From positions 1 through 64,000 of IMG/VR virus record IMGVR_UViG_3300037963_005433: 64,000 nt of DNA. One strand, written 5' to 3'. The notes beneath the pieces were generated by a model. That model saw only the letters and a program-made list of their open reading frames with translations, searched no databases and was not told where the DNA came from. Shown here piece by piece: positions 1 to 64,000 of this stretch. The first letter of the stretch is position 1, and each line of letters opens with the position of its first letter. The DNA is from an uncultured virus (IMG/VR IMGVR_UViG_3300037963_005433) (taxonomy: Duplodnaviria; Heunggongvirae; Uroviricota; Caudoviricetes). A program made the position numbers and the translations under genes.

Positions 1-666
1 TTTTATTGGCGGTATAACCATCCTCTAGCCATTGCAGAAAAAGCGGTTGAACAAGCAGTTCCCCAGCTGGCTGATGTAAAAAGTCCTGTAAAACGTGCGG
101 CACTGACGGGGGGAATCGGGGGAGTTACCGCAGCATCTTTAGGTACGTTTGATATAACAAACCCAGGGGAGTTGTTCCGTCCCAAAGGTTACGCTCAAAC
201 CTATGCGGAAAAGGGTTCAGAAGATCGGCGTCAGACTGCTGAACCAGGTATGGAACTGTTTGATCGACTCTTCTTAGGTCGCCGTGGACGCCCTCTGAAG
301 TATGAAACAGCAAAGGCCGATATTCCCAGCCTGACACCGGAGCGTTATGGTAAAGCAATGCGGAGCCAGTACCAGGATCGTGGAGTCCTTGGCCTGGGCC
401 TATTGAAAGCAACAGATGAAAACCTACAAGGGGAACCTGAAGTTAAAGTTGTCGGTTTTCCCGTTGGTCTACAAGCTGTCGGTGCTGGTGTAGGAGGCGC
501 AACTGCTTTACGTCAGGGTTTAAGCCGTGGGCTCAGAACTCGGGCTGCTGCTCCCGTAGCTCTTGCAGGAGCTGTTGGTGGTGCAACTGTTGGCAAACTG
601 GTTAACTTAGGTATTGCTAGCGCACGTAATAATCCTGAAAAACTTCCATCTACTCTTGAGTATTGA
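1..666 (+). CDS. 5'-truncated Gly/Ala-rich protein, putative internal virion/ejection protein
   Basis: The frame of ORF 172..666 is open back to base 1; glycine-zipper-like segments (AVGAGVGG, LAGAVGGATVG). Confidence 0.6.
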   Translation, partial: FYWRYNHPLAIAEKAVEQAVPQLADVKSPVKRAALTGGIGGVTAASLGTFDITNPGELFRPKGYAQTYAEKGSEDRRQTAEPGMELFDRLFLGRRGRPLKYETAKADIPSLTPERYGKAMRSQYQDRGVLGLGLLKATDENLQGEPEVKVVGFPVGLQAVGAGVGGATALRQGLSRGLRTRAAAPVALAGAVGGATVGKLVNLGIASARNNPEKLPSTLEY

Positions 667-702
667 GGCTGATAAAATTAAAGTATTAAATAGGCGATAG
701 AA

Positions 703-1440
703 ATGGCGACCGAACGCATACCACAAGGGGGTGCCTTAGCTAGATATAATCCTGTCATGGCAGCCGCAGGATATGCGACTAATCCCGCATTTACATATCA
801 GCAGCTCCTAAACAACCAACCTGCTATTAAAGCAGCCTTAGGTAAAGCAGCCCGTGGGGGCGGTCGTTTTGCGGGAGCATATGCCCCTCTTATCGGAGGT
901 GCCATGGAGCTGGCGGAAGGAGATGTTTTAGGGGCAGTTGGAAGTACTGGAGGCGGTTATTTAGGTGCATTAGTTGGTCAAACCCTAATTCCGATTCCTG
1001 GCGTAGGTGCTGGAATTGGTGCAATTGCAGGCTCAATGCTTGGGAGCGGTCTTGCAGACGCTTCAAAAGGTTTGATGCCTGACTTAGAAATCGCTGGCAT
1101 AGCGATCGGTGAACGTGCCAAACGCCGTAAGGAATCTGCTTACCAACGAAGTGAAACAGAGAAAGATCTTAAACTTCAACAACGTTTACAAGGAGAGTAT
1201 TTAACTGGTACTCTTGCACCTTTCCTTGATCAGCAACGTCGGCAACAAGTTACTGCTCAGCAGTCATTACTGAATACACAAGGCGCTATCTACCAGAAGC
1301 TTGCACGTACCGCTGGTAATTATCAATTAGCTGGTCAGGGTATTCAGGCTAATACTCGTTTAACTGAAGCAGCTTTAACGCAAAATCCATATGCAGGCTC
1401 TGTTATTTCCGCACCTAACATTACCTTCGGGAGGGGTTGA
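703..1440 (+). CDS. Glycine-zipper/Gln-rich protein, putative ejection (DNA pilot-like) protein
   Basis: GAVGSTGGGYLGALVGQTLIPIPGVGAGIGAIAG followed by a Q-rich coil; TAAAAT at 673-678. Confidence 0.6.
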   Translation: MATERIPQGGALARYNPVMAAAGYATNPAFTYQQLLNNQPAIKAALGKAARGGGRFAGAYAPLIGGAMELAEGDVLGAVGSTGGGYLGALVGQTLIPIPGVGAGIGAIAGSMLGSGLADASKGLMPDLEIAGIAIGERAKRRKESAYQRSETEKDLKLQQRLQGEYLTGTLAPFLDQQRRQQVTAQQSLLNTQGAIYQKLARTAGNYQLAGQGIQANTRLTEAALTQNPYAGSVISAPNITFGRG

Positions 1441-2078
1441 TTATGGCGTATTCTTTTTCTGAACGTCGCGCAGCTCGCGGTTCTGGCTACTCTAGTTACA
1501 CACCACCAATCCCTGGTACGCAAACAGGAAACGCAGGTGCTGTACAGCCAACTCCTCAACAACAATTCAGGAGTCTTTTGCGGCCTGAGTTGCAAGGTGA
1601 TTTTGATCGCTTTGTTCTTCAAGGCGGCGATTTTAAAAAGTATGACATAAATGAAGCTTTAAATCGTTTTAATACTCAACGAACAGCTGATCAAACTTTT
1701 ACAGCTAATCAACCAGAGCCAGAAGTAACCACTACTCCTGAAAAATATAATGCAGACCGAGATCTTAATAACTTAATAAGAGAGCTAATTAGTCCTGAGT
1801 CACAACAACAGCGGGCTCAATCTGCTTTTGATCTTCAAAAACAGTTAATGGACTACGGCCAAGAAAAAGGCAAGGAGTCCGCCAAGCTTGCTTTCCAATA
1901 TGAAATGATGGGTCGTATCCCCGACACCATTGCGAATGCCCTGGCAGGCTCTGGGCAACTGATGAGAGAAGGTGCAAAGGATATCTCCAATACCGTAATG
2001 CGTGGTGTTGAAGCATTACCTAAGCCGAACATTCAAGCGCGTACTTATCAGAACCCTACCTTTAGGTATTTCCAATAG
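1437..2078 (+). CDS. Hypothetical protein, putative internal virion protein
   Basis: 213-aa ORF coupled to the upstream gene; the ATG at 1443 is the likely start. Confidence 0.6.
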   Translation: MIMAYSFSERRAARGSGYSSYTPPIPGTQTGNAGAVQPTPQQQFRSLLRPELQGDFDRFVLQGGDFKKYDINEALNRFNTQRTADQTFTANQPEPEVTTTPEKYNADRDLNNLIRELISPESQQQRAQSAFDLQKQLMDYGQEKGKESAKLAFQYEMMGRIPDTIANALAGSGQLMREGAKDISNTVMRGVEALPKPNIQARTYQNPTFRYFQ

Positions 2079-2097
2079 GGTGCAGTAAACTAAAGCC

Positions 2098-2691
2098 ATG
2101 GCAGGAACTTCAACAATACCAATTTTTGGTTTAGCTGGCGGAGGCTATATTTCCTCAGCTGGCGAAATGGTATCTCCAGGCGGAAGTTTAGCTTCTTCAG
2201 ATAGTTCAGGAGGCGCAAGTAAAGGAATGGATCCCTTAACAGCTGGCTTAGGTTTTGCCAATCTTGGTGCAAGTATTTTCGGCGGTATGTCCGCACGGAG
2301 AACCCAGGCCAATATTGCTAACGCTCAAATGGCAGCGGCAGCGGATCAACTGAAGAATCAAATTCAGATGACCCGCGATATGTCCAAATTCCGGGAGGCC
2401 AGTAATATTGGTAACCGGGTTTTTGGTGCAACAACTGGAGCTGATCTTGAGTTCGAACGCCAAAGGAAAGGAGCGCTTTTTGAACAGGGTCCTTTGCGTG
2501 GTTTGAAGCTGGCTGGGGATATGGCTGAACGAAAAGCTATTCTTGGACTCGCTGGCTCTGAAGAAGCTAAAGCATTATCTCGTCGTCAAAATAAAGAGCA
2601 GCTAAAACGAACCCTTGCAGAGAAACAGGGAAGTATGATGGGTATGTTCGGTCGGATTGCGCCGGTTGACGTAGACAGTTTATTTGTTTGA
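2098..2691 (+). CDS. Gly/Ala-rich protein, putative internal virion protein
   Basis: DPLTAGLGFANLGASIFGG segment; TAAACT at 2086-2091 suggests a near-leaderless transcript. Confidence 0.6.
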   Translation: MAGTSTIPIFGLAGGGYISSAGEMVSPGGSLASSDSSGGASKGMDPLTAGLGFANLGASIFGGMSARRTQANIANAQMAAAADQLKNQIQMTRDMSKFREASNIGNRVFGATTGADLEFERQRKGALFEQGPLRGLKLAGDMAERKAILGLAGSEEAKALSRRQNKEQLKRTLAEKQGSMMGMFGRIAPVDVDSLFV

Positions 2692-2701
2692 GGCATAAAC
2701 C

Positions 2702-3589
2702 ATGGGCGGCGGCACAAGCGTAAAGTACGAGGCACCGAAGATTGAAAAGGATGATAGTTTTGAAAAGTATCTGCAATATCAGATAGACCGCGATGAAAAG
2801 GCGGCAGAGCGTGCCGATGCCGAAACAAAGGCAGCTAAGGACGCAGAAGATGCCAGAAAAGCTGCAGGTGTATCTGGTTACGATGCTTATGCTTCTAACA
2901 TCCAGAGCCAACTCGGCGCTGGTTTAATTAGTTTTAACGATGCACAGAGCAGATTAGAAGGTTATCGTTCTAAATATGATATGGTCCCTGGCAAAAAGGG
3001 ACAAGAATTATCTGATTATTACGTTAATCAATTACTTCCCGGACGCCGTGAGACCGGCACAAAAGCTGCCTATGAAGAAGTTTTAGGACGCGCAGCAACT
3101 ACAGACGAGCTGGCAAAAGCTAAAGAACGTTTTGGTACGGGTTACTACAGCAGTGTCAAAGATTTAAAAGACTCTCTGTATAAAGGCCAGGAGTACCAGA
3201 AGAAGTTTAATAAGAGCTACTTAGAGAATTATTACGATACGGAGTTCGGCAAACAAACGACTGACGCAAAGGGAGAGCGTACTGGAAAACGTACGTTCCA
3301 ATTTGATAAGAGTTTGTTGCCCAAGTACAGCGGCAACCTTCAAGGACGCACAGGCATTACTACTCCAGATTTCAAGGATTCCTTTGTTGGAACTCCTGCA
3401 GAGATTAAAGAGCAATTACAGAAGGTCCGTGATACCCGTCAATATCTGTACAGCGCAGGTCTGACCAATCTGCAAGGTGAGATCAACAAAGAAACCACCA
3501 AGCTTAAGAACGAAGGTCAGAAGGAGCTTCAGAAGATTAAAGAACAAGGAGGCCTTTACAGATCCCTGGTTGGCAGCTTTAGTTTTTAA
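2702..3589 (+). CDS. Hypothetical coiled-coil protein, putative virion protein
   Basis: 295-aa ORF with GAGG SD upstream. Confidence 0.65.
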   Translation: MGGGTSVKYEAPKIEKDDSFEKYLQYQIDRDEKAAERADAETKAAKDAEDARKAAGVSGYDAYASNIQSQLGAGLISFNDAQSRLEGYRSKYDMVPGKKGQELSDYYVNQLLPGRRETGTKAAYEEVLGRAATTDELAKAKERFGTGYYSSVKDLKDSLYKGQEYQKKFNKSYLENYYDTEFGKQTTDAKGERTGKRTFQFDKSLLPKYSGNLQGRTGITTPDFKDSFVGTPAEIKEQLQKVRDTRQYLYSAGLTNLQGEINKETTKLKNEGQKELQKIKEQGGLYRSLVGSFSF

Positions 3590-3634
3590 ATATTCACTTG
3601 GTATAATTAATTCAGTTCCGACTCTTATAAGGAA

Positions 3635-3808
3635 ATGACAACTCCTACAGGACAAGCCAATACCGACGATTATTTCGACATTCAAAAATTCGAGGATCTT
3701 CTGTCCCGTTTGGAAGCTTCTAAAGGCCGTCAACAGCGCCAGAAGTCTCTTGAAGGACGTCGTGACATCTTCGCCACCGGCCTGGCTGGCATGATGGGCA
3801 ACTTCTGA
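3635..3808 (+). CDS. 57-aa protein MTTPTGQANTDDYFDIQKF... (not in ORF track)
   Basis: Read by hand; AAGGA before the ATG, TATAAT at 3602-3607; N-terminus resembles the next gene. Confidence 0.7.
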   Translation: MTTPTGQANTDDYFDIQKFEDLLSRLEASKGRQQRQKSLEGRRDIFATGLAGMMGNF

Positions 3809-3834
3809 TAATTTCTTCTAGGATTTAATAAGTC

Positions 3835-4083
3835 ATGACTAGCAGCGTACCCGCCGGACAAACCGATGCCGATGATTGGTTTGATCTAGATAAGTACAAG
3901 AAAGCTGCTGGCGTGGCTTACGAATTTTCCAAAAAGAAAATGGAGACTGCCGGTGAGCAAGAACGAGAAACCATCGGTAAAGGCGCAAGCGAAAGCCGTG
4001 AATCAGCGGCACAACAGCAGCGATTCCGCCAGGAAGACGAAAAGCGGGACTACGATCAGGCCCAACGAGCTTATCGATATTGA
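3835..4083 (+). CDS. 82-aa charged protein
   Basis: N-terminus PAGQTDADDWFDLDKY resembles 3635..3808. Confidence 0.7.
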   Translation: MTSSVPAGQTDADDWFDLDKYKKAAGVAYEFSKKKMETAGEQERETIGKGASESRESAAQQQRFRQEDEKRDYDQAQRAYRY

Positions 4084-4570
4084 GTTATTCGACACTTGGG
4101 TCGATAACTTAGACGCCGCCACTCAGGAATCGTTTACTGCTTTTTGCTCAGATAACTATTCAGTTATTGAGATCTATTTGTATGCCAGATTTCTTGGCTA
4201 CAAAGGCAGTATTCAGCCTTGTGATCTCTGGGTCAAAGACAACTACAAGAAACCGGATCACCGGAAGAAACTTCTGTACGAAATCGACGAGATGCAGGAG
4301 GACATCCGTAAACTGCGTGAAGACGTAGAAAACGGTGTTGTCAAACGTGATGCCGGTGTTGCACGTGTTGCTTCCATGCAGAAAGAACTTCGTGGTCACA
4401 TTGACCAGGTAGAGAAGTTTACAAGCACCCGCGACAGAAAAGGGTTATTGATGGCAGGTGCAGACCGTGCTATCCGTGAACTGATGTTTATTTTTAAAGA
4501 CGACCCAATCGAGATTCCGTTGGAAGAAGCAACGATGAGCGTATGGGCAAGAATGCAACTGGAAGAATAG
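3953..4570 (+). CDS. Helical protein, candidate terminase small subunit
   Basis: GTG start with GGAG upstream; helical/coiled-coil protein upstream of TerL. The function is a positional guess. Confidence 0.45.
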   Translation: MSKNEKPSVKAQAKAVNQRHNSSDSARKTKSGTTIRPNELIDIELFDTWVDNLDAATQESFTAFCSDNYSVIEIYLYARFLGYKGSIQPCDLWVKDNYKKPDHRKKLLYEIDEMQEDIRKLREDVENGVVKRDAGVARVASMQKELRGHIDQVEKFTSTRDRKGLLMAGADRAIRELMFIFKDDPIEIPLEEATMSVWARMQLEE

Positions 4571-4624
4571 GTCAATTAAAATAAGTTCATACGCAGAGCA
4601 CTATAAGTGCGACAGTAATTAAAA

Positions 4625-4789
4625 ATGGCTAAGAAGAAAATGCCGCCTCAGCTTCTTGAGTACTTCAAGAAGAAAGAAGCCAAAAAAGAAGACGGCTCTG
4701 AGATGAGCGACAAGGAGAAGCGTAAAGCCGCCTTGGAAAAAGCCCGTAAATATAAAGAGCAAAAAGGTAAAAAAGAAGATAAAAAGTAA
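4625..4789 (+). CDS. 54-aa Lys-rich protein MAKKKMPPQLLEYFKKKEAKK... (not in ORF track)
   Basis: Read by hand; fills the intergenic gap; TAAAAT at 4577-4582. Confidence 0.7.
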   Translation: MAKKKMPPQLLEYFKKKEAKKEDGSEMSDKEKRKAALEKARKYKEQKGKKEDKK

Positions 4790-4791
4790 AA

Positions 4792-6807
4792 ATGGCTATC
4801 CAAAGTGAGCTTCTTTACCGTGAAGATTTACCCGTTAATCTTCGTATCAGTGGGTTAAGGGATAAAATCAAGACGCCTGAAGATTACAACCAGGTCTTGG
4901 ATGCTTTGTTAAAGAACACCTCTGCTGATCTTGAATACACGGCAAGAGAAGCTGAGGCTCAAAGACAGGAATATTTAGCCTCTCCCATTGGTCAAAAATA
5001 TCCAGATGCACCCCCATCCGCTAGTAGCATACAGTACCCTGAGGTTAGGGCTCAACGGGCTGCCGAATATAAAAATTACGTCACAAATCAATTAAAAGAA
5101 GCAGGTATTGATCGTCCACAGCCTTCTCCAAACAATCCGGCACGTAACCTCAAACCAGTTACTTCCCAACCGCCTCAAGTACCTTTAAAGCCTTCTTATA
5201 GTTCTATTGAGGTAGCCACTCCTAAAGAAACTAAATCCGATTCTCCACTTTTAGAGGATATTCCAGATCTTGGATTAGAGCAGATGCCTTCTCTGCTCCA
5301 AGATGATGCAAGGCCCGCCGATCCGGCATCAAAACTTACGCCACCTGAAAGTTACCTTTCAGATTACGTAGCTAATTTAGGCAAGGGGGAAACTCCTTCT
5401 GACGGGACACTGCTTGCCGGTCCCGGTTACATCGATGAAGACGATGCGTTCGATAACCCGTATTACACCAGCCCTGTACCTGATCTTGATGATGATTCTG
5501 ATTTTCCTGATTTAGGGGATTTAGACCTAGCCCAGGCAAAAGATTCAGACTTAGACCAGGCACTCGAGTACACAGAATCAAACTTCCAAAAGCTGTTAAA
5601 TCAGCAAGGTCAGCCAGGCCAGCAAGAAACTCTTATTGCATCTGCTCTTCCTTTAAATCTGTTAAATCCGTCAGGTCAGCAAGAAACTGCTCTTGCATCT
5701 GCTCCTCCTTTAATGCCCCCCGCACTTCAAGCTGCCGGTGCCAAGGACGACTCTTATCCCCCTGGTGCAAAAGATTTAGACCTAGCCCAGGTAACAGAAG
5801 CAAACTTCCAAAAGCTGTTAAATCAGCCAGGCCAGCAAGGTCAGCAAAGTCAGCAAGGCCAGCAAGAAACTGCTTTCGCACCTGCTCTTCCTTTCATACC
5901 ACCTGCAGTTAAAGCTCTCGGCGCTGCTGCTGGCGCTACAGGGTTATTAGGCGCGTCTGGAGCCTTAGATAATTTAGGACAAAATCTTCAAGATCTGGTG
6001 ACACCTAATGCAAATATTCAGGAAGCACAGCCTGCTGACAATGTCATGGGTATTTTTGGCTTAGGAAAACCAAAACCTGGCACCCCTTCAAAAGTGCGCT
6101 ATCCAACCAAAAGCCCAGAAGACAAATTACTAGAGGATCTTGATAAAGCAGATGAAGCTTTGCGAAGACAGCCTAGAGACACTGTCCCCCAAGGGGCAGA
6201 AGGTAAAAAAAGATTTCCTATAGGTGATCAAGCTTCTGCTTTCCCAGGTCCTTTAAATCAGTTCCCCGGAAAAGATGATTTCGAACAAAGGATTGCTGCT
6301 TTCCGAAAAAGTTTAGGTGACAAAAAACCTGACTTCGAAGAAAAGATTGCTACTTTCCGTGAAAGTTTTAATAACGAAGAACCAAGGGTTACTACTTTCC
6401 GGGAAAGTTTTGGCACCAGAAATCCAGAGATGGAACAAAGGCTTGCTGCTCTCCGGCAAAGAAGAGATACCGCAAAACAAGATATCGAGGGAAGGAGAGA
6501 TAGCATAAGACAAGATATCCAACAAAGGATTGCTTCTTTCCGGGACGGTTTACTTGCCCAAGCAAAAAGTGAAAGCCCTAAAACCCGACGCGGCCCCCGA
6601 GGCGAAAGAGCTACCTTCTCTCCTGTAGAAAGAAGACGTCCTGATGATAAACCTTTTGCACGGCAAGAGAGAAAACCAGCGAAGGAAGAGACACGTCAGA
6701 CTTTTGATGTTCAGGAGAAACGTCTTGCTAGAGCATCTAGGGATGACTATCGAAGAAGACAAGCTGATCCTATTGACCCCATGAGAAGAGGCGCAATATT
6801 CGGCTAG
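4792..6807 (+). CDS. 671-aa low-complexity repeat protein
   Basis: Internal repeats DLDLAQ..TE(S/A)NFQKLLNQ, GQQET..A and EQRIAAFR. Confidence 0.7.
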   Translation: MAIQSELLYREDLPVNLRISGLRDKIKTPEDYNQVLDALLKNTSADLEYTAREAEAQRQEYLASPIGQKYPDAPPSASSIQYPEVRAQRAAEYKNYVTNQLKEAGIDRPQPSPNNPARNLKPVTSQPPQVPLKPSYSSIEVATPKETKSDSPLLEDIPDLGLEQMPSLLQDDARPADPASKLTPPESYLSDYVANLGKGETPSDGTLLAGPGYIDEDDAFDNPYYTSPVPDLDDDSDFPDLGDLDLAQAKDSDLDQALEYTESNFQKLLNQQGQPGQQETLIASALPLNLLNPSGQQETALASAPPLMPPALQAAGAKDDSYPPGAKDLDLAQVTEANFQKLLNQPGQQGQQSQQGQQETAFAPALPFIPPAVKALGAAAGATGLLGASGALDNLGQNLQDLVTPNANIQEAQPADNVMGIFGLGKPKPGTPSKVRYPTKSPEDKLLEDLDKADEALRRQPRDTVPQGAEGKKRFPIGDQASAFPGPLNQFPGKDDFEQRIAAFRKSLGDKKPDFEEKIATFRESFNNEEPRVTTFRESFGTRNPEMEQRLAALRQRRDTAKQDIEGRRDSIRQDIQQRIASFRDGLLAQAKSESPKTRRGPRGERATFSPVERRRPDDKPFARQERKPAKEETRQTFDVQEKRLARASRDDYRRRQADPIDPMRRGAIFG

Positions 6808-6835
6808 TATTTAACAATACGTTGTTTTAAATACC

Positions 6836-8362
6836 GTGCCAAGTTATACCCATCTTGCTTACAGAAGGAATGCAAAGGCTGCGGCACGCAATCAACAAAT
6901 CAAGAAGCCAAAGAACGCGGAACTTTTAAAAAAAGCCCGTGAAGACTTTGGCTTTTTCTGTGAGTATGTAGCAGATAAACCGCCTGCAGAACATCATCAG
7001 CATTGGCATCGTCACTTTGTCACGGACCAAGATAGTTCCTGTCTGATTAAGATTGCTGGCCCTAACGTTGATCTTCTTGCTCCACGAGGTTCTGCCAAAT
7101 CAACGGTCTTAGGCCTTCTTACAGCCTGGGCCATAGGTATTCACACACACGAAAAATTACCTCTACAGATCCTGTATTTGTCCTATACCGTGGACATTGC
7201 AAGATCTAAGTCAGCAACAATTAAACGGATCATTGAAAGCAAGCGATACCAAGAAGTATTTCCATCTGTACGTCTTCTTAAAAACGTAACAAGTAACGAA
7301 TACTGGTCGATTGACCATAAGTTTGCAGGTATCGATACCACAGGTGAAGAACAGTTCACACTTTGCGCCGCTGGATTGAAGGGTTCAGTGACATCAAAGC
7401 GTTCTCACTTGGTAATGATTGATGACGCTATTAAATCAGCAGCGGATATTGCCAACCCTGACATCAGGAAACAGATGCAGGAAAACTGGAATGCGGTTAT
7501 TGCACCAACGATGTTTGAAGGTGCCCGGGCTATCTGCTTAGGAACGCGCTTCAGACATGACGACATCCACTCGACAACATTTAACGAACAAAACAACTGG
7601 AGTCAAATTGTTCTATCGGCCATTCTTAATGATCCTGAAACAGGAGATGAAAAGTCCTATTGGCCGGAGATGTGGTCTTTGGATTACCTAAAGGAAAAGA
7701 AACGACAGGCACCGATTGCATTCTCGTTTCAATACATGAATCAGGTCGTCAGACAGAACGAACTGTCATTGGCACCAGAACTAATTGTTAAGGCAGAGAT
7801 CTCTACCGAGTTTGACACCTTGGGTGTAGGTGTGGACCTTTCAGCAGGAACTAAAGAGAAAAACGATTACACCGTCATGGTCTTAGGCGGACGCATTGGT
7901 GATCGCATTCACATCATTGATTACAGGCGAATCAGGGTTATGGGTAATCTTGAAAAGCTTGACGCAATGAAAGAACTTCTCAATGATTGGTCGATCATCG
8001 GCATTGATGAAAACAAAAACTACTACCCAACTTTCTCGACCTGTGATATTTGGTCTGAAGCTGTGCAGTACCAGGCGTCATTAGAAGCTGACTTCAAGCG
8101 GGTCTGCCTCAATAACGAGGGTCTCTACAACCTCATTTGGCATCCCGTAAAAGGTTTCCGTGCAGATAAGCTTGCACGGTTCCGTGGCATCATGGGAATG
8201 TTTGAAGACCGGAAGATCATTTTTAACCGTTACCGGAACTTCACAAATCTCTTCGAGGAACTCACGAATTTCGGCGTTAGTAGCCATGACGATTGTGTGG
8301 ATGCGTTGGTTTGGCTTGTTAATGGTCTAGCTAGAAAAGGGCAGTTGCACCTCGATTACTAA
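6836..8362 (+). CDS. terL: Terminase large subunit
   Basis: Walker A LLAPRGSAKST, Walker B LVMIDD, GTR motif, RNase H-like GVDL and HDDCVDA. Confidence 0.93.
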   Translation: MPSYTHLAYRRNAKAAARNQQIKKPKNAELLKKAREDFGFFCEYVADKPPAEHHQHWHRHFVTDQDSSCLIKIAGPNVDLLAPRGSAKSTVLGLLTAWAIGIHTHEKLPLQILYLSYTVDIARSKSATIKRIIESKRYQEVFPSVRLLKNVTSNEYWSIDHKFAGIDTTGEEQFTLCAAGLKGSVTSKRSHLVMIDDAIKSAADIANPDIRKQMQENWNAVIAPTMFEGARAICLGTRFRHDDIHSTTFNEQNNWSQIVLSAILNDPETGDEKSYWPEMWSLDYLKEKKRQAPIAFSFQYMNQVVRQNELSLAPELIVKAEISTEFDTLGVGVDLSAGTKEKNDYTVMVLGGRIGDRIHIIDYRRIRVMGNLEKLDAMKELLNDWSIIGIDENKNYYPTFSTCDIWSEAVQYQASLEADFKRVCLNNEGLYNLIWHPVKGFRADKLARFRGIMGMFEDRKIIFNRYRNFTNLFEELTNFGVSSHDDCVDALVWLVNGLARKGQLHLDY

Positions 8363-8390
8363 GCGTAGAATTAAAAAAAAGATTGGTCCA

Positions 8391-8684
8391 GTGGGTCCAG
8401 AGTATATTGCTGCGTTTGCAACCTTGATTGTATCTGCCTTTACAGGCGGTGGCTGGGTTGCAAGCAAGATTATTGATCGGCAAAAAGAGCGGATCCAACA
8501 ATCTTTCGACTACATCAGTTCACAAAAAAACAGGATCGACATGTTGGAAGATCAGGTCAATCGCATGCCGTTAGATTACGTGCTGAAGGTGGATTTTCTC
8601 AGAGAAATCCAGGACATGCACGAAAACTTTCGACAAATTAACAATAAGCTTGATAAGCTTATGGAAAAGATATTTGAGAAATGA
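8391..8684 (+). CDS. Protein with N-terminal TM helix and coiled coil
   Basis: YIAAFATLIVSAFTGGGWV then heptads; TAGAAT at 8366-8371. Confidence 0.65.
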   Translation: MGPEYIAAFATLIVSAFTGGGWVASKIIDRQKERIQQSFDYISSQKNRIDMLEDQVNRMPLDYVLKVDFLREIQDMHENFRQINNKLDKLMEKIFEK

Positions 8685-8863
8685 GTTACATTTTGGAGAT
8701 CGAAGAAGATCAGAACGGTGATCAGTACGTTACTTTCCCTGAAGACATCTTGGAAGAACTAGGTTGGTTAGAGGGCGATCTCCTCGAATGGAACATGAAA
8801 GGAGAAGGAATCACTCTTACCAAACTGAATAACCCATCGGGTTACGAAGTTATAGAAGAGTAA
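8681..8863 (+). CDS. AbrB/MazE-like DNA-binding protein
   Basis: YVTFPEDILEELGWLEGDLLEW pattern. Confidence 0.7.
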   Translation: MSYILEIEEDQNGDQYVTFPEDILEELGWLEGDLLEWNMKGEGITLTKLNNPSGYEVIEE

Positions 8864-8888
8864 AATAAAAAGATCGAGCGGATAGATT

Positions 8889-9227
8889 ATGTATTACGCA
8901 GGCCAGTCTGGTATTGCAGGAGCTGTAGGAAACCTGGCTGGAGTCAGCTTCCCTATTAACGAAAGTTCCAGAACTCGACAAATTCGTGGTATTCGTAATT
9001 TGCAAGAAGGTGCTGCAGGCGCAGAAAAAGAAGCCGCAGAACAGATGTTGCGTAGATTGGGCGGTCCACAACTGCCAACTGTGATGTCCCCTGGTTCCAG
9101 TAATCTGCCCGGTGCTGTAGGCAACATGCAAGGTGTCGCCAATGCAGGTCTATACGGCGGGCCTCAGTTCAACCAGCCGGGGAACGTAAGTCTTCCTAAT
9201 GGTTTCGTCAACAAGATGGTTTCCTGA
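8889..9227 (+). CDS. Gly-rich hypothetical protein
   Basis: GAVGN repeated; TAAAAT at 8861-8866. Confidence 0.6.
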   Translation: MYYAGQSGIAGAVGNLAGVSFPINESSRTRQIRGIRNLQEGAAGAEKEAAEQMLRRLGGPQLPTVMSPGSSNLPGAVGNMQGVANAGLYGGPQFNQPGNVSLPNGFVNKMVS

Positions 9228-9514
9228 TGGCACAAGACGACTCAAAATATACAAAGCCTGGTCTGCGCGAAAGTATTAAAAAGCGCATCACGGCTGGCTC
9301 CAAGGGCGGCAAACCTGGTCAGTGGTCTGCTCGAAAAGCCCAGATGGTTGCCGCCGAATATAAAAAGAAAGGCGGTGGTTATAAAGGCGGTGAAGGTAAG
9401 AAACAGAAAGACTTGAAGAAGTGGGGTAAGGAAAAGTGGATGACAAAAGACGAATATGAAAAACGTAAAAAAGCCCGTGGTGCAGCCAAAAAGTACAAGG
9501 ACAGCAAAAAATGA
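9227..9514 (+). CDS. Basic protein, N-terminal half of a DUF5872-like protein
   Basis: YTKPGLRE..GSKGGKPGQWSARKAQ..EYKKKGGGY motif. Confidence 0.75.
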   Translation: MAQDDSKYTKPGLRESIKKRITAGSKGGKPGQWSARKAQMVAAEYKKKGGGYKGGEGKKQKDLKKWGKEKWMTKDEYEKRKKARGAAKKYKDSKK

Positions 9515-10194
9515 TTAACTTTCAGAATTTATTAAATAGCGCAAGCACCAAGGCTCAAGGCTTTGTCATGGCAGGTCAAGAAGCTCTACCTGCTCTTTTT
9601 GGAGGCTTGATTGGAAAAGACAGAGTGGATACATCTGTTGATCCACGAATGGGACAAGGTTTGATTGATGCCTACCGGAGGGCACAGAAACGTGGCTCTG
9701 ACGTTGTTGAGTATAAAGACTATGATATGTCTACCCCAGGGGGGATCGGTGCTAAATATACTTTTGGCACAGTAGGAAAAGATAATCTTAGGTTTGATCA
9801 ATCCGGTAACGTAGTGGGTATTCGGGGTGAAAGATATGATACAGATAAAACTCCGATGCAGGCATTGCAGGAAGGTAAAGCGCGTTTAGAAGGAGGTGAT
9901 ATTACCGCTGGTATTTATAAACCATTTGAAGCATTACTTTCTGCGGTGCAGGGCAGAGGACTGACCACGCATAATGTTGATTTTCAACAACCAGTTGCAC
10001 CTAAACCCGCTACTCCTGTAAATTCTTCTGCACCAAGTCTGTCACCTACACCACCAGGAGCGTACACGGTCAAATCGGGAGATACTCTGTCAGCTATTGC
10101 AAGTCGTTTAGGCACGACAGTAGAAGAACTTGCACGTAAAAACCAGATTGGCAACGTTAATCAAATTCAAATCGGACAGCAAATACGGAGGTAA
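9511..10194 (+). CDS. LysM-domain protein
   Basis: C-terminal YTVKSGDTLSAIASRLGTTVEELARKNQI..IQIGQQI after a Pro-rich linker. Confidence 0.88.
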   Translation: MINFQNLLNSASTKAQGFVMAGQEALPALFGGLIGKDRVDTSVDPRMGQGLIDAYRRAQKRGSDVVEYKDYDMSTPGGIGAKYTFGTVGKDNLRFDQSGNVVGIRGERYDTDKTPMQALQEGKARLEGGDITAGIYKPFEALLSAVQGRGLTTHNVDFQQPVAPKPATPVNSSAPSLSPTPPGAYTVKSGDTLSAIASRLGTTVEELARKNQIGNVNQIQIGQQIRR

Positions 10195-10199
10195 TATTA

Positions 10200-10397
10200 A
10201 TGCAATATAAACAGCAGCCTCTTGTAGATGACAATGAAATAGTGCAAGACGGTTATGGGGTGACCCAAGGGTTTATATCAAATGCAAACCCACAAGATTT
10301 CTTGGGTCAGTACATCGGGAAAGCAGGCAATACACGACCAGGGGGGATGTTAATCGGTGCAGACAAGTTTGAAAAGTACGTTATGGGGGAAAAATGA
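10200..10397 (+). CDS. Small hypothetical protein
   Basis: GGAGG SD; contains PQDFLGQYI. Confidence 0.65.
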   Translation: MQYKQQPLVDDNEIVQDGYGVTQGFISNANPQDFLGQYIGKAGNTRPGGMLIGADKFEKYVMGEK

Positions 10398-10516
10398 ATT
10401 TACCTGAAAGCATCAAAAAACTACCAGCCCAGCTGAAGAAAAGCAGCAAACTCCATAGTGAGCAAGCTGAAACAGTACAAAAATTCTTAGACGACTACAT
10501 CAAAAATAAAAAATGA
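10394..10516 (+). CDS. 40-aa basic protein MNLPESIKKLPAQ... (not in ORF track)
   Basis: ATGA overlaps with the neighbours on both sides. Confidence 0.6.
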   Translation: MNLPESIKKLPAQLKKSSKLHSEQAETVQKFLDDYIKNKK

Positions 10517-10689
10517 TTACACCGGTTTTGCTTGCATGGTCACTTAGTTGCTCTCAATATCACGGGGCAATTAAACGACTGTACGCAGACCCATTTTTTG
10601 CAAAGCCTGAGAATCGAGAAGAAAGACTTGACTTACACTATTTCTTTAAGAGTAAAACCTGGCCTGAGTGCCTAGAGCTAGAGGTTTGA
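10513..10689 (+). CDS. 58-aa protein MITPVLLAWSLSCSQY... (not in ORF track)
   Basis: ATGA coupling; hydrophobic N-terminus and two Cys. Confidence 0.55.
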   Translation: MITPVLLAWSLSCSQYHGAIKRLYADPFFAKPENREERLDLHYFFKSKTWPECLELEV

Positions 10690-10690
10690 A

Positions 10691-10900
10691 ATGGCAGACA
10701 AAGCAATTCAAAAAGACGGTTCTACTAAACGCTACCTGCCTGAAAAGGCATGGGCGTCTTTATCCAAAAAAGAAAGAGAGGAAACCGATGCCAAAAAACG
10801 AGCCGGAAGCCGAAAGGGGAAACAGTTCGTTTCCAATACAGAAAAAGCAAAGAAAGCAGGGCGTGCAGCCCGCCGCTACAAAGATCAAAAGAAAAAGTAA
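10691..10900 (+). CDS. Basic protein, C-terminal half of a DUF5872-like protein
   Basis: KRYLPEKAWASLS..ETDAKKRAGSRKGKQFVSNT; GAGG SD. Confidence 0.75.
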   Translation: MADKAIQKDGSTKRYLPEKAWASLSKKEREETDAKKRAGSRKGKQFVSNTEKAKKAGRAARRYKDQKKK

Positions 10901-11036
10901 AAAACTTGTAAAAAAAGCCATCAAGAATGCACATCTTTATAGCCGTGCTGAAATTCTCTACTTCAAGATGTGGCTTGAATTAAAGAAGCAGGCGAAGACT
11001 GCTAAGATCAATAAAGATAAATAGGAAAATAGTTGG

Positions 11037-13385
11037 ATGGCTGTAGACGCGAAAGCCAGACTCAAAGAAATTATTGATTCCTATCTCGATAAGGATGGGG
11101 GTTCCCATATCGATACGGGTATCGTTGCGTCTCACCTAGCCCAGATGAAACTGTTCGGCATCCGACAGGGCGTCGAATTTTTTCCTGCGCAAGACAACTT
11201 TGGAAGTCAGCGCAAAGATTTTGTTGACCGTGTAATCAAATATAACCAGCTGGATACACGCCTGGATTCTGTCTGGGATTACTTCTTGTGTGATGGACAA
11301 GGGATGTTTTACATCCGTCCTACACAAAACAACTACCGTCTTTATTATTTCCGCCGTCACGAATATCGAAGTTTCTACAACATTGACGGTGAGCTAGATG
11401 AAGTGGTCATCATCTACAGCTATAAAGTCCGCCAAGGACTTGGTTACCAGCAGGATATTGAGTCTGACACGATTTCTGGTCCAGCAGGTATGGGTCGTGG
11501 TGGCGTCAAGCGTTATATTCGTCTGTCTATTAAACGTAAAACCATCGAGGAAACACACTCAGAAGGTGAAATTTCATTCGATACTAATTACCAAGCCATA
11601 CAAGGCAAGACTAAAACATTTAAAAATTCACTTGGATTCATTCCTTGCGTTGAAATTTTTAACAACGCTAAAGGATTTTCTGCAGAAGGTGTCGGTGAAT
11701 TTGATGCGTTAGCAAACCATATTTGTACGCATGATGACATGATCCGCACAATGCGGAAGAACGTAACCTTCTTTGGGAATCCTACGCTACTTTCTTCAAG
11801 GCCAAAAACTGATTTAATGGAATCAGGTGGAGATGCTGTTGTCCAGCGTCCATCTATTGCAGCTAGTTCAGGTTTTTCTGGCCCCGGTGCTTTAAGCCAA
11901 TCTCGGTTTAAATCAGATCCCGTATCCCGTGGAGTAGATGGTCAGATCCGAGTACCGCGAGTAATCGCAAACTTGGAGCCGAATGACCGTGTTGGCTATA
12001 TCGTTCCTGACGCGATTACCGGTGACCAAAACTCTTTTGCTCGACAGTATAGGGAAGAAATTCGTACTGCTCTTGGCGGTGTGGATGAGCTGTCGATTTC
12101 TGCTGGTGTTACTGCAACTGAGTACAAATCCCTATTTGGGCGCGTCGCCGCGACATCCAAGAAAAAGAGCAGTTCAATTTACACGTACGGAATCTGTCGT
12201 TGCCTTGAACTAATTATTTTCCAGGAAGAAAAGTTATTCCGTGAAAGTCTTGCTGCTGCTGCAGGCTTAGAAAAACCTCTTGAATTACCTGAGACGGCAG
12301 GTGCAGAAGATATTGCTGCCTATGAAGAGGCAATGGAGATGTTTGAAGAGCAAGTCAAACAGTTAATGATGGCTTGTCTTGAAACACAACAAATTCCTCC
12401 AGGTGTTTTTGGTTTAATTCCTGATGGCGATGTCACCATTCAATGGCGTTGGATGGGTCCTGTCTACGAAGATTCAACCCAAGATGTATTAAATAACTCC
12501 ATTGTTGTACGAAATCTGCAAGAATTAGGTGTTGATAGCATTGAGGCACTGAAATACCTCTTCCCCTCAAAAACGGATGAGGAAAGGGCCGCGATGCTAT
12601 CGGGGTTCCCATTCAGAATGGTGAACGAATTGCAGGGTGCTTACTCTCAATTTGCCCGCCTTGTGGGGGGAATGATGCAGACCCCTCACCCGCAATCACC
12701 GGATTTACCGATGGCTGCGGATCCCCGATTGGATTTAACCCCATATCTGTATCGCACCTTAGAAGCCTTACAAAAGGAGATGAGTTATGCAGGACGCTAC
12801 CGTCCAATCGACCCCACAGACGAGCCAAGTACCGTCAGCCGTCGCTCCGAGCAGCTACGTGGCGGCAGCACCGGCGGCAGCTCCGGCACCGGCAGCGGCT
12901 CCAGTGGCTTATCAGGTGGGTACGAGCTACCCCCAAGCGGTACCTCAGGCAGCCCCCAGCTACCAATCAGCCCCTACGCAATCCGTCCCCCAATCCCAAC
13001 CGGAGACGCAGAACAGCCCCTGGGAATCGGCGTTCAACAAAGTGGTGGGTCTGCTGAGTCAACCAGTCCAATCCCCGTTCCAGGCTCAACCGTCTCAAGC
13101 GCCGACAGCATTTACCCCGGCGAACTACGGACAACAGAGCGCCCCGGCTACGCAACAATCGGCTCCGCTGACTTGGTCTCCCAGCCAGGAATCCTCTCCC
13201 AACTCTTCCCAAACCTCCTCGAATCTCTCCTTGGAGCAGGTGGCGGACCTGGTGGGGATGAGCGCAGACAGCCGTCAGGTGATGGACGCGTTCGGGATCG
13301 AGGCTCCCGCTCTTCTGAACAACTACGCCGTCCAACTCGAAGGGATGGTGGACGAGGCCGTTCAGTGGGGAAACAAGGCCGCTGA
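11037..13385 (+). CDS. Portal protein with long C-terminal extension overlapping the scaffold gene
   Basis: Position between TerL and scaffold/capsid; LGFIPCVEIFNN and I.W.W.GP motifs typical of portals. Confidence 0.8.
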   Translation: MAVDAKARLKEIIDSYLDKDGGSHIDTGIVASHLAQMKLFGIRQGVEFFPAQDNFGSQRKDFVDRVIKYNQLDTRLDSVWDYFLCDGQGMFYIRPTQNNYRLYYFRRHEYRSFYNIDGELDEVVIIYSYKVRQGLGYQQDIESDTISGPAGMGRGGVKRYIRLSIKRKTIEETHSEGEISFDTNYQAIQGKTKTFKNSLGFIPCVEIFNNAKGFSAEGVGEFDALANHICTHDDMIRTMRKNVTFFGNPTLLSSRPKTDLMESGGDAVVQRPSIAASSGFSGPGALSQSRFKSDPVSRGVDGQIRVPRVIANLEPNDRVGYIVPDAITGDQNSFARQYREEIRTALGGVDELSISAGVTATEYKSLFGRVAATSKKKSSSIYTYGICRCLELIIFQEEKLFRESLAAAAGLEKPLELPETAGAEDIAAYEEAMEMFEEQVKQLMMACLETQQIPPGVFGLIPDGDVTIQWRWMGPVYEDSTQDVLNNSIVVRNLQELGVDSIEALKYLFPSKTDEERAAMLSGFPFRMVNELQGAYSQFARLVGGMMQTPHPQSPDLPMAADPRLDLTPYLYRTLEALQKEMSYAGRYRPIDPTDEPSTVSRRSEQLRGGSTGGSSGTGSGSSGLSGGYELPPSGTSGSPQLPISPYAIRPPIPTGDAEQPLGIGVQQSGGSAESTSPIPVPGSTVSSADSIYPGELRTTERPGYATIGSADLVSQPGILSQLFPNLLESLLGAGGGPGGDERRQPSGDGRVRDRGSRSSEQLRRPTRRDGGRGRSVGKQGR

Positions 13386-13761
13386 AACCATCAAAGGTTA
13401 CGCCGACTTCGCCGTCAACGAGCACCAGGAGAACCTCGCCTATAACGAGATTCTGACCAACCCTGATGTTCTCAGCGATTACACCCTGAAGTTCTTCGGC
13501 CCTGAAGGTCCGTACCCTGTGTACGAGAACGAAGGTCAGTTGGAAACCCAAGGTTATCCAACCGCCCCCGTTGAGCAGAATGCAATGGCCCAAATCGGCC
13601 AGCAGATGCCTGCTCCCCCTCAGGCAGCAGCTCCCCAAGCCCCTGAAAACTTCTGGGGTTCTTTCAGCGAGCAAATGGCCCGTGATCCCCAGAACGCCTG
13701 GCGGACTCTGAACCAGGCTCAGCCTCAAACTGTTGCAAACAAACTGTTTGTAATGGAGTGA
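12787..13761 (+). CDS. Putative capsid scaffolding protein
   Basis: AAGGAG SD before ATG 12787; P/Q/A-rich; directly upstream of the major capsid gene. Confidence 0.75.
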   Translation: MQDATVQSTPQTSQVPSAVAPSSYVAAAPAAAPAPAAAPVAYQVGTSYPQAVPQAAPSYQSAPTQSVPQSQPETQNSPWESAFNKVVGLLSQPVQSPFQAQPSQAPTAFTPANYGQQSAPATQQSAPLTWSPSQESSPNSSQTSSNLSLEQVADLVGMSADSRQVMDAFGIEAPALLNNYAVQLEGMVDEAVQWGNKAAETIKGYADFAVNEHQENLAYNEILTNPDVLSDYTLKFFGPEGPYPVYENEGQLETQGYPTAPVEQNAMAQIGQQMPAPPQAAAPQAPENFWGSFSEQMARDPQNAWRTLNQAQPQTVANKLFVME

Positions 13762-13766
13762 TAGTT

Positions 13767-13794
13767 AGCCGGTAATTTTCTTAAATTATCGGCT
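13767..13794 (+). other. Stem-loop after the scaffold gene
   Basis: AGCCGGTAATTT-tctt-AAATTATCGGCT, 12 bp with one G-U pair. Confidence 0.6.
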
Positions 13795-13796
13795 GC

Positions 13797-13832
13797 TAAA
13801 ATTTGTGTTAGATAAGACATATCAATATGTCT
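13797..13832 (+). promoter_or_regulatory. -10 box and palindrome upstream of the major capsid gene
   Basis: TAAAAT at 13797-13802; AGACATAT-ca-ATATGTCT at 13815-13832. Confidence 0.55.
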
Positions 13833-13882
13833 GAATCTTTCATCCGCTAAACATTCCCTGCGACACTGGAGGATAAACTAAA

Positions 13883-15046
13883 GTGTTCATTGATAACGAC
13901 TTTCCAAAGATTCTTGGTGCGGAGCTGTATCGCCCCCACCCTGCTTACATCGCGGAAATGGCGGTTGAGCCCGTGGTCGTCCACGACTTCACCCGTCAGC
14001 CCGGTCAGACCGTTCAGTTAGACCGCTACAAGTTCTGGGGTACTCCTGGTACCAAGGACAGCCGTGAGCGCATTGCTGACCAGACCATTGGCACCGCCAA
14101 CAGCCGCAACATCACCAAGGAGAAGGTGCTTGTTGTGCTTAAGGAGTACACCGGTCCTGCGGACCCGGGTGATGCAACCCAGCCCAGCACCTTCAAGATT
14201 GCTCGTGAAACCCTGGTGACCGCTCAGCGTCTCCTGCTGGATTCCGGCAACCTGAACATGTTCCACCAGAGCATCGGTTCTCTGACCCTGCTCGACGACT
14301 ATCGCCGTTGGCGTGACCGCGTCTTCATTGACGAACTGTCCAAAGCTGAAGCAAACGGTGCCGCCTCTACTTCTCAGGGTGGTTACTACTTCGCTGGTGG
14401 CAAGACCAAGGATTCCTCCGGTCGCGTTTCCTACACCGCCGATGAGTACGGCACCCAGACCCAGCAGTTCTCTGTCAAGACTGACCTGCTGACTGTTGTT
14501 AAGGACCTCCGTAAGCGTAACGTTCCTACTTACGCTGATGGCCTGTATCGCGCCATCGTGGATCCCACCTTCATGATGCACCTGCGTCGTGACAGTGACT
14601 TCCGCGAGATCGCCCGTTACGCTGGCAATCCTGGTCAAGGCATGTACATGGGCAACCCCATGATGCCTAACAACTCCAGCTTCTACATGGGTCCTCAGGC
14701 TGGTCAGGCCTACTTCCTGGCTGGTGAGCCTGTGATGCCTACTGGCGTCCAGTTTGAAGGTGTGAAGTTCTTCGAGTCCACCAACTTCCCGACCAAGAAC
14801 GTCACCTCTTCTTTCGATGGTGGTAGCAACTACTCTTCCAGAGAAGTCGCCCAAGGTTACTTCTTCGGTCCTCAGTCCATCGGTGTTGGTATCGGCGGCC
14901 CGAACGCTCAGGTGCTGATCAACAACAACGATGACTTCAGCCGCTTCATCATCCTCATCTGGCAACTGTACGCTGGCTTCGAGATCCTGAACAAGGACTT
15001 CGTGACCACTGGCTTCAGCTTCGTCGAGGACGACGGCTCTATCTGA
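13883..15046 (+). CDS. Major capsid protein
   Basis: GGAGG SD; strong C/T third-position bias; DFTRQPGQTVQL and G.QFEGVKFFES fit an HK97-fold capsid protein; position after the scaffold. Confidence 0.85.
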   Translation: MFIDNDFPKILGAELYRPHPAYIAEMAVEPVVVHDFTRQPGQTVQLDRYKFWGTPGTKDSRERIADQTIGTANSRNITKEKVLVVLKEYTGPADPGDATQPSTFKIARETLVTAQRLLLDSGNLNMFHQSIGSLTLLDDYRRWRDRVFIDELSKAEANGAASTSQGGYYFAGGKTKDSSGRVSYTADEYGTQTQQFSVKTDLLTVVKDLRKRNVPTYADGLYRAIVDPTFMMHLRRDSDFREIARYAGNPGQGMYMGNPMMPNNSSFYMGPQAGQAYFLAGEPVMPTGVQFEGVKFFESTNFPTKNVTSSFDGGSNYSSREVAQGYFFGPQSIGVGIGGPNAQVLINNNDDFSRFIILIWQLYAGFEILNKDFVTTGFSFVEDDGSI

Positions 15047-15081
15047 TCCTTATAAATAGATAACTCATCTAGGAGAAATAA

Positions 15082-15882
15082 ATGTCTTATTTGTCGGCTA
15101 AGAAAATCTACCCAGGTAACTGGGCAGAACCCCTGAACGGTTGGTACAAAAACATTGATACCAACGACAGCGGTAGCAACGACAAAACCAAGGGCGGCCC
15201 CACTTCGGTGCTGGCCGTTCCTGGTTATCGTTACTTCCAACAACGCGGTTATGTGGCAGTTCCTTCTGCCTCCGGCACCGCCGTTACCGCTACCGGCGAC
15301 GTGATCGTTCCTTCCCCCTATCGGAATGACGACACCCGCACCGATATCACCGGCATGGTGATTTCTGGCAGCAGCACCATCCCTGCTTACGTTTATCGCG
15401 CCACCGTTTCTGTGGCTTCTGGCTGGGGTGATGGCCGCGTTGCTTCTGGCGTCTACGCCGCTACCGGCAACGTGATTTCCTTCTGCCGTGACAGCAGCGG
15501 CCCTGTGTCCGCTAATGGCGCTGGTGAAGGTGTTGCTCAGGCCAACCTGACCTCCACCGCTGCTGGTGTCCGTGCCGGTGAAATCTACTTCGCTGGTGCC
15601 TCCGCTGCTTACAGCTCTCAGCCCTTCCCCACCGCTACCGGTGCTGCTGGTCTTGCTACCGGTGTGATCCACAAGCAGATCACCGCTGCTACCACCTTCA
15701 AGGTGTTTGCTCGCGCCACCGTGACTGGTACCTCCACCTCCGGCGGTTTCTACATCTCCGATGCAGATGCTGATGCAAACCGTAAGGGCTACCTGGTGAC
15801 TGAAGTCTGCTACCTGCAGCCTGATGAAGCACCTGGCTACGAGGATATTGAAGCTTATATCCCCGCCCGCACTGTTAGCTGA
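15082..15882 (+). CDS. Putative capsid decoration/minor structural protein
   Basis: AGGAG SD; same codon bias as the capsid gene; A/G/T/S-rich beta protein. Confidence 0.65.
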   Translation: MSYLSAKKIYPGNWAEPLNGWYKNIDTNDSGSNDKTKGGPTSVLAVPGYRYFQQRGYVAVPSASGTAVTATGDVIVPSPYRNDDTRTDITGMVISGSSTIPAYVYRATVSVASGWGDGRVASGVYAATGNVISFCRDSSGPVSANGAGEGVAQANLTSTAAGVRAGEIYFAGASAAYSSQPFPTATGAAGLATGVIHKQITAATTFKVFARATVTGTSTSGGFYISDADADANRKGYLVTEVCYLQPDEAPGYEDIEAYIPARTVS

Positions 15883-15920
15883 TTGAGGTAAACTAGGACC
15901 AGAAATAAAATCTGGTCCTT

Positions 15921-16331
15921 ATGCTTTATCAGCACAAAAAGACGGGAACTCGTGTAAAGATTGTCAGTGAGTTTGATAATGGCGATTGGTTCATGGTCCA
16001 AGACCAAGACGATCGCATTTTCACCGCTTACAAAAGCGAGTTAACACCTGACGAGCCCGCTACCAAAAAGGTAAAAACTCTTCAGGTAAAAGATAAAGCA
16101 GCAAAGGAAGAACCCCGTAACTTCCCGCCTGATACTCGCCTCAATATTAACGGGGCGACTGCACAGATGATCGCAGATCATATTAAGGGCATCGGCCTTA
16201 AAACAGCCAGGGAGATCAAAGATCTCCAGATGTCCTTATCGGGTGAAAGATTCAATAATCTCGAACAACTAAAGCAAATCAAGCGTGTTGATTGGGATTC
16301 TGTTATTGCTGCTGATTTGATTAGAGTGTAA
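15921..16331 (+). CDS. Helix-hairpin-helix (ComEA-like) DNA-binding protein
   Basis: LNINGAT..IKGIGLKTAREI..FNNLEQLKQI. Confidence 0.8.
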   Translation: MLYQHKKTGTRVKIVSEFDNGDWFMVQDQDDRIFTAYKSELTPDEPATKKVKTLQVKDKAAKEEPRNFPPDTRLNINGATAQMIADHIKGIGLKTAREIKDLQMSLSGERFNNLEQLKQIKRVDWDSVIAADLIRV

Positions 16332-16339
16332 GGCTTCTT

Positions 16340-16361
16340 CCCCGGGCAACCGGGGTTTTTT
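16340..16361 (+). terminator. Rho-independent terminator
   Basis: CCCCGG-GCAA-CCGGGG-TTTTTT. Confidence 0.9.
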
Positions 16362-16405
16362 ATTGATTACATCAATTTATAATTGAATGACGCGGAGGCT
16401 TTGTA

Positions 16406-16867
16406 GTGCAGCTATCTGACTTTGATAAAAGTAGGGTCAGGTATCACCTGGGCTACTTTACAACTTCTGTCCCAGCGGGTGATTATGCCCGTTTGGAAGA
16501 AGCTATGAATACCATTCCGGATTCATTCTTCTACGACAAAATTACCATTCAGATTGGCCGCTGCGACACTGCAGAAAAGAAAACTGAAGTCGCTGATTCC
16601 CCTTCTACCAGAATTGAAACGATCCTGGGCGACGTGGATCGTACGATTAAGTCCAGCAATGCCAAGGAGGCGTTGAAGGTATGGGATGAGATTTACCTGT
16701 ACGAAACAAATCGTTTAGCAGGTATTCTTTACGTTCCTAATTACAAAGATCCTTTCCAGGCACGTTATCGCTACGAACGTTCTGGTGCGGAGTTTATTCA
16801 AGCATTACCTGGCCCAGCAGACACTGCTGTTGGTTCCAGGATTTATTTAAATGAGGTGTGGAGATAA
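16406..16867 (+). CDS. Putative head completion/adaptor protein
   Basis: GGAGG SD; L...DK.RVRYHLGY start; position after the capsid genes. Confidence 0.55.
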   Translation: MQLSDFDKSRVRYHLGYFTTSVPAGDYARLEEAMNTIPDSFFYDKITIQIGRCDTAEKKTEVADSPSTRIETILGDVDRTIKSSNAKEALKVWDEIYLYETNRLAGILYVPNYKDPFQARYRYERSGAEFIQALPGPADTAVGSRIYLNEVWR

Positions 16868-17541
16868 TGGCACAAATAGGTCAGTTATCGCCCACAGATC
16901 GGGCTGCTTTTTTACAAACCTCTAAAAACTTAGGTCTAAGCCCTTATGAATTTGGAGGTCTAGTCCAGTTGGAATCTAGGTTTCAACCAAACATCATAGG
17001 AGGAGCAGGAGATAATTATCGGGGCTTGATTCAGTTTGGTCCTGGAGCTAGGCAGGAAGTAGGGCTTCCTTCCAAGGACATGACTATTGCTGAGCAACTT
17101 CCGTATGTTGAACGTTATTTTCAACAACGGGGCTACCAACCAGGCATGGGAATTCAAAAAGCATATGCAACTGTTTTAGGCGGTAATCCGGACGCAAACA
17201 TCCATTACAAGGATGCGTTTGGAACCAGTGTTGCAAGTGCTGTTCCTCGGATGCAAGAAGGCGGAGATCTTTATAAAACAGCGCAACAAGTCTTAGGACC
17301 ATTAGAAGCCCAAAACTATGGAGGAGCAAGTGCTGCCGCTGGCGGCCTTGACATGAAAAGTGATGAAAGACAATCTAAGCCTGTTCGATCCTCTGTTGCT
17401 AGGGCTCTTCTTGGTCAATCTCTTGGTTTGGAAACTAAGCCGGAACTTACTAAGAAAAATTCGTTAGCAAACTCCTTACGGGACTCTGTACTTCAGTCAG
17501 TTCTTTCTAACGCCATGAATCCGTTTGGAGGAATGCTCTGA
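16867..17541 (+). CDS. Lytic transglycosylase/lysozyme-like virion protein
   Basis: QLESRFQP (catalytic Glu) and YRGLIQF motifs; TAATG coupling. Confidence 0.75.
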   Translation: MAQIGQLSPTDRAAFLQTSKNLGLSPYEFGGLVQLESRFQPNIIGGAGDNYRGLIQFGPGARQEVGLPSKDMTIAEQLPYVERYFQQRGYQPGMGIQKAYATVLGGNPDANIHYKDAFGTSVASAVPRMQEGGDLYKTAQQVLGPLEAQNYGGASAAAGGLDMKSDERQSKPVRSSVARALLGQSLGLETKPELTKKNSLANSLRDSVLQSVLSNAMNPFGGML

Positions 17542-17810
17542 TGTCTAAAACTCAAGACTTCTTAAACGAATACATGGAAGAATATATTTCTTCTATTCAA
17601 GGCCCTGGAGAAGCCATTAAAACGCAGATATCCAGTCCTGCCAGTATGAGTAAGGTTTTTAATTCTGTAAGCGAATTTAAAACCCAAAAAGCACCTAATG
17701 CTTTTGAAGACTTCTTGGTCCTACAAAAAAATCCTGAGGCATTAACGCAAAACATAGTGATGCAAAATTCACCAGGATTTGTTAATGCGATGGCTATGTT
17801 TGGTGGCTAA
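17541..17810 (+). CDS. Hypothetical protein
   Basis: TGATG coupling; GGAGG SD. Confidence 0.65.
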   Translation: MSKTQDFLNEYMEEYISSIQGPGEAIKTQISSPASMSKVFNSVSEFKTQKAPNAFEDFLVLQKNPEALTQNIVMQNSPGFVNAMAMFGG

Positions 17811-17843
17811 CGCTATAATTAGAAAAAAGCAGCATAGTTAGAA

Positions 17844-18623
17844 GTGTCTAGTACCTCCACCAATAAACAGCCGCTTCTTGTTGACCGGCCTTTATTTGAT
17901 TCAGTTCGCGTAACTACACAGACTGTCGGCAGTGCATCTACCAACACGGTATTTGTACAGGGTGGTCAGGCACCGTCCATCCTGGTGGATATGGACGCTG
18001 CTTTAAGCGAAGATAACAATAACGGCGGTGTTGTTGAATCCATCACGATTACGCGCAACGATTATTATCGCGATGCAGACTACGTTGTTTCTAGTGGCAC
18101 ATCTGGCACTGTAGTTTCTGTACAAAGCGGACAGATCGTTCTTTTATTTGATACGGATGTGTTGACCAACGGCACTGCCAGTGGCTTTGGTTATTACACC
18201 TATACCGGAGCCGCAACACTTACCGGTGTAAACACCGCACTTAATTATTCAGGTGGCATTGCTTCAGGATTTACTTACCAAGGCGTTGGTTACGGTTATC
18301 AACCAGAAGTAACCTTTGTGTTCTACCACACCCGTGGAACCACTACACCGATTCCCGCATCCGGTGACTATAAAGTACTCTTCACCAAGCAAGTACCTGC
18401 TAACACGACGTCTGTTAATTGTTCAGATGTTATGCCTGAACTAGCTGTCCCAGTGGTATCAGCAGGTAACACCACTGGTCTGGGAAGCACTGCACCTCTC
18501 CGTAACAAAGGCATTTATTTAGAACGGGGTGATCGTATTTACGTTGGTGTTTTCCCTGACGGTCCCAATCCTTCTGGCTATACCCCTGGTGCTCACATCA
18601 GTGCGCAAGGCGGGTTCTTCTAA
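17844..18623 (+). CDS. Putative structural (tail) protein
   Basis: T/G/S/V-rich beta protein; TATAAT at 17814-17819. Confidence 0.6.
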   Translation: MSSTSTNKQPLLVDRPLFDSVRVTTQTVGSASTNTVFVQGGQAPSILVDMDAALSEDNNNGGVVESITITRNDYYRDADYVVSSGTSGTVVSVQSGQIVLLFDTDVLTNGTASGFGYYTYTGAATLTGVNTALNYSGGIASGFTYQGVGYGYQPEVTFVFYHTRGTTTPIPASGDYKVLFTKQVPANTTSVNCSDVMPELAVPVVSAGNTTGLGSTAPLRNKGIYLERGDRIYVGVFPDGPNPSGYTPGAHISAQGGFF

Positions 18624-18625
18624 AC

Positions 18626-20221
18626 ATGGCTAAAAGAAGCGGAAGTTCTTTCGGTTCTTTCAATAAAACACAAGACTTCAGTACAAATAGAGTACTGCCT
18701 ATCCGGACTGAGTTTTCTCAAGGCTCTGTTCCGGACTCTATTTATAGCGCCAACAGAGAATCTGCTTGGTCTAGATGGCGTAGAGGTTTTGAAATCTATG
18801 CCAATAGCCTGTATGACGAAGCGTATTCATATACCTTTAACTACCTTATTCCACTACCACCAGGAACAGTTTTACCTCCAGGTGTGAACCCGCCGCAAGT
18901 CCCCGGTATTTGCCAAGGATTTCCAACGAAAAACAAAGAACTTGGCATGCATTGGGCAGGTGTGCGTGTTGGTGGAAGCCTTAGGTTTGACAACTTACGA
19001 GGTGGTGGTGGCGTCACTGCTTCCATTAAAGCCGTGACGGAAGATGAAGATTTCTGGTATGTAGAACTGAACGGTGGTTGGGATGAAGATACACCATTGC
19101 CACCTCCTTTGTTTATTCCTCCTGTCGTTGTAGGAGGCAGAGAGATTGTTCCAAAACAATACCCAATCAACGGCGAAATCTTAGAAGATCGTGTTGTTGA
19201 GGTTGGTGGTGCTCCTATAACAGCAGCAACTATTGACCCCGCCACACAAAAACGATACGGCTATATTCAGGCAGTTTTAGTCGAAACAGACGAAGTAAAG
19301 GGAATTTTAAAGCTCCAAAAGCTTGGTTCTGTTGAAGCTACTCCGGACGGTGTGTTCCAAACACCAGCACGTGAAGACCCTCATGTTGGAAGATTTTTAA
19401 TTACAGGGACAAGATACTGTTGCTCTTGCCAAGATTTTTCAAGACGTGATTACTATTTCATGTCTCAGCTTGGTGCAACAAACAAAAAAGCTTTCCCTCG
19501 AACTAATGTTGCGACGCTGCGCCCTGGCCGGTTTGAAATCATGACCGGTACAGAAGGTAATGCAAACGCGGTTAACAATAATGCAATGACTAGCGCACAG
19601 CTGGATCGACAGATGGAAATTCGCGCACCATCTGCACAATACAATATCCCTCCACAAGTTACACCGAACAGCTCAACTGTCCGTGGAACTACCCGTGACA
19701 ACCCGGGGGTATTCCGGTCGTTTGGTGGACGTTACCTTCGCAATAACCCGTTGCCTTCATTGGAGGGAGCTGTTGCAGAAGGACCTCCTCTATACAGGGA
19801 TTATAAAACTGTCAAAAACGAAGACGGAAGTTTTACGATCACGGAGCTAACTGACTTCTGGACACCTTTGCTGGATGAGATGCGTTATTGCAAACACATC
19901 TATGCAATGAAGTTTGCTGAAAAAGTTTTTCCACCAGAACCTTCAGATCTTCCTGTCGCCATGGGAAGTATTGTTGAATGGGAACGTGATCTTGTTGAAA
20001 AAACAAACCGAGAGAACCAAACGGCTGCGTACGAATTGTCAGTTCGCGGTTTATCCAAAATGGATGTACCTCCATACAATTGCCAGGCACCAATGATGAT
20101 GCCAATGTTCCAAAAATTATTCAACGTTCCATCTACGTTTATTTTGATGGAGGGTTTTAGAATGTATGACAAGAATGGTAAAGAATACAATCCATCTGAA
20201 AACGAAGGACCGGCGACTTAA
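18626..20221 (+). CDS. 531-aa protein with a split SWIM-like Zn motif
   Basis: YCCSCQDF ... 153 aa ... YCKHIYA. Confidence 0.6.
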   Translation: MAKRSGSSFGSFNKTQDFSTNRVLPIRTEFSQGSVPDSIYSANRESAWSRWRRGFEIYANSLYDEAYSYTFNYLIPLPPGTVLPPGVNPPQVPGICQGFPTKNKELGMHWAGVRVGGSLRFDNLRGGGGVTASIKAVTEDEDFWYVELNGGWDEDTPLPPPLFIPPVVVGGREIVPKQYPINGEILEDRVVEVGGAPITAATIDPATQKRYGYIQAVLVETDEVKGILKLQKLGSVEATPDGVFQTPAREDPHVGRFLITGTRYCCSCQDFSRRDYYFMSQLGATNKKAFPRTNVATLRPGRFEIMTGTEGNANAVNNNAMTSAQLDRQMEIRAPSAQYNIPPQVTPNSSTVRGTTRDNPGVFRSFGGRYLRNNPLPSLEGAVAEGPPLYRDYKTVKNEDGSFTITELTDFWTPLLDEMRYCKHIYAMKFAEKVFPPEPSDLPVAMGSIVEWERDLVEKTNRENQTAAYELSVRGLSKMDVPPYNCQAPMMMPMFQKLFNVPSTFILMEGFRMYDKNGKEYNPSENEGPAT

Positions 20222-20443
20222 ATGGCTGATTTTGGTGAGATTGTAGACGGTACGTTTGTACTTTCTCCAGAGCAAGTTGAAACACGTAAGTATGGCTTTA
20301 GTGATATTAAAGCCAGCGGTATCCCAACGATTTATCATGCTGGTGATGTTGTAAATCTTCCTTATACAACAGGGGAAACCTCAACCATTGAAGCGATTGG
20401 CTTGGCTTGGTCAGCTTTTTCAAGCGGGATAGGACCTGCTTAA
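20222..20443 (+). CDS. Small hypothetical protein
   Basis: Abuts the upstream stop codon. Confidence 0.6.
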   Translation: MADFGEIVDGTFVLSPEQVETRKYGFSDIKASGIPTIYHAGDVVNLPYTTGETSTIEAIGLAWSAFSSGIGPA

Positions 20444-20507
20444 AACTATTTTTGCGGATGAAGATCAAAGTTGATACGATTCAACTAAGACATCTTTAAT
20501 CATCTAC

Positions 20508-21167
20508 GTGAAAAAATTTCTTGCATCCGTTTTAGCAGTTGCTGCATTAACGACACCTGTTTTTGCTGGAGAAGAGAAAGTTAAAAGGTGGCGCAGCTTT
20601 GATTCTGTGGGCTGCATGATGCTGCGGGAATGCACTGAGGATGTAGAGCGGATAAAAACCTGGTCAGACCTAGGCCCAGAATACGCACTTGCAGGATCCG
20701 AACTAGACGGAATTATTGCAGCACTAGACAAAATCGGCGCAGGAATTTTTGTAGCCGATGAAAAATATTTTGCAATGAGGATGCGCGGTGTTTATGACGT
20801 TCGTTTAAACAACATCTTTTTGAACAAGTTCTACTTGGATCAGCCCACCAAGATGATTCAGGTCATTCGCCATGAAGCATGGCATACCGCACAAGACTGC
20901 ATGGCGGGAACTTTAGACAACACGTTTACAGCTTTGATTTTCCCCGAGGAAGATGTCCCTGACTGGATTCGTAGAGGAGCAGAGCGGACGTATCCAAAAA
21001 ACGTATTGCCTTTTGAAGCCGAGGCAATGTGGGCAATGTATGTAGAAGAGAAGACCAAAGACGCCTTAGAGGTTTGTGCGGGACCCCTGAAAATGTGGGA
21101 GCACTACACCCCTACCCCTTTAACAGGCGAGTGGCTGAAAGACAAGGGATTTATGAAGGAAGGTTAA
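20508..21167 (+). CDS. Secreted HExxH metallopeptidase-like protein
   Basis: Signal peptide MKKFLASVLAVAALTTPVFA; VIRHEAWHTAQDCM. Confidence 0.75.
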   Translation: MKKFLASVLAVAALTTPVFAGEEKVKRWRSFDSVGCMMLRECTEDVERIKTWSDLGPEYALAGSELDGIIAALDKIGAGIFVADEKYFAMRMRGVYDVRLNNIFLNKFYLDQPTKMIQVIRHEAWHTAQDCMAGTLDNTFTALIFPEEDVPDWIRRGAERTYPKNVLPFEAEAMWAMYVEEKTKDALEVCAGPLKMWEHYTPTPLTGEWLKDKGFMKEG

Positions 21168-21292
21168 AACAAAAGATTTGTTACTGATTGTATAATCTTA
21201 TTAAGTCTCATGGGACTTATTAAGGACTTCTGTACTCGCTCGCGGTTCCTGCTCCGGATGACTATTGTTCTGGGACACTAACCAATACAGTC

Positions 21293-21715
21293 ATGACACA
21301 TACCCCTCCCAACGACCAAACCATCGTTGATGAGTATTTTAAACTACGAACGAATCGAAGACGCAGCCGACTAGCTTGGCTGTTTGGTATGATTGCGACC
21401 TATGGCCTTACTCCAGACGCCCTAGAAGGCTTCTCTTGGGGGCCTGAGGCCTCGATCCACATACAAGGCAAACGCCGCCCTGTAAGCCCTGTACACCCTC
21501 AATGGGCTATAATTTTCAGGCTAAAAGAAGAGCAGCCCCGCAACTGGCAGGACTGCTTGCAATCTCTGTCTGAACAGTTGTACTGCGCAATGGCGTATCA
21601 AAAGGTAGGCGTAAACATCACCGACCTTCTGCTATCGCATCAACTGCGGAAACGTTTGTATCGATCCGTCAAGCGGCCTCGGAAAGTACTCCGACATCTT
21701 GCAAGTGTTTCTTGA
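21293..21715 (+). CDS. Degenerate tyrosine-integrase-like protein
   Basis: WLFGMIATYGLTP and PVHPQW resemble cyanobacterial integrase W.YGMLATYGLRP.E and P..P.W, but the catalytic Arg is absent. Confidence 0.5.
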   Translation: MTHTPPNDQTIVDEYFKLRTNRRRSRLAWLFGMIATYGLTPDALEGFSWGPEASIHIQGKRRPVSPVHPQWAIIFRLKEEQPRNWQDCLQSLSEQLYCAMAYQKVGVNITDLLLSHQLRKRLYRSVKRPRKVLRHLASVS

Positions 21716-21887
21716 CAGCAACAACGTTCCAGCGGTAGCTGTCACGCGAAAACGTGTTTGAAAAAGCTGCAAAGTGCGGCCCGAGCTTCAGTGTGCCGTC
21801 GTCGCGGTACTGAAAAAGAGTTTTGCGATCAAGGCCCAGGATTTCACCTGCCTTATTGGCAGATACCCATGAAGACTTGGAAGCCAT
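21669..21887 (-). CDS. Excisionase/MerR-like winged-HTH protein
   Basis: WVSANKAGEILGLDRKTLFQYR..LKLGPHF..YRWN. Confidence 0.75.
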   Translation of the reverse strand: MASKSSWVSANKAGEILGLDRKTLFQYRDDGTLKLGPHFAAFSNTFSRDSYRWNVVAVKKHLQDVGVLSEAA

Positions 21888-22021
21888 GCTGTGTGAGGCG
21901 TGGATACTTCATCACGGTATAAACCCTTACTGAGGTGTCAAGCGACTTCAGAAAGTCTTTATCTGTTTGTTTTGAAGTGTAAATATCTACTCGTAGAATT
22001 AATTAACGGCAACTAAAGAGT

Positions 22022-22393
22022 ATGTTCAATTGTGAACAGGATCCCCTTTCCCTGCTCATTGAAATCACTCCAAAGTTAGCGAAACGACGTTATCGACAAT
22101 CAATATACGAAGCCTGGGACCACTGCTGTGGATACTGTGGCGAAGAAGCAACAAGTTTAGATCACATCGTACCAAGGTTTAAATCCGGCTCAAACAACAG
22201 GAACAATCTGGTTCCGGCCTGTCGTCGCTGTAACCAGAACAAAGCTTCCCACGATATGGAGGAATGGTACCGGAAACAGGCTTATTTCTGTCCTGACCGA
22301 CTAGCCAAAATCGTTACATGGCAAGAACAGGAGGTTATCGACATCTTTGTTTATAATAATGAGATTGAGTCGATAAACCTGGCGGCAGGATAG
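22022..22393 (+). CDS. HNH endonuclease
   Basis: CGYCG..SLDHIVPRFKSG..NLVPACRRCNQNK. Confidence 0.92.
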   Translation: MFNCEQDPLSLLIEITPKLAKRRYRQSIYEAWDHCCGYCGEEATSLDHIVPRFKSGSNNRNNLVPACRRCNQNKASHDMEEWYRKQAYFCPDRLAKIVTWQEQEVIDIFVYNNEIESINLAAG

Positions 22394-24987
22394 TGGGTCT
22401 TTATTACGATAGCTCCAAAGGATGGAAGCTTAAAAACGAAAAAACCAACTACAAAACCGACTATCGGACTAATTATCCTACGGACCTAACAAAAAAAGAA
22501 AAATATAAAGTAGAAAAGTGTAGTGGATGGTGGATTTTCAAGCGTTGCTGGAAAGAAACAAGAACCAGAACGGTTCCCGATACGAAGAAAAACCGGGAAA
22601 ACACAATAAAAAACAGTACAAACAAAAAAAATAATAAAGAGAATAAAGCGTTAAATAAAAAAAATACTGCACTTAACGATGCCTATAAAACTACTTTGTC
22701 AGCTGCCAATAGCACGAAAGGTGGTGACTATGTAAAAAAACGGGCGCTAATTCGTAAGGTTGGAGGGGTCGATAAAAAAGTCCTCAACAAACTAGAAGAT
22801 AGCTATAAAGATTTTTACCGAAAAGAAAAGCTAAAAACTTGGGATGTCAGTAAAGGAGCAAAACCTCCTTATGGAACTTTTGATCCAAAATATTATGGGA
22901 AAACAAACCCCACTGTTGCAGAAGCTTGGAAAGCCGCAGTTGCAGACGATGACATTGATATCACCGAACGGTATGGAAGCAGTGGTGGGTACTATTTAGG
23001 CCATTACACAAATCAAGGCAAAGCTGCGGGCAATCGTGGCAATGCTGCAGAAGAACTTACCGCTGCCAATATTTATTCCGAAAAGCCGACTGATAAAGAT
23101 TTTGAAGACATCCGTACACTTCAGCTTGGTGTAGACACTGGTTCGCAAACTGATCGTCTGTTGCGCGTGCCCGAAGTTGCCGCTCAATGGGAAAAAGCAA
23201 AACGAGATGATCCTTATTGGGAAAAGCTAGCGAAAGAAAACTTTTTAGATGTTACTAAAAAGGATGATTTTGTTGCGTTATTCCGCTTGTCCCAACGCCA
23301 AGAAGATAAAGACGTTAAGTTTAAATATGCGATGGAGGCCGGTCAACCTACTGGCATTACTGACTTAGAAGACGCGATATCCACTGCCGTCGGCTCTAAA
23401 GCCATAGTTGATGTTAAAAAGTTTGGTGCGTTAACTCAAGATGTTTTAAAACAGACAATTGCGGAAATGAATAAAGCACGCCAGCAAGAACAAATGCTGG
23501 ATCTCTATAAAGGTTTTAGTGGCTTTAGTGAAATTACCGGTATCAATCAAACACTAACTGAAAGTATCTTGGGGGATACAGGCGTTGGCGGTATCCTGTC
23601 TTTCACTGGCGGCGGCAAGGCAGAGGAATCCTTGGAGAAAAGTCTGCAAAACATTACTGGTGTAAAGAACGAAGCTACATATAACTGGCAACAGTGGTTT
23701 GATAACACCTTAAAAGAACGTTATCAAGATGACCTAGAACTTGGATATACAGTAGATAATGCAGAAGAAAAAATTAAAATTGAAGGTGATTTTGCACGTC
23801 AATTTATTGATGATTATTTGAATCCTCGTTTTAATACTTCCCGTTCTATGGACGAGTTTGTTGAGTATCTCGACGTTCGTCAAGAAGAACAGAATCCTTT
23901 CCAAACACAAGATATTGTCAACGCTACTTCTCAGGTTGCAGATATTCGTGCCCGTAAATATCTTGATGACCTCCGTGGAGAAAGCGCACGTGGCTTTGAT
24001 CCAACGTTCTATTTTAATCCCACAGGGGATGCTGGTAGAGCTACACGATATGCAGAACAGTCAAAAATTGTTAATGAGGATTGGGAAAAGTTCCAGAAAA
24101 AAGATCCATATTGGACACAGCAAGCTTATCGCTTTGGTGTTGGACCTAATGATAAAGAAGGATTTGCCAGAATGCATTTCCAACTGGTAGGACAGAACTT
24201 TAAAGATAAGGACGGAGATCCAGCTCCATTCGATCCCGCAGAAGATATTGTGAACGCTTCGAAGGTCAAGGATGAAATCTATAAAAATATTCTTCCTGCT
24301 TTGGAAAAAGAAGCTCTTGAACAAGGATCAGTCTTTGGGCAATTTGTCACTCCAGAAGAATTTGCTGACGAAGTTATAAAAGGATTAGACCCAGAAAATC
24401 AGGAGGAGTATGAAAAGGTACTGAAGCAATACGGACTTGACGACTTCGCTGGAAGTATTGAGGAACTAAAAGATTACATTGTCGAAACTTTACGCACCGG
24501 TTCTGCTCAACAGATCCGTGAAAATATTAAATATCTAAACGAAAAACGACAGGACCCAACACAAGCAAAACTTGGCATTACTTACATTGATCGTCCCGAA
24601 GATTTCAAAAATGAACAAGCTAAGCCTGACACTGAATTATATAAAGTTTTTCAGAAGGCAGGCTACCAGGGCACAGAAGATGACTTCTATACCAAGTTTT
24701 TCCCTGATTTAGAACGTTCAGAGCAAAAACTGTTAACCGTAGGAGGCCGTGATGAAGCCTTGAAAACCACTAACCTTGACTTCAGTGACCCGTTTGCATC
24801 CCTTGGCACAATTCAAAGTTTCTTTGATGCAGACGAAGCGGATCAACAAGACTCCGATAGGGATACAACTAAAAAAGATAAAAGTTACTTCAACTTAAAC
24901 TTAGATGATGACGATGATGAGGATTACAAGTCCAAGCGTGGACAAGAGATCCTCGGAGAATTTACCTCGATGTTTAAAGGTTTCTGA
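22393..24987 (+). CDS. 864-aa protein, putative large virion protein
   Basis: Long ORF with basic N-terminus, repeated FDP..Y/DPYW motifs and acidic C-terminus. Confidence 0.7.
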   Translation: MGLYYDSSKGWKLKNEKTNYKTDYRTNYPTDLTKKEKYKVEKCSGWWIFKRCWKETRTRTVPDTKKNRENTIKNSTNKKNNKENKALNKKNTALNDAYKTTLSAANSTKGGDYVKKRALIRKVGGVDKKVLNKLEDSYKDFYRKEKLKTWDVSKGAKPPYGTFDPKYYGKTNPTVAEAWKAAVADDDIDITERYGSSGGYYLGHYTNQGKAAGNRGNAAEELTAANIYSEKPTDKDFEDIRTLQLGVDTGSQTDRLLRVPEVAAQWEKAKRDDPYWEKLAKENFLDVTKKDDFVALFRLSQRQEDKDVKFKYAMEAGQPTGITDLEDAISTAVGSKAIVDVKKFGALTQDVLKQTIAEMNKARQQEQMLDLYKGFSGFSEITGINQTLTESILGDTGVGGILSFTGGGKAEESLEKSLQNITGVKNEATYNWQQWFDNTLKERYQDDLELGYTVDNAEEKIKIEGDFARQFIDDYLNPRFNTSRSMDEFVEYLDVRQEEQNPFQTQDIVNATSQVADIRARKYLDDLRGESARGFDPTFYFNPTGDAGRATRYAEQSKIVNEDWEKFQKKDPYWTQQAYRFGVGPNDKEGFARMHFQLVGQNFKDKDGDPAPFDPAEDIVNASKVKDEIYKNILPALEKEALEQGSVFGQFVTPEEFADEVIKGLDPENQEEYEKVLKQYGLDDFAGSIEELKDYIVETLRTGSAQQIRENIKYLNEKRQDPTQAKLGITYIDRPEDFKNEQAKPDTELYKVFQKAGYQGTEDDFYTKFFPDLERSEQKLLTVGGRDEALKTTNLDFSDPFASLGTIQSFFDADEADQQDSDRDTTKKDKSYFNLNLDDDDDEDYKSKRGQEILGEFTSMFKGF

Positions 24988-25286
24988 TGGCTGATAAACG
25001 CAAAAAAGCAGCAAAAGCAGCCAAGCTTGCCAAGGACAAGATGGCTTGCAATAAACCTAAAAAGACTCCGGGACATCCAACGAAGTCACACGTCGTAAAA
25101 GCTTGTAAAGACGGAGAAGAAAAAATCGTCCGCTTTGGTCAGCAGGGTGTAAAAGGCGCTGGCAAGAATCCGAAGACAGCCAAAGAGAAAGCACGTAGGA
25201 AGTCATATTATGCTCGACATAATGCACAGGATAGTAAACCTGACAAGTTTTCTGCCCGTTATTGGAGTCACAAAGTCAAATGGTAA
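24987..25286 (+). CDS. Small basic phage protein
   Basis: KSHVVKAC..EKIVRFGQQG..RKSYYARH..SARYWS motif, recalled from other marine phages. Confidence 0.75.
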   Translation: MADKRKKAAKAAKLAKDKMACNKPKKTPGHPTKSHVVKACKDGEEKIVRFGQQGVKGAGKNPKTAKEKARRKSYYARHNAQDSKPDKFSARYWSHKVKW

Positions 25287-25459
25287 GCGTTGAGATGGAA
25301 ATGTCCATCGAAGATTGTCAGGTTTTATACCAGGCAGTCTGTGATGCTCTTCAACACTGGCCGGGTTCTCCTGCCAGGCCTAAAGAACAACAGGAAAAAT
25401 TTAGGCAAATGAAGTTCTTCCTGTTTAGCATTATGTGCGAAGCTTCTTTGGATTCATGA
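25280..25459 (+). CDS. Small hypothetical protein
   Basis: WPGSPARP.EQQE motif; likely ATG at 25280. Confidence 0.6.
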   Translation: MVSVEMEMSIEDCQVLYQAVCDALQHWPGSPARPKEQQEKFRQMKFFLFSIMCEASLDS

Positions 25460-25569
25460 AAAAAGCCGACGGTTACATTCAGGCACGTCCCAAAAAAACA
25501 CGTCAGGGTCAAGGAAAGCATTCAAAACCTACAGGTAACAAGAAAAAGTATCGCGGTCAAGGTAAATAA
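25456..25569 (+). CDS. 37-aa basic peptide MKKADGYIQARPKKTRQGQGK...YRGQGK (not in ORF track)
   Basis: ATGA coupling; PKKTRQG...KYRGQG motif recalled from cyanophages. Confidence 0.65.
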   Translation: MKKADGYIQARPKKTRQGQGKHSKPTGNKKKYRGQGK

Positions 25570-25604
25570 TTTGTGTATGATTGGAGGTAATGCTTATTAC
25601 CTCC

Positions 25605-26264
25605 ATGGCGGATTATTCGCTAGCTGTAGAACTTATTCGTAAGTATGAAGGGTATAGCGAAAAAGCATACCCTGATCCTTCTACTGGAGAAGAGCCGTAC
25701 ACCCTTGGCTTTGGCACGCAGTTTTATCCGGATGGTTCTCCGGTAAGACAAGGCCAGCGATGTACGTACGAAAAGGCAGTCGAGTATTTATTCAACGAAA
25801 TTACTGTTATTGAAGCGCAATTACGCAAGCTGAATCTGGGTTTAGATCCCTACATGACCCAGGCTTTGGTGTCGTTTATACATTCAGTTGGCTGGGAATC
25901 TTTCCTGTACAGCGAAGTTATTGACAATATTGAACGCGAAGATTTTCATGGAGCAACCCTGGTCATGTCCGACTGGGTCTTCGATGCAGAGCACAAAGTT
26001 ATTGGGGGTTTAATTGATCGACGACGTGAAGAAGCCGAGCTTTTTCTCACTGAAATTGATCCCGAAGAAGATTATGGCACCGATATTTTACTTCGTGCTT
26101 TCCGCTATTACTCAGCTTCCAGGCATCAAGTAGGTGCGATTAGGCAGCTGGAAACCCAGATCAGTCCTTATGTCTTGGCTGAGTTTGCAAACTCATTCCG
26201 TGTCCAAGAAGACCCTTGGGCAGCGCTAACCGACTCGGAGTTGAATGCTATCTTTGACGTGTAG
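25605..26264 (+). CDS. Lysozyme (GH24-like endolysin)
   Basis: LIRKYEG..AYPDP..TLGFGT and GLIDRRREEAELF; an alternative in-frame ATG lies at 25590. Confidence 0.88.
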   Translation: MADYSLAVELIRKYEGYSEKAYPDPSTGEEPYTLGFGTQFYPDGSPVRQGQRCTYEKAVEYLFNEITVIEAQLRKLNLGLDPYMTQALVSFIHSVGWESFLYSEVIDNIEREDFHGATLVMSDWVFDAEHKVIGGLIDRRREEAELFLTEIDPEEDYGTDILLRAFRYYSASRHQVGAIRQLETQISPYVLAEFANSFRVQEDPWAALTDSELNAIFDV

Positions 26265-26295
26265 CCTTAGAATAACGGAAGCAAAAGAAATCGAA

Positions 26296-26583
26296 ATGGA
26301 ACGTTCTGTGGAGCCTAGAGAATTTCATTTACCACTTGAACTTCAATTTTCGATGCGGAAAGCAGAAATATGTGCCCAGGAAATGACTTGGGAGCAGCTA
26401 CATGCAGCCCTATTGAACTTGTACCACCAAAGATTAATGGAATGGTATGCAATTAAGTCCCTCATGGAAGATGAAAATATCCAAATTGACTTCGATGTGC
26501 CCACCGAATTGGAATTGGCCGAGTTGGCTGTAAGTCAGATGTTCGACGCTGACGAAGATGAAGACGATGTAACTCCTTTTTGA
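26296..26583 (+). CDS. nblA: Phycobilisome degradation protein NblA-like, with acidic C-terminal extension
   Basis: LPLELQFSMR..QEMTWEQL..LLNLYHQ matches NblA LSLEQQFSIR..QNMSHDQA..LVKLYEQ. Confidence 0.75.
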   Translation: MERSVEPREFHLPLELQFSMRKAEICAQEMTWEQLHAALLNLYHQRLMEWYAIKSLMEDENIQIDFDVPTELELAELAVSQMFDADEDEDDVTPF

Positions 26584-26597
26584 GCGGATAAACAGAC

Positions 26598-26915
26598 ATG
26601 CTGTCTACTGAGTACCGCAAGCGGCTTGAATTCATTTGTTCACGTATTGCCGAGAAACAAGAGGTTTTGTTAGAAGACATGATCTGGGCCGAAAAATTAG
26701 CCAAGGCGAATCGTTCGGCAGCCGAGATCTTACGTCGTGCCAGGCGTTTGTCCCGAAATCCAGAGATGAAAGCAGATAGCTTGGACGGATTTATGAACGC
26801 TATGGATTTAGGAGATCCTGATCCAACAAATCACCGGACCACATTTAAGGATCCGGATGACATTGTCGAATGGTTTAGCCAAGAGAAAACAGATGACTGG
26901 CGTCAAAGAGACTGA
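26598..26915 (+). CDS. Conserved cyanophage hypothetical protein
   Basis: MLSTEYRKRLEFIC...DMIWAEKLAKAN...DWRQRD family, recalled from cyanophages. Confidence 0.75.
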   Translation: MLSTEYRKRLEFICSRIAEKQEVLLEDMIWAEKLAKANRSAAEILRRARRLSRNPEMKADSLDGFMNAMDLGDPDPTNHRTTFKDPDDIVEWFSQEKTDDWRQRD

Positions 26916-26920
26916 TGTGA

Positions 26921-27490
26921 TCAGTCACCAAGTTCAATCAAGCGCTCAAGATACCACTGCGCTTTCTGTAAGCTCTCAATACCCCCTTTCTGCCGTTCTC
27001 GCCAAACGTACTTTGCCGCGCATCCTTTTAGGTACCCTCTATATTCTTCACGTGTTAATTGTGCTTCGATCGCTTCAATGCATTCAATGGATCCGGAAGT
27101 GTAGTGAGCGGGGTGGTTAACCGGATCGGAAGTTAGATCGATATCTTCTTCCCAAATTTCTTTGTGTTTTGCAAGGTAAGTGTCCCAAGGGGTTTCACGC
27201 TTTTCCTTGGCACTACGCTTCTCTTCTTCATTATCTTTTGCCCAGGGCACAGGACAAATACCCCCTGGGCAGTCAGAGATTTCTTCGTTTCCTACCGGCT
27301 CAAACCACGCCTTTTCTTCGACTGGGCCATCATTTCCTCCGACGGTGCTCCCAGATCCATCAGAATCATCTTTGACTTCGGTGAGGCTCCAGCTTCCGCT
27401 CCTTCCTCCATCGACGGAATGTATCCGGTCAATCCCGGACGCTCCATCGGTTCTGTCCCTAGATTCTTTCTTTCCATTCCCTCTTGACAC
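26921..27490 (-). CDS. DUF3310 (SaV/T7 gp1.7-like) protein
   Basis: DPVNHPAHYT.G.IECIEAI..KYVWR..KGG.ESLQKAQWYL; GTG start with GAGGA SD. Confidence 0.8.
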   Translation of the reverse strand: MSRGNGKKESRDRTDGASGIDRIHSVDGGRSGSWSLTEVKDDSDGSGSTVGGNDGPVEEKAWFEPVGNEEISDCPGGICPVPWAKDNEEEKRSAKEKRETPWDTYLAKHKEIWEEDIDLTSDPVNHPAHYTSGSIECIEAIEAQLTREEYRGYLKGCAAKYVWRERQKGGIESLQKAQWYLERLIELGD

Positions 27491-27636
27491 AATGACAATC
27501 CTCTGTTCTGGTTGTCATATAAGGGTACATCATTTTCTTCATTAGCGATTGGCTGACCGAAATCCATTTCGGAAACCATACGACATTTAACTTCGTCTTC
27601 GACGAAAGAATCTAAGAAGCCGACTGCGTCGAGCAT
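27292..27636 (-). CDS. Hypothetical protein overlapping the DUF3310 gene
   Basis: First ORF after the divergent AT-rich region. Confidence 0.55.
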   Translation of the reverse strand: MLDAVGFLDSFVEDEVKCRMVSEMDFGQPIANEENDVPLYDNQNRGLSLCQEGMERKNLGTEPMERPGLTGYIPSMEEGAEAGASPKSKMILMDLGAPSEEMMAQSKKRRGLSR

Positions 27637-27677
27637 GACTATAACCCGCGTTGATTTATTGCTTTTACAATAATACT

Positions 27678-28052
27678 ATGGCAAGTTTCTTTGATCCCAC
27701 CTACGATCCAAGCCGCGACTCGGCGTCGTCAGGTGTTGAAGTATCTGATCTTAATCCTGAAAAGATTTACGATACGGACTTACGTCGTTTTGAAGAAGAT
27801 AAGCGTTCAAACATTGAGAGCCTGAACAATAAACAAGAACGTATTGGTAAGTTTTTTAGGGCCGCCAAGAGTGCTGGTGCCTACAGACAAAGAGCTGGCA
27901 TTGCAGAGCCCACAATCCGGGGCAAAACCCCCAGAAACCCAGCGATTATCGCTGGTTCAGAGTTGCCCAGCATGGGGGATACTTACGGGCCTGTGGGGAG
28001 CACTAACTACCCCAACAAGCCCCAACCGTACGCAGGTCGTCCTTACGGCTAA
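27678..28052 (+). CDS. Hypothetical protein
   Basis: TACAAT at 27666-27671 just before ATG 27678. Confidence 0.65.
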   Translation: MASFFDPTYDPSRDSASSGVEVSDLNPEKIYDTDLRRFEEDKRSNIESLNNKQERIGKFFRAAKSAGAYRQRAGIAEPTIRGKTPRNPAIIAGSELPSMGDTYGPVGSTNYPNKPQPYAGRPYG

Positions 28053-28640
28053 TTAGACCTGAGAAAACACGACATTCGGGGGTTGGTGTTGATACTTACC
28101 CTTCCGATCTTGGTAGCTAGTTTGGCACGGCTCACCCCGATAGAAGAGAAGCTGTGTAATGCCTTCGTTGGCATAAATGCGATTAAAGAGCGGAGTACAG
28201 TTACTGATTTCCAATGTCAAATATCCTTCCCAACCACTTTCAGCTGGTGTGATGTTCACCAAAATACCTGACCGTGCATAAGTAGATTTACCGACTGCTA
28301 CTACAGTTACATCACGAGGCAGTTTGAGACGTTCCATGGCAACGCCCAAGCAATAACCAAAGGGAGGCAGCAGAAAATATTGGCCCTTTTCATCTTCTAA
28401 AAGCTCTGTAGGACGGAGAATTTCAGGGTTGAAATCCTTAGGATCCGATTCGCCAATATCAATACGTCCAAAAACTAAGCATTGCTCAGGGGACAAACGG
28501 ATGTCGTACCCATAAGAACCCAAGCCGTAACTAAGTAACTTCTTACCGTCTTCTTCGCTAACCAACTTATCAGCGAAAGGAGCAATCATCTCCTTTTCTT
28601 CAGCCAACTGCTTGATTTCCCAGTCTGCAAGTACGCTCAT
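28053..28640 (-). CDS. dcd: dCTP deaminase
   Basis: SYGLGSYGYDIRL, GKSTYARSG, TPAESGWEGYLTLEISN, YQDRKGKYQ. Confidence 0.95.
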   Translation of the reverse strand: MSVLADWEIKQLAEEKEMIAPFADKLVSEEDGKKLLSYGLGSYGYDIRLSPEQCLVFGRIDIGESDPKDFNPEILRPTELLEDEKGQYFLLPPFGYCLGVAMERLKLPRDVTVVAVGKSTYARSGILVNITPAESGWEGYLTLEISNCTPLFNRIYANEGITQLLFYRGEPCQTSYQDRKGKYQHQPPNVVFSQV

Positions 28641-28673
28641 CGCAACAATTAATCGTACTTCAGTATAGGTAAC

Positions 28674-29261
28674 TCAACAAAGAATACGTCCTTTTTCTGA
28701 GTAGATATCAATGAAATTTTCGGTAGCTTTTGTTGAGTCACCGATAGGTGGCAGATAGACCAAAAAGGATGTACACGTTTTCTTTTTACTGATGCCTTCA
28801 CTTGTGTTCCGTACAAGAATCGGCGCAGTTTTTAAGATACACATTGGAAAATCAAATATCTTTTGTTCGTAACGAAACATGTCAGGACAGTTTGTAAAAT
28901 ACAAGCCTTCTTTTATTTCCCTTGCCAACCAGCAGCGGTACATCTTTCTAAACCAAACTGCATGGGAAGAAACCAAAGTAGGAGACGATGCACGTGTCAT
29001 CTTCCAACGATCATTTTTTTTATCCCAAAAGTAAGTGCCTCTTGGTGGAAATAAGTATGCACTCCCGTGCCATTGTTGTGCATTCAACCCATCATCAGAC
29101 GGTGTGAAATATTGAGCAGCTTCGACGTAAGTATTGGCAGTTTTGGAACTAGCCACGTCAAGGTCAATGCCATCCATCAAAGCGTGGGCAGCAGTGACCA
29201 AGTCGTAATTAGTAATTAATTCAATATCTTCTACACGCTTTCGAATATCTTGGATTGCCAT
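28674..29261 (-). CDS. Phage Dam-like N6-adenine methyltransferase fold with altered catalytic motif
   Basis: IDLDVAS..AN..YFT..DDGL..QW.G.AYLFPPR (NPPY expected). Confidence 0.6.
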   Translation of the reverse strand: MAIQDIRKRVEDIELITNYDLVTAAHALMDGIDLDVASSKTANTYVEAAQYFTPSDDGLNAQQWHGSAYLFPPRGTYFWDKKNDRWKMTRASSPTLVSSHAVWFRKMYRCWLAREIKEGLYFTNCPDMFRYEQKIFDFPMCILKTAPILVRNTSEGISKKKTCTSFLVYLPPIGDSTKATENFIDIYSEKGRILC

Positions 29262-29647
29262 CAGGAATCAGTAACCAAGTTATAGTCAATTTCAAAATAA
29301 CGCATTCCGTCAGCATCGTTGATGATATAACCCGCTTTTTCAGTAGGGTCTATCTTCTGTGCAGCGGCCAGAATACGACGAAAGCTTTCTGCAACATCAC
29401 CGTCATTCTTGCCTTCGCATTCTTCTTGCGCTGCATGAATTTCTTTCAGCGTCAAAAAGAACATTGAGCGTTCTTTGTTTTGTGGTTGGAACACCATCAC
29501 CCCTGGACCTTCGTATTCCCACATCTTCATATACTGCTGACCCATGTCACCAAGAATAAACTTGATTGTGGTGTCCAGCATTTGTGCTTTTTCTGTATCC
29601 ATATCGGGTCCGATGATGGATGCAAGCAATTTTTCGCGACGGCTCAT
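29261..29647 (-). CDS. Hypothetical protein
   Basis: Coupled to both neighbours. Confidence 0.7.
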   Translation of the reverse strand: MSRREKLLASIIGPDMDTEKAQMLDTTIKFILGDMGQQYMKMWEYEGPGVMVFQPQNKERSMFFLTLKEIHAAQEECEGKNDGDVAESFRRILAAAQKIDPTEKAGYIINDADGMRYFEIDYNLVTDS

Positions 29648-30102
29648 TTTTCTAAAAGTCCTTGACGGTGCAGTGATTCCAATAACTTAGGCATCGGCTG
29701 ATATAAGACAACCATTTTACCTAGAACGCCTCTTCTCTTTACTAATTTTCCTTCGGCATCCCGAACCTTATCAAATTCACCTGAGCGAATCAAATATTCA
29801 GCCACACAACGTAATCTACGTTTCAAGGGAAGTTCTGCTTGAGGAAATTTCCCACAGATAGTGTCTGGTTGCATGTCTTGAAACGCCAGACGAAGACGAT
29901 TTGCCAGTGTCATTCCGGAATTTGCGTCTTCCTCCTCATAATTTTTTAAGTTTTCTAGGTAACGACGCAGGCAATCGTCGTCAAATGACCCCATCGGCGG
30001 TAAAAAATCCGCGATTTGCAGAACAATAGACTCAGGAAGAACCTGAGTATGGTTCTCTATAGTCACTTCTGCAATATTCACGTTTTTAAAGCGATGGGCC
30101 AT
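29644..30102 (-). CDS. Hypothetical protein (probable start 30102, MAHRFK...)
   Basis: ATG immediately after the upstream stop; possible winged-helix C-terminus. Confidence 0.65.
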   Translation of the reverse strand: MAHRFKNVNIAEVTIENHTQVLPESIVLQIADFLPPMGSFDDDCLRRYLENLKNYEEEDANSGMTLANRLRLAFQDMQPDTICGKFPQAELPLKRRLRCVAEYLIRSGEFDKVRDAEGKLVKRRGVLGKMVVLYQPMPKLLESLHRQGLLEK

Positions 30103-30103
30103 A

Positions 30104-30517
30104 TCACAACTTGTCGGGACCGCTGGATTGGTACATAGGTGCGTAGCCTGTTCGGTAATCCTGCGGGGTAAATTCCCTGTTTTTGGCGAAAGATTCCACC
30201 AATTGGTTCCAGGGGATACGGATAACGGCCTTTTTCCCTGGATCAGGGCACGCATTAACGTAATGAATACCTTCAACCCAGCCTTTGCTCGGGTCTTTTC
30301 GACCCAACGCCATCCAATTTCGTAGAGTTTGGTCCGAAACATTTAATCGTCTAGCGCATTCCTCGGTTGACAGGTATTCGTCAGCGTAAGCCTGTGGGTT
30401 TAAGTAATCGGTTTCTCCGGTGGAGTAACGACTATGCCACATAGAAGCCAGAATATTACGGATCCCCTTAAGTTCCCAAGCAATATCTTCGAATCCCTTA
30501 CGGATACCGTATTTCAT
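30104..30517 (-). CDS. MerR/excisionase-like HTH protein
   Basis: YLSTEECARRLNVSDQTLRNW..WVEGIHY. Confidence 0.78.
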   Translation of the reverse strand: MKYGIRKGFEDIAWELKGIRNILASMWHSRYSTGETDYLNPQAYADEYLSTEECARRLNVSDQTLRNWMALGRKDPSKGWVEGIHYVNACPDPGKKAVIRIPWNQLVESFAKNREFTPQDYRTGYAPMYQSSGPDKL

Positions 30518-30571
30518 AACAACAAAACCTTTTACTGAATGCTAGCCTTTGGGAAAAGAATTCGCTTTAAA

Positions 30572-30856
30572 ATGGAAGAACAAGTTTCTCCTAGCCAACA
30601 ACCAGACTTTCCACAAATTTCTCCTGAGCAGCTTGCTGAAATGAAGCGTATTGCCAGAGAAAGGGCGATGCAGCAGACTTTGGCAGAAAAAATGGCTACC
30701 CAACAACCCCAAAAAGTTGTTTATGTCCGTCGTAATCTTACTGTTGCTGAGCTTGTTCTTGTTGTTTTGCTTGCCTGTGGATTAGTCACTGGCGTGCAAT
30801 TCAGTTGGAACATCGCAACCAATGTCTTACCACGGATTGAAATCCGGATGAAGTAA
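30572..30856 (+). CDS. Membrane protein
   Basis: TM segment LTVAELVLVVLLACGLVTGV; likely ATG at 30572. Confidence 0.65.
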   Translation: MEEQVSPSQQPDFPQISPEQLAEMKRIARERAMQQTLAEKMATQQPQKVVYVRRNLTVAELVLVVLLACGLVTGVQFSWNIATNVLPRIEIRMK

Positions 30857-30910
30857 GGTATTGGACTAACGCAACTATAATTGATTTAAGGGAATTTATG
30901 TGAATAGGTA

Positions 30911-32905
30911 GTGGCTAATCGCAGGATCAGCGAATTACAAGAGATCGCAGGTATTGACCTAGCGGAAGCCGACCTATTTACGGTGGTACAGGTCGCTGAA
31001 GCCGACCCGGCTATTAAGAATAAAAAGCTAACAATCTCTGGGACCAAGGCGTATTTAGATATTTTCTATTTACCGAGGACTGGTGGCACGGTCAGTGGGT
31101 CCGTAACGATCCAAGAAGACCTTACTGTCAGTGGTCTTTCTACCTTATCGAGTGGTCTTAACGTCACTCAAACAGGAAATATTGAGACATTATTTGTCTC
31201 TGGTAATGCAACTATTACCGGCACGACATCAGGTACCACTTTTACTGGTACGACGATTAACGCAACAAATATTACTGCAAATGAGCTGACTGCAACAACA
31301 TTCAGCATTACAACCCTGTCAGGCGTCTCTGGTATCTTCACAGACACCGTGATTGCAACCACGGGTACGATTACCGGCGCAACGGGTGCATTTACTCGAA
31401 TTGTTGGTCAAAGTGGCGTTGTTAGTAATACCTTAGAAGTTGGAACAATTACTGGTGATTTCGGTGCTTTTGGTACCGTCACCGGCGTCAATATCCTTGG
31501 CACGACTCAGGTTTCTGGTGCTACCGTCACGGGTCAGGAAGCGGAGTTTACATCAGGCACCTTCCAAACCTTGCTTACTGATGGGTTTGTTACCCAAGGT
31601 GATTTAACAGTTTCGGGTACCTTTATCGCAGAGGGGTCGGGCTTCTTCTCTTCCGGTGTCAATATAACTGGCACGTTGAGTGGAACAACCGTCACCGGAA
31701 CCAACGCTCAGTTTACAAACGTCACTGGCGTTAATGTTATTGGAACCACACAAGTTTCTGGTGGAACCGTTACTGGTGGATTGGCTCAGTTCACGACCTT
31801 AACCGGTGGTACTGCAGGGTTTACAACAGTTACTGGTAATACAGTCACAGGCAATACCGGTAACTTCACTTCGATCAATGCGATCACCGCTAACTTCACC
31901 ACGGGTGTTATCCGTGAAGAATTAACGGTTACCGGAGACGCAGACGTCAAAGGCACATTTATTGCCGAAGGTTCCGGCTTCTTTTCCTCAGGTGTTCACA
32001 TCACGGGTGAGGTCAGTGGTGTCACCTTTACAGGCACGGCTGCAGGCTTTACGACTGTCACTGGAACTACAGTTACCGGCACCACAGTCAACGCTGTTAC
32101 TGGTGTTTACACCACCCTGCTGTCTGGCGCGACCGTTACCGGCAACACCCTGCAAGCCACCACTATCACCGGCGGCACTGCTGGCGTCACCACCCTTACT
32201 GGTGCAACCGTTACAGGTACTAACGCAAATTTTGCTACAGGTACCTTCGGAAACCTTTTCGTCAATGTTCATACAATTACTGGCAGCCTTACCGTTTCCG
32301 GTGATTTAGAGGTTGATGGGGACGCTAGCTTCGCGTCAGGCGTCAACGTTACAGGAACTCTAAGCGGAACAACCGTCACTGGAACCAATGCGCAGTTCAC
32401 CAATATCACTGGTGTCACTGTTGTTGGTACCACCACTGTTTCCGGGGCAACTGTCACTGGTAATACAGGCCAGTTTACCAATGTCACTGGTGGAGCAGCA
32501 GGTTTTACGACTGTTACAGGTACCACTGTTACCGGTACATCTGCACAGTTTGTCGGTGGTAACTTTGCGACCAGTGTTACGGGCACCACGATTACAGGTA
32601 CGACAGTCAATGCAGTAACTGGCGTTTATACAACCTTACTTTCCGGAGCCACCGTCACTGGTAATACGGGCCAATTCACAACACTTACGGGTGGTACCGC
32701 AGGCTTTACCACCGTCACAGGAACGACTGTTACAGGAACAACCGCAAACTTTGCCAGTGGTGTCTTCTCTGTACAAGCGTCAGGCGTGACAATTACTGGA
32801 ACAAGCGGTCTTTTTGGGACCACGCTGCAGATTAGTGGTGCCAATGTTGCTACTACTGCAATCTCAGAAGAGAACTCAATTGTGTTTGCAATTGCCCTTG
32901 GTTAA
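30911..32905 (+). CDS. Thr/Gly-rich repeat fibre protein
   Basis: MANRRISEL N-terminal anchor, many G(T/A)TVTG repeats, C-terminal VFAIALG. Confidence 0.75.
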   Translation: MANRRISELQEIAGIDLAEADLFTVVQVAEADPAIKNKKLTISGTKAYLDIFYLPRTGGTVSGSVTIQEDLTVSGLSTLSSGLNVTQTGNIETLFVSGNATITGTTSGTTFTGTTINATNITANELTATTFSITTLSGVSGIFTDTVIATTGTITGATGAFTRIVGQSGVVSNTLEVGTITGDFGAFGTVTGVNILGTTQVSGATVTGQEAEFTSGTFQTLLTDGFVTQGDLTVSGTFIAEGSGFFSSGVNITGTLSGTTVTGTNAQFTNVTGVNVIGTTQVSGGTVTGGLAQFTTLTGGTAGFTTVTGNTVTGNTGNFTSINAITANFTTGVIREELTVTGDADVKGTFIAEGSGFFSSGVHITGEVSGVTFTGTAAGFTTVTGTTVTGTTVNAVTGVYTTLLSGATVTGNTLQATTITGGTAGVTTLTGATVTGTNANFATGTFGNLFVNVHTITGSLTVSGDLEVDGDASFASGVNVTGTLSGTTVTGTNAQFTNITGVTVVGTTTVSGATVTGNTGQFTNVTGGAAGFTTVTGTTVTGTSAQFVGGNFATSVTGTTITGTTVNAVTGVYTTLLSGATVTGNTGQFTTLTGGTAGFTTVTGTTVTGTTANFASGVFSVQASGVTITGTSGLFGTTLQISGANVATTAISEENSIVFAIALG

Positions 32906-32948
32906 AAGCCTTATAATTAAGGAAACTGTGATCTGTATCTATAAATAA

Positions 32949-33320
32949 ATGGCCCGTTTCATTTCGGTTGTTAGGCAGAGTATCGGTAGCGGGTCAGGCA
33001 ATGTCACTCCCGTTATTACCGGCACTACAAACTCAAGTGGTGTCCCTGCCAATACCTATGGTGTTTTGTTAAGTGTTTTGGCTTCTAACACCAGTGCCAA
33101 CGCACAGAACGTAACTGTTGAATTGGTTAAGTCCGGTGCCAGTGTTACTGGTTCCTTGGTGACATCTGGTGTCGTTCCCAATCAATCTTCGCTTGAATTT
33201 TTGACTGGCAATAAAGTAATTGTCGAGTCAGAAGATGTCATCCGAGCATATGCCGGTACCGGTAACGCCGTTGATGTCACCGTTTCATACATGCTGAATT
33301 CCCAAGACAACAACATCTGA
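32949..33320 (+). CDS. Small beta-rich fibre-associated protein
   Basis: GNKVIVE..DVIRA motif; position in the fibre module. Confidence 0.6.
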   Translation: MARFISVVRQSIGSGSGNVTPVITGTTNSSGVPANTYGVLLSVLASNTSANAQNVTVELVKSGASVTGSLVTSGVVPNQSSLEFLTGNKVIVESEDVIRAYAGTGNAVDVTVSYMLNSQDNNI

Positions 33321-33322
33321 TC

Positions 33323-35272
33323 ATGCCTTATATCGGTAACGTCATCAATTCTTTTGCTGTTGAAACTGGTAATATTAATGACCAGGCTGTAACAGCATCG
33401 AAGCTTAGTGCCACCGGTGGAACCAATGGTCAGGTTCTTGCGCTTGATTCTAATTTAAACCTTGAATGGGTAGCTGATCCTGCAGGTCAGTGGGTAACGG
33501 GAGACTCCAATGTTCTCACCTATTCAGAAGGCAATGTTGGCATTGGTGTAACGGCACCAACGTCTATCTTGGATGTGCGAGATAACCAAGATGGTGATGC
33601 AGCTGAAATTAAACTTTTTAACCTTGATCAAGGTAATACAACGACTCAAACTGCTGCTTTAGTCATGACGCCCGACGTTCGGGCAAATGGAGCAGAAATT
33701 TCTGTTGTTAAAGAAAACGCAGACTTTACGGCAAATGCTGATAAGGACGTAGCAATAACTTTCGCTCCTGTTTTGAATAACGCGGCAGCTGAGCGGATGC
33801 GTATCGATAGCTCGGGGCGGTTGTTGATTGGAACGACTGCCGCAGCTACCGCAGTACCCCCATCAGAATCTACTGCTTCTCTGCTGCAAGTATCAGCAAC
33901 AAACAACCCTGTTTCTATTGGATTAGTTAGATCTGATACTTCTATAACTAACGGTAACATTTTTGGCGGCATTCATTGGTACGGCACAGATACAACGTCT
34001 AACACTCCAACAATTCATGCTTCTATACAAGCTGCTGCAGATGGTGATCATGCAGCTGGAGATAATCCAAGCCGTCTTACATTTAGTACCACAGCAGACG
34101 GTGCAGCGACAGTAACCGAGCAACTGCGTATCAGTAGTGATGGAACTGTTGCTGTTACTGATAACTTAACAGTTAATGGGGTCCAGTATCCAGATGCTGG
34201 TCCGTTGAGCAATCGCAACCTGATCATCAATGGTGCGATGAACGTAGCGCAGCGTGGGACAACTCAAGCAAACGTTGCTGATAGTGCGAGCGAAGGCTAC
34301 AACACTATTGATCGCTTTGGAATACATTTTGCTAACTCTGCTGGAGGTGTTTGTACAATCAACCAAAGTACTACAACACCTACTCTTACTCAAGGTAGTT
34401 TCAGTCATTCTTATCACGTAGATGTAACAACAGCTGATACTTCACTTGCTGCTAATCATTACATTGTTGTTTTTCAGTTTATTGAAGCACAGGACATAAG
34501 AAATAGCGGGTGGGACTTTACAAATACAAATAGCCGTTTGACTTTATCGTTCTGGGCAAGATCGTCATTAGCTGGAACTTACTGTTGTCACTTAAGACAA
34601 GAGGACGTTACTAGCAGATACTATACTTTTGAATATACACTTGAAGCAGACACTTGGTTACACGTCACTCATTCTGTTCCAGGGGACGCAAGCGCTGAAT
34701 TTGATGACAACGCTAATGCAGGTTTAAGAGTCGGGTGGATGCTTGCGGCAGGTACAGATAGGGATAATGCTACAGCTAACCAATGGGCGACAAACATTGG
34801 AAACCCGGCAACATCTAATCAAGTCAATTTCTTTAATAACACTGCTAATGATTTCTTTTTGACGGGCGTCCAGCTGGAGGTCGGTGATCAGGCAACACCG
34901 TTTGAGCACAGAACTTTCGGTGATGATTTAGATAAGTGCAAGCGTTACTTCCAACGATATACCAATACTACTGGTTCTGCTTTTACAACAGGGATAAACG
35001 GAATTTTCAACAGTGACACACAATGTGCTCATGCATTCCCCTTCCAAAAAACAATGAGAGCCGCACCATCGTTTGCTATTAGCCAAACGAGTGATTTTGA
35101 CCTTGAACCTTTTGATGAACAACCAGATTCCGCTCCAACTCTTTTTGGCACTCCGAGCACAGACATAGCTATCATTGAAGCTACTTCACCAACGTCTCGC
35201 ACAAAAGGATTTGCCAGTATGTTAACAATAGATGTTGCCAATGGCTTCTTTGAATTCGATGCAGAACTTTAA
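33323..35272 (+). CDS. Tail fibre protein 1
   Basis: MPYIGN start, ERMRIDSSG repeat, NRNLIINGAMNVAQRG..TGVQLEVG..ATPFEHR..CKRYFQ domain. Confidence 0.85.
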   Translation: MPYIGNVINSFAVETGNINDQAVTASKLSATGGTNGQVLALDSNLNLEWVADPAGQWVTGDSNVLTYSEGNVGIGVTAPTSILDVRDNQDGDAAEIKLFNLDQGNTTTQTAALVMTPDVRANGAEISVVKENADFTANADKDVAITFAPVLNNAAAERMRIDSSGRLLIGTTAAATAVPPSESTASLLQVSATNNPVSIGLVRSDTSITNGNIFGGIHWYGTDTTSNTPTIHASIQAAADGDHAAGDNPSRLTFSTTADGAATVTEQLRISSDGTVAVTDNLTVNGVQYPDAGPLSNRNLIINGAMNVAQRGTTQANVADSASEGYNTIDRFGIHFANSAGGVCTINQSTTTPTLTQGSFSHSYHVDVTTADTSLAANHYIVVFQFIEAQDIRNSGWDFTNTNSRLTLSFWARSSLAGTYCCHLRQEDVTSRYYTFEYTLEADTWLHVTHSVPGDASAEFDDNANAGLRVGWMLAAGTDRDNATANQWATNIGNPATSNQVNFFNNTANDFFLTGVQLEVGDQATPFEHRTFGDDLDKCKRYFQRYTNTTGSAFTTGINGIFNSDTQCAHAFPFQKTMRAAPSFAISQTSDFDLEPFDEQPDSAPTLFGTPSTDIAIIEATSPTSRTKGFASMLTIDVANGFFEFDAEL

Positions 35273-35274
35273 TT

Positions 35275-35436
35275 ATGACTAAGCCTTACAAACTGGTTGT
35301 TAACTATCGCGGTGAAAATGCCTGCATTTTTCGGGTACATGACAACACTTCTATTCCATATTGCGAAGACAATAGGGATTATCAAGAGTATCTTGATTGG
35401 GTTGCTGAAGGCAACACACCTGATCCTGCTGACTGA
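35275..35436 (+). CDS. 53-aa fibre assembly/chaperone-like protein (not in ORF track)
   Basis: SIP...NRDYQEYLDWVAEGNTPDPAD motif, commonly found after phage fibre genes. Confidence 0.7.
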   Translation: MTKPYKLVVNYRGENACIFRVHDNTSIPYCEDNRDYQEYLDWVAEGNTPDPAD

Positions 35437-35495
35437 AACCGAATAATTGAATTTGGAATCAGTGCTTGATAAAATAAAAACAAAAGGATTTTAAA

Positions 35496-35846
35496 ATGGC
35501 TGTAACCACCACCTGGAACGTTGGGACTTTAGATTCCGCGCCAACAGAAGGTTCTCTCACTGATGTAGTGAAAACTGTACATTGGACTGTTTCTGCTGAA
35601 GAAACTGTCACCGTTGATGGTGTTGAAACCACCTACACCGCTTCCTCTTATGGTTCCGTCGGTCTGGAAGCTCCAGATGCTTCTGACTACACTGCTTTTG
35701 CAGACATCACTCTTTCTGGTGCTATCGATTGGGCCAAGGGTGCTATTGGAACTGATGAAGTAACAGCTCTCGAAAGCGGCTTGGCGAACAACATCGCTAA
35801 GCAAAAAAATCCCCCTATCGAATCAAAGCCCTTACCCTGGGCTTGA
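35496..35846 (+). CDS. Fibre-associated hypothetical protein
   Basis: TTTWNV..VVKTVHW..SSYGSVGL..LPW. Confidence 0.7.
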   Translation: MAVTTTWNVGTLDSAPTEGSLTDVVKTVHWTVSAEETVTVDGVETTYTASSYGSVGLEAPDASDYTAFADITLSGAIDWAKGAIGTDEVTALESGLANNIAKQKNPPIESKPLPWA

Positions 35847-35884
35847 TAATTAATCTATAATTTGTTTAGTCCTTATCCACTACC

Positions 35885-36079
35885 ATGGCCTCTGTTCAGG
35901 AAAAGTTTGACTCCACTGTTGCAGAATTGCAAGCAACCGTTGATGAGTACAACAATGCTGCCAAAGTGATGGAAGCAGCCAAAGAAAAAGCCATTGCCCT
36001 TCAAGGTGCTGCACAAACTCTTCGGGAACTTCTTGATGATGAAGCAGCCCCTGAAGTAGTCACCCCGGAAGCCGAGTGA
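35885..36079 (+). CDS. Small coiled-coil protein
   Basis: TATAAT at 35856-35861; LQGA heptad. Confidence 0.65.
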   Translation: MASVQEKFDSTVAELQATVDEYNNAAKVMEAAKEKAIALQGAAQTLRELLDDEAAPEVVTPEAE

Positions 36080-36117
36080 AGTAAAATAGGAACATATAAA
36101 TAAGTTCCTATATCTAA

Positions 36118-38718
36118 ATGGCCTACATTGGACAGCAACCGGTAGTCGGTCGTTATATCCTCCTGGATCAAATTTCAGGAGGGTTTAATGGGACGACCAG
36201 TGGATTCACAATGTCCACCGCTGGTGGTGTTCAAGGCGTAAACCCAGGCCTTGCCCAAAACGTTTTATTGTCACTAGGTGGCGTTATCCAGCAGCCCGGA
36301 GTGGATTACACCATCTCGGGCTCTGGTATTACGTTTACAACCCCACCAGTTTCTGGTACAACCTTCTTTGCTACTGTCCTTGGTGATGCGCAGTCCGTTG
36401 GGACCCCAAGTGACGGTACCGTAACTCCTGCATCAATTGCGAGCGGGTTTGATTTTGGTTTCCCTAATGTCAATGTCACTGGTGTAATCACCATTGCATC
36501 AGGCAGTGCCGCTACGCCCTCACTGTCTATAACCGGGGATGTAGATACAGGCCTATACAGCCCCGCTGCTAACGCTATTGCCGTTACAACATCCGGTAAT
36601 GAGCGGATGCGTATCGACAGCTCGGGGCGGTTGTTGGTTGGAACGACCAGCGCAGTTGATTCGGGAGCCACTTCAAGCCTTCAAGTAGTAAACACCAGTA
36701 CAGCCATCATTGCTCTTGGGCGCGATGACTCGTCTATCAGCGCAGGAAACGATCTTGGAGCAATAAGGTTTTACGGCAATGACGGCGGTTCGTATCAAAT
36801 GTGCGCCGAAGTTATTGCAGAAGCAGATGGAGACCACGCGAATGACGATAAACCTTCACGGCTTGTATTTTCTACCACGGCAGATTCTGGTAGCAGCCCG
36901 GCGGAGCGAATGCGCGTCGGGAGCGATGGTAAAGTATTTTTTGGCAATTTTACTTCAGTTGGAGCTACTGCTTACATCGAGAAAGCAACAAGTGGTAGTT
37001 TTGAGCTAGATATTGTTGCAAGCCGGTCCACAACTACGAACCGAGATATTCGATTTTTCTCAAGATCGGATACAGAGTCGATGAGAATCGACACCTCGGG
37101 GCGGTTGCTGATTGGGACGTCTTCTGCAATCAATAGTGACAATTCTCCAAGTTTAGAAATAGTAGACACATCAACCGCTGTTTTAAGCTTTGGGCGAAAC
37201 GACACAACGATCAGTGCAGGAAATGCTCTTGGCTCTATAAAGTTTTTTGGAAATGACGGCGGCTCTTATCAACAATGTGCAGAGATTACTGCAACTGCCG
37301 ACCTTGATCACGCCAACAATGACAAACCAACCCGCCTAGTGTTCTCGACTACTGCAGACGCTGGTAGTAGCCCGACAGAGCGCATGCGTATCGACAGCTC
37401 AGGCAACGTTGGTATTGGTGTTTCGTCGCCCTCAAAAAGACTCCACGTTTCCAGCAGTAGCGCTGGAGTAGAAGAAGTTCAATGGCTAAATAATGCTCAA
37501 GCAGTTGGCGCTAATGTTGGAGCAGGTTTAGTTTTTACTGGCACAACAAGCAATAACGGTCTTGCGAGAATCGTAGGTGCATTCCAAGGCAGCGGAACTG
37601 GTGACGGTGGTTACTTGAAATTTGACACCAGGGCTGAGACCAGTGGCACATTAACCGAGCGGATGCGTATTGATAGGGCTGGGCGGTTGTTACTTGGTAC
37701 GACTTCTGCACGCGCACACCTTAATGATGGCAGCGACTCAGGACATTTCTTTTTAGAAGGAACTACGCAAGATACAACCACCTTAGCTATTGTTAGAAAC
37801 TCAGATAACGACGGTCCAGCTCACCTTGTTTTAGGTAAATCTAGAGGAGGATCAGCGAATTCGACGACTCGTGTCAACAATGGTGACACTATTGGGCACA
37901 TCAATTTTGAAGGTGCTGATGGCACTCATCTAATTAGGGCGGCACAAATTTCTTGTTTGGTGGCCGGAGACCCAGGTGCAAACGATATGCCTGGGTTATT
38001 AAAGTTTTCGACTACCCCTGACGGGTCAAATGCCCTGTCGGAGCGGATGCGAATTGATCGCGACGGACGGTTGATGGTTGGGAAATCAAGCGCCGGTGTA
38101 TCTAGTAGAGGCCCTGAATTTAGAACCGGAAATAATGATTATGCCGTAGTTTGTACGTCAGAAGATCATATTCCACAGGTCGTAAATCGCCTTGGTGATG
38201 AAGGGCAACTAATTCAATTCCGTCACGCTAATAGTACTGAAGGGGATATCTCTGTTTCTGGTAGTACTGTTTCATACAACGGTGGTCACTTGTCCCGTTG
38301 GTCACAACTTGCAGGAGGTGCAGCACGCATTGAAATTTTACGTGGCTCTGTGCTGAGCAACCTTAATGAGATGTGCGAGTGGGGAGAAGAAAACAACGAG
38401 CAGCTGAACCGCATGAAAGTCAGCGATGTCGAAGGTGATGCCAATGTTTCTGGCGTTTTCCAAGGATGGGACGATGACGATGACACCTACACCAACGACT
38501 TTTACTGCGCAATGACGGGTGATTTTGTTATCCGTATCGCTCAGGGCACCACCGTTGCACGCGGTGATCTGTTGATGTCAGCCGGTGATGGAACAGCAAA
38601 ACCGCAGGATGATGACATCGTACGTTCTAAAACCATCGCCAAAGTGACGAGCACTACTGTCTCAACAACTTATTCCGATGGCAGCTATTGCGTGCCGTGT
38701 GTTCTCATGGCTTGTTAA
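36118..38718 (+). CDS. Tail fibre protein 2
   Basis: MAYIGQQP start, six ERMRI-type repeats, C-terminal SRWSQL..GDLLMSAGDGTAKPQ..CVPCVLMAC domain. Confidence 0.85.
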   Translation: MAYIGQQPVVGRYILLDQISGGFNGTTSGFTMSTAGGVQGVNPGLAQNVLLSLGGVIQQPGVDYTISGSGITFTTPPVSGTTFFATVLGDAQSVGTPSDGTVTPASIASGFDFGFPNVNVTGVITIASGSAATPSLSITGDVDTGLYSPAANAIAVTTSGNERMRIDSSGRLLVGTTSAVDSGATSSLQVVNTSTAIIALGRDDSSISAGNDLGAIRFYGNDGGSYQMCAEVIAEADGDHANDDKPSRLVFSTTADSGSSPAERMRVGSDGKVFFGNFTSVGATAYIEKATSGSFELDIVASRSTTTNRDIRFFSRSDTESMRIDTSGRLLIGTSSAINSDNSPSLEIVDTSTAVLSFGRNDTTISAGNALGSIKFFGNDGGSYQQCAEITATADLDHANNDKPTRLVFSTTADAGSSPTERMRIDSSGNVGIGVSSPSKRLHVSSSSAGVEEVQWLNNAQAVGANVGAGLVFTGTTSNNGLARIVGAFQGSGTGDGGYLKFDTRAETSGTLTERMRIDRAGRLLLGTTSARAHLNDGSDSGHFFLEGTTQDTTTLAIVRNSDNDGPAHLVLGKSRGGSANSTTRVNNGDTIGHINFEGADGTHLIRAAQISCLVAGDPGANDMPGLLKFSTTPDGSNALSERMRIDRDGRLMVGKSSAGVSSRGPEFRTGNNDYAVVCTSEDHIPQVVNRLGDEGQLIQFRHANSTEGDISVSGSTVSYNGGHLSRWSQLAGGAARIEILRGSVLSNLNEMCEWGEENNEQLNRMKVSDVEGDANVSGVFQGWDDDDDTYTNDFYCAMTGDFVIRIAQGTTVARGDLLMSAGDGTAKPQDDDIVRSKTIAKVTSTTVSTTYSDGSYCVPCVLMAC

Positions 38719-38734
38719 GTATTTATTTAAAACC

Positions 38735-39022
38735 ATGGTTTTTAAAATCCTAATTACCGTCCTTGCCTTGGCACCCAACGCCTTGATTGGTTACGTTTAC
38801 TTCAATCGTGATGCAATCATTCAGCAACAGAAAGACGCTCTAATGAAAACATTGAGTGGTCAAATGACTGAACAACTCAGCAAACAAACCAAAGCTCTTA
38901 CAGGCAACATGGACTCTTTGTTTACTGATAAAATCAAACCAGAAATGGACACCCAACATCAAGGACAACTTGATGCGCTGCCCAAGGAAACCGGCCCTGC
39001 GATTCCTTTCACAACACCGTGA
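38735..39022 (+). CDS. Membrane-anchored hypothetical protein
   Basis: N-terminal TM helix; likely ATG at 38735. Confidence 0.6.
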   Translation: MVFKILITVLALAPNALIGYVYFNRDAIIQQQKDALMKTLSGQMTEQLSKQTKALTGNMDSLFTDKIKPEMDTQHQGQLDALPKETGPAIPFTTP

Positions 39023-39756
39023 TCAATATTCCGGACATTGGGATACGATCCATACGGATTGTGCAAATTCCTGATGTCCACTCTTGGACACAAATTGCAC
39101 CGTTAAATATTCCTCATGCACCACCAGTAACTCTAGAGATCGGCCTACCGATTATCAATATACCTGGTTGTGTTGAAGCACATGAACAGAACAATAAGTC
39201 ATCCACGATCTTTAAAGATGACAGCAACGGTGTAAAAGTATTTTGTGATGCAGGAGTACCTTCATACAATCCAATCGACTACAACCCAGAGCAATTAATA
39301 TACACAACCATCCCTGGCGTCCCCAATACACCAACATCTCCTCCTACCGAAACACCTGCGGTCCCTAGCCAACTACCTAGTCCTGGAGCGGGTTTTAAGC
39401 CCCCTGCACCCAGTAACGACGAAGAGGAATGCACGGAAAACTGCGAGGAGCAACCAAAAAAAGTTGAAGAAATTAAGCCGAAAGAAAAGTTAGAACTTAC
39501 CGATTATTTACCTGACTTACCTACAACAACTACTACAGCAGCTATTGCGATTGTTGCGACTTCCTCTGCTCTATTAGCAAAGCCGCTTGCCGACTTGCTT
39601 CTAAAACTGATAAAGCCGACTGTGAAGAAGGCCCAGAAGAAATTGCTTGACGCACTTGGGAAGAAGACGAAGACTGAATCGGTGCGTGAACGTGTTCTTG
39701 CTCAACGTGATCGGAACCGTGCGATTCTTGCTTTACGGCGGGCTCTGAAGAAATAG
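39019..39756 (+). CDS. Pro-rich cyanophage conserved protein with C-terminal hydrophobic helix
   Basis: IG.PIINIPGCVEAH..CDAGVPSYNPIDY; TAAIAIVATSSALLAKPL. Confidence 0.7.
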   Translation: MINIPDIGIRSIRIVQIPDVHSWTQIAPLNIPHAPPVTLEIGLPIINIPGCVEAHEQNNKSSTIFKDDSNGVKVFCDAGVPSYNPIDYNPEQLIYTTIPGVPNTPTSPPTETPAVPSQLPSPGAGFKPPAPSNDEEECTENCEEQPKKVEEIKPKEKLELTDYLPDLPTTTTTAAIAIVATSSALLAKPLADLLLKLIKPTVKKAQKKLLDALGKKTKTESVRERVLAQRDRNRAILALRRALKK

Positions 39757-40546
39757 GAATTGAATGTGTATGCTGTGGAAGATGTCCTGGTGGATTAACC
39801 AGGATTACATCCTCACACACCTTGAAATACCGTGATTTGGGATGAAACATAATACCTTCCTTCATTAAATTTCCACAATGTTTTAATCTTCCGATCTCAA
39901 AATCTAATCTTTTTGTAGCCAATATTTGTTGCTGTATTGCAGTCTGAGTATCCACTGCTGTCTTACAACGCTCCTGTAATCCACCATCCAAAGGAATAGA
40001 TAGCGTGGCAGACAGGCCAAAATTAACGTTATTCGAATTCTTTTGCCCAGTGCGCACAGGGACTTGGTACAAAACATCTCCCGGATTTAGCAGATTTCCA
40101 TCATCATCTGCCCGCATGTCATACACATTATCCATATAGTGTGATTCATATGGAACTTGCCAAGAACTACCTGCTGTTACAAAGGGAGTAACGTTCAGCG
40201 TTGGTCCCTGGCAGCTGATTCCATTTGAATAAGTGTTGGTGATGTAGGGTCCTTGTAAAACCTGGATTGCCTGGTTTGTAACTGAACCGCTACTGTTAGC
40301 AATAGGATTAGCAGTTGCACTAACACCACCGACAGTATTGCTGTAAGCCGGAGAAGAAAATAAGGTGGCACAACCTATTGCGTAAAGATAGACGTGGTTT
40401 CTGTGACGCTTTGAATCTCGGTGGTTCTTTCGATCACCGTGTGGTTCGATAGACCTGCACCTTGGTAGGTCTCTGTGAACGTGAAAGCGCCACCAGGTGT
40501 TTGCAACGACCAGTTGGGCTTGTTTTGTAAATCCAAACCAGTCCAT
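39542..40546 (-). CDS. Secreted cyanophage conserved protein (start uncertain)
   Basis: ATANPIANSSGSVTNQAIQVLQG..CQGPTLN..SIPLD..RLDFEIGRLKHCG. Confidence 0.7.
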   Translation of the reverse strand: MDWFGFTKQAQLVVANTWWRFHVHRDLPRCRSIEPHGDRKNHRDSKRHRNHVYLYAIGCATLFSSPAYSNTVGGVSATANPIANSSGSVTNQAIQVLQGPYITNTYSNGISCQGPTLNVTPFVTAGSSWQVPYESHYMDNVYDMRADDDGNLLNPGDVLYQVPVRTGQKNSNNVNFGLSATLSIPLDGGLQERCKTAVDTQTAIQQQILATKRLDFEIGRLKHCGNLMKEGIMFHPKSRYFKVCEDVILVNPPGHLPQHTHSIPISSEPAVKQESHGSDHVEQEHVHAPIQSSSSSQVRQAISSGPSSQSALSVLEASRQAALLIEQRKSQQSQ

Positions 40547-40830
40547 GTGCTAGTGACTCCGTTCACCGTATTGCTGTTTCCAGTAACAGCCCTTGGTGAA
40601 ATACTAGCTCCTGAATGTTTAATATTGGTACCAGTCACAGAATACTGAAAACCCGTGTTGTAGTCCATTGAGTTAATAACTTCAGAAACTTTTGTCGTTG
40701 TTTCTGTCCTGGACGTCATCGACCCCTGCTGGAAGTTGGGAACCACCGGAACGCTATACGCTGACTGAAATAATCCATGAAGAATCCCCAGGATTAAACC
40801 TAGTCCGATACCTTCTTGTAATCGTGTCAT
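40375..40830 (-). CDS. Secreted beta-rich protein
   Basis: Signal peptide ending AYS, then VPVVPNFQQGSMTSRTET. Confidence 0.75.
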   Translation of the reverse strand: MTRLQEGIGLGLILGILHGLFQSAYSVPVVPNFQQGSMTSRTETTTKVSEVINSMDYNTGFQYSVTGTNIKHSGASISPRAVTGNSNTVNGVTSTWTGLDLQNKPNWSLQTPGGAFTFTETYQGAGLSNHTVIERTTEIQSVTETTSIFTQ

Positions 40831-41331
40831 TTATCGCACAGTCACTTCGGTCACAAATTGACCGATCGCAGTTGTACCTGCGCCACCAGGATTGATCGTA
40901 GTAATACCAGCCGAATTGATTACGCCACTTAGGGTACCAGCCACACCGCCTGCAGTGGTAGTCACCGTTCCGTAAGCAGGTAAATTAGACACAGTGCCAG
41001 TGGAAACAGAGACACCTGTAGGAATAGCATCACCATAGGTAAACGACTCAGACAGGCTGAAAGCAGATCCTGAGGTAGAAATTCCATAGCTACCAGCTCT
41101 TAAAGTTGCGGCGGCGGTAACACTTGCGGGTGCGGTCAAGCCACCCATGGTCGAAACACTTGCGTTATTTCCTGCAACAGAATAAGTACTACCAATGCGC
41201 GTTGCTTGTGTAGCAGCAGCATCAACAGTGAGCTGCACCGATGAACTCATTCGATGGATAATATCCGCTTGTGCAGCGCCAGGAGCCAAACTTAATACTG
41301 CAGCTGTAGCCAAGATAGTTTGGGTTTTCAT
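40831..41331 (-). CDS. Secreted beta-rich protein
   Basis: Signal peptide ending AQA, then DIIHRMSSSVQLTVD. Confidence 0.75.
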   Translation of the reverse strand: MKTQTILATAAVLSLAPGAAQADIIHRMSSSVQLTVDAAATQATRIGSTYSVAGNNASVSTMGGLTAPASVTAAATLRAGSYGISTSGSAFSLSESFTYGDAIPTGVSVSTGTVSNLPAYGTVTTTAGGVAGTLSGVINSAGITTINPGGAGTTAIGQFVTEVTVR

Positions 41332-41399
41332 TACTTATAGGTTACTTATACCCCAAGTTTACCATTGGGTAAAATTAGGATTGGGGATTATATCTAACA

Positions 41400-41720
41400 A
41401 TGAAACTAGGACCTAACCCAAAAGAATTGACTGAATACTTAGGTAGTTTAGTTCCAGTAGGTGTCCTCACTTGGGCTTTGGCAGTTTTGACTGCAAGCTA
41501 CCTTGGCATTGCGACCAAGATCGATGCAGCTTTTATTTCGTCTTTGGTAACAAGTGTTCTTGCTGTGTACGGCATCTCTAAAAAAGATGACAGTAAAAAA
41601 GGCACTACAATAAAGAAAGTTACCCCAACCGAAGGCAAGGGTAAAGAAACGTCTCCAGACCAGAAATTCACTGCTCCAAAGATCCCATCGCCGGATACCG
41701 GAAATGAAAAACAAAGCTAG
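41400..41720 (+). CDS. Two-TM membrane protein (holin-like candidate)
   Basis: Two hydrophobic helices and a basic C-tail; TAAAAT at 41370-41375. Confidence 0.6.
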   Translation: MKLGPNPKELTEYLGSLVPVGVLTWALAVLTASYLGIATKIDAAFISSLVTSVLAVYGISKKDDSKKGTTIKKVTPTEGKGKETSPDQKFTAPKIPSPDTGNEKQS

Positions 41721-41865
41721 AGACAAACAAATTAAGGTGAATGTTTGTTGGGAAACAGCAGACGAACGCAAGTGCCACACGTTTAATAAGGACGAAGCCT
41801 ATGCATTAAAAACCGCCATCGAAAATGACGGCGGCACAGTGTGGTGGTTTAGCCCTGTCGAGTGA
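41704..41865 (+). CDS. 53-aa protein MKNKARDKQIKVNVCWE... (not in ORF track)
   Basis: Read by hand; fills the gap. Confidence 0.55.
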   Translation: MKNKARDKQIKVNVCWETADERKCHTFNKDEAYALKTAIENDGGTVWWFSPVE

Positions 41866-42027
41866 TCACTCTTTAGGGAATAAGCCGTTCTTGATAAATA
41901 ACACGGCTTGGTCGTCGATGGTGTTGTCCGTACTTTCCGCCAGCTTGGTGAGAAGATCTACGATCAGCTTCTTGACTTGTGCGGAGTTTAGAAAAGCAAA
42001 CAGGACGGGACGAATTAAAGCAATCAT
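41866..42027 (-). CDS. 53-aa protein MIALIRPVLFAFL..TDNTIDD (not in ORF track)
   Basis: VKKLIVDLL..STDNTIDDQAV motif, recalled from cyanophages. Confidence 0.7.
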   Translation of the reverse strand: MIALIRPVLFAFLNSAQVKKLIVDLLTKLAESTDNTIDDQAVLFIKNGLFPKE

Positions 42028-42049
42028 TTTGTTACCGGTATAGTCTCAC

Positions 42050-42499
42050 TTATTCTACGTATATAGGACGATAAATAAGAATAGATTTTGAAGAGTCAAT
42101 AGCACTGACCTCCAAATCTTCATGTTTAGCAAACCATTTCTTCCAAACTCGATACTGTTTATCAGCCGCAGTTGATTCACAGCAGATAAGAATGGCATCC
42201 CCTGGGGGAATTTCGGTCATCCATTTACGAACCAGGCGGATAGCAATAGCTTGCGTCTTATTGCAATCCTTACCTGTCAAATTCGTATTCAGGCGTAATA
42301 CGGATCTCCTCCTGTTCTTTTTGTTCAGCCAATCGTTGATCTGACGATGTGACTTGCCGATTGCCATGCTGGCAAGCCAGACGCACCTTCCCTGCGTAAA
42401 AGTCCACGGGAGCAAGCGCACCTTCAAGATCTGGTTCTGGGCTAAAAAAGTCGTCGAAATCTTCCTGGTCCGTCGTATACGCCCAGGTTTCTTCTTCAC
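42050..42499 (-). CDS. Basic hypothetical protein
   Basis: 149-aa ORF in the operon. Confidence 0.55.
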   Translation of the reverse strand: MKKKPGRIRRTRKISTTFLAQNQILKVRLLPWTFTQGRCVWLASMAIGKSHRQINDWLNKKNRRRSVLRLNTNLTGKDCNKTQAIAIRLVRKWMTEIPPGDAILICCESTAADKQYRVWKKWFAKHEDLEVSAIDSSKSILIYRPIYVE

Positions 42500-42505
42500 T
42501 TGCCA

Positions 42506-42646
42506 TCAAACGTCGTAAACTTTACACATTGGAGCAGAAGGATTGTGCTCGCAGTAACACTCTACACAAGTTACTTCGCCTCTATCACATGGACAAGAAG
42601 ACTTTTTACCGAAGAGATTCTTAAACGTTTTAAAGACTTTTTTCAT
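42506..42646 (-). CDS. cp12: Miniature CP12-like protein (46 aa)
   Basis: C-terminus YCEHNPSAPMCKVYDV matches CP12 (Y/F)CxxNPxAxECxxYDD; ATGA coupling with the upstream gene. Confidence 0.65.
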   Translation of the reverse strand: MKKVFKTFKNLFGKKSSCPCDRGEVTCVECYCEHNPSAPMCKVYDV

Positions 42647-43368
42647 GGTCTTGTTGCAAGTGGTACAAGAACTTGAGGGAAGGGGTTGTCGGGTGTGTGT
42701 TCCCGATCCCAGGCAGTTTGCCATTCCGACAAGGAGTGTTCGTGTTCAGTCGCCCCAGTAAAGTCTGGGCCTAAGTCACATTGTATTGCACTTACTTCAA
42801 CCGTGTCTTCATAAAGAATCCTGGAAAAATCCTCAAGCAGAAGTAACGGAATCGGATCCGCAATCTCGATAACTATACCAACAGCATAATCAATTAATTC
42901 ATTACGTGTATTTGAAATACACAACATATAGTCGCCAGGATTTAACGTGAAATACAACTCATTCCCACGGTCAATACGAGCAGCATTAAAGGTGTTATAG
43001 AAATCTGAAGTAGCTCCCATGAAGGAACCTGCGTAAGGATATGCAACGTTACCGTCACTATCCCTGGTAGCAATACTGTCTTCTTGAAATATGTTTCTTG
43101 CTTGTATTGGATTGCGATTTAAATCATATGCAGACAGGTTTATATGTTTCGATCTATCACCGCCTTTAGCTGTAATAATCCAGCCAGGTGTATTTAAAGT
43201 AAATTTAAACCAGTGGTTATAAGTATTGCCGCCATAGCCACCCTGGACTACCTGGTTGGTTGGCCCAAGCTTTCCACGGAGATATCGAACCGAGGTCTGT
43301 GCAAATGAGCCAATTGGAAACGGATCACGGGATGTCCGCTGTCTTTGGCTCAATTGGTTACGGGCCAT
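42643..43368 (-). CDS. Hypothetical protein with PPC-like beta-sandwich
   Basis: NHWFKFTL..LNPGDYMLCIS pattern. Confidence 0.6.
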   Translation of the reverse strand: MARNQLSQRQRTSRDPFPIGSFAQTSVRYLRGKLGPTNQVVQGGYGGNTYNHWFKFTLNTPGWIITAKGGDRSKHINLSAYDLNRNPIQARNIFQEDSIATRDSDGNVAYPYAGSFMGATSDFYNTFNAARIDRGNELYFTLNPGDYMLCISNTRNELIDYAVGIVIEIADPIPLLLLEDFSRILYEDTVEVSAIQCDLGPDFTGATEHEHSLSEWQTAWDREHTPDNPFPQVLVPLATRP

Positions 43369-43385
43369 TATTTATAATTATTTGT

Positions 43386-44048
43386 CTATCCTTCATCATA
43401 ATCTGGGGCATCTTTAACACAAAGAGGATGTGCAATAGTCGGTTTGTATTGATTTTGCACTACTTCCTGTGTCTTGCCGAGGAGTCGGGCACGACTCATA
43501 AGCATTAGTTTCTCCGCTTCATATTTTGTACAGAACGGATGAATACGTTTGGGTGGCATGCCTGCGTTCCAAGTAGACACCATATGTAGTGGGTTGCCAC
43601 ACCAAGGGTTTCCGCACACCCTGGTAACCAACATGTTTCCGATATCTCCCCAGGCGGCCTGATAAATCGCTTTGTGGACGGTTATATTTTCTGATTTCTG
43701 CCTGCTATAAATCGCTCGATATGAAGGAAAGCAAATGCGGCGAGGAGTTTTAGTACCCGGTAGATCCAATTTCCAGCACTCATTTATATCAGATACCCCA
43801 ATTCGCTTCCAAAGTTTTTCATATTTAACTTTGTATTCAGGATCCATGTAATTGATATCGAATCCGCAAATGTTGGAGCGAATCTTAAGGACGCAGTGAT
43901 AGCACCAGTGATGCTCCCTGTCTCGAATGGTATGCCCATGAGGACAGACAAATCCTCTGTAGTAACCATGTTCTCGAAGTTCTTGGTCACTGCAAAGATG
44001 TATGTCCCGCACGTAGCGGAACACGGGGACGTTTGTTCTATTTGCCAT
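43386..44048 (-). CDS. Zn-binding HNH/His-Cys-like endonuclease-related protein
   Basis: CPHGH..CYHC; ECW..VHKAIY..RVCGNPWCGNPLHM. Confidence 0.7.
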   Translation of the reverse strand: MANRTNVPVFRYVRDIHLCSDQELREHGYYRGFVCPHGHTIRDREHHWCYHCVLKIRSNICGFDINYMDPEYKVKYEKLWKRIGVSDINECWKLDLPGTKTPRRICFPSYRAIYSRQKSENITVHKAIYQAAWGDIGNMLVTRVCGNPWCGNPLHMVSTWNAGMPPKRIHPFCTKYEAEKLMLMSRARLLGKTQEVVQNQYKPTIAHPLCVKDAPDYDEG

Positions 44049-44049
44049 G

Positions 44050-44376
44050 TCAGCTCCAGGGGTCCAGATAGTGTCGTTGTGGTCTCATTCTGTGACTGAC
44101 TAGCAGCCGCAGACGGTTGTCTTTTTCGGTGTTTAGTACGTCATGAACGACTGCGTGATTGTCTGGACACTCCTTGGTGCGTAGGTAATAGACAATCCGA
44201 TGGGCCAGAAAAATTTCATTGTCGATTGAGACCATGTAATACCCAGTGGGCTTGTCTCGTCTTGTTACAAATTTATCTTTTTCAACCCATTTCAAACCAC
44301 TGGGATGTTCGTCGGTGAGTTCCAAAAGCTCTTGCAATCTCCAAATGGAGGGAAGCTCCTTGTAGACCCGCGACAT
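44050..44376 (-). CDS. HNH_3-like endonuclease-related protein
   Basis: GYYMVSID..FLAHRIVYYL..VVH..DNR; likely ATG at 44376. Confidence 0.65.
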   Translation of the reverse strand: MSRVYKELPSIWRLQELLELTDEHPSGLKWVEKDKFVTRRDKPTGYYMVSIDNEIFLAHRIVYYLRTKECPDNHAVVHDVLNTEKDNRLRLLVSHRMRPQRHYLDPWS

Positions 44377-44554
44377 AGAAACACACAATGAGAGAGAATT
44401 TTTCTATATCTAGTATAGATGACATCTTGAGCAAGATGTAATGGTTCATTGTGTGTTTTTGTGTGTCTCACGAGAAGCGCAATGAACACGTACATCTTGC
44501 CCAAATTGTCATCTGCTTTACCTATAAAAGAAAATACGTTCATTGTGTGTTTCT
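44377..44554. repeat. Nested imperfect inverted repeat, candidate replication origin/operator array
   Basis: 44377-44391 pairs with 44540-44554 (15/15); 44417-44451 pairs with 44480-44514 (29/35); three AAACACACAATGA copies. Confidence 0.75.
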
Positions 44555-44604
44555 CTGCACCGCAGGATTCTTGGTTTGGTCTCAATCTAAGACTTATAGA
44601 CCAT

Positions 44605-44634
44605 AAAAAAGCCTCTCGCGGGGGACGAGAGGCT
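44605..44634 (-). terminator. Rho-independent terminator
   Basis: AGCCTCTCG/CGAGAGGCT stem with T-run on the minus strand, after the GT4 gene. Confidence 0.85.
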
Positions 44635-44658
44635 CGGGCAGCTCAACTACGCTCGGGC

Positions 44659-45930
44659 TCAGCTTACCTCAGCCAGGTCCTTTTTCGTGCGCTTTGTCTT
44701 TTTCTTTTTCCTTTTCGATACTGTCTCCAGTTCCACGCCGTGATCGACCTCCTGTAGGACATCCTCAAAAATCCCACCAAATTGCGACGCGACTGTCTCC
44801 CACGCAAATTGCGTATCCGTAGCTCTCTGATAACAGAGTTCCGCAACCGCCTCACGTTTACCGGGGCTTTCGTAAAGTTCCGTAAGGAGTTCAGCCAGGT
44901 GGTCCCCCGACGGGCACGGCATTTCTCGGGCATAGTTCGTGTCTACATCGATGTGGTCACATCGGATCAGCTTGCCATAACCTTCAAAGATTTCTTTGCA
45001 AGATGTGTGGTTCGGGACGATTTGGGCGACCTTACATGCTGCATGTTCAAAGTTGACCAGTCCCCAGCCCTCACCCTTGCAGGTATTTACACCTACGTCA
45101 CAGGCGTTATAGATGCAGTTCAGCATGTCCACCTCGACGTTGGGCGGGTGATCCCCTTGGGATGTACGGATGATTCGACCGTTTGGATCGAGTCCCTGCT
45201 TCTTCATTTCCCGTGCGAAGACCGGCATGATGTCCCAGCCTTGGTCCTTGCCACCCATGTGTAAATACAGCTGAGCGTCCGGTTTGTCCTTGGCAAACTT
45301 GGCAAAAGCTTCGATTGTGATGTCGATACGCTTGCGGAACTGGTTCCGGTTACCGTTGAAAACGATGAAAATATCAGGATCTAGACCCAGTTGCTTTCGG
45401 GCTTCCTTCTTATCCATCGGATAGAACTGATCCGGCGTCATGCCATGAGGAATCACGGCAACAGGCTTGGTGATACCACCGGCAATAAATTCGTGTGCGC
45501 CGAACTCGGTGTAGGAGATGACGGCATCCCACTTGTTGGCTGTGTCGGACAGGCCACCGATCCAGTTGTAGGAGTCCATGGGGGCATAGCCCACGAACTT
45601 AAACTTCTTCTGCTCATGCAGGTCAGCAATCTGTTGGTATTGCTGGTTGATGATCCAAATATCGTTGATGGTGAAGACGATGTCGGGCTTCTCTCGCTCT
45701 ACGATCTCTCGAATCCGTTGCACGCCAAAGGGTTCCGTCTGATATCGGTTGGATGACGGGAACATTTTGTACCGGTCTTGTAACGGTGTTGGATCACCCC
45801 ACCAGTTATGACCGAGGACACAGATTTCGAATTTATCGTCAAGATGTTTGAGCACATTCTCAGTGACACGGGCAAACCCGGTCATGGCGACAATATCCCC
45901 ACACCACAAAAGCTTCGGTTTCTTACTCAT
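44659..45930 (-). CDS. Glycosyltransferase family 4 (GT-B)
   Basis: TGFARVT, NRNQFRKRID, YNACDVG..GEGWGL..FEHAAC. Confidence 0.88.
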   Translation of the reverse strand: MSKKPKLLWCGDIVAMTGFARVTENVLKHLDDKFEICVLGHNWWGDPTPLQDRYKMFPSSNRYQTEPFGVQRIREIVEREKPDIVFTINDIWIINQQYQQIADLHEQKKFKFVGYAPMDSYNWIGGLSDTANKWDAVISYTEFGAHEFIAGGITKPVAVIPHGMTPDQFYPMDKKEARKQLGLDPDIFIVFNGNRNQFRKRIDITIEAFAKFAKDKPDAQLYLHMGGKDQGWDIMPVFAREMKKQGLDPNGRIIRTSQGDHPPNVEVDMLNCIYNACDVGVNTCKGEGWGLVNFEHAACKVAQIVPNHTSCKEIFEGYGKLIRCDHIDVDTNYAREMPCPSGDHLAELLTELYESPGKREAVAELCYQRATDTQFAWETVASQFGGIFEDVLQEVDHGVELETVSKRKKKKTKRTKKDLAEVS

Positions 45931-45954
45931 TTAGCGGTAATATTCTCCACCCAA

Positions 45955-46314
45955 CTATACACAGTTTGAAGGAGTTATCGACCTTACAAGTTCTTTCTCC
46001 TCTACATTTTCAGCGGCAAGTCTATTTTTTAAATATTGTGCAGCTGCGTGAGTATCTGTTTCTTCTCCGCAGGTATAAAGATCGATAGCGCAGTAGCCGA
46101 TCTCAGGCCAGGTGTGGATTGAAGCGTGGGATTCGGCAAGGAGTGCCAAGACGGTCACCCCTTGTGGTTCGAATTTATTACTGATAATCCGCAAAACGTT
46201 AGCTTTTGCCATCCGTAATGCGGCTTCCAGTGCTTGCACCAGTAGCTGACGGTCATCCAGCACAATTTTGCTGCATCCGTACATGTCCAGAATCAGGTGC
46301 CGACCGTCGCTCAT
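45955..46314 (-). CDS. speD: S-adenosylmethionine decarboxylase proenzyme
   Basis: GRHLILDMYGC, FEPQGVT, LAESHASIHTWPE, DLYTCG. Confidence 0.95.
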   Translation of the reverse strand: MSDGRHLILDMYGCSKIVLDDRQLLVQALEAALRMAKANVLRIISNKFEPQGVTVLALLAESHASIHTWPEIGYCAIDLYTCGEETDTHAAAQYLKNRLAAENVEEKELVRSITPSNCV

Positions 46315-48938
46315 TCCTCTTCTCCTGAGTTGGGGTCGTGGTTTTTATCGATGATGTCGCCGTAGTGAACACGCCATTCATCTTTGTTTAGACCCACCTC
46401 GACGATAGAGGGAAACTTCTCATATTTCTGGTCAGATGAGCGGCAAGCCACGTTGACCACCCGCATTCCCCTACGATTCTTGAACTTGTAGACGTTGAGT
46501 TGAAGCTGGTGAACACAGATGTCCATCAGCAGGGATTCAAAACGACTGCGGCCCAGGATGTTGCTGTTGGACGATCGAGCAAATTCGCAGTAGCTGGCAT
46601 AGAGCCACTTGTCCCAATTGACGTAAATATTGGACGTACCCCCTGGGGAGTGCTTAGCCAATCCAATAGGAGTGGAGATGCCCGGATCAAAGATGAGGCA
46701 GTGCTCCATCCAGTCCATGATTTGGTTGGATTTCAGGATCTGTTCTCGGTGATGCTTGGCAAAGAAGTCAACTTTCTTGTTGGTTTCCATCAGGTATTCC
46801 CGCATCTCTGCCTCCGAGAGATCGAGGACCCAGTTCACCAATCCGGGAAGGAGTTCCGAAAAGTCACCGAAAGGATGACCTCTGTCATCCATATCAATAA
46901 GCGTACGCTGTTCTGCAGAGCTGCCGGTGAAAGGGCGATCGAAAGGAATGGTAAGCCGACGGCGAGCAAGACCAGAAGTGGGATCTGTCGTTTGAATCGG
47001 TTCATTGGCCGTGATCATGACCAGCCCGTTGAACTTAAACGGTTTCTGGGAACCTGACTGAAACTTGCGTTCGTTACGTATCAAATCCCGTCCGGTCAGT
47101 GCTTTCAGCACGGAGACTGATCCGCCGTAACGCTCCACATCATTGAAGAGCAGAAGCTTTTTCTTGTAGAGGTTTGCAGTTTCAAAACGGTTTTTCTCCA
47201 GGTGCTCCAGGGAGGAGATCATGGCGTTGTCATCACCCACCAAAGCGTGAGCGAGGTTGGAGTAGGTGGACTTACCTGACTTACCAGGACCAACAATTTC
47301 AACGAACTTTTGGACCTCGGAGTTACCCATTAGCACGGCACGGAGCCATGCACGAAGGACCTGCACACGGCCCCAGTTGCCGTCTTGAGCGTTCTTAAGC
47401 CACTTAATGATGGGTTCACAAGTAGCACTAGGATCGTACTCATAGGGGAGCTGCTGGGTCATATACATCTCCCGATCGAACGGCAGAAGCTCCTTGGATT
47501 CAACGTCCAAGATCCCGTTCGTGAAGAGAAGTTGGTCGTTACCTTCGTACCAATCTTCGAAAATAACACTGATGCGCAGCTGCTCCATCACGTCGTTGAT
47601 GAGGTTCATGCTGTAGCCATTCGGCAGCAGATCCTCTTTCACCATCTCAAATTTATTTTTGATCTCACCTTTGATTTCGATGTCCGAAAGCTGAGTCCAA
47701 AGACCTTTGCCTTTGTATTCGTAAAGGTAGAAGCAGCCTTGCGTTTGGCAGTAGCGCAGATTTCCTTTCCAAAGCTGAAGGACAACATCAGTTACGGCAT
47801 CCGATGAGGGGTTGCGCTTCTTGCTGTCCTTACCTTTCTTGTCGTTAATTATCGGTTGTGTCCAACCACCACGACTCATCGAGGGGAAAGGGAGATCTGT
47901 TGTGCTGACTGTTTTTTTCTTAGGACGTGTCTCTTGGCTTTCGATTTCAGCAAGCAGTTGTGCTGCATGTTCCAGCGTTACGTCATCAACGCCGAGTGCT
48001 TTGTAATCCTGGGATGGTTTCCACCCATGTTCTTGGGCGACATGGATCAGAGAACCGATGCCACGTCCACCTTCTTTGCTGAAGGAACGCCAACGACGAG
48101 CGCATTCACCATCCTTGTATTTTTCGGATTGATGAGACCAAGAATCCCACTGATCTAACAGCGATTCGTCCAGTGAATGGAGCGACTGACCAACGGTGAT
48201 CCAGATGTCGTAGTCATCGGCTGCCTCTGGGGGCATTGCCCACATGGCTTCAGCGGCCAGTTGGATGTCCCGTTCCAGGGAGATCTCAGCGTTAATCGCA
48301 AAGCCAGGGCCGACAATCCGAGTGGTTTCACTTGCCGGTACGCCTTGCTTGACGTTTTTATTGATGATGGCATTCAGCAGCCAATCCGGAAGTTCAGGTA
48401 GGTTGTCAACCCACTCGAAACCTTGGTTCTCAGCGGTGTAGTATCCTTCCGTCTCAGGGTGAAGGCCCATCACCACCCCTTGGTGGCGTTTCCACAGAAC
48501 CTCTAGTTTTTCCTTGTTCTCTTCTGCGTGCCAGGTGTATTTGTTCCTAACGAAATGCTTATGCTTTTCGCGGTCTAACTTGTATAGTTTCTTCTCGCGC
48601 CCCTCTTTACCACTAAGGACTGTCAGGGTGTTGGGCAGTGCAGTTGCGAAGTCTGTTCCAGCAACTTCTGCGATGAGTTTGTAAACACTTGGGCCATCGA
48701 TATCGACCCAAACCAAGCCATAAGGATGATTGTAGACAGGCCCACCCAGTACTCCGACGGCTTTACAGTGCCCGGTGAGCGTCTCCTCCTCAATTTCTCG
48801 TACGCTATAGGGGTTGTTCTGCCATCCCGAAATGTACGGGTCCTTATTGGCACCGAGCGGCGTGAGCGGCCAGTCGATCGGTAAATAGTCAAGGCGGATT
48901 TCTCCTGGTCGTAAGGACTGTGGTTGCTTATTTGCCAT
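46311..48938 (-). CDS. Prim-pol/PriCT-2/D5-like SF3 primase-helicase
   Basis: WVDID prim-pol motif, DYDIWITVGQSLH PriCT-2 motif, FTNGILD D5_N motif, Walker A GPGKSGKST. Confidence 0.92.
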   Translation of the reverse strand: MANKQPQSLRPGEIRLDYLPIDWPLTPLGANKDPYISGWQNNPYSVREIEEETLTGHCKAVGVLGGPVYNHPYGLVWVDIDGPSVYKLIAEVAGTDFATALPNTLTVLSGKEGREKKLYKLDREKHKHFVRNKYTWHAEENKEKLEVLWKRHQGVVMGLHPETEGYYTAENQGFEWVDNLPELPDWLLNAIINKNVKQGVPASETTRIVGPGFAINAEISLERDIQLAAEAMWAMPPEAADDYDIWITVGQSLHSLDESLLDQWDSWSHQSEKYKDGECARRWRSFSKEGGRGIGSLIHVAQEHGWKPSQDYKALGVDDVTLEHAAQLLAEIESQETRPKKKTVSTTDLPFPSMSRGGWTQPIINDKKGKDSKKRNPSSDAVTDVVLQLWKGNLRYCQTQGCFYLYEYKGKGLWTQLSDIEIKGEIKNKFEMVKEDLLPNGYSMNLINDVMEQLRISVIFEDWYEGNDQLLFTNGILDVESKELLPFDREMYMTQQLPYEYDPSATCEPIIKWLKNAQDGNWGRVQVLRAWLRAVLMGNSEVQKFVEIVGPGKSGKSTYSNLAHALVGDDNAMISSLEHLEKNRFETANLYKKKLLLFNDVERYGGSVSVLKALTGRDLIRNERKFQSGSQKPFKFNGLVMITANEPIQTTDPTSGLARRRLTIPFDRPFTGSSAEQRTLIDMDDRGHPFGDFSELLPGLVNWVLDLSEAEMREYLMETNKKVDFFAKHHREQILKSNQIMDWMEHCLIFDPGISTPIGLAKHSPGGTSNIYVNWDKWLYASYCEFARSSNSNILGRSRFESLLMDICVHQLQLNVYKFKNRRGMRVVNVACRSSDQKYEKFPSIVEVGLNKDEWRVHYGDIIDKNHDPNSGEEE

Positions 48939-48943
48939 TATTT

Positions 48944-49159
48944 TTATTCGTTAACTTCTACTTTAAAGTGCTTGTTTGCGAAACGTTCGTCGTTCAGCAA
49001 CATAAATGCATGCAAATGCATGGCTGTTGGAAGATGGAAACAGTCGCCTTCATTGGCCGCCTCCATATAATTTTTGAGCGCAGAAAGCCACTCACCCATA
49101 TGCACATGGATGTCCATGAGGGTCCCCAGTTGAGCGTCTCTATATCCTAGGCTGGTCAA
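48944..49159 (-). CDS. Small hypothetical protein
   Basis: Directly upstream of the primase gene; start uncertain. Confidence 0.55.
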   Translation of the reverse strand: MTSLGYRDAQLGTLMDIHVHMGEWLSALKNYMEAANEGDCFHLPTAMHLHAFMLLNDERFANKHFKVEVNE

Positions 49160-49239
49160 TCCTGGGTGAGATTAGGCATTTATTTAGATAACAAAGTCTC
49201 ATAAGTCTTGTGATAAGTATTTAAGTTTTGTAACTTTTC

Positions 49240-50094
49240 TTAGATCAAGTCGGGGTCATATACATTGCAGTTCTCGATTTGCTTGTAGTATTCCTCGACG
49301 ATTTTGTACCAATCTTCCCGCAGGATGTCCAAGAACCTCCGCGAGATCTTAAAAATCTGAGTGCGGACAGGCGTTGAGACCAGGATGGCAGCCTGCTGCA
49401 CCTTCATGTCCAGGGTCTGTTCGATGGCGATGTCGTATGCAGCCAGTTGCTTACAGGTTTTTTTGAACTTCATATGGCCGCCCAACAGGTCACGCCATTC
49501 TGGTGACCCCTTTTCCAAGTCTTTCGGCCAGCGTCGGCTGTAGGGTTTCACGCTGGTTTTCAAGTCAGCAAGCGTAAGTTTGCCATTGGCAACAGCAATG
49601 ATGTCAGGGGCACCGGCCCAGGCTCTCCCTTCGCTATCACTACCCCAAACCCGGGCAACTTCATCGGCACCCATCGTGAAGTCGAACTTATCTAGTACAG
49701 GGGATTCAGCCCAGAGAACTTCTTCGAATTGATCCAGGATTGGCGGCATACCTGCCCAGAAATCTTTGTATTCATCAGCGATCTCAGGGTTTTTATTTCC
49801 TTTGAGGTAGCACTCCATTCCGTAGTGAATGGCAGTACCACGCTCGGCAGCCTTCTCTTTTACACCTGGGTTGTTTTTAGACCACATCTCCAGCTTCCGT
49901 TTGTTTGCTTCGGATGCTGTCTCACCAATGATTGTTGTCACTGACGGAGCAGGGCCAGTGGGCAGTGGCGTGGTGTAGTGCCGCTTGCCATTAAGGGATA
50001 TTCGTGCGGCAGTCTTATTCAGACCACGCATACGAGTTTGTTTTTCCTCCTCGGATAGATTCCAGGGATCGTTGATATCTACCTGTTCAATCAT
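49240..50094 (-). CDS. PD-(D/E)XK exonuclease
   Basis: PSVTTII, RGTAIH, WAGAPD..LADLKTS, QLAAY. Confidence 0.88.
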   Translation of the reverse strand: MIEQVDINDPWNLSEEEKQTRMRGLNKTAARISLNGKRHYTTPLPTGPAPSVTTIIGETASEANKRKLEMWSKNNPGVKEKAAERGTAIHYGMECYLKGNKNPEIADEYKDFWAGMPPILDQFEEVLWAESPVLDKFDFTMGADEVARVWGSDSEGRAWAGAPDIIAVANGKLTLADLKTSVKPYSRRWPKDLEKGSPEWRDLLGGHMKFKKTCKQLAAYDIAIEQTLDMKVQQAAILVSTPVRTQIFKISRRFLDILREDWYKIVEEYYKQIENCNVYDPDLI

Positions 50095-50143
50095 TAGGTT
50101 ATGAAAACCTTTGTTAGATTATTGTAGGGGCAAACTAACAACA

Positions 50144-50254
50144 ATGAAAGGTTTTTACTTTGCCATATTTGGCATCTTAGGCGCGATTCTGCTCCTTGCA
50201 GGGGTTGACTTCTATTATTTGCTGCAGGATACCAATTCGATCTACCACAAATAA
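50144..50254 (+). CDS. 36-aa membrane peptide MKGFYFAIFGILGAILLLAG... (not in ORF track)
   Basis: Read by hand; single TM helix. Confidence 0.5.
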   Translation: MKGFYFAIFGILGAILLLAGVDFYYLLQDTNSIYHK

Positions 50255-50256
50255 CG

Positions 50257-50415
50257 ATGGTCAATTTAGTTAGATTTTATTTTGAAACAGACGAGGATTG
50301 CAGAACGGGCTGCTTTGACGGAAAGCCAGTTGAAGATGTGGAAGCAGATGCGGCAGATGATTTCGAACGTTATTTGATCGATCAGAATATTGACTATATT
50401 CGGATTGATCTGTAA
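50257..50415 (+). CDS. 52-aa acidic protein MVNLVRFYFETDEDC... (not in ORF track)
   Basis: Read by hand; fills the gap before the glycosyltransferase. Confidence 0.55.
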   Translation: MVNLVRFYFETDEDCRTGCFDGKPVEDVEADAADDFERYLIDQNIDYIRIDL

Positions 50416-50424
50416 GACCAAGCC

Positions 50425-51270
50425 GTGACCAAGACGATTGCATTTCTTACCTTATGGCGTGATAACGAGAAGATTTTAGATCGTTCTTTGTCTCAACTTG
50501 AGACTATGGAAGACGAGCTAATCCCCAAGGGGTACCGTTTTACCTACGCTTTTCTTGAGAATGACTCGAAAGATGAGACTGCAATAAGACTGTATAAGTG
50601 GTTGCGTGAGCGGCGCGGCTTCTTGATCTCAGAGCAGATTGATGCACCTAAATGGGGTAGTGTTGCACTAACCGAACGGACCCGATGGCTTGCCCGATAT
50701 CGCAACGTATGTTTAGCGGCGTTGGATTTCTGGAAGTATGACTACCTTGTTGTGGCTGATAGTGATGTTCACTTCAAGCCAGATCTACTGACACAGATGG
50801 TAGATCATCTTGATCAGAATCCTGACTGGGGAATGATCACGCCGAATACTGTGCAGAATGTTGCGGATCACGTTGGTGAAACTGATCTGCCTTCCTACTT
50901 CGACAGCTGGACGTTAATTGATAAACAGCAAATGCAAGGTATGACCTTTGCTGCCAATCCGTTCTTGTCTTCGCATGATCGTGAGGACTGGGAGAAAGGT
51001 CACCCGATCTCTGTGTATAGCGCCTTCGGTTCAATCGCCATGATTCGTGGTGAGATTCCTCAAGAATATGAGGTGCATTGGAACGCTGAAGTTGGCTGTG
51101 AACACACGGGTTTGTGTGAAGACATCACCAAAATCGGCTACGAAATTATCGTTGACCCCAAGTTACATGCAGAAATTATCCACGAGGAGCCGGTGATTCC
51201 CGACCCCGCCGTGGTGAAGATGCATCAGGATCGACTGAAGTTAGCCGAGGCCTCCACTTTGCTCGAGTAA
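50425..51270 (+). CDS. GT-A fold glycosyltransferase
   Basis: LENDSKDET, LARYRN, VADSD (DxD), SAFGS, CEH. Confidence 0.8.
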   Translation: MTKTIAFLTLWRDNEKILDRSLSQLETMEDELIPKGYRFTYAFLENDSKDETAIRLYKWLRERRGFLISEQIDAPKWGSVALTERTRWLARYRNVCLAALDFWKYDYLVVADSDVHFKPDLLTQMVDHLDQNPDWGMITPNTVQNVADHVGETDLPSYFDSWTLIDKQQMQGMTFAANPFLSSHDREDWEKGHPISVYSAFGSIAMIRGEIPQEYEVHWNAEVGCEHTGLCEDITKIGYEIIVDPKLHAEIIHEEPVIPDPAVVKMHQDRLKLAEASTLLE

Positions 51271-52281
51271 ATCGTGGTCGATCATCTCCTGGACAAGAGT
51301 TTCGAAGGTGTATTTGGGCAACCAACGCAGTTGTTTCAGTGCTTTTCGAGGATCACCCAGGAGAGTTTCGACTTCAGCGGGACGATAATACTGAGGACTT
51401 ACTCGGATAATTGCCTGTCCTAGTGTCCTGCTGTAACCTACTTCGTGCTCACGTTCACCTTGCCATTCAAGGTTTAAGTTGAGTCGATCCGCTGCAACTT
51501 CGCAGAATTGTCGCACACTGTGCTGCATACCCGTGGCGATCACATAATCTTCAGGCTTTTCTTGCTGCATCATGCGCCACATGGCATCCACATAATCGGA
51601 AGCATGCCCCCAATCTCGCTTGGCTTCTAGGTTTCCAAGTTCAATAAACTCTTTTTTCCCTTTTAAAATTTGCGCTAGACCCTGTGTGATCTTCTTCGTT
51701 ACGAAATTTTCACCACGAATTGGGCTTTCATGGTTGAAAAGGATGCCGTTACAACCAAATAAGTCGTAGCTTTCCCGGTAGTTGACGGTCAGCCAGTAGG
51801 AAAAAAGCTTGGCAACACCGTAAGGACTGCGTGGATAGAAGGGTGTCGCTTCATTTTGGGGACATTCTTGTACCTTACCGAACATTTCGGAGGTTGAAGC
51901 CTGGTAAAAACGAGGTGCATCACTACCCATTGACCGGCATGCTTCAAGGACATTCATCGGTCCAAGTGCATTTGCAGCCGCAGTGCTGACAGGGGATTGA
52001 AAACTGATCCCCACATGGCTTTGCGCTGCCAAGTTGTAGACCTCATCTGGCACGAAGTCGTGAACAATGCGTGTCAGTGACGGGGCGTCCGTTAGATCTG
52101 AATAGAAAAGTTCAATGCTTTCAGGGATTTTGCCACCGAAAACCCACTCTAATTTTTTTAATTGTCCAGGAACAGACGTACGTCTCAGAATACCGGCGAC
52201 GGTATAACCAATGTCGTAAAGCCTTTTTGCAAGATATGCGCCATCTTGTCCAGTGATTCCTGTGATTAAAGCTCGCGTCAT
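51241..52281 (-). CDS. gmd: GDP-mannose 4,6-dehydratase
   Basis: LITGITGQDGAYL, NLAAQSHV, QASTSE, PRSPYGVAK, RDWGHA. Confidence 0.95.
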   Translation of the reverse strand: MTRALITGITGQDGAYLAKRLYDIGYTVAGILRRTSVPGQLKKLEWVFGGKIPESIELFYSDLTDAPSLTRIVHDFVPDEVYNLAAQSHVGISFQSPVSTAAANALGPMNVLEACRSMGSDAPRFYQASTSEMFGKVQECPQNEATPFYPRSPYGVAKLFSYWLTVNYRESYDLFGCNGILFNHESPIRGENFVTKKITQGLAQILKGKKEFIELGNLEAKRDWGHASDYVDAMWRMMQQEKPEDYVIATGMQHSVRQFCEVAADRLNLNLEWQGEREHEVGYSRTLGQAIIRVSPQYYRPAEVETLLGDPRKALKQLRWLPKYTFETLVQEMIDHDLLEQSGGLG

Positions 52282-52368
52282 TGGCCCCCTATAGCGATAT
52301 TCTGTTGGCACATAATTCATACCAACTCACTTTTACAGCTAAAGTATAGCCGTAAGTGATAACGAGAC

Positions 52369-53541
52369 ATGAGATCTTTCAAGTGGCCTTTACAGCGCAA
52401 TACGATTGGGCTGCAAGAGCGTCTATCACAGATTAAATTTTGGGCAACTGCTGATCGTTTTACGAACGGACCTGAGGTACGTGCGTTTGAAAAAGAGTGG
52501 TCAGATTGGCAAGGATGTGAATACTCTCTTTATGTAGGCAACGGATCTGTTGCAAACTTTCTGCTGTTAGATGCGGTCAAAGAAAAATTTTTCCCCAAAC
52601 ACGAGAAGCTAACGATTTTTGCCCCAGCAATCAACTGGGCGACTAATATCTCGACGTTCTTTCAGCAACGTCATAACGTTTATTTCTACGACATTGACTA
52701 CAACAGTTATAGCCCGACCATCGAGTCAGCCACTGCCTTGGCAGAAAAAGGTATTAAGCCTGATGTGATTTATCTGACCCATGTCCTGGGCATTTCGAAT
52801 GATATGCAGCGTGTAAAAGATCTATGGCCTGGAGTCATGATCATTGAAGATTGCTGTGAGTCACACGGTGCTGTAGACCCTGGGACTGGAGCGAAAGTTG
52901 GAACAACAGGCATTGGTTCTACTTTTTCGTTTTACTTCGGCCATCACATGAACACGGTCGAAGGCGGAATGATCAGTGTCAATGACCGTGATTTGTATAA
53001 CCTGATGCGTGCCAAGCGGTCCCATGGTTTATCCCGTGAGATGTTGCCGCATCAACGCAACCTTGTTGAGCATGAATACAGCGATATCGATCCATCATTC
53101 CTGTTCCCCACTAAGGGTTACAACTTCCGAAACACTGAAAGCGGTGCAGTTCTTGGTCGAGTGCAGCTCAAAAAACTTGATGCGTGGAATAAGAAAAGGT
53201 CTGAGAACTACTACGCCTTCTGTATGCAGATGGCACCACAGCATTGGATTGAGCATGTAGCAACACCTGAGGGTAACTCTGCGATGACTTTGCCGTTTCA
53301 TTGTTGTACGGAACGACAGGCATCTCATCTGAAAAAAGAATTAAAGAAGTGTGGTGTTGAAACCAGGCCATTCTTGGTTGGAAATCTTTTGCTGCAACCG
53401 TTTATGAAGGGCTATACATCTCCGATTAAGTTGCCAAATACAGAAAGAATGCATACACATTCGTTCTACATTGGTAATAATCAGTTTGTTACACCCGCCG
53501 ATATTCGGGCATTGGCGCAGGAGTTGAAATGCGTATTCTGA
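52369..53541 (+). CDS. PLP-dependent DegT-family enzyme, ColD-like 3-dehydratase
   Basis: NGSVAN, EDCCESHG, FSFYFGHHMNTVEGGM (His at the Lys position), RSHG, GYNFR. Confidence 0.82.
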   Translation: MRSFKWPLQRNTIGLQERLSQIKFWATADRFTNGPEVRAFEKEWSDWQGCEYSLYVGNGSVANFLLLDAVKEKFFPKHEKLTIFAPAINWATNISTFFQQRHNVYFYDIDYNSYSPTIESATALAEKGIKPDVIYLTHVLGISNDMQRVKDLWPGVMIIEDCCESHGAVDPGTGAKVGTTGIGSTFSFYFGHHMNTVEGGMISVNDRDLYNLMRAKRSHGLSREMLPHQRNLVEHEYSDIDPSFLFPTKGYNFRNTESGAVLGRVQLKKLDAWNKKRSENYYAFCMQMAPQHWIEHVATPEGNSAMTLPFHCCTERQASHLKKELKKCGVETRPFLVGNLLLQPFMKGYTSPIKLPNTERMHTHSFYIGNNQFVTPADIRALAQELKCVF

Positions 53542-54254
53542 TTTGCAGCATCATCCGTAACCGTCGTCCTTATCTTTTTAATTGGAAGGACCTGATCCTC
53601 TGCTTGGCAGATGAGAACCCTGATATTTTCTTTGACCTGTCTGTTTACGAGAATGATTCAACCGATGGTACCGCCGAGTACTTGCACAGCATTCTTCCTG
53701 AGCTGCAGAAGGAACTTTATCAAGTAAGTATCACCTGTGAGAAGAATGATAAGCCGTACTTCCCCTCGGTGAAAGATGAAGATCGTGTAACGCTTTTAGC
53801 TGAAGCACGTAATCGGACCCTGGATCAGATGGATCTCGATGTGTACGACAAGATTGTTTTCATTGAACCGGACGTTGATTATGACCCGGATCTAATTAGT
53901 GAACTGTTCTACATGACGTCGGACATCTGTTCACCTTACAGTCTGCAGCCTGAGAATTACCCAAGTTTCCCGTGGATTTATGACTGCTGGGCAACCAGAG
54001 TCAAGATGACGGACGAAGAGTTTACTGGTCCCACGTTGTATGAAATGCCTCCTTGCTTAGAGGTCGATTCGACCTTCAATTGTTTCTGTGTGTATAAGGC
54101 TAAACCGTTCCAAGAAGGTGCCCGATTTTCAGGAATTAACCCTACAACCGGCACCTGGGACTGTGACACCACCAATATCTGTGCTGAGTTTGCGCAACGG
54201 GGATACGATCAAATCCATTTATACCGTATAGCTCTGACGCATAATGCCAACTGA
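53529..54254 (+). CDS. GT-A fold glycosyltransferase
   Basis: YENDSTDGT, LAEARN, EPDVDYD, YDCWATR, STFN; resembles 50425..51270. Confidence 0.78.
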   Translation: MRILICSIIRNRRPYLFNWKDLILCLADENPDIFFDLSVYENDSTDGTAEYLHSILPELQKELYQVSITCEKNDKPYFPSVKDEDRVTLLAEARNRTLDQMDLDVYDKIVFIEPDVDYDPDLISELFYMTSDICSPYSLQPENYPSFPWIYDCWATRVKMTDEEFTGPTLYEMPPCLEVDSTFNCFCVYKAKPFQEGARFSGINPTTGTWDCDTTNICAEFAQRGYDQIHLYRIALTHNAN

Positions 54255-54393
54255 AGAAGAACGCTGGGCAGAATTCAACCGAAAGCTGGCTCAGTTGATA
54301 CCAAATCCCCCTGCAAATTGGCGGGAGAAAGCTAAACCCTGCAAATATCAAGCCATTCTTGATGAAAGAAAGGCAAAGAAAACGTTAGAATGA
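54244..54393 (+). CDS. 49-aa protein MPTEEERWAEF... (not in ORF track)
   Basis: Read by hand; overlaps the upstream stop. Confidence 0.5.
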   Translation: MPTEEERWAEFNRKLAQLIPNPPANWREKAKPCKYQAILDERKAKKTLE

Positions 54394-54439
54394 AGACGCT
54401 CAAATGCAAACGTTTCCGAAAGCGGTTTAAGGAACTATG

Positions 54440-54467
54440 ATCCCGGCATGAGCACCCGGGATTTTTT
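54440..54467 (+). terminator. Rho-independent terminator abutting the next start codon
   Basis: ATCCCGG-9 nt-CCGGGAT followed by a T-run. Confidence 0.7.
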
Positions 54468-55226
54468 GTGAGCACTCTTGTTGCCAACCTGCCGCCTGTC
54501 AAAGTTTGGGTTCGGCGTGAGTATCTACGTGATCTTCGTGACGGGCATGGAGAATATACACCTGGTTATTGGGTAACTTGTAAGTCGCTATCTGGTCGTG
54601 CCCTTTATTTTGAAACATATCTGACTGAATATGGTGCGTTATATGACAAGCTTCCTATCAGTGCTTTTCTTGCTTGGGATTCTGATCATCCCGACGAGCC
54701 CGTGGCTCCTACTCCTGATCTCCCGCTAACTGACCTTCAGTTCTGGAATGGATTTGACACTGGTCTTGTGGTGGTCGAAAAGAATCTGATCTTCAACATG
54801 GAGTTTGAAGTGATGACGCGGGATGCAGGTATTCAACGTGGATCTTATCTATTCACGATCGACAACTATCATCCGCACCGCAATGAGCCTGATTTTTACT
54901 TTGCGGAGATGCCCGATGAGCATAAGTCCCACAACATTGTGGAGCTAGAGAACGGTCAGATTGGTGCCTACCCAAACAATCGGTGTCGCATGGTTGATCC
55001 TTCGCTCACAAACCATGACCTGAAAACACCTGACTTCAAAGTTTCGACGCGCTATTTTAATGTAGAGCACGCTCCTAAGTGGGGCAGGCTTGGTGAGACA
55101 GATGATTATTTCTGGAAGACACCAAATGAAACCCCTACACCAACAGAGGAACCCACTGATACTACTTCTGACGCTCTCGGTGCTGAGTTTTATAAGTCAG
55201 CCCGGAATAAGCAAACCAAAGCATAG
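54468..55226 (+). CDS. Conserved cyanophage hypothetical protein
   Basis: LVANLPP..VRREYL.D..DGHGE..GALYDKLPISAF..EHKSHN..YPNNR. Confidence 0.78.
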   Translation: MSTLVANLPPVKVWVRREYLRDLRDGHGEYTPGYWVTCKSLSGRALYFETYLTEYGALYDKLPISAFLAWDSDHPDEPVAPTPDLPLTDLQFWNGFDTGLVVVEKNLIFNMEFEVMTRDAGIQRGSYLFTIDNYHPHRNEPDFYFAEMPDEHKSHNIVELENGQIGAYPNNRCRMVDPSLTNHDLKTPDFKVSTRYFNVEHAPKWGRLGETDDYFWKTPNETPTPTEEPTDTTSDALGAEFYKSARNKQTKA

Positions 55227-55354
55227 TTTGCGTTGTGTTCATGCTCAAGAGATTATTGAGGTTCTAAAAGAGGACCGAAGTTTATCTGAAACAGCGAAGG
55301 CAAACATCATTGAAGGGGTGTTTGCCAACTCTCCTTCCACTTGCAAATTCAAAC

Positions 55355-55525
55355 ATGGATGATCACACTTTTGAAAACTGGATCAGAGTCAAAGATGCTC
55401 TAGAAGAGGCAGGAAAAACTGACTGTTTGTTCTATCGAAGAGCCACAACAATTGTAAATGGAGGTAAACTAACCAAAGATCCTTTCGAGTTACCTACTCT
55501 TGAGTTGTCGGAGGAGAAAGAATAG
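55355..55525 (+). CDS. Small conserved cyanophage protein
   Basis: ENW.RVK.ALE.AGKTDC.FY.RA motif. Confidence 0.7.
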   Translation: MDDHTFENWIRVKDALEEAGKTDCLFYRRATTIVNGGKLTKDPFELPTLELSEEKE

Positions 55526-55784
55526 CCAAATACGGTTAGCTTTTTATAAACGGAAGCAGGAATGTTGCCGTTGTGGATGTAGCGATCACCGTGTCCTTGA
55601 GTTTCATCATGTCGATGAAAAGAGCTACAACATTGCCGACATGGCATCTCGGGGATACGCTTGGTCCAGAATTGAAGACGAATTAAAAAAATGCGAGACA
55701 GTCTGTGCAAACTGCCATCGCATTCTTCATCATGAACAGAAGTTACTCAGCGAAGACTTGCCTTCACCATCCATGCAGCCTTGA
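55500..55784 (+). CDS. HNH endonuclease-like protein (start unclear, possibly truncated)
   Basis: CCRCG..LEFHH..ELKKC..CANCHRILH. Confidence 0.65.
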   Translation: MSCRRRKNSQIRLAFYKRKQECCRCGCSDHRVLEFHHVDEKSYNIADMASRGYAWSRIEDELKKCETVCANCHRILHHEQKLLSEDLPSPSMQP

Positions 55785-56232
55785 AGGCATCACCTGTTAG
55801 ATCAGCCAAGAAGTTAGCGATGTCGATGGCACCGATCTTGGTGGCAACAGGCTCAAGCTTTTTACACTTCATGCCAAGTGTTTCAAGGTTCTTGGAGTAC
55901 ACATAGAGTTGTGTACCGCCTTGATAGCTATCGACATGATCAAACTTGGAGGCAGCACCCCGTAAGCCTTTACCGCACATTGGCATTAGGTAGTCCATAC
56001 TGCGGATGTACTCAGACATCTTGTCGAACTGTTTGAGATGCGCTTTGTACTGATCCTTAAGGAAAGCATGCACTGCCAGAAAATTTGTCCCCTCGTAGTT
56101 GAGGTGGATCAAGTGTGACTGCGTTTCCAGTTCCTTCAAATATGCAGAGATTTCAATGCATTGTTTGATGAACTTACCGATTGCAGACTTTGAATCCTGC
56201 GGTTCGGGCTCTTGTCGTGTTGGAGTTTCCAT
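55747..56232 (-). CDS. Dps/ferritin-like protein
   Basis: HLIHLNYEG.NFLAVH.FL..QY..H..QFD.MSE..R and KAAWMVKA. Confidence 0.82.
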   Translation of the reverse strand: METPTRQEPEPQDSKSAIGKFIKQCIEISAYLKELETQSHLIHLNYEGTNFLAVHAFLKDQYKAHLKQFDKMSEYIRSMDYLMPMCGKGLRGAASKFDHVDSYQGGTQLYVYSKNLETLGMKCKKLEPVATKIGAIDIANFLADLTGDAFKAAWMVKASLR

Positions 56233-56465
56233 CAGGCTTGCGGTAGGTTTCCTGCTTCGTACTGAGCAATTGCGTCCATCATTTCAAAGAAGCGATCACG
56301 CATTGCATAACCAGCTTCTTTGATGCAGAACTCTTCCCAAAGCCCGGTGTAAACGCCGTGCATTGGATGATCTTTATTATCTCTTCCGTAGACTTTGTAG
56401 CAATGGTCCATGAAGATCACACGTTTCTGCTGCTCTTCAAGGTCCCAACCTTCAAGATTGTTCAT
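56232..56465 (-). CDS. Small hypothetical protein
   Basis: YGRD..HPMHGVYTGLW motif; likely ATG at 56465. Confidence 0.65.
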   Translation of the reverse strand: MNNLEGWDLEEQQKRVIFMDHCYKVYGRDNKDHPMHGVYTGLWEEFCIKEAGYAMRDRFFEMMDAIAQYEAGNLPQA

Positions 56466-56655
56466 ACGCTTGGATGCCTGTGATGCTAGTGAACACAGCA
56501 CCTATTTTAGGGCTGATTTCAAAGGTTAGATCACTGAGATCGGCTTCTAAAGATTCTGCAACTTCCCGTGGGGTCTTACCTGAAAACGAGTCGTAATCAA
56601 GATCAACGTCAACGGAAAAAGAAACAGTGAGCGATTGCGTTTGAACGGGTTCCAT
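56452..56655 (-). CDS. Small acidic hypothetical protein
   Basis: 67-aa ORF in the operon. Confidence 0.6.
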   Translation of the reverse strand: MEPVQTQSLTVSFSVDVDLDYDSFSGKTPREVAESLEADLSDLTFEISPKIGAVFTSITGIQAYEQS

Positions 56656-56695
56656 TAAAGGATTGTAGGGATGAAATAATGTTAACAGTATTTAA

Positions 56696-58987
56696 TTATT
56701 CAGCCTCAAGGGCTGCAACTTTGGTCTCTAAGGTTTCAATTTTGGCGATTGCTTCTTGTAATGCTGCTGTTAGCAGTGGAACAAGTTTGGACTTGTCTAT
56801 CTGCTGCATGACGGGGTTGCCGTCATCATCAACCTCGTTATGCGTTCCAGTAACAGCTTGTGGTACGACAGCTTGTGCTTCGTGAGCGATAAAACCATCA
56901 ACCGTATTCTCGGGATCTACAATAAAGTTAAAGCGCCTAGGTTGCAGTTGCTTAAGGCGAGTAATACCATCAGTAATATCAACAATGTTTTCTTTTAGGC
57001 GATAGTCAGAATTTTCGTTAAAAGAAGTGGCGCTTGAGGAAACAGTAATACTTCCTACGAGGCTTCCACTTCTTCTACAGTGCATAATAGCGCCATCATT
57101 ATTTCTGTTGATATGGCCTCCATCGGCAGAACAACTAATAAAATATTTGCCGTTTGCATTAAAAGAAGTTCCTGCAGTAGTATTTCCATCACCAGGGTTA
57201 TCGGTAGTTGTACCGACTGAAAGATGCCCATTGCTCGAAATTCGCATCCGCTCGGTATTAGCGGTTGCAAATGTCATGATGTTTCCATCAAACAGTGTAA
57301 TCTTGCAATGTGGTGTATTATCATCGCCACCATTGACAAGGACTAAATCACCGGCAGAGTTTGAAATCCAAGCTTCACGAGTATCTGTGCCATCTTTTAG
57401 ACGAATAGAAGGCGTTGAAGCATCATCTGAGTCTCCTTTAATGACTAGCAAGCCGTCCATGGTTGTTTCGCCAATGCCGATGCGACCCGAGCTGTCGATA
57501 CGCATTTTTTCAGCGTCAGCTACATTAAATCTGATATTGCCACTGGCTTTGTTAATTACATATACATCTGAACCAGACTGACCAAATATACCAACGTTAG
57601 TAGAACTTCCATTTGTCCGGCAATAAAGAGCACCGCCGCCGCTGCCGTTAATGTCAACTATTCGAGTAAAGCTGTTGTGATCAGTTGGTGACGTCGTTCC
57701 AATGCCAACAAAGCCTGAGCTGTCGATTCGCATCCGCTCGCCTGCGTCTGTAGAAAAACGCATGGCATTTGAGCCATTCAGGTATTCAATAATTCCAGGA
57801 TTAACGTCATCTTTGTCGCCAAAATTGATTATTGAACTTGCGTTAGTTCCCGAAACAATAGAAACAGCGCAATCTTGTGCGCCGTTAAAGTTTCTTTGAA
57901 AAATACCAACTTCAGCGCCGGTAAATGACGGAGTGCCTTGGGTGGCGTCATGAACTGCATGGATTCCACCTGTTTGACACCCAGGCGACGTCGTTCCAAT
58001 GCCAACATTGCCATCAGCTTCGATTCTTAATTTCTCGACAAGAGCATCCGTACTGGTGTTAGAAGGATGTGTCCAAAAAGCCAAACCAGTTTGATTTGGG
58101 TCTACATCTGTTTGTACGATTGAAATAGCACAATGCTTGTTCTCTTGGTTTAGTGTGTCCGAATCACAGCTGCCAAAAGCTAAAGCAGGTCCATAGTTGC
58201 CATTACTAGATGTTCCGTTGCCTCTAATGAAAAGACCAACGCCATCGTAATCATTGTAAGTAGCGTTGAAGTTGCCCGATGCTGGATCAGTTGTTAATAC
58301 TGCGTTGGGCGACGATGTTCCAATGCCAACTCGCCCAGAGCTGTCGATGCGTAGACGCTCCGCGTTGTTAGCAAAAAACAGCATTGCATCATCGTTATTT
58401 GCATACTGGATTTGACCGATATTGTTATCATCACTATCGCCCATTTGAATTACAGACGTTCCAGACGTTGATGCATTGAGCATCAAGATCGGATTCCCTG
58501 AGCCTGTACCAATTTTTACGGTGCCATCAGATTGGATACGCATCCGCTCGGTCGGGCTGTCTCCGCCGTCCGCTGTGGTGGAAAATACTAAACGGGTTGG
58601 CTTATCATCATCCCCATGATCACCATCGGCAAAAGCACGAATTGTTGCGCACTCTTGATGAGTTGTAGCTGTTGAATCATTGCCATACCAACTGATTGCA
58701 CCAAGTTCGTTGCCAGAAGATACGGAAGTGTCGTTACGCAATAGCGCAATAGCGCCGCCACCATTACGGGCAACTTGCAGCATTTCGTTGTTTCCGCCGA
58801 ATGCACTAGTCGTACCAATCATCACTCGACCAGAGCCATCAACTGTTAAGCGTGCGATTGATTGGGTTGCTACTGCTACTTCATTTTCAGCACCACAAAA
58901 CACGCCGGTTTGCGGTGCATCGGAGGTGCTTGCAAAGGCAAGAGCCTGAACCAGATCACTAATAAGTTGTGCTCTTGTCTGTGACAT
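56696..58987 (-). CDS. Tail fibre protein 3 with C-terminal intramolecular chaperone (peptidase S74)
   Basis: ERMRIDSSG repeats; SDYRLKENI..GFIAHE..LVPLLTAALQEA. Confidence 0.9.
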   Translation of the reverse strand: MSQTRAQLISDLVQALAFASTSDAPQTGVFCGAENEVAVATQSIARLTVDGSGRVMIGTTSAFGGNNEMLQVARNGGGAIALLRNDTSVSSGNELGAISWYGNDSTATTHQECATIRAFADGDHGDDDKPTRLVFSTTADGGDSPTERMRIQSDGTVKIGTGSGNPILMLNASTSGTSVIQMGDSDDNNIGQIQYANNDDAMLFFANNAERLRIDSSGRVGIGTSSPNAVLTTDPASGNFNATYNDYDGVGLFIRGNGTSSNGNYGPALAFGSCDSDTLNQENKHCAISIVQTDVDPNQTGLAFWTHPSNTSTDALVEKLRIEADGNVGIGTTSPGCQTGGIHAVHDATQGTPSFTGAEVGIFQRNFNGAQDCAVSIVSGTNASSIINFGDKDDVNPGIIEYLNGSNAMRFSTDAGERMRIDSSGFVGIGTTSPTDHNSFTRIVDINGSGGGALYCRTNGSSTNVGIFGQSGSDVYVINKASGNIRFNVADAEKMRIDSSGRIGIGETTMDGLLVIKGDSDDASTPSIRLKDGTDTREAWISNSAGDLVLVNGGDDNTPHCKITLFDGNIMTFATANTERMRISSNGHLSVGTTTDNPGDGNTTAGTSFNANGKYFISCSADGGHINRNNDGAIMHCRRSGSLVGSITVSSSATSFNENSDYRLKENIVDITDGITRLKQLQPRRFNFIVDPENTVDGFIAHEAQAVVPQAVTGTHNEVDDDGNPVMQQIDKSKLVPLLTAALQEAIAKIETLETKVAALEAE

Positions 58988-59039
58988 CTTTTTAAAACTA
59001 TTTCCGTCTTTCTATTTTACGACTTGTAGTCTGGGCAAT

Positions 59040-59064
59040 AAAAAAGCCCGCTTGGTGCGGGCTT
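59040..59064 (-). terminator. Rho-independent terminator
   Basis: AAGCCCGC/GCGGGCTT stem with T-run on the minus strand. Confidence 0.85.
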
Positions 59065-59084
59065 GTCAGTATGTAATTAAAAAA

Positions 59085-59450
59085 TCAGAAGTTCCACTTC
59101 AGGCCTGCTTTGGAGCCATAGGAGGCATCATCAGCAAAGACACCAGACAGTTCACCGTAGACTGACAGTGATTCGGTAGCCGCCACAGAGAAACCAGTCT
59201 TGGCGCTGAGGTCAGTGCTGTTGCTGCCGGTGGCAGGGTTCGAGAGGTAAGGACCACCCTGGAGATACCATCCAAGTGCACCGGTGGTGCCTTCAATACC
59301 AACATGGATGTCTGTACCGTGACCAGCACCCTTACCTTTCTTGTCCCAACCTGCGTTGTTCTCAATGTTTAAGTAAGGTCCAGCCAGGACGGGGCTTGCA
59401 ATCAGACAGGAGATGCAAGCAACTGAGAATGCTTTAATTGCTTTAAGCAC
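59085..59450 (-). CDS. Small outer-membrane beta-barrel (porin-like) protein
   Basis: Signal peptide ending VLA; GPY..E.NAG, WYLQGGP, VYGELS; terminal KWNF. Confidence 0.8.
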   Translation of the reverse strand: MLKAIKAFSVACISCLIASPVLAGPYLNIENNAGWDKKGKGAGHGTDIHVGIEGTTGALGWYLQGGPYLSNPATGSNSTDLSAKTGFSVAATESLSVYGELSGVFADDASYGSKAGLKWNF

Positions 59451-59503
59451 AGTAAGTAAGCGAAATTGCCTACGAATCTTAGTATTAAAAAACAGTTTGT
59501 CTA

Positions 59504-59770
59504 CTACTGTTCGTACAGTTTTTCAAGTGAATTCGTCTTGGTTTTCTCGTAGTAACCAATACGTTCTTGGATAATGTTGTAGTAGCTGATGGCTGCATCA
59601 ACCATTTCTTCAGCATTCATTTGTGCTGCAAGGCTTTCATTTGCCAGCATTGCAGCGGTCAAGATCGTGACGCCCCACTCATTCTTGGAGCCAGCAATAG
59701 CAGAAAGCGGTGTCCCTTCCTGCGTAAACCCCGCAATCAAGTTAGTTAATTGATCAGGATTTTGCGCCAT
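59504..59770 (-). CDS. Hypothetical protein
   Basis: 88-aa ORF. Confidence 0.6.
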   Translation of the reverse strand: MAQNPDQLTNLIAGFTQEGTPLSAIAGSKNEWGVTILTAAMLANESLAAQMNAEEMVDAAISYYNIIQERIGYYEKTKTNSLEKLYEQ

Positions 59771-59804
59771 GGGAACACCGCCGTTTCATTTAATTGTATC
59801 GGCC

Positions 59805-60059
59805 CTAGTTTTCGTGCCGAGCAATCCAATACCAANNNNNNNNNNAACAGTTAGCAGCGTTCTGATGGAAACGTTTGCTGTTGAGAAGCTTCAGCTTTTT
59901 AGCTTCAAGCTCCTCGACCTTGTCTGCGTTACCAGGAAGGATGTCATCACCATTGCAAAGCATTGATGTCTCCAGTTCATTGGCTTCGATCTGAAGCTCA
60001 ATGTCCTTCATGGTTTGCTGGTAGCACTGCATTTTGATCTGTGCGTCAGACAGATTCGT
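59805..60059 (-). CDS. Coiled-coil hypothetical protein (start uncertain; spans the N gap)
   Basis: C-terminal part of ORF 59805..60386; GGAGG precedes an in-frame ACG at 60059. Confidence 0.45.
   Translation of the reverse strand, partial: TNLSDAQIKMQCYQQTMKDIELQIEANELETSMLCNGDDILPGNADKVEELEAKKLKLLNSKRFHQNAANCXXXXWYWIARHEN
59836..59845. other. Assembly gap (10 N)
   Basis: Run of n bases. Confidence 1.
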
Positions 60060-60765
60060 TGGTGCCTCCAGCTTCTGGTACAAGTTGCCCGAGATATTCG
60101 GGTGCTTCCACTTCCAATTCATTGCTAACGAGGCGTCGTGTTCGTATCGAAAATTCTTGTATGACTTTGACTCCGTCTGGTAGTTGCTGTCCGTTCGTGT
60201 GGGCGTCGCGTATTGCATCGAGATTCGGGAGGATTTCTGTAGTTGTTTTGGGTTCCGTTCTTTCTTCAAGAACTTCTCCTGACATTGAACGTACCACGGT
60301 GTGCTTAGTGACGCACACTTCTTGCTGGATGCAGAAGGAATCTTGTTCAGAAGGTTCCCATAACTGCGGATCCGTTTTGATTTCAACTGCTAGCTCCTTG
60401 CGTTTAGATACAGTGAACTGATAGTTACGCCCATTGATCTTGTTGGTATCAAGGGGCAAAGAACGGCGCAAATACTTGACCAGTTCTTTTAGCTGCCGCA
60501 CCTGAGATTCGTGGTGCTTTTGTGCCTCCTGTAGTTTTACTTTTTCTTTTTTAGCGCGTTCCGCACTGTCTTCGTGATGGGCGAGCGCGTAGTAGATACG
60601 ATCCACCTTTTCAGACCGTAGCTTGGAACAGGCTTCCAACTCTGCCCGCGCCAAGTCTTGGGACTCAGGAGTGAGAAGAGGAAAAGAGCGTTCCAGGGCA
60701 CCATAGTGCTGGTAAAGCTGCAGGACGTTGAGCTTTTCTAGTTTAGTTTGAGTAATTTGTTCCAC
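60046..60765 (-). CDS. Siphovirus Gp157-like protein
   Basis: EKVDRI..AERAKKEKVKLQ..LKELV coil and PNLDAIRDA..G..LP.GV C-terminus. Confidence 0.72.
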   Translation of the reverse strand: MEQITQTKLEKLNVLQLYQHYGALERSFPLLTPESQDLARAELEACSKLRSEKVDRIYYALAHHEDSAERAKKEKVKLQEAQKHHESQVRQLKELVKYLRRSLPLDTNKINGRNYQFTVSKRKELAVEIKTDPQLWEPSEQDSFCIQQEVCVTKHTVVRSMSGEVLEERTEPKTTTEILPNLDAIRDAHTNGQQLPDGVKVIQEFSIRTRRLVSNELEVEAPEYLGQLVPEAGGTNESV

Positions 60766-60773
60766 GGTTCGTA

Positions 60774-60893
60774 TCAGAAAGAGGTGACGTGGGATTGAAT
60801 TCGATTCATTGCATATGCCAGCAGCCCAGCGGCTGCTGTCAAAAGAAGATCTCGAAGAATGGGAAGAGCAGAAGCGAGGATGGTCTCGAACAT
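60774..60893 (-). CDS. 39-aa hydrophobic protein MFETILASALPILRDLLLTAAAGLLAYAM... (not in ORF track)
   Basis: Read by hand; follows pseudoknot copy 2. Confidence 0.6.
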   Translation of the reverse strand: MFETILASALPILRDLLLTAAAGLLAYAMNRIQSHVTSF

Positions 60894-60913
60894 TGAAGGA
60901 ATGGTTTAGGTGT

Positions 60914-60942
60914 CCGTCAGTTTTAGGTCGTGACCAGGACCT
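60914..60942 (-). ncRNA. H-type pseudoknot leader element, copy 2
   Basis: AGGTC-CTG-GTCA-C-GACCT-AAAAC-TGAC. Confidence 0.65.
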
Positions 60943-60960
60943 GGAGTCTAAGGGGGTGTG

Positions 60961-61902
60961 TCAACCCCCCTTCTTCCAGATGTGCTTGAGCTGTTGCAGG
61001 CTGTCACCGGGATATGGGACATAGCCTGCTTCGAGCATGTTGTCGAACAGTTCCCAACTGTCATCTTCTGTAAAAGTTTCGCCCTTGCGATAGTGCCGCC
61101 AGTGACTGAGCGGTGCGTTTACACCGGACTTGGTATGGATAAGGGTCATGCGTCCCTTGGTATTGCCGTCTTCAGGCGGTGCGTACCACCAGGCAACACA
61201 CTTCTCTGGTACGTCGTTGCATTCGATCCGGATCTGAGACCGCTTGCTGATGAACTCGCGGTACTTTTCGACCCAGCTCAGGTGTTTGCAACGTGGTTTG
61301 AAGTGTGGGATCTCTTCCTTGAACGCCTGTAGATGATTGAGCTGGCGATGAAAGGACCCACATGAGCAATAAGGTTCGCCAAAACTAGCTTGCTCTTCCT
61401 GCTCTTCGTCAAAGTCACCATCCAAGTCAAGGAGCCGAGGTTTAATGTGAAACCCGTCTGGTGCAATGAGATACCCAATATCGAACTGTTCGTTCTGGAG
61501 TACGGGGAGTAAGGCATCTTTGGTATCAAAGTGGATGAGCTGATCAGCAAACCGTGCCTGGAAACGAGCGTTGGGATTGAGCCGCTCGCCTAGTGAGTGT
61601 GTGTATGACCAGCCTTTGAACAAGACATAACCGTTGTCCCGCCATGCACTGGGTCCACGATAATTAGGTCCAAGGTACGCAAAGAAGTTCGGTAGTCTGT
61701 TTGTGAACTTCGTGAATGCAGCGCAGACCTTTTCCCTGGGAAACTCTTGGCTGGTGCCGTCAGTGCGAGTGATGCAAACGTTGTCGCCAACAAGACTGAT
61801 GCCCGCAATGTCAGTGTCATCAAAGTCATCGAATGCGCGGCGTAAATTAGAACGGCAATAAATGAGAGACTGTGCCTCATTTAGTTTGGTTTTGGTTTCC
61901 AT
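60961..61902 (-). CDS. SWIM zinc-finger protein
   Basis: YCSCGSF-x-CKH (23-aa spacer); likely ATG at 61902. Confidence 0.7.
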   Translation of the reverse strand: METKTKLNEAQSLIYCRSNLRRAFDDFDDTDIAGISLVGDNVCITRTDGTSQEFPREKVCAAFTKFTNRLPNFFAYLGPNYRGPSAWRDNGYVLFKGWSYTHSLGERLNPNARFQARFADQLIHFDTKDALLPVLQNEQFDIGYLIAPDGFHIKPRLLDLDGDFDEEQEEQASFGEPYCSCGSFHRQLNHLQAFKEEIPHFKPRCKHLSWVEKYREFISKRSQIRIECNDVPEKCVAWWYAPPEDGNTKGRMTLIHTKSGVNAPLSHWRHYRKGETFTEDDSWELFDNMLEAGYVPYPGDSLQQLKHIWKKGG

Positions 61903-61959
61903 TTGAATAGTTTGAGTTTGGTAAGATGTATGTAACATCCAAACAATCTTGGATATCAC

Positions 61960-62220
61960 ATGGACAACATCAAGTACGTTTCGTTAAGTCAATTCCAGAT
62001 TGAACCAACGTTGGACGATAAGTTCTGGCTGGAGAAAGTTAAGCGATTCGTAGATGATTGTGAATCAACCTCCACATTGAAAGAAGTGGCGACCATGTTA
62101 GCCACGATCGCCACCACAAGACAGGGTGTAATTCGTGGGTTGATCCAAGACATGTTCATCTTCCAGAATGTTGCTGTCGATGAGCAGGACGTGTCCAACC
62201 CAGATGTTACTTCAAAGTGA
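61960..62220 (+). CDS. Second, divergent NblA-like protein
   Basis: PTLDDKF..V..S..LKE..L..RQ..L aligns by eye with NblA LSLEQQF..V..S..AKD..L..RE..L. Confidence 0.5.
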   Translation: MDNIKYVSLSQFQIEPTLDDKFWLEKVKRFVDDCESTSTLKEVATMLATIATTRQGVIRGLIQDMFIFQNVAVDEQDVSNPDVTSK

Positions 62221-63219
62221 GGCGTCTTCGCCAGTGGGGTTCTGCTGAGCAGGCAGGGCGGGTGCATCGATAGTGCGGTTGGCAGGGGCGATCATTAGAC
62301 CGTCCTTCATGCCGTAGCTGCCACCGAGCTTCTCAGCGTCTTGCTTGGCATGCTGGTTGATGTAATCAGCAAACAGATCCTGGAACTTCCAAGCACTCTC
62401 ACGGTTGTCATCCGGGATAGTGAGGTTGTCTAGTGATGCAATAGCTGTGTCTTGATCGCTGTACTCAGGGATGTCAAACCCTTCGATGCAGCAGATCTCG
62501 ACGTTGTTTGCACCACGCATGTCATTCACCAGAGTCGGGATAAAGACTGTGGTGGCAAAGAACTTCTCGTTAAAGGCCAGGGGTACCTCAGCGTCCAGTG
62601 CTTTGCACAGACACTTGGACATTTCTTTCTCGTACATCTTGACCTTTTCGGCCATGTCCGTGCCATTCAAACCTTTGAGGGTAAGAACGATGGGAATCTT
62701 ATGAGCGGGCACATTGTCCTTGGTCAGGATGTTGACCAGGTACTTGGTGCGAACGCTGTACTTACGCTTGTACATCTCACCTTTGGCATTCGCCAGATCA
62801 GATGCAGTCTTGTCTGCTTCAAAGAGTTCCTTGACTTCAGGATCCTCGAAGGTGCCGATGGTTTGACGCATGCCACCGGTTTCTTCAACCATCAGTGGTG
62901 AACGCAGCAGAATCTGCAGCCGAGGGATGATGAAGTTCAGTCCTTCTTCGATAGAGGTGTTGGGTGCCAAGCCAAAGGTTTGCTTGTAATCCCAAAGGAC
63001 GGAGCCCTTGTCGAAGTCAGCTTCCTTGGCAGTCCAGTTGCAGGTGTCCAGATCGGACTTGCGGATGAACCAACCACGGGTCTTGGATTTGTTCAGAGGT
63101 TGAATCGTAACGAGGTTCTGGTAGCCAGAGACAAACTCTTTGGATTGGAACATCCGGAAGGAGTCAAGGCTGCGCTTGGTGATGGATGAAGCTTTTTTCA
63201 CAGTGAGGTTCGTAGTCAT
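62212..63219 (-). CDS. 335-aa protein, candidate ssDNA-binding/annealing protein
   Basis: In the operon with SSB and Gp157; beta-rich core with flexible tail. The function is inferred from context only. Confidence 0.5.
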   Translation of the reverse strand: MTTNLTVKKASSITKRSLDSFRMFQSKEFVSGYQNLVTIQPLNKSKTRGWFIRKSDLDTCNWTAKEADFDKGSVLWDYKQTFGLAPNTSIEEGLNFIIPRLQILLRSPLMVEETGGMRQTIGTFEDPEVKELFEADKTASDLANAKGEMYKRKYSVRTKYLVNILTKDNVPAHKIPIVLTLKGLNGTDMAEKVKMYEKEMSKCLCKALDAEVPLAFNEKFFATTVFIPTLVNDMRGANNVEICCIEGFDIPEYSDQDTAIASLDNLTIPDDNRESAWKFQDLFADYINQHAKQDAEKLGGSYGMKDGLMIAPANRTIDAPALPAQQNPTGEDASL

Positions 63220-63230
63220 GAAATGAAAAG

Positions 63231-63258
63231 CGGGCAGTTTTACGTCATGCCCAGGACG
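63231..63258 (-). ncRNA. H-type pseudoknot leader element, copy 1
   Basis: CGTC-C-TGGGCA-T-GACG-TAAAAC-TGCCCG, ending 11 nt before ATG 63219. Confidence 0.72.
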
Positions 63259-63267
63259 ATTTTAGTT

Positions 63268-63363
63268 CTATCCGCCAGCAGCGAATGTAAACATTAATAA
63301 CACTGTCATTAGCATTGCTGGAAGTAGAAGCAAGACCAACAACTGCAGCTGATCAACTGTCAT
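63268..63363 (-). CDS. 31-aa single-TM peptide MTVDQLQLLVLLLLPAMLMTVLLMFTFAAGG (not in ORF track)
   Basis: TAATG overlap with the SSB stop codon. Confidence 0.6.
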   Translation of the reverse strand: MTVDQLQLLVLLLLPAMLMTVLLMFTFAAGG

Positions 63364-63998
63364 TAGAACGGAGCGTTTTCATCATCGGTCGGTGGAGGAC
63401 CGTAGGCACCAGGAAGATCCGGCAGATTCCCCCTTGCACCCACTGGTTCTTGCACCTTCCAAGGATCACTGGCAGGTTCTTGCGCAATCGCTGCTTGATG
63501 CGGAGAGCTGGGAACTTCTTGTTCCTCAGGATCACCAGTACGTCCACCCCAAAGGGATGTCACCTCCTGTCCTCCTGCCACGTTTGCTTTTGATTCGACA
63601 GGTTTTTGATCAGCAATGCCCTTGGGTGCCAAGGTCATGTTGATGAGCTGCAGCTTGGTTAGAGTGCGTTGCTCTTTGGTTTCTTTATCGGTCCACGAAT
63701 CAGTGACGATACGTGCCTCGATTGTCAGACCAGTGCCCTTCTTGGTGTAGTCAGCGATCAGCTTCGCAGGCTGGAAACGATCGTCGAAACCATTGATGGC
63801 GTAGAAGTTGAACAGGTTTGACTCTCCCTTCTTGGTGACAACAGAGAGAGTTTGGTTTGTGATCATGTGGTTTGGCGTGGTCTTGCACTGCCGTGTGTCT
63901 TCAGGATTGATGTCCTTGACACACCGACCTGCCAATACCACGTTGTTCAGGATTGGAAACTGTTCAACATCGACAGGAGTTACCACTCCACCATGCAA
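63363..63998 (-). CDS. ssb: Single-stranded DNA-binding protein (probably 5'-truncated by the window)
   Basis: NNVVLAGR, YTKKG..IEARI..WTDK..RT OB-fold motifs; acidic tail DDENAPF. Confidence 0.85.
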   Translation of the reverse strand: MHGGVVTPVDVEQFPILNNVVLAGRCVKDINPEDTRQCKTTPNHMITNQTLSVVTKKGESNLFNFYAINGFDDRFQPAKLIADYTKKGTGLTIEARIVTDSWTDKETKEQRTLTKLQLINMTLAPKGIADQKPVESKANVAGGQEVTSLWGGRTGDPEEQEVPSSPHQAAIAQEPASDPWKVQEPVGARGNLPDLPGAYGPPPTDDENAPF

Positions 63999-64000
63999 TG

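Follow-up and report, generated by a model that had tools for sequence, protein, structure and literature searches.

The window analysed here is a stretch of 64,000 nucleotides (positions 1 to 64,000 of IMG/VR record IMGVR_UViG_3300037963_005433) from an uncultured member of the Caudoviricetes, a 78-kb virus related to Synechococcus phage S-EIVl. Its minus strand carries a series of genes, including those encoding SSB, a 335-aa DUF5895 protein and several small or unassigned proteins, and in two of the gaps between them we encountered copies of a small RNA pseudoknot (Table 1). The ATG of the 31-aa open reading frame overlaps the SSB stop codon (TAATG), and a Pfam search with this small protein returned no match. 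Homologs of the 39-aa open reading frame (MFESLF...) are present in many related contigs, each located 18-23 nt behind a copy of the pseudoknot, and the S-EIVl ortholog of the DUF5895 gene likewise has a copy approximately 21 nt upstream.

Table 1. Coordinates of the pseudoknot copies, their structural elements and the adjoining genes.
Feature	Position	Strand	Evidence or remark
Pseudoknot copy 1	63231..63258	-	Sequence read, pattern and descriptor scans
Copy 1, S1	63258-63255 with 63246-63243	-	L1 (CU) = 63254-63253
Copy 1, S2	63252-63248 with 63236-63232	-	L2 = 63247
Copy 1, L3 (UAAAAC)	63242-63237	-	
Pseudoknot copy 2	60914..60941	-	S1 GGTC/GACC; S2 4 of 5 pairs (GTCA/TGAC); L3 UAAAAC
Leader from copy 1 to ATG 63219	63220..63230	-	11 nt, G-free, without SD
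Leader from copy 2 to ATG 60893	60894..60913	-	20 nt, G-poor, without SD
335-aa DUF5895 protein, gene behind copy 1	62212..63219	-	Pfam PF19247, E 2.5e-11
31-aa hydrophobic small ORF	63268..63363	-	TAG stop 9 nt before copy 1
SSB gene	63363..64000, continues to 64244 beyond the window	-	Pfam SSB
~313-aa protein, no family found	60961..61902	-	TGA stop 19 nt before copy 2
39-aa hydrophobic small ORF (MFETIL...), directly behind copy 2	60774..60893	-	
Gp157-like or Gam-like protein, next after the 39-aa ORF	60046..60765	-	Pfam PF05565; phrog_253
Further pseudoknot copy	64290-64263	-	18 nt before SSB ATG, 6 nt behind DNA polymerase A stop (Pfam DNA_pol_A)
Further pseudoknot copy	72045-72018	-	Just 2 nt behind its stop

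Direct reading of the minus strand located the two 28-nt sites at 63258-63231 and 60942-60914, with exactly the strings given in the original prediction; the leading A of the second lies outside the fold, and its core spans 60941-60914. Both sites form an H-type pseudoknot in which stem S1 pairs positions 1-4 with 13-16, loop L1 is CU, stem S2 pairs positions 7-11 with 23-27, L2 is a single variable base and L3 is UAAAAC. All nine pairs form in copy 1. Between the copies S1 changes from CGTC/GACG to GGTC/GACC and S2 from GGGCA/TGCCC to G-GTCA/TGAC-G, and the compensatory changes that had been proposed for both stems are correct, as is the placement of both copies in intergenic, SD-less leaders with an ATG at 11 nt (63219) and 20 nt (60893), respectively. 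A consensus pattern allowing up to 3 mismatches finds only these two copies in the window, compared with 0.00 expected from 100 shuffles. Contigs from RNA libraries span copies 1 and 2 unbroken and show that the L2 base of copy 1 (63247) varies naturally; these are assembled contigs that may contain DNA, RNA ends, strand and level therefore cannot be read from them, and regions they do not cover are uninformative.

When the complete 78,172-bp record was scanned with a looser structural descriptor, six copies were found, all on the minus strand, compared with none on the plus strand, none in reversed controls and 0.2 in each shuffled genome. The six copies are co-oriented with the genes, lie in intergenic gaps of 48-67 nt and are confined to one 14-kb stretch of early and replication genes, with a stop codon 2-19 nt upstream and the next ATG 11-30 nt downstream. 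The genes behind them encode SSB, the DUF5895 protein, small peptides and a PcfJ-like protein. The copy at 72756 runs into seven consecutive T residues (the last base of the 28-nt core and six more), and folding of the downstream 40 nt gave no stable hairpin abutting any of the six copies.

The 28-nt pseudoknot represents a large family in phages and bacteria that is uncatalogued in Rfam. Pattern scans of IMG/VR and of bacterial genomes returned 282 matches (about 280 instances), compared with none in reversed controls over 698 kb, and the bacterial members are spread over many phyla. The consensus is NNNC-CU-GGNNA-Y-GNNN-UAAAAC-UNNCC. In a pattern scan that did not select for pairing, all nine pairs were intact in 88 of 118 hits. 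Among 150 distinct members, which were pre-selected to have at least 3 of 4 and at least 4 of 5 pairs in the two stems, 96.6% of cells are paired versus 79.0% in shuffles, with two-sided changes at 8 of the 9 pairs and 221 compensatory cells, and the observed covariation score is reached by 0 of 500 shuffles; both the H-type fold with a short L1 and an A-rich L3 and the covariation among homologs anticipated for it are thereby upheld. S1 is 3-4 bp in length and contains C4-G13 in 148 of the 150 members (G-C in the other 2), and S2 is 98.8% paired, with two-sided changes in four of its five pairs. Even pairs that hardly vary are swapped in additional copies, C4-G13 appearing as G-C and both G7-C27 and G8-C26 as A-U. 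In the 3' stretch, conservation across the 150 members is at least 90% at U17 and A18 and complete from A19 to U23, positions 24-25 being variable because they pair; rare variants of L3 are TTAAAC, CTAAAC and TGAAAC. The L2 base varies freely (T77 C19 A16 G2). Genomes carry between one and six copies, with a single copy in phages of 158-231 kb, and tandem knots are found at three loci (L244, L297 and L270).

Rfam 15 gave no gathering-score match in the window or at 20 bacterial loci, and for copies 1 and 2 there was no match even at E values up to 10; the Rfam check called for in the original prediction is thus negative. A BLAST search of GenBank phages with a common cyanophage-type copy and its small open reading frame found no match, and short-query BLAST retrieved only S-EIVl (a cultured phage of Synechococcus sp. 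PCCC-A2c that has orthologous copies), a Moorella phage and two crAss-like phages, in addition to chance hits. A literature search combining coremin and bacteriophage found no relevant paper, and the portion of the Minerva preprint consulted contains nothing on a 28-nt fold. None of four 11-nt core strings occurs in the supplementary files of PMC10690425 other than files 1, 2 and 4; the fold may be among the 10,006 unnamed candidates of that study (Fremin et al. 2023), which, in the part drawn on here, also states that the T4 gene 32 pseudoknot has no Rfam model.

The placement of the knot follows recurrent patterns across the family. A same-strand upstream open reading frame ends within 60 nt in 121 of 150 instances, and the spacer to its stop codon peaks at 5-7 nt (47 of the 121) and is almost never shorter. 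With 5-7 nt between stop codon and knot, a structure stays folded beyond the footprint of a terminating ribosome. On the other side, an open reading frame starts 15-39 nt past the knot in 82 of 147 distinct instances, and in SD-bearing phages the knot stands 3-10 nt ahead of the SD. G is nearly absent from positions +1 to +6 past the knot throughout the family. The 40 nt downstream are not more stably folded than shuffled sequence, with a mean MFE of -4.28 kcal/mol versus -3.83 in shuffles (n=202) and values of -8 or lower in 16% of these 40-mers versus 10% of shuffles, and the 40 nt upstream are more structured (mean MFE -6.65). No positional signal was found for an upstream promoter at constant distance. 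In a minority of instances a tRNA or terminator adjoins the knot: in 14 instances a tRNA gene follows at a distance of 2-17 nt, which is 2-4 nt in eight of them, and intrinsic terminators abut the knot at bacterial loci. The Theta (HDV-like) ribozymes were considered and rejected as counterparts, as they are larger and are located at tRNA 3' ends rather than 5' of tRNAs. In the crAss-like phage cr7_1 a copy lies inside a tmRNA annotated in the record, where ARAGORN also calls a permuted tmRNA. A tmRNA identity for this copy was discarded, since 67 nt separate the knot from the predicted resume codon and the call takes its T-arm from a neighbouring tRNA-Cys.

The bacterial representatives show a distinct arrangement, whereby the knot is located at or behind the stop codon of a conserved 16-aa open reading frame (M-K-R-F-M-x-P-R-V-A-H-C-x-E-G-C/H) that carries a strong SD, and is followed by a terminator. 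The possibility that this tiny frame acts as a hairpin rather than a peptide was rejected because its amino acids are conserved across loci and pairing is not. Pfam names, which were obtained for 26 of 77 downstream and 19 of 50 upstream neighbour proteins, include Hsp20 (6) and CMD/AhpD-like proteins (2) upstream, together with a protein similar to the C-terminal part of KatG (PDB E 7.6e-18), and ferritin/Dps (5), glutathione peroxidase (2), APS kinase, Rrf2 regulators, aldo-keto reductases with 4Fe-4S, Rieske and YHS proteins downstream. At one further locus (L023) a copy precedes an SSB gene.

The closest resemblance that we identified is to coremin, the xrRNA-C motif of BNYVV, cucumoviruses and many eukaryotic RNA viruses, as described in the parts of Dilweg et al. 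(PMC6546385, PMC10520033 and PMC10321173) on which this comparison draws. According to these, hp1 of coremin is 3-4 bp long and closed by C-G (CGUC/GACG in BNYVV), natural U14A variants have a spacer that starts UAAAAC, and a second hairpin, hp2, is required for stopping Xrn1 (all PMC6546385). In xrRNA-WCC the hp1 loop pairs with the spacer, whose adenosines dock in the S1 minor groove (PMC10321173), and coremin RNAs halt both Xrn1 and scanning ribosomes and promote -1 frameshifting (PMC10520033, PMC10321173). Outside the loop, the coremin 20-mer GUCCGAAGACGUUAAACUAC (PMC10520033, Methods) and copy 1 have GUCC, GACGU, AAACU and C in common. Both RNAs measure less than 30 nt, occur in tandem and share a proposed luteovirus-like triplex architecture, for which C5+.G8-C26 and A-minor triples are predicted in the present knot; in both the first stem of 3-4 bp (within the 3-5 bp allowed for hp1) has a C-G closing pair, the first loop base is a pyrimidine, and the stem is followed by U(U/A)AAACU, in agreement with the coremin spacer U(U/A)AAACUAC, and then by bases that pair back into the loop. 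S2 of the phage and bacterial knot is an antiparallel Watson-Crick helix, as in xrRNA-WCC, with 5 bp here compared with 3 bp in the published case (PMC10321173). In contrast, S2 of coremin has 2-3 bp and is partly non-canonical, and L1 of our family is 2 nt long. The loops also differ: CUGGNNAY (8 nt) shares a leading Y, a G and a late A with the coremin loops YGAD or YGNNAD, but not their length or register, and the second hairpin is generally absent from the phage and bacterial family. Coremin is hosted by eukaryotic RNA viruses, whereas the present fold is found in dsDNA phages and bacteria, which have no Xrn1.

Two further systems invite comparison. The early mRNA of phage T7 carries RNase III processing hairpins in operon gaps. 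Like these, the copies described here are several co-oriented structured elements in the gaps of one early polycistronic operon, although each is a 28-nt pseudoknot rather than a long duplex. The luteoviral frameshift knots (BWYV and PLRV, as treated in the part of PMC10321173 used here) are likewise compact H-type structures of approximately 28 nt, in which L1 is short and an A-rich loop crosses the S1 minor groove. Unlike them, the present knot is intergenic, and no slippery heptamer is found 5-9 nt upstream of it, a stop codon 2-19 nt upstream standing in its place.

We tentatively favour the view that the knot is a mechanical barrier, or insulator, which works without protein where one cistron gives way to the next in early and replication mRNA. 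The knot would fold just beyond the footprint of a ribosome terminating on the upstream gene, with a G-poor leader free of structure and then the next start codon on its 3' side. There it could stop 5'-to-3' machines, such as an RNase J-type exonuclease or RNase E scanning from the 5' end, as well as run-on or sliding ribosomes, so that the downstream cistron would gain a protected 5' boundary and its SD-less leader would be kept from pairing with upstream sequence. This view draws on the covarying fold, the likeness to coremin, the orientation and stop-codon spacing of the copies, the low structure of the 40 nt behind the knot, and the tRNA and terminator contexts. We infer both that bacterial enzymes or ribosomes are blocked in this way and which of them are affected; bacterial RNase J1 has been halted in vitro by a flaviviral xrRNA (PMC5760640). 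RNase J cannot be a universal partner, as it shows no enrichment, scoring above the cut-off in three of five knot-bearing bacterial genomes compared with 8 of 14 controls, a comparison limited by MAG incompleteness. Other points count against a barrier, namely the general absence of hp2, the unbroken course across copies 1 and 2 of the RNA-library contigs, which may contain DNA, the 2-nt stop spacing of the copy at 72045-72018 and the low copy number of one to six per genome, on account of which the knot is not general punctuation.

An RNA-based regulon had been predicted, in which SSB or the 335-aa protein would act in the manner of T4 gene 32. In the T4 gene 32 mRNA a pseudoknot operator and an unstructured leader precede the gene for the ssDNA-binding protein. 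A corresponding operator here would have SSB or the 335-aa protein nucleate on the knot, spread over the leader and repress translation when free ssDNA is scarce; the copy 18 nt before the SSB gene, the further copy before SSB at L023 and the unstructured leaders suit this scheme. It is nevertheless extremely unlikely, since the knot, leader and SSB gene are arranged in this way at only one of the six local copies, the other five preceding unrelated genes, the leaders are only 11-30 nt and much shorter than that of T4, and the same fold recurs in unrelated phages whose gene content differs widely, where tRNAs, terminators or stress genes come after it, and in bacteria of many phyla behind a conserved tiny open reading frame. 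Neighbours ranging from tRNAs and terminators to Hsp20, Dps and the 16-aa frame are more diverse than an SSB or gp32-type regulon would allow, and in view of the likeness to coremin and the many intergenic copies, boundary marking and shielding appears more likely than an SSB-operated switch. The original prediction had also raised an S1-dependent translational enhancer. An enhancer or standby site is a rival that we consider rather unlikely: the knot would bind the 30S platform or protein S1, or keep the leader open, thereby raising SD-less initiation 11-30 nt downstream. The recurrent distance to the next start codon, the G-poor local leaders without SD and the position just before the SD in SD-bearing phages fit such a role, although the distances may merely mirror tight phage gene packing. 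In bacteria, moreover, the knot lies behind the stop of the tiny frame, and a role in translation only cannot explain the tRNAs at 2-17 nt, some as close as 2-4 nt, or the terminators that directly follow.

It is unlikely that the knot stabilises the 3' end of the upstream cistron or signals its processing, capping it against 3'-to-5' exonucleases after a downstream cut by RNase P at an adjoining tRNA, by RNase E in the G-poor leader or by RNase P within L1. The proximity and regular spacing of upstream stop codons accord with such a cap, and where a tRNA follows at 2-4 nt an RNase P cut would leave the knot with a tail of just 2-4 nt. U6/G7-C27/A28 of the knot also resemble tRNA positions -1/+1-72/73. 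In vitro, RNase P cleaves within loop 1 of an H-type pseudoknot that carries a 3' RCCA (PMC12710915), but RCCA was not found after the knot in the family-wide position profile, the knot would be redundant wherever a terminator follows, the RNA-library contigs bridge the sites (a weak objection), and the published coremin data, in the portions used here, concern 5'-to-3' machines. A regulatory aptamer, in which the conserved loops would bind a small molecule, ion or conserved protein and switch stress, redox or iron-sulfur genes, in bacteria together with a leader peptide, strikes us as quite improbable. The stress and redox theme among the neighbours, the tandem knots and the attenuator-like order of tiny frame with strong SD, knot and terminator point in this direction; the theme may however reflect annotation and lineage bias, given how few neighbours could be named, and it is absent from the six downstream genes of the present virus. 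Knots of the preQ1-I type hold the ligand-pairing base in L2. The preQ1-I aptamer (RF00522) likewise combines a small H-type fold with an A-rich 3' loop, and in some cases a terminator or SD comes next, but it gave no match up to E 10 on copies 1 and 2, the L2 of our family is one freely varying base, no SD or terminator strand lies within the knot and the neighbouring genes are unrelated to queuosine. Finally, the knot could act on transcription, as a pseudoknot-type partial terminator or an RNA polymerase-modifying antiterminator in the early operon. The U-run after some copies (that at 72756 and several IMG/VR and bacterial cases) and the restriction to one 14-kb early region are in keeping with this, yet most copies, including both in the window, are followed by C/A-rich sequence without a U-run and some immediately precede terminators, making such a function very unlikely.

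If the barrier reading is extended beyond this virus, the coremin-type knot might constitute a prokaryotic and phage 'resistant RNA', a protein-free roadblock to RNase J or RNase E and to ribosomes by which stable sub-messages would be delimited within operons. DNA phages, bacteria and eukaryotic RNA viruses would then have the fold in common through descent, transfer or convergence, and the bacterial knot at the stop of the 16-aa peptide would act as a switch sensed by the ribosome, upstream of Rrf2, Fe-S and redox genes. This wider proposal is conceivable, though we regard it as doubtful. It is rare for an RNA of 28 nt to show near-perfect covariation in hundreds of instances and yet to have no Rfam entry, and the bacterial module of leader peptide and knot points to an undescribed regulatory leader. 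As cultured S-EIVl carries orthologous copies, the role of the knot is directly testable. Should it prove to stop bacterial nucleases or ribosomes, prokaryotes would have their first xrRNA-type element and synthetic biology a very small insulator part; an ancient, portable fold would also be tied to a pathogenicity element of plant viruses, and the way in which phages adjust how stable and how independent single genes are in long early transcripts would be explained.

Copies 1 and 2 of the 28-nt H-type RNA pseudoknot (hereafter the knot) differ from one another by changes that are compensatory, as the original prediction had named them; position numbering within the knot follows copy 1. Within the window, which takes in bases 1-64000 of the virus record, the consensus with up to three mismatches matched only these two sites, against an expectation of 0.00 in shuffles. 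A hydrophobic ORF of 31 aa ends in TAG ahead of copy 1, and a DUF5895 protein of 335 aa starts with ATG behind it. Copy 2 has the TGA of a ~313-aa protein before it and, after it, a 39-aa hydrophobic ORF and then a Gp157-like gene. ORFs of this 39-aa type are kept in dozens of related contigs and lie 18-23 nt behind a knot in all of them. Both leaders are G-poor and, as originally claimed, lack an SD. A G6/C5 hairpin (GGGGGGTTGACACACCCCC, 60952-60970, minus strand) containing a TTGACA hexamer extends across the TGA of the ~313-aa gene, 10 nt 5' of copy 2.

Coordinates of knots and flanking ORFs in the virus record, elements of the knot (copy 1 numbering) and the coremin reference
Feature	Position	Strand	Sequence or surroundings
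Knot	75150-75123	minus	stop 5 nt before, ATG 22 nt after
Knot	72756-72729	minus	stop 6 nt before, ATG 30 nt after (20 if 15-codon ORF used)
Knot	72045-72018	minus	stop 2 nt before, ATG 22 nt after
Knot	64290-64263	minus	stop 6 nt before, ATG 18 nt after
Knot, copy 1	63258-63231	minus	CGTCCTGGGCATGACGTAAAACTGCCCG; stop 9 nt before, ATG 11 nt after
Knot, copy 2	60941-60914	minus	GGTCCTGGTCACGACCTAAAACTGACGG; stop 19 nt before, ATG 20 nt after
31-aa hydrophobic ORF	63268-63363	minus	flanks copy 1
39-aa hydrophobic ORF, MFE[ST]L...	60774-60893	minus	flanks copy 2
Stem S1	1-4 with 13-16		
Loop L1	C5 U6		
Stem S2	7-11 with 23-27		
Loop L2	12		
Loop L3	U17 A A A A C22		
Coremin 20-mer			GUCCGAAGACGUUAAACUAC (PMC10520033)

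A descriptor that fixes L1 and AAAC alone and requires pairing revealed six knots in the whole 78,172-bp record, all on the minus strand; neither the plus strand nor reversed controls gave a match, shuffling yielded 0.2 per genome, and a stricter descriptor gave five knots. The six lie in intergenic stretches of 48-67 nt, flanked by early and replication genes of the same orientation, and that at 64290 has DNA polymerase A on one side and SSB on the other. Local variants substitute A-U for G7-C27 and G8-C26, or have TTAAAC or CTAAAC as L3. The closest GenBank phage is Synechococcus phage S-EIVl, to which part of the region is 74% identical; it carries knots in orthologous positions, upstream of the DUF5895 homologue and of a small ORF (MFEF...). 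Two minus-strand early-operon genes are ~250 nt apart, and the space between them is filled by a plus-strand ORF of 86 aa (61960-62220) for which Pfam and PHROG give no family. An intrinsic terminator (GC-rich hairpin and T6; 59040-59064, minus strand) is located behind a cyanophage OMP-like gene and ahead of a 763-aa tail-fibre gene, and a run of 10 N at 59836-59845 coincides with 9 missing letters in one RNA-library contig.

The knot belongs to a widespread family. With 16 bases fixed and six of the nine pairs left free, a scan of IMG/VR returned at least 118 loci, and all nine pairs form in 88 of 118 among the matches listed; when positions 3/14 were freed in a second scan (122 loci), this pair occurred as T-A, A-T, C-G and G-C. 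Among prokaryotes, with one genome per species, there were 61 loci, 50 of which have a complete S2 and at least 3/4 pairs of S1; by record title they include Omnitrophota, Chloroflexota, Bacillota, Acidobacteriota, Bacteroidota, Planctomycetota, Desulfobacterota, Patescibacteria and others. Across 302 loci (698 kb) a descriptor matched 282 times, and never in reversed sequence. In 150 distinct members 96.6% of cells pair (79.0% in shuffles, 18-45% with the partner slid), a figure inflated because these members were pre-chosen for at least 3/4 (S1) and 4/5 (S2) pairs; the covariation counts and the unselected 88/118 result are free of this inflation. Two-sided changes are present at 8 of 9 pairs (221 compensatory cells), and none of 500 shuffles reached the observed covariation score. 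C5, U6, A11, A19-C22 and U23 are invariant in the 150 members and L2 is free. Genomes carry one to six knots, with one each in phages of 158-231 kb, and tandem knots 0-5 nt apart occur at three bacterial loci (L244:639-699, L297:1009-1063 and L270, upstream of 684; L numbers denote scan loci). In CrAssphage cr7_1 (NC_055895, L304:1372-1728) a knot with a compensatory A7-U27 pair is located inside a record-annotated tmRNA. ARAGORN also predicts a permuted tmRNA here, but the annotation looks doubtful, since the T-arm is taken from the neighbouring tRNA-Cys and the resume codon is 67 nt from the knot.

Of 150 distinct instances, 121 have a same-strand ORF (45 codons or more) whose end lies no more than 60 nt upstream of the knot, and its first stop base peaks at -7, -8 and -9 (26, 12 and 9 cases), equivalent to a spacer of 5-7 nt; among these 121 ORFs three have a 4-nt spacer, and the only nearer stops are three inside the knot. 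Downstream, G is nearly missing from +1 to +6, and the 40 nt after the knot fold no better than shuffles and more poorly than the 40 nt before it. A naive ORF finder places a start 15-39 nt downstream in 82 of 147 instances. Behind the knot, 14 instances (of which 12 are distinct) have a tRNA gene at 2-17 nt, eight of these at 2-4 nt; tRNA genes before it are 46-94 nt distant. We ran Pfam on 77 of 107 downstream proteins, near-duplicates having been left aside, and on 50 of 114 upstream proteins. Names were obtained for 26 of the 77: ferritin/Dps (5; e.g. L046, L095, L114, L223, L268), FmdB-type zinc ribbon (4), glutathione peroxidase (2; L066, L078), Rrf2 (2), aldo-keto reductase with 4Fe-4S (2), and single cases of APS kinase, SSB, primase-helicase, Rieske, YHS and others. 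Upstream we found Hsp20 (6; e.g. L122, L127, L151, L095, L223), DUF932 (4), capsid (3) and CMD/AhpD-like proteins (2; L003, L149), and one recurring protein resembles the C-terminal end of catalase-peroxidases (KatG; L006, L058). In other phages the knot recurs in stress and redox auxiliary-gene clusters (Hsp20-knot-Dps, Hsp20-knot-FmdB zinc ribbon, AhpD-like-knot-tRNA), a theme drawn from those neighbours, fewer than half, to which Pfam gave a name. A TGnTATAAT box stands 6-7 nt ahead of the ATG of several Dps genes, suggesting that their transcripts are leaderless and begin just after the knot.

A further arrangement is observed in bacteria, whereby a tiny ORF with a strong SD precedes the knot at a fixed distance in 31 of 61 loci (~25-75 nt upstream, within L243-L303; e.g. 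L282:1435-1527(+), L249:1535-1582(-)). Its 16-43-aa peptide is conserved as M-(K/L)-R-(F/Y)-M-x-(P/R)-x-V-A-H-C-x-(E/G)-G-(C/H), for which Pfam and NCBIfam give no family, and its stop is found 4 nt before the knot, over positions 1-2, as UGA at 12-14, or past the knot. An intrinsic terminator frequently adjoins, and the next genes encode Rrf2 regulators, Fe-S aldo-keto reductases, or a Rieske or YHS protein. Judged from sequence, the tiny ORF, knot and terminator look like an undescribed leader-peptide attenuator.

The search of Rfam proposed originally gave no Rfam 15 family for the window, either copy or 20 bacterial loci. The closest relative is coremin, the Xrn1-blocking motif of eukaryotic RNA viruses. 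According to PMC6546385 and PMC10520033, its first hairpin (CGUC/GACG) is closed by a C-G pair, its loop is obligatorily YGAD or YGNNAD, its spacer is conserved with natural U14A variants, and Xrn1 stalling needs a second hairpin; coremin stalls scanning ribosomes too (PMC10520033). In a Watson-Crick variant, as described in PMC10321173, loop bases pair with the spacer, spacer adenosines occupy the minor groove of S1, a feature shared with luteoviral frameshift knots, and -1 frameshifting is stimulated without the second hairpin. The phage knot looks like the coremin core, and may also work like it: both have the same closing pair and a U(A/U)AAACU stretch. It differs in its 2-nt L1, its longer and fully Watson-Crick S2 and its lack of a second hairpin, and misses two defining features of coremin. 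The accessible parts of two 2023 coremin papers (PMC10520033, PMC10321173) mention neither phages nor bacteria, and a literature search combining coremin with phages brought up a single, unrelated paper. This uncatalogued fold has, within the reach of the literature searched, no description in phages or bacteria; PMC10690425, with supplements that were searched in part, may hold it as one of its unnamed candidates.

All that we say of knot function we infer. Our leading, tentative proposal is that the knot is a barrier to 5'-to-3' machines, as the published properties of coremin suggest; in vitro, bacterial RNase J1 is blocked by a flaviviral xrRNA (PMC5760640). The conserved loops are consistent with the tertiary contacts expected in a compact triplex knot, so that no trans-acting factor need be invoked. 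Several features also point to a structure under selection to remain folded where one translated or processed unit gives way to the next, and to serve there as a barrier or insulator: spacers of <5 nt behind stops are nearly absent, the sequence after the knot is unstructured and G-poor, knots are strictly co-oriented with genes, and they stand before ORFs, tRNAs and terminators alike. Against this reading are the missing second hairpin, the low copy number, the one local spacer of 2 nt, the distribution of RNase J, which exceeds the cut-off in 3/5 knot-bearing bacterial genomes versus 8/14 controls, and RNA-library contigs spanning copies 1 and 2, although DNA may be present in these contigs and RNA ends are not visible in them.

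Other readings appear unlikely to differing degrees. A translational enhancer or standby site retains a modest chance. That the knot is a 3' cap or processing signal is rather improbable; RNase P cuts H-type knots with a 3' RCCA in vitro (PMC12710915). We consider a ligand- or protein-binding switch linked to stress, redox or Fe-S genes distinctly unlikely, and an element acting at the level of transcription very unlikely. The SSB operator of the original prediction is the least probable of all.
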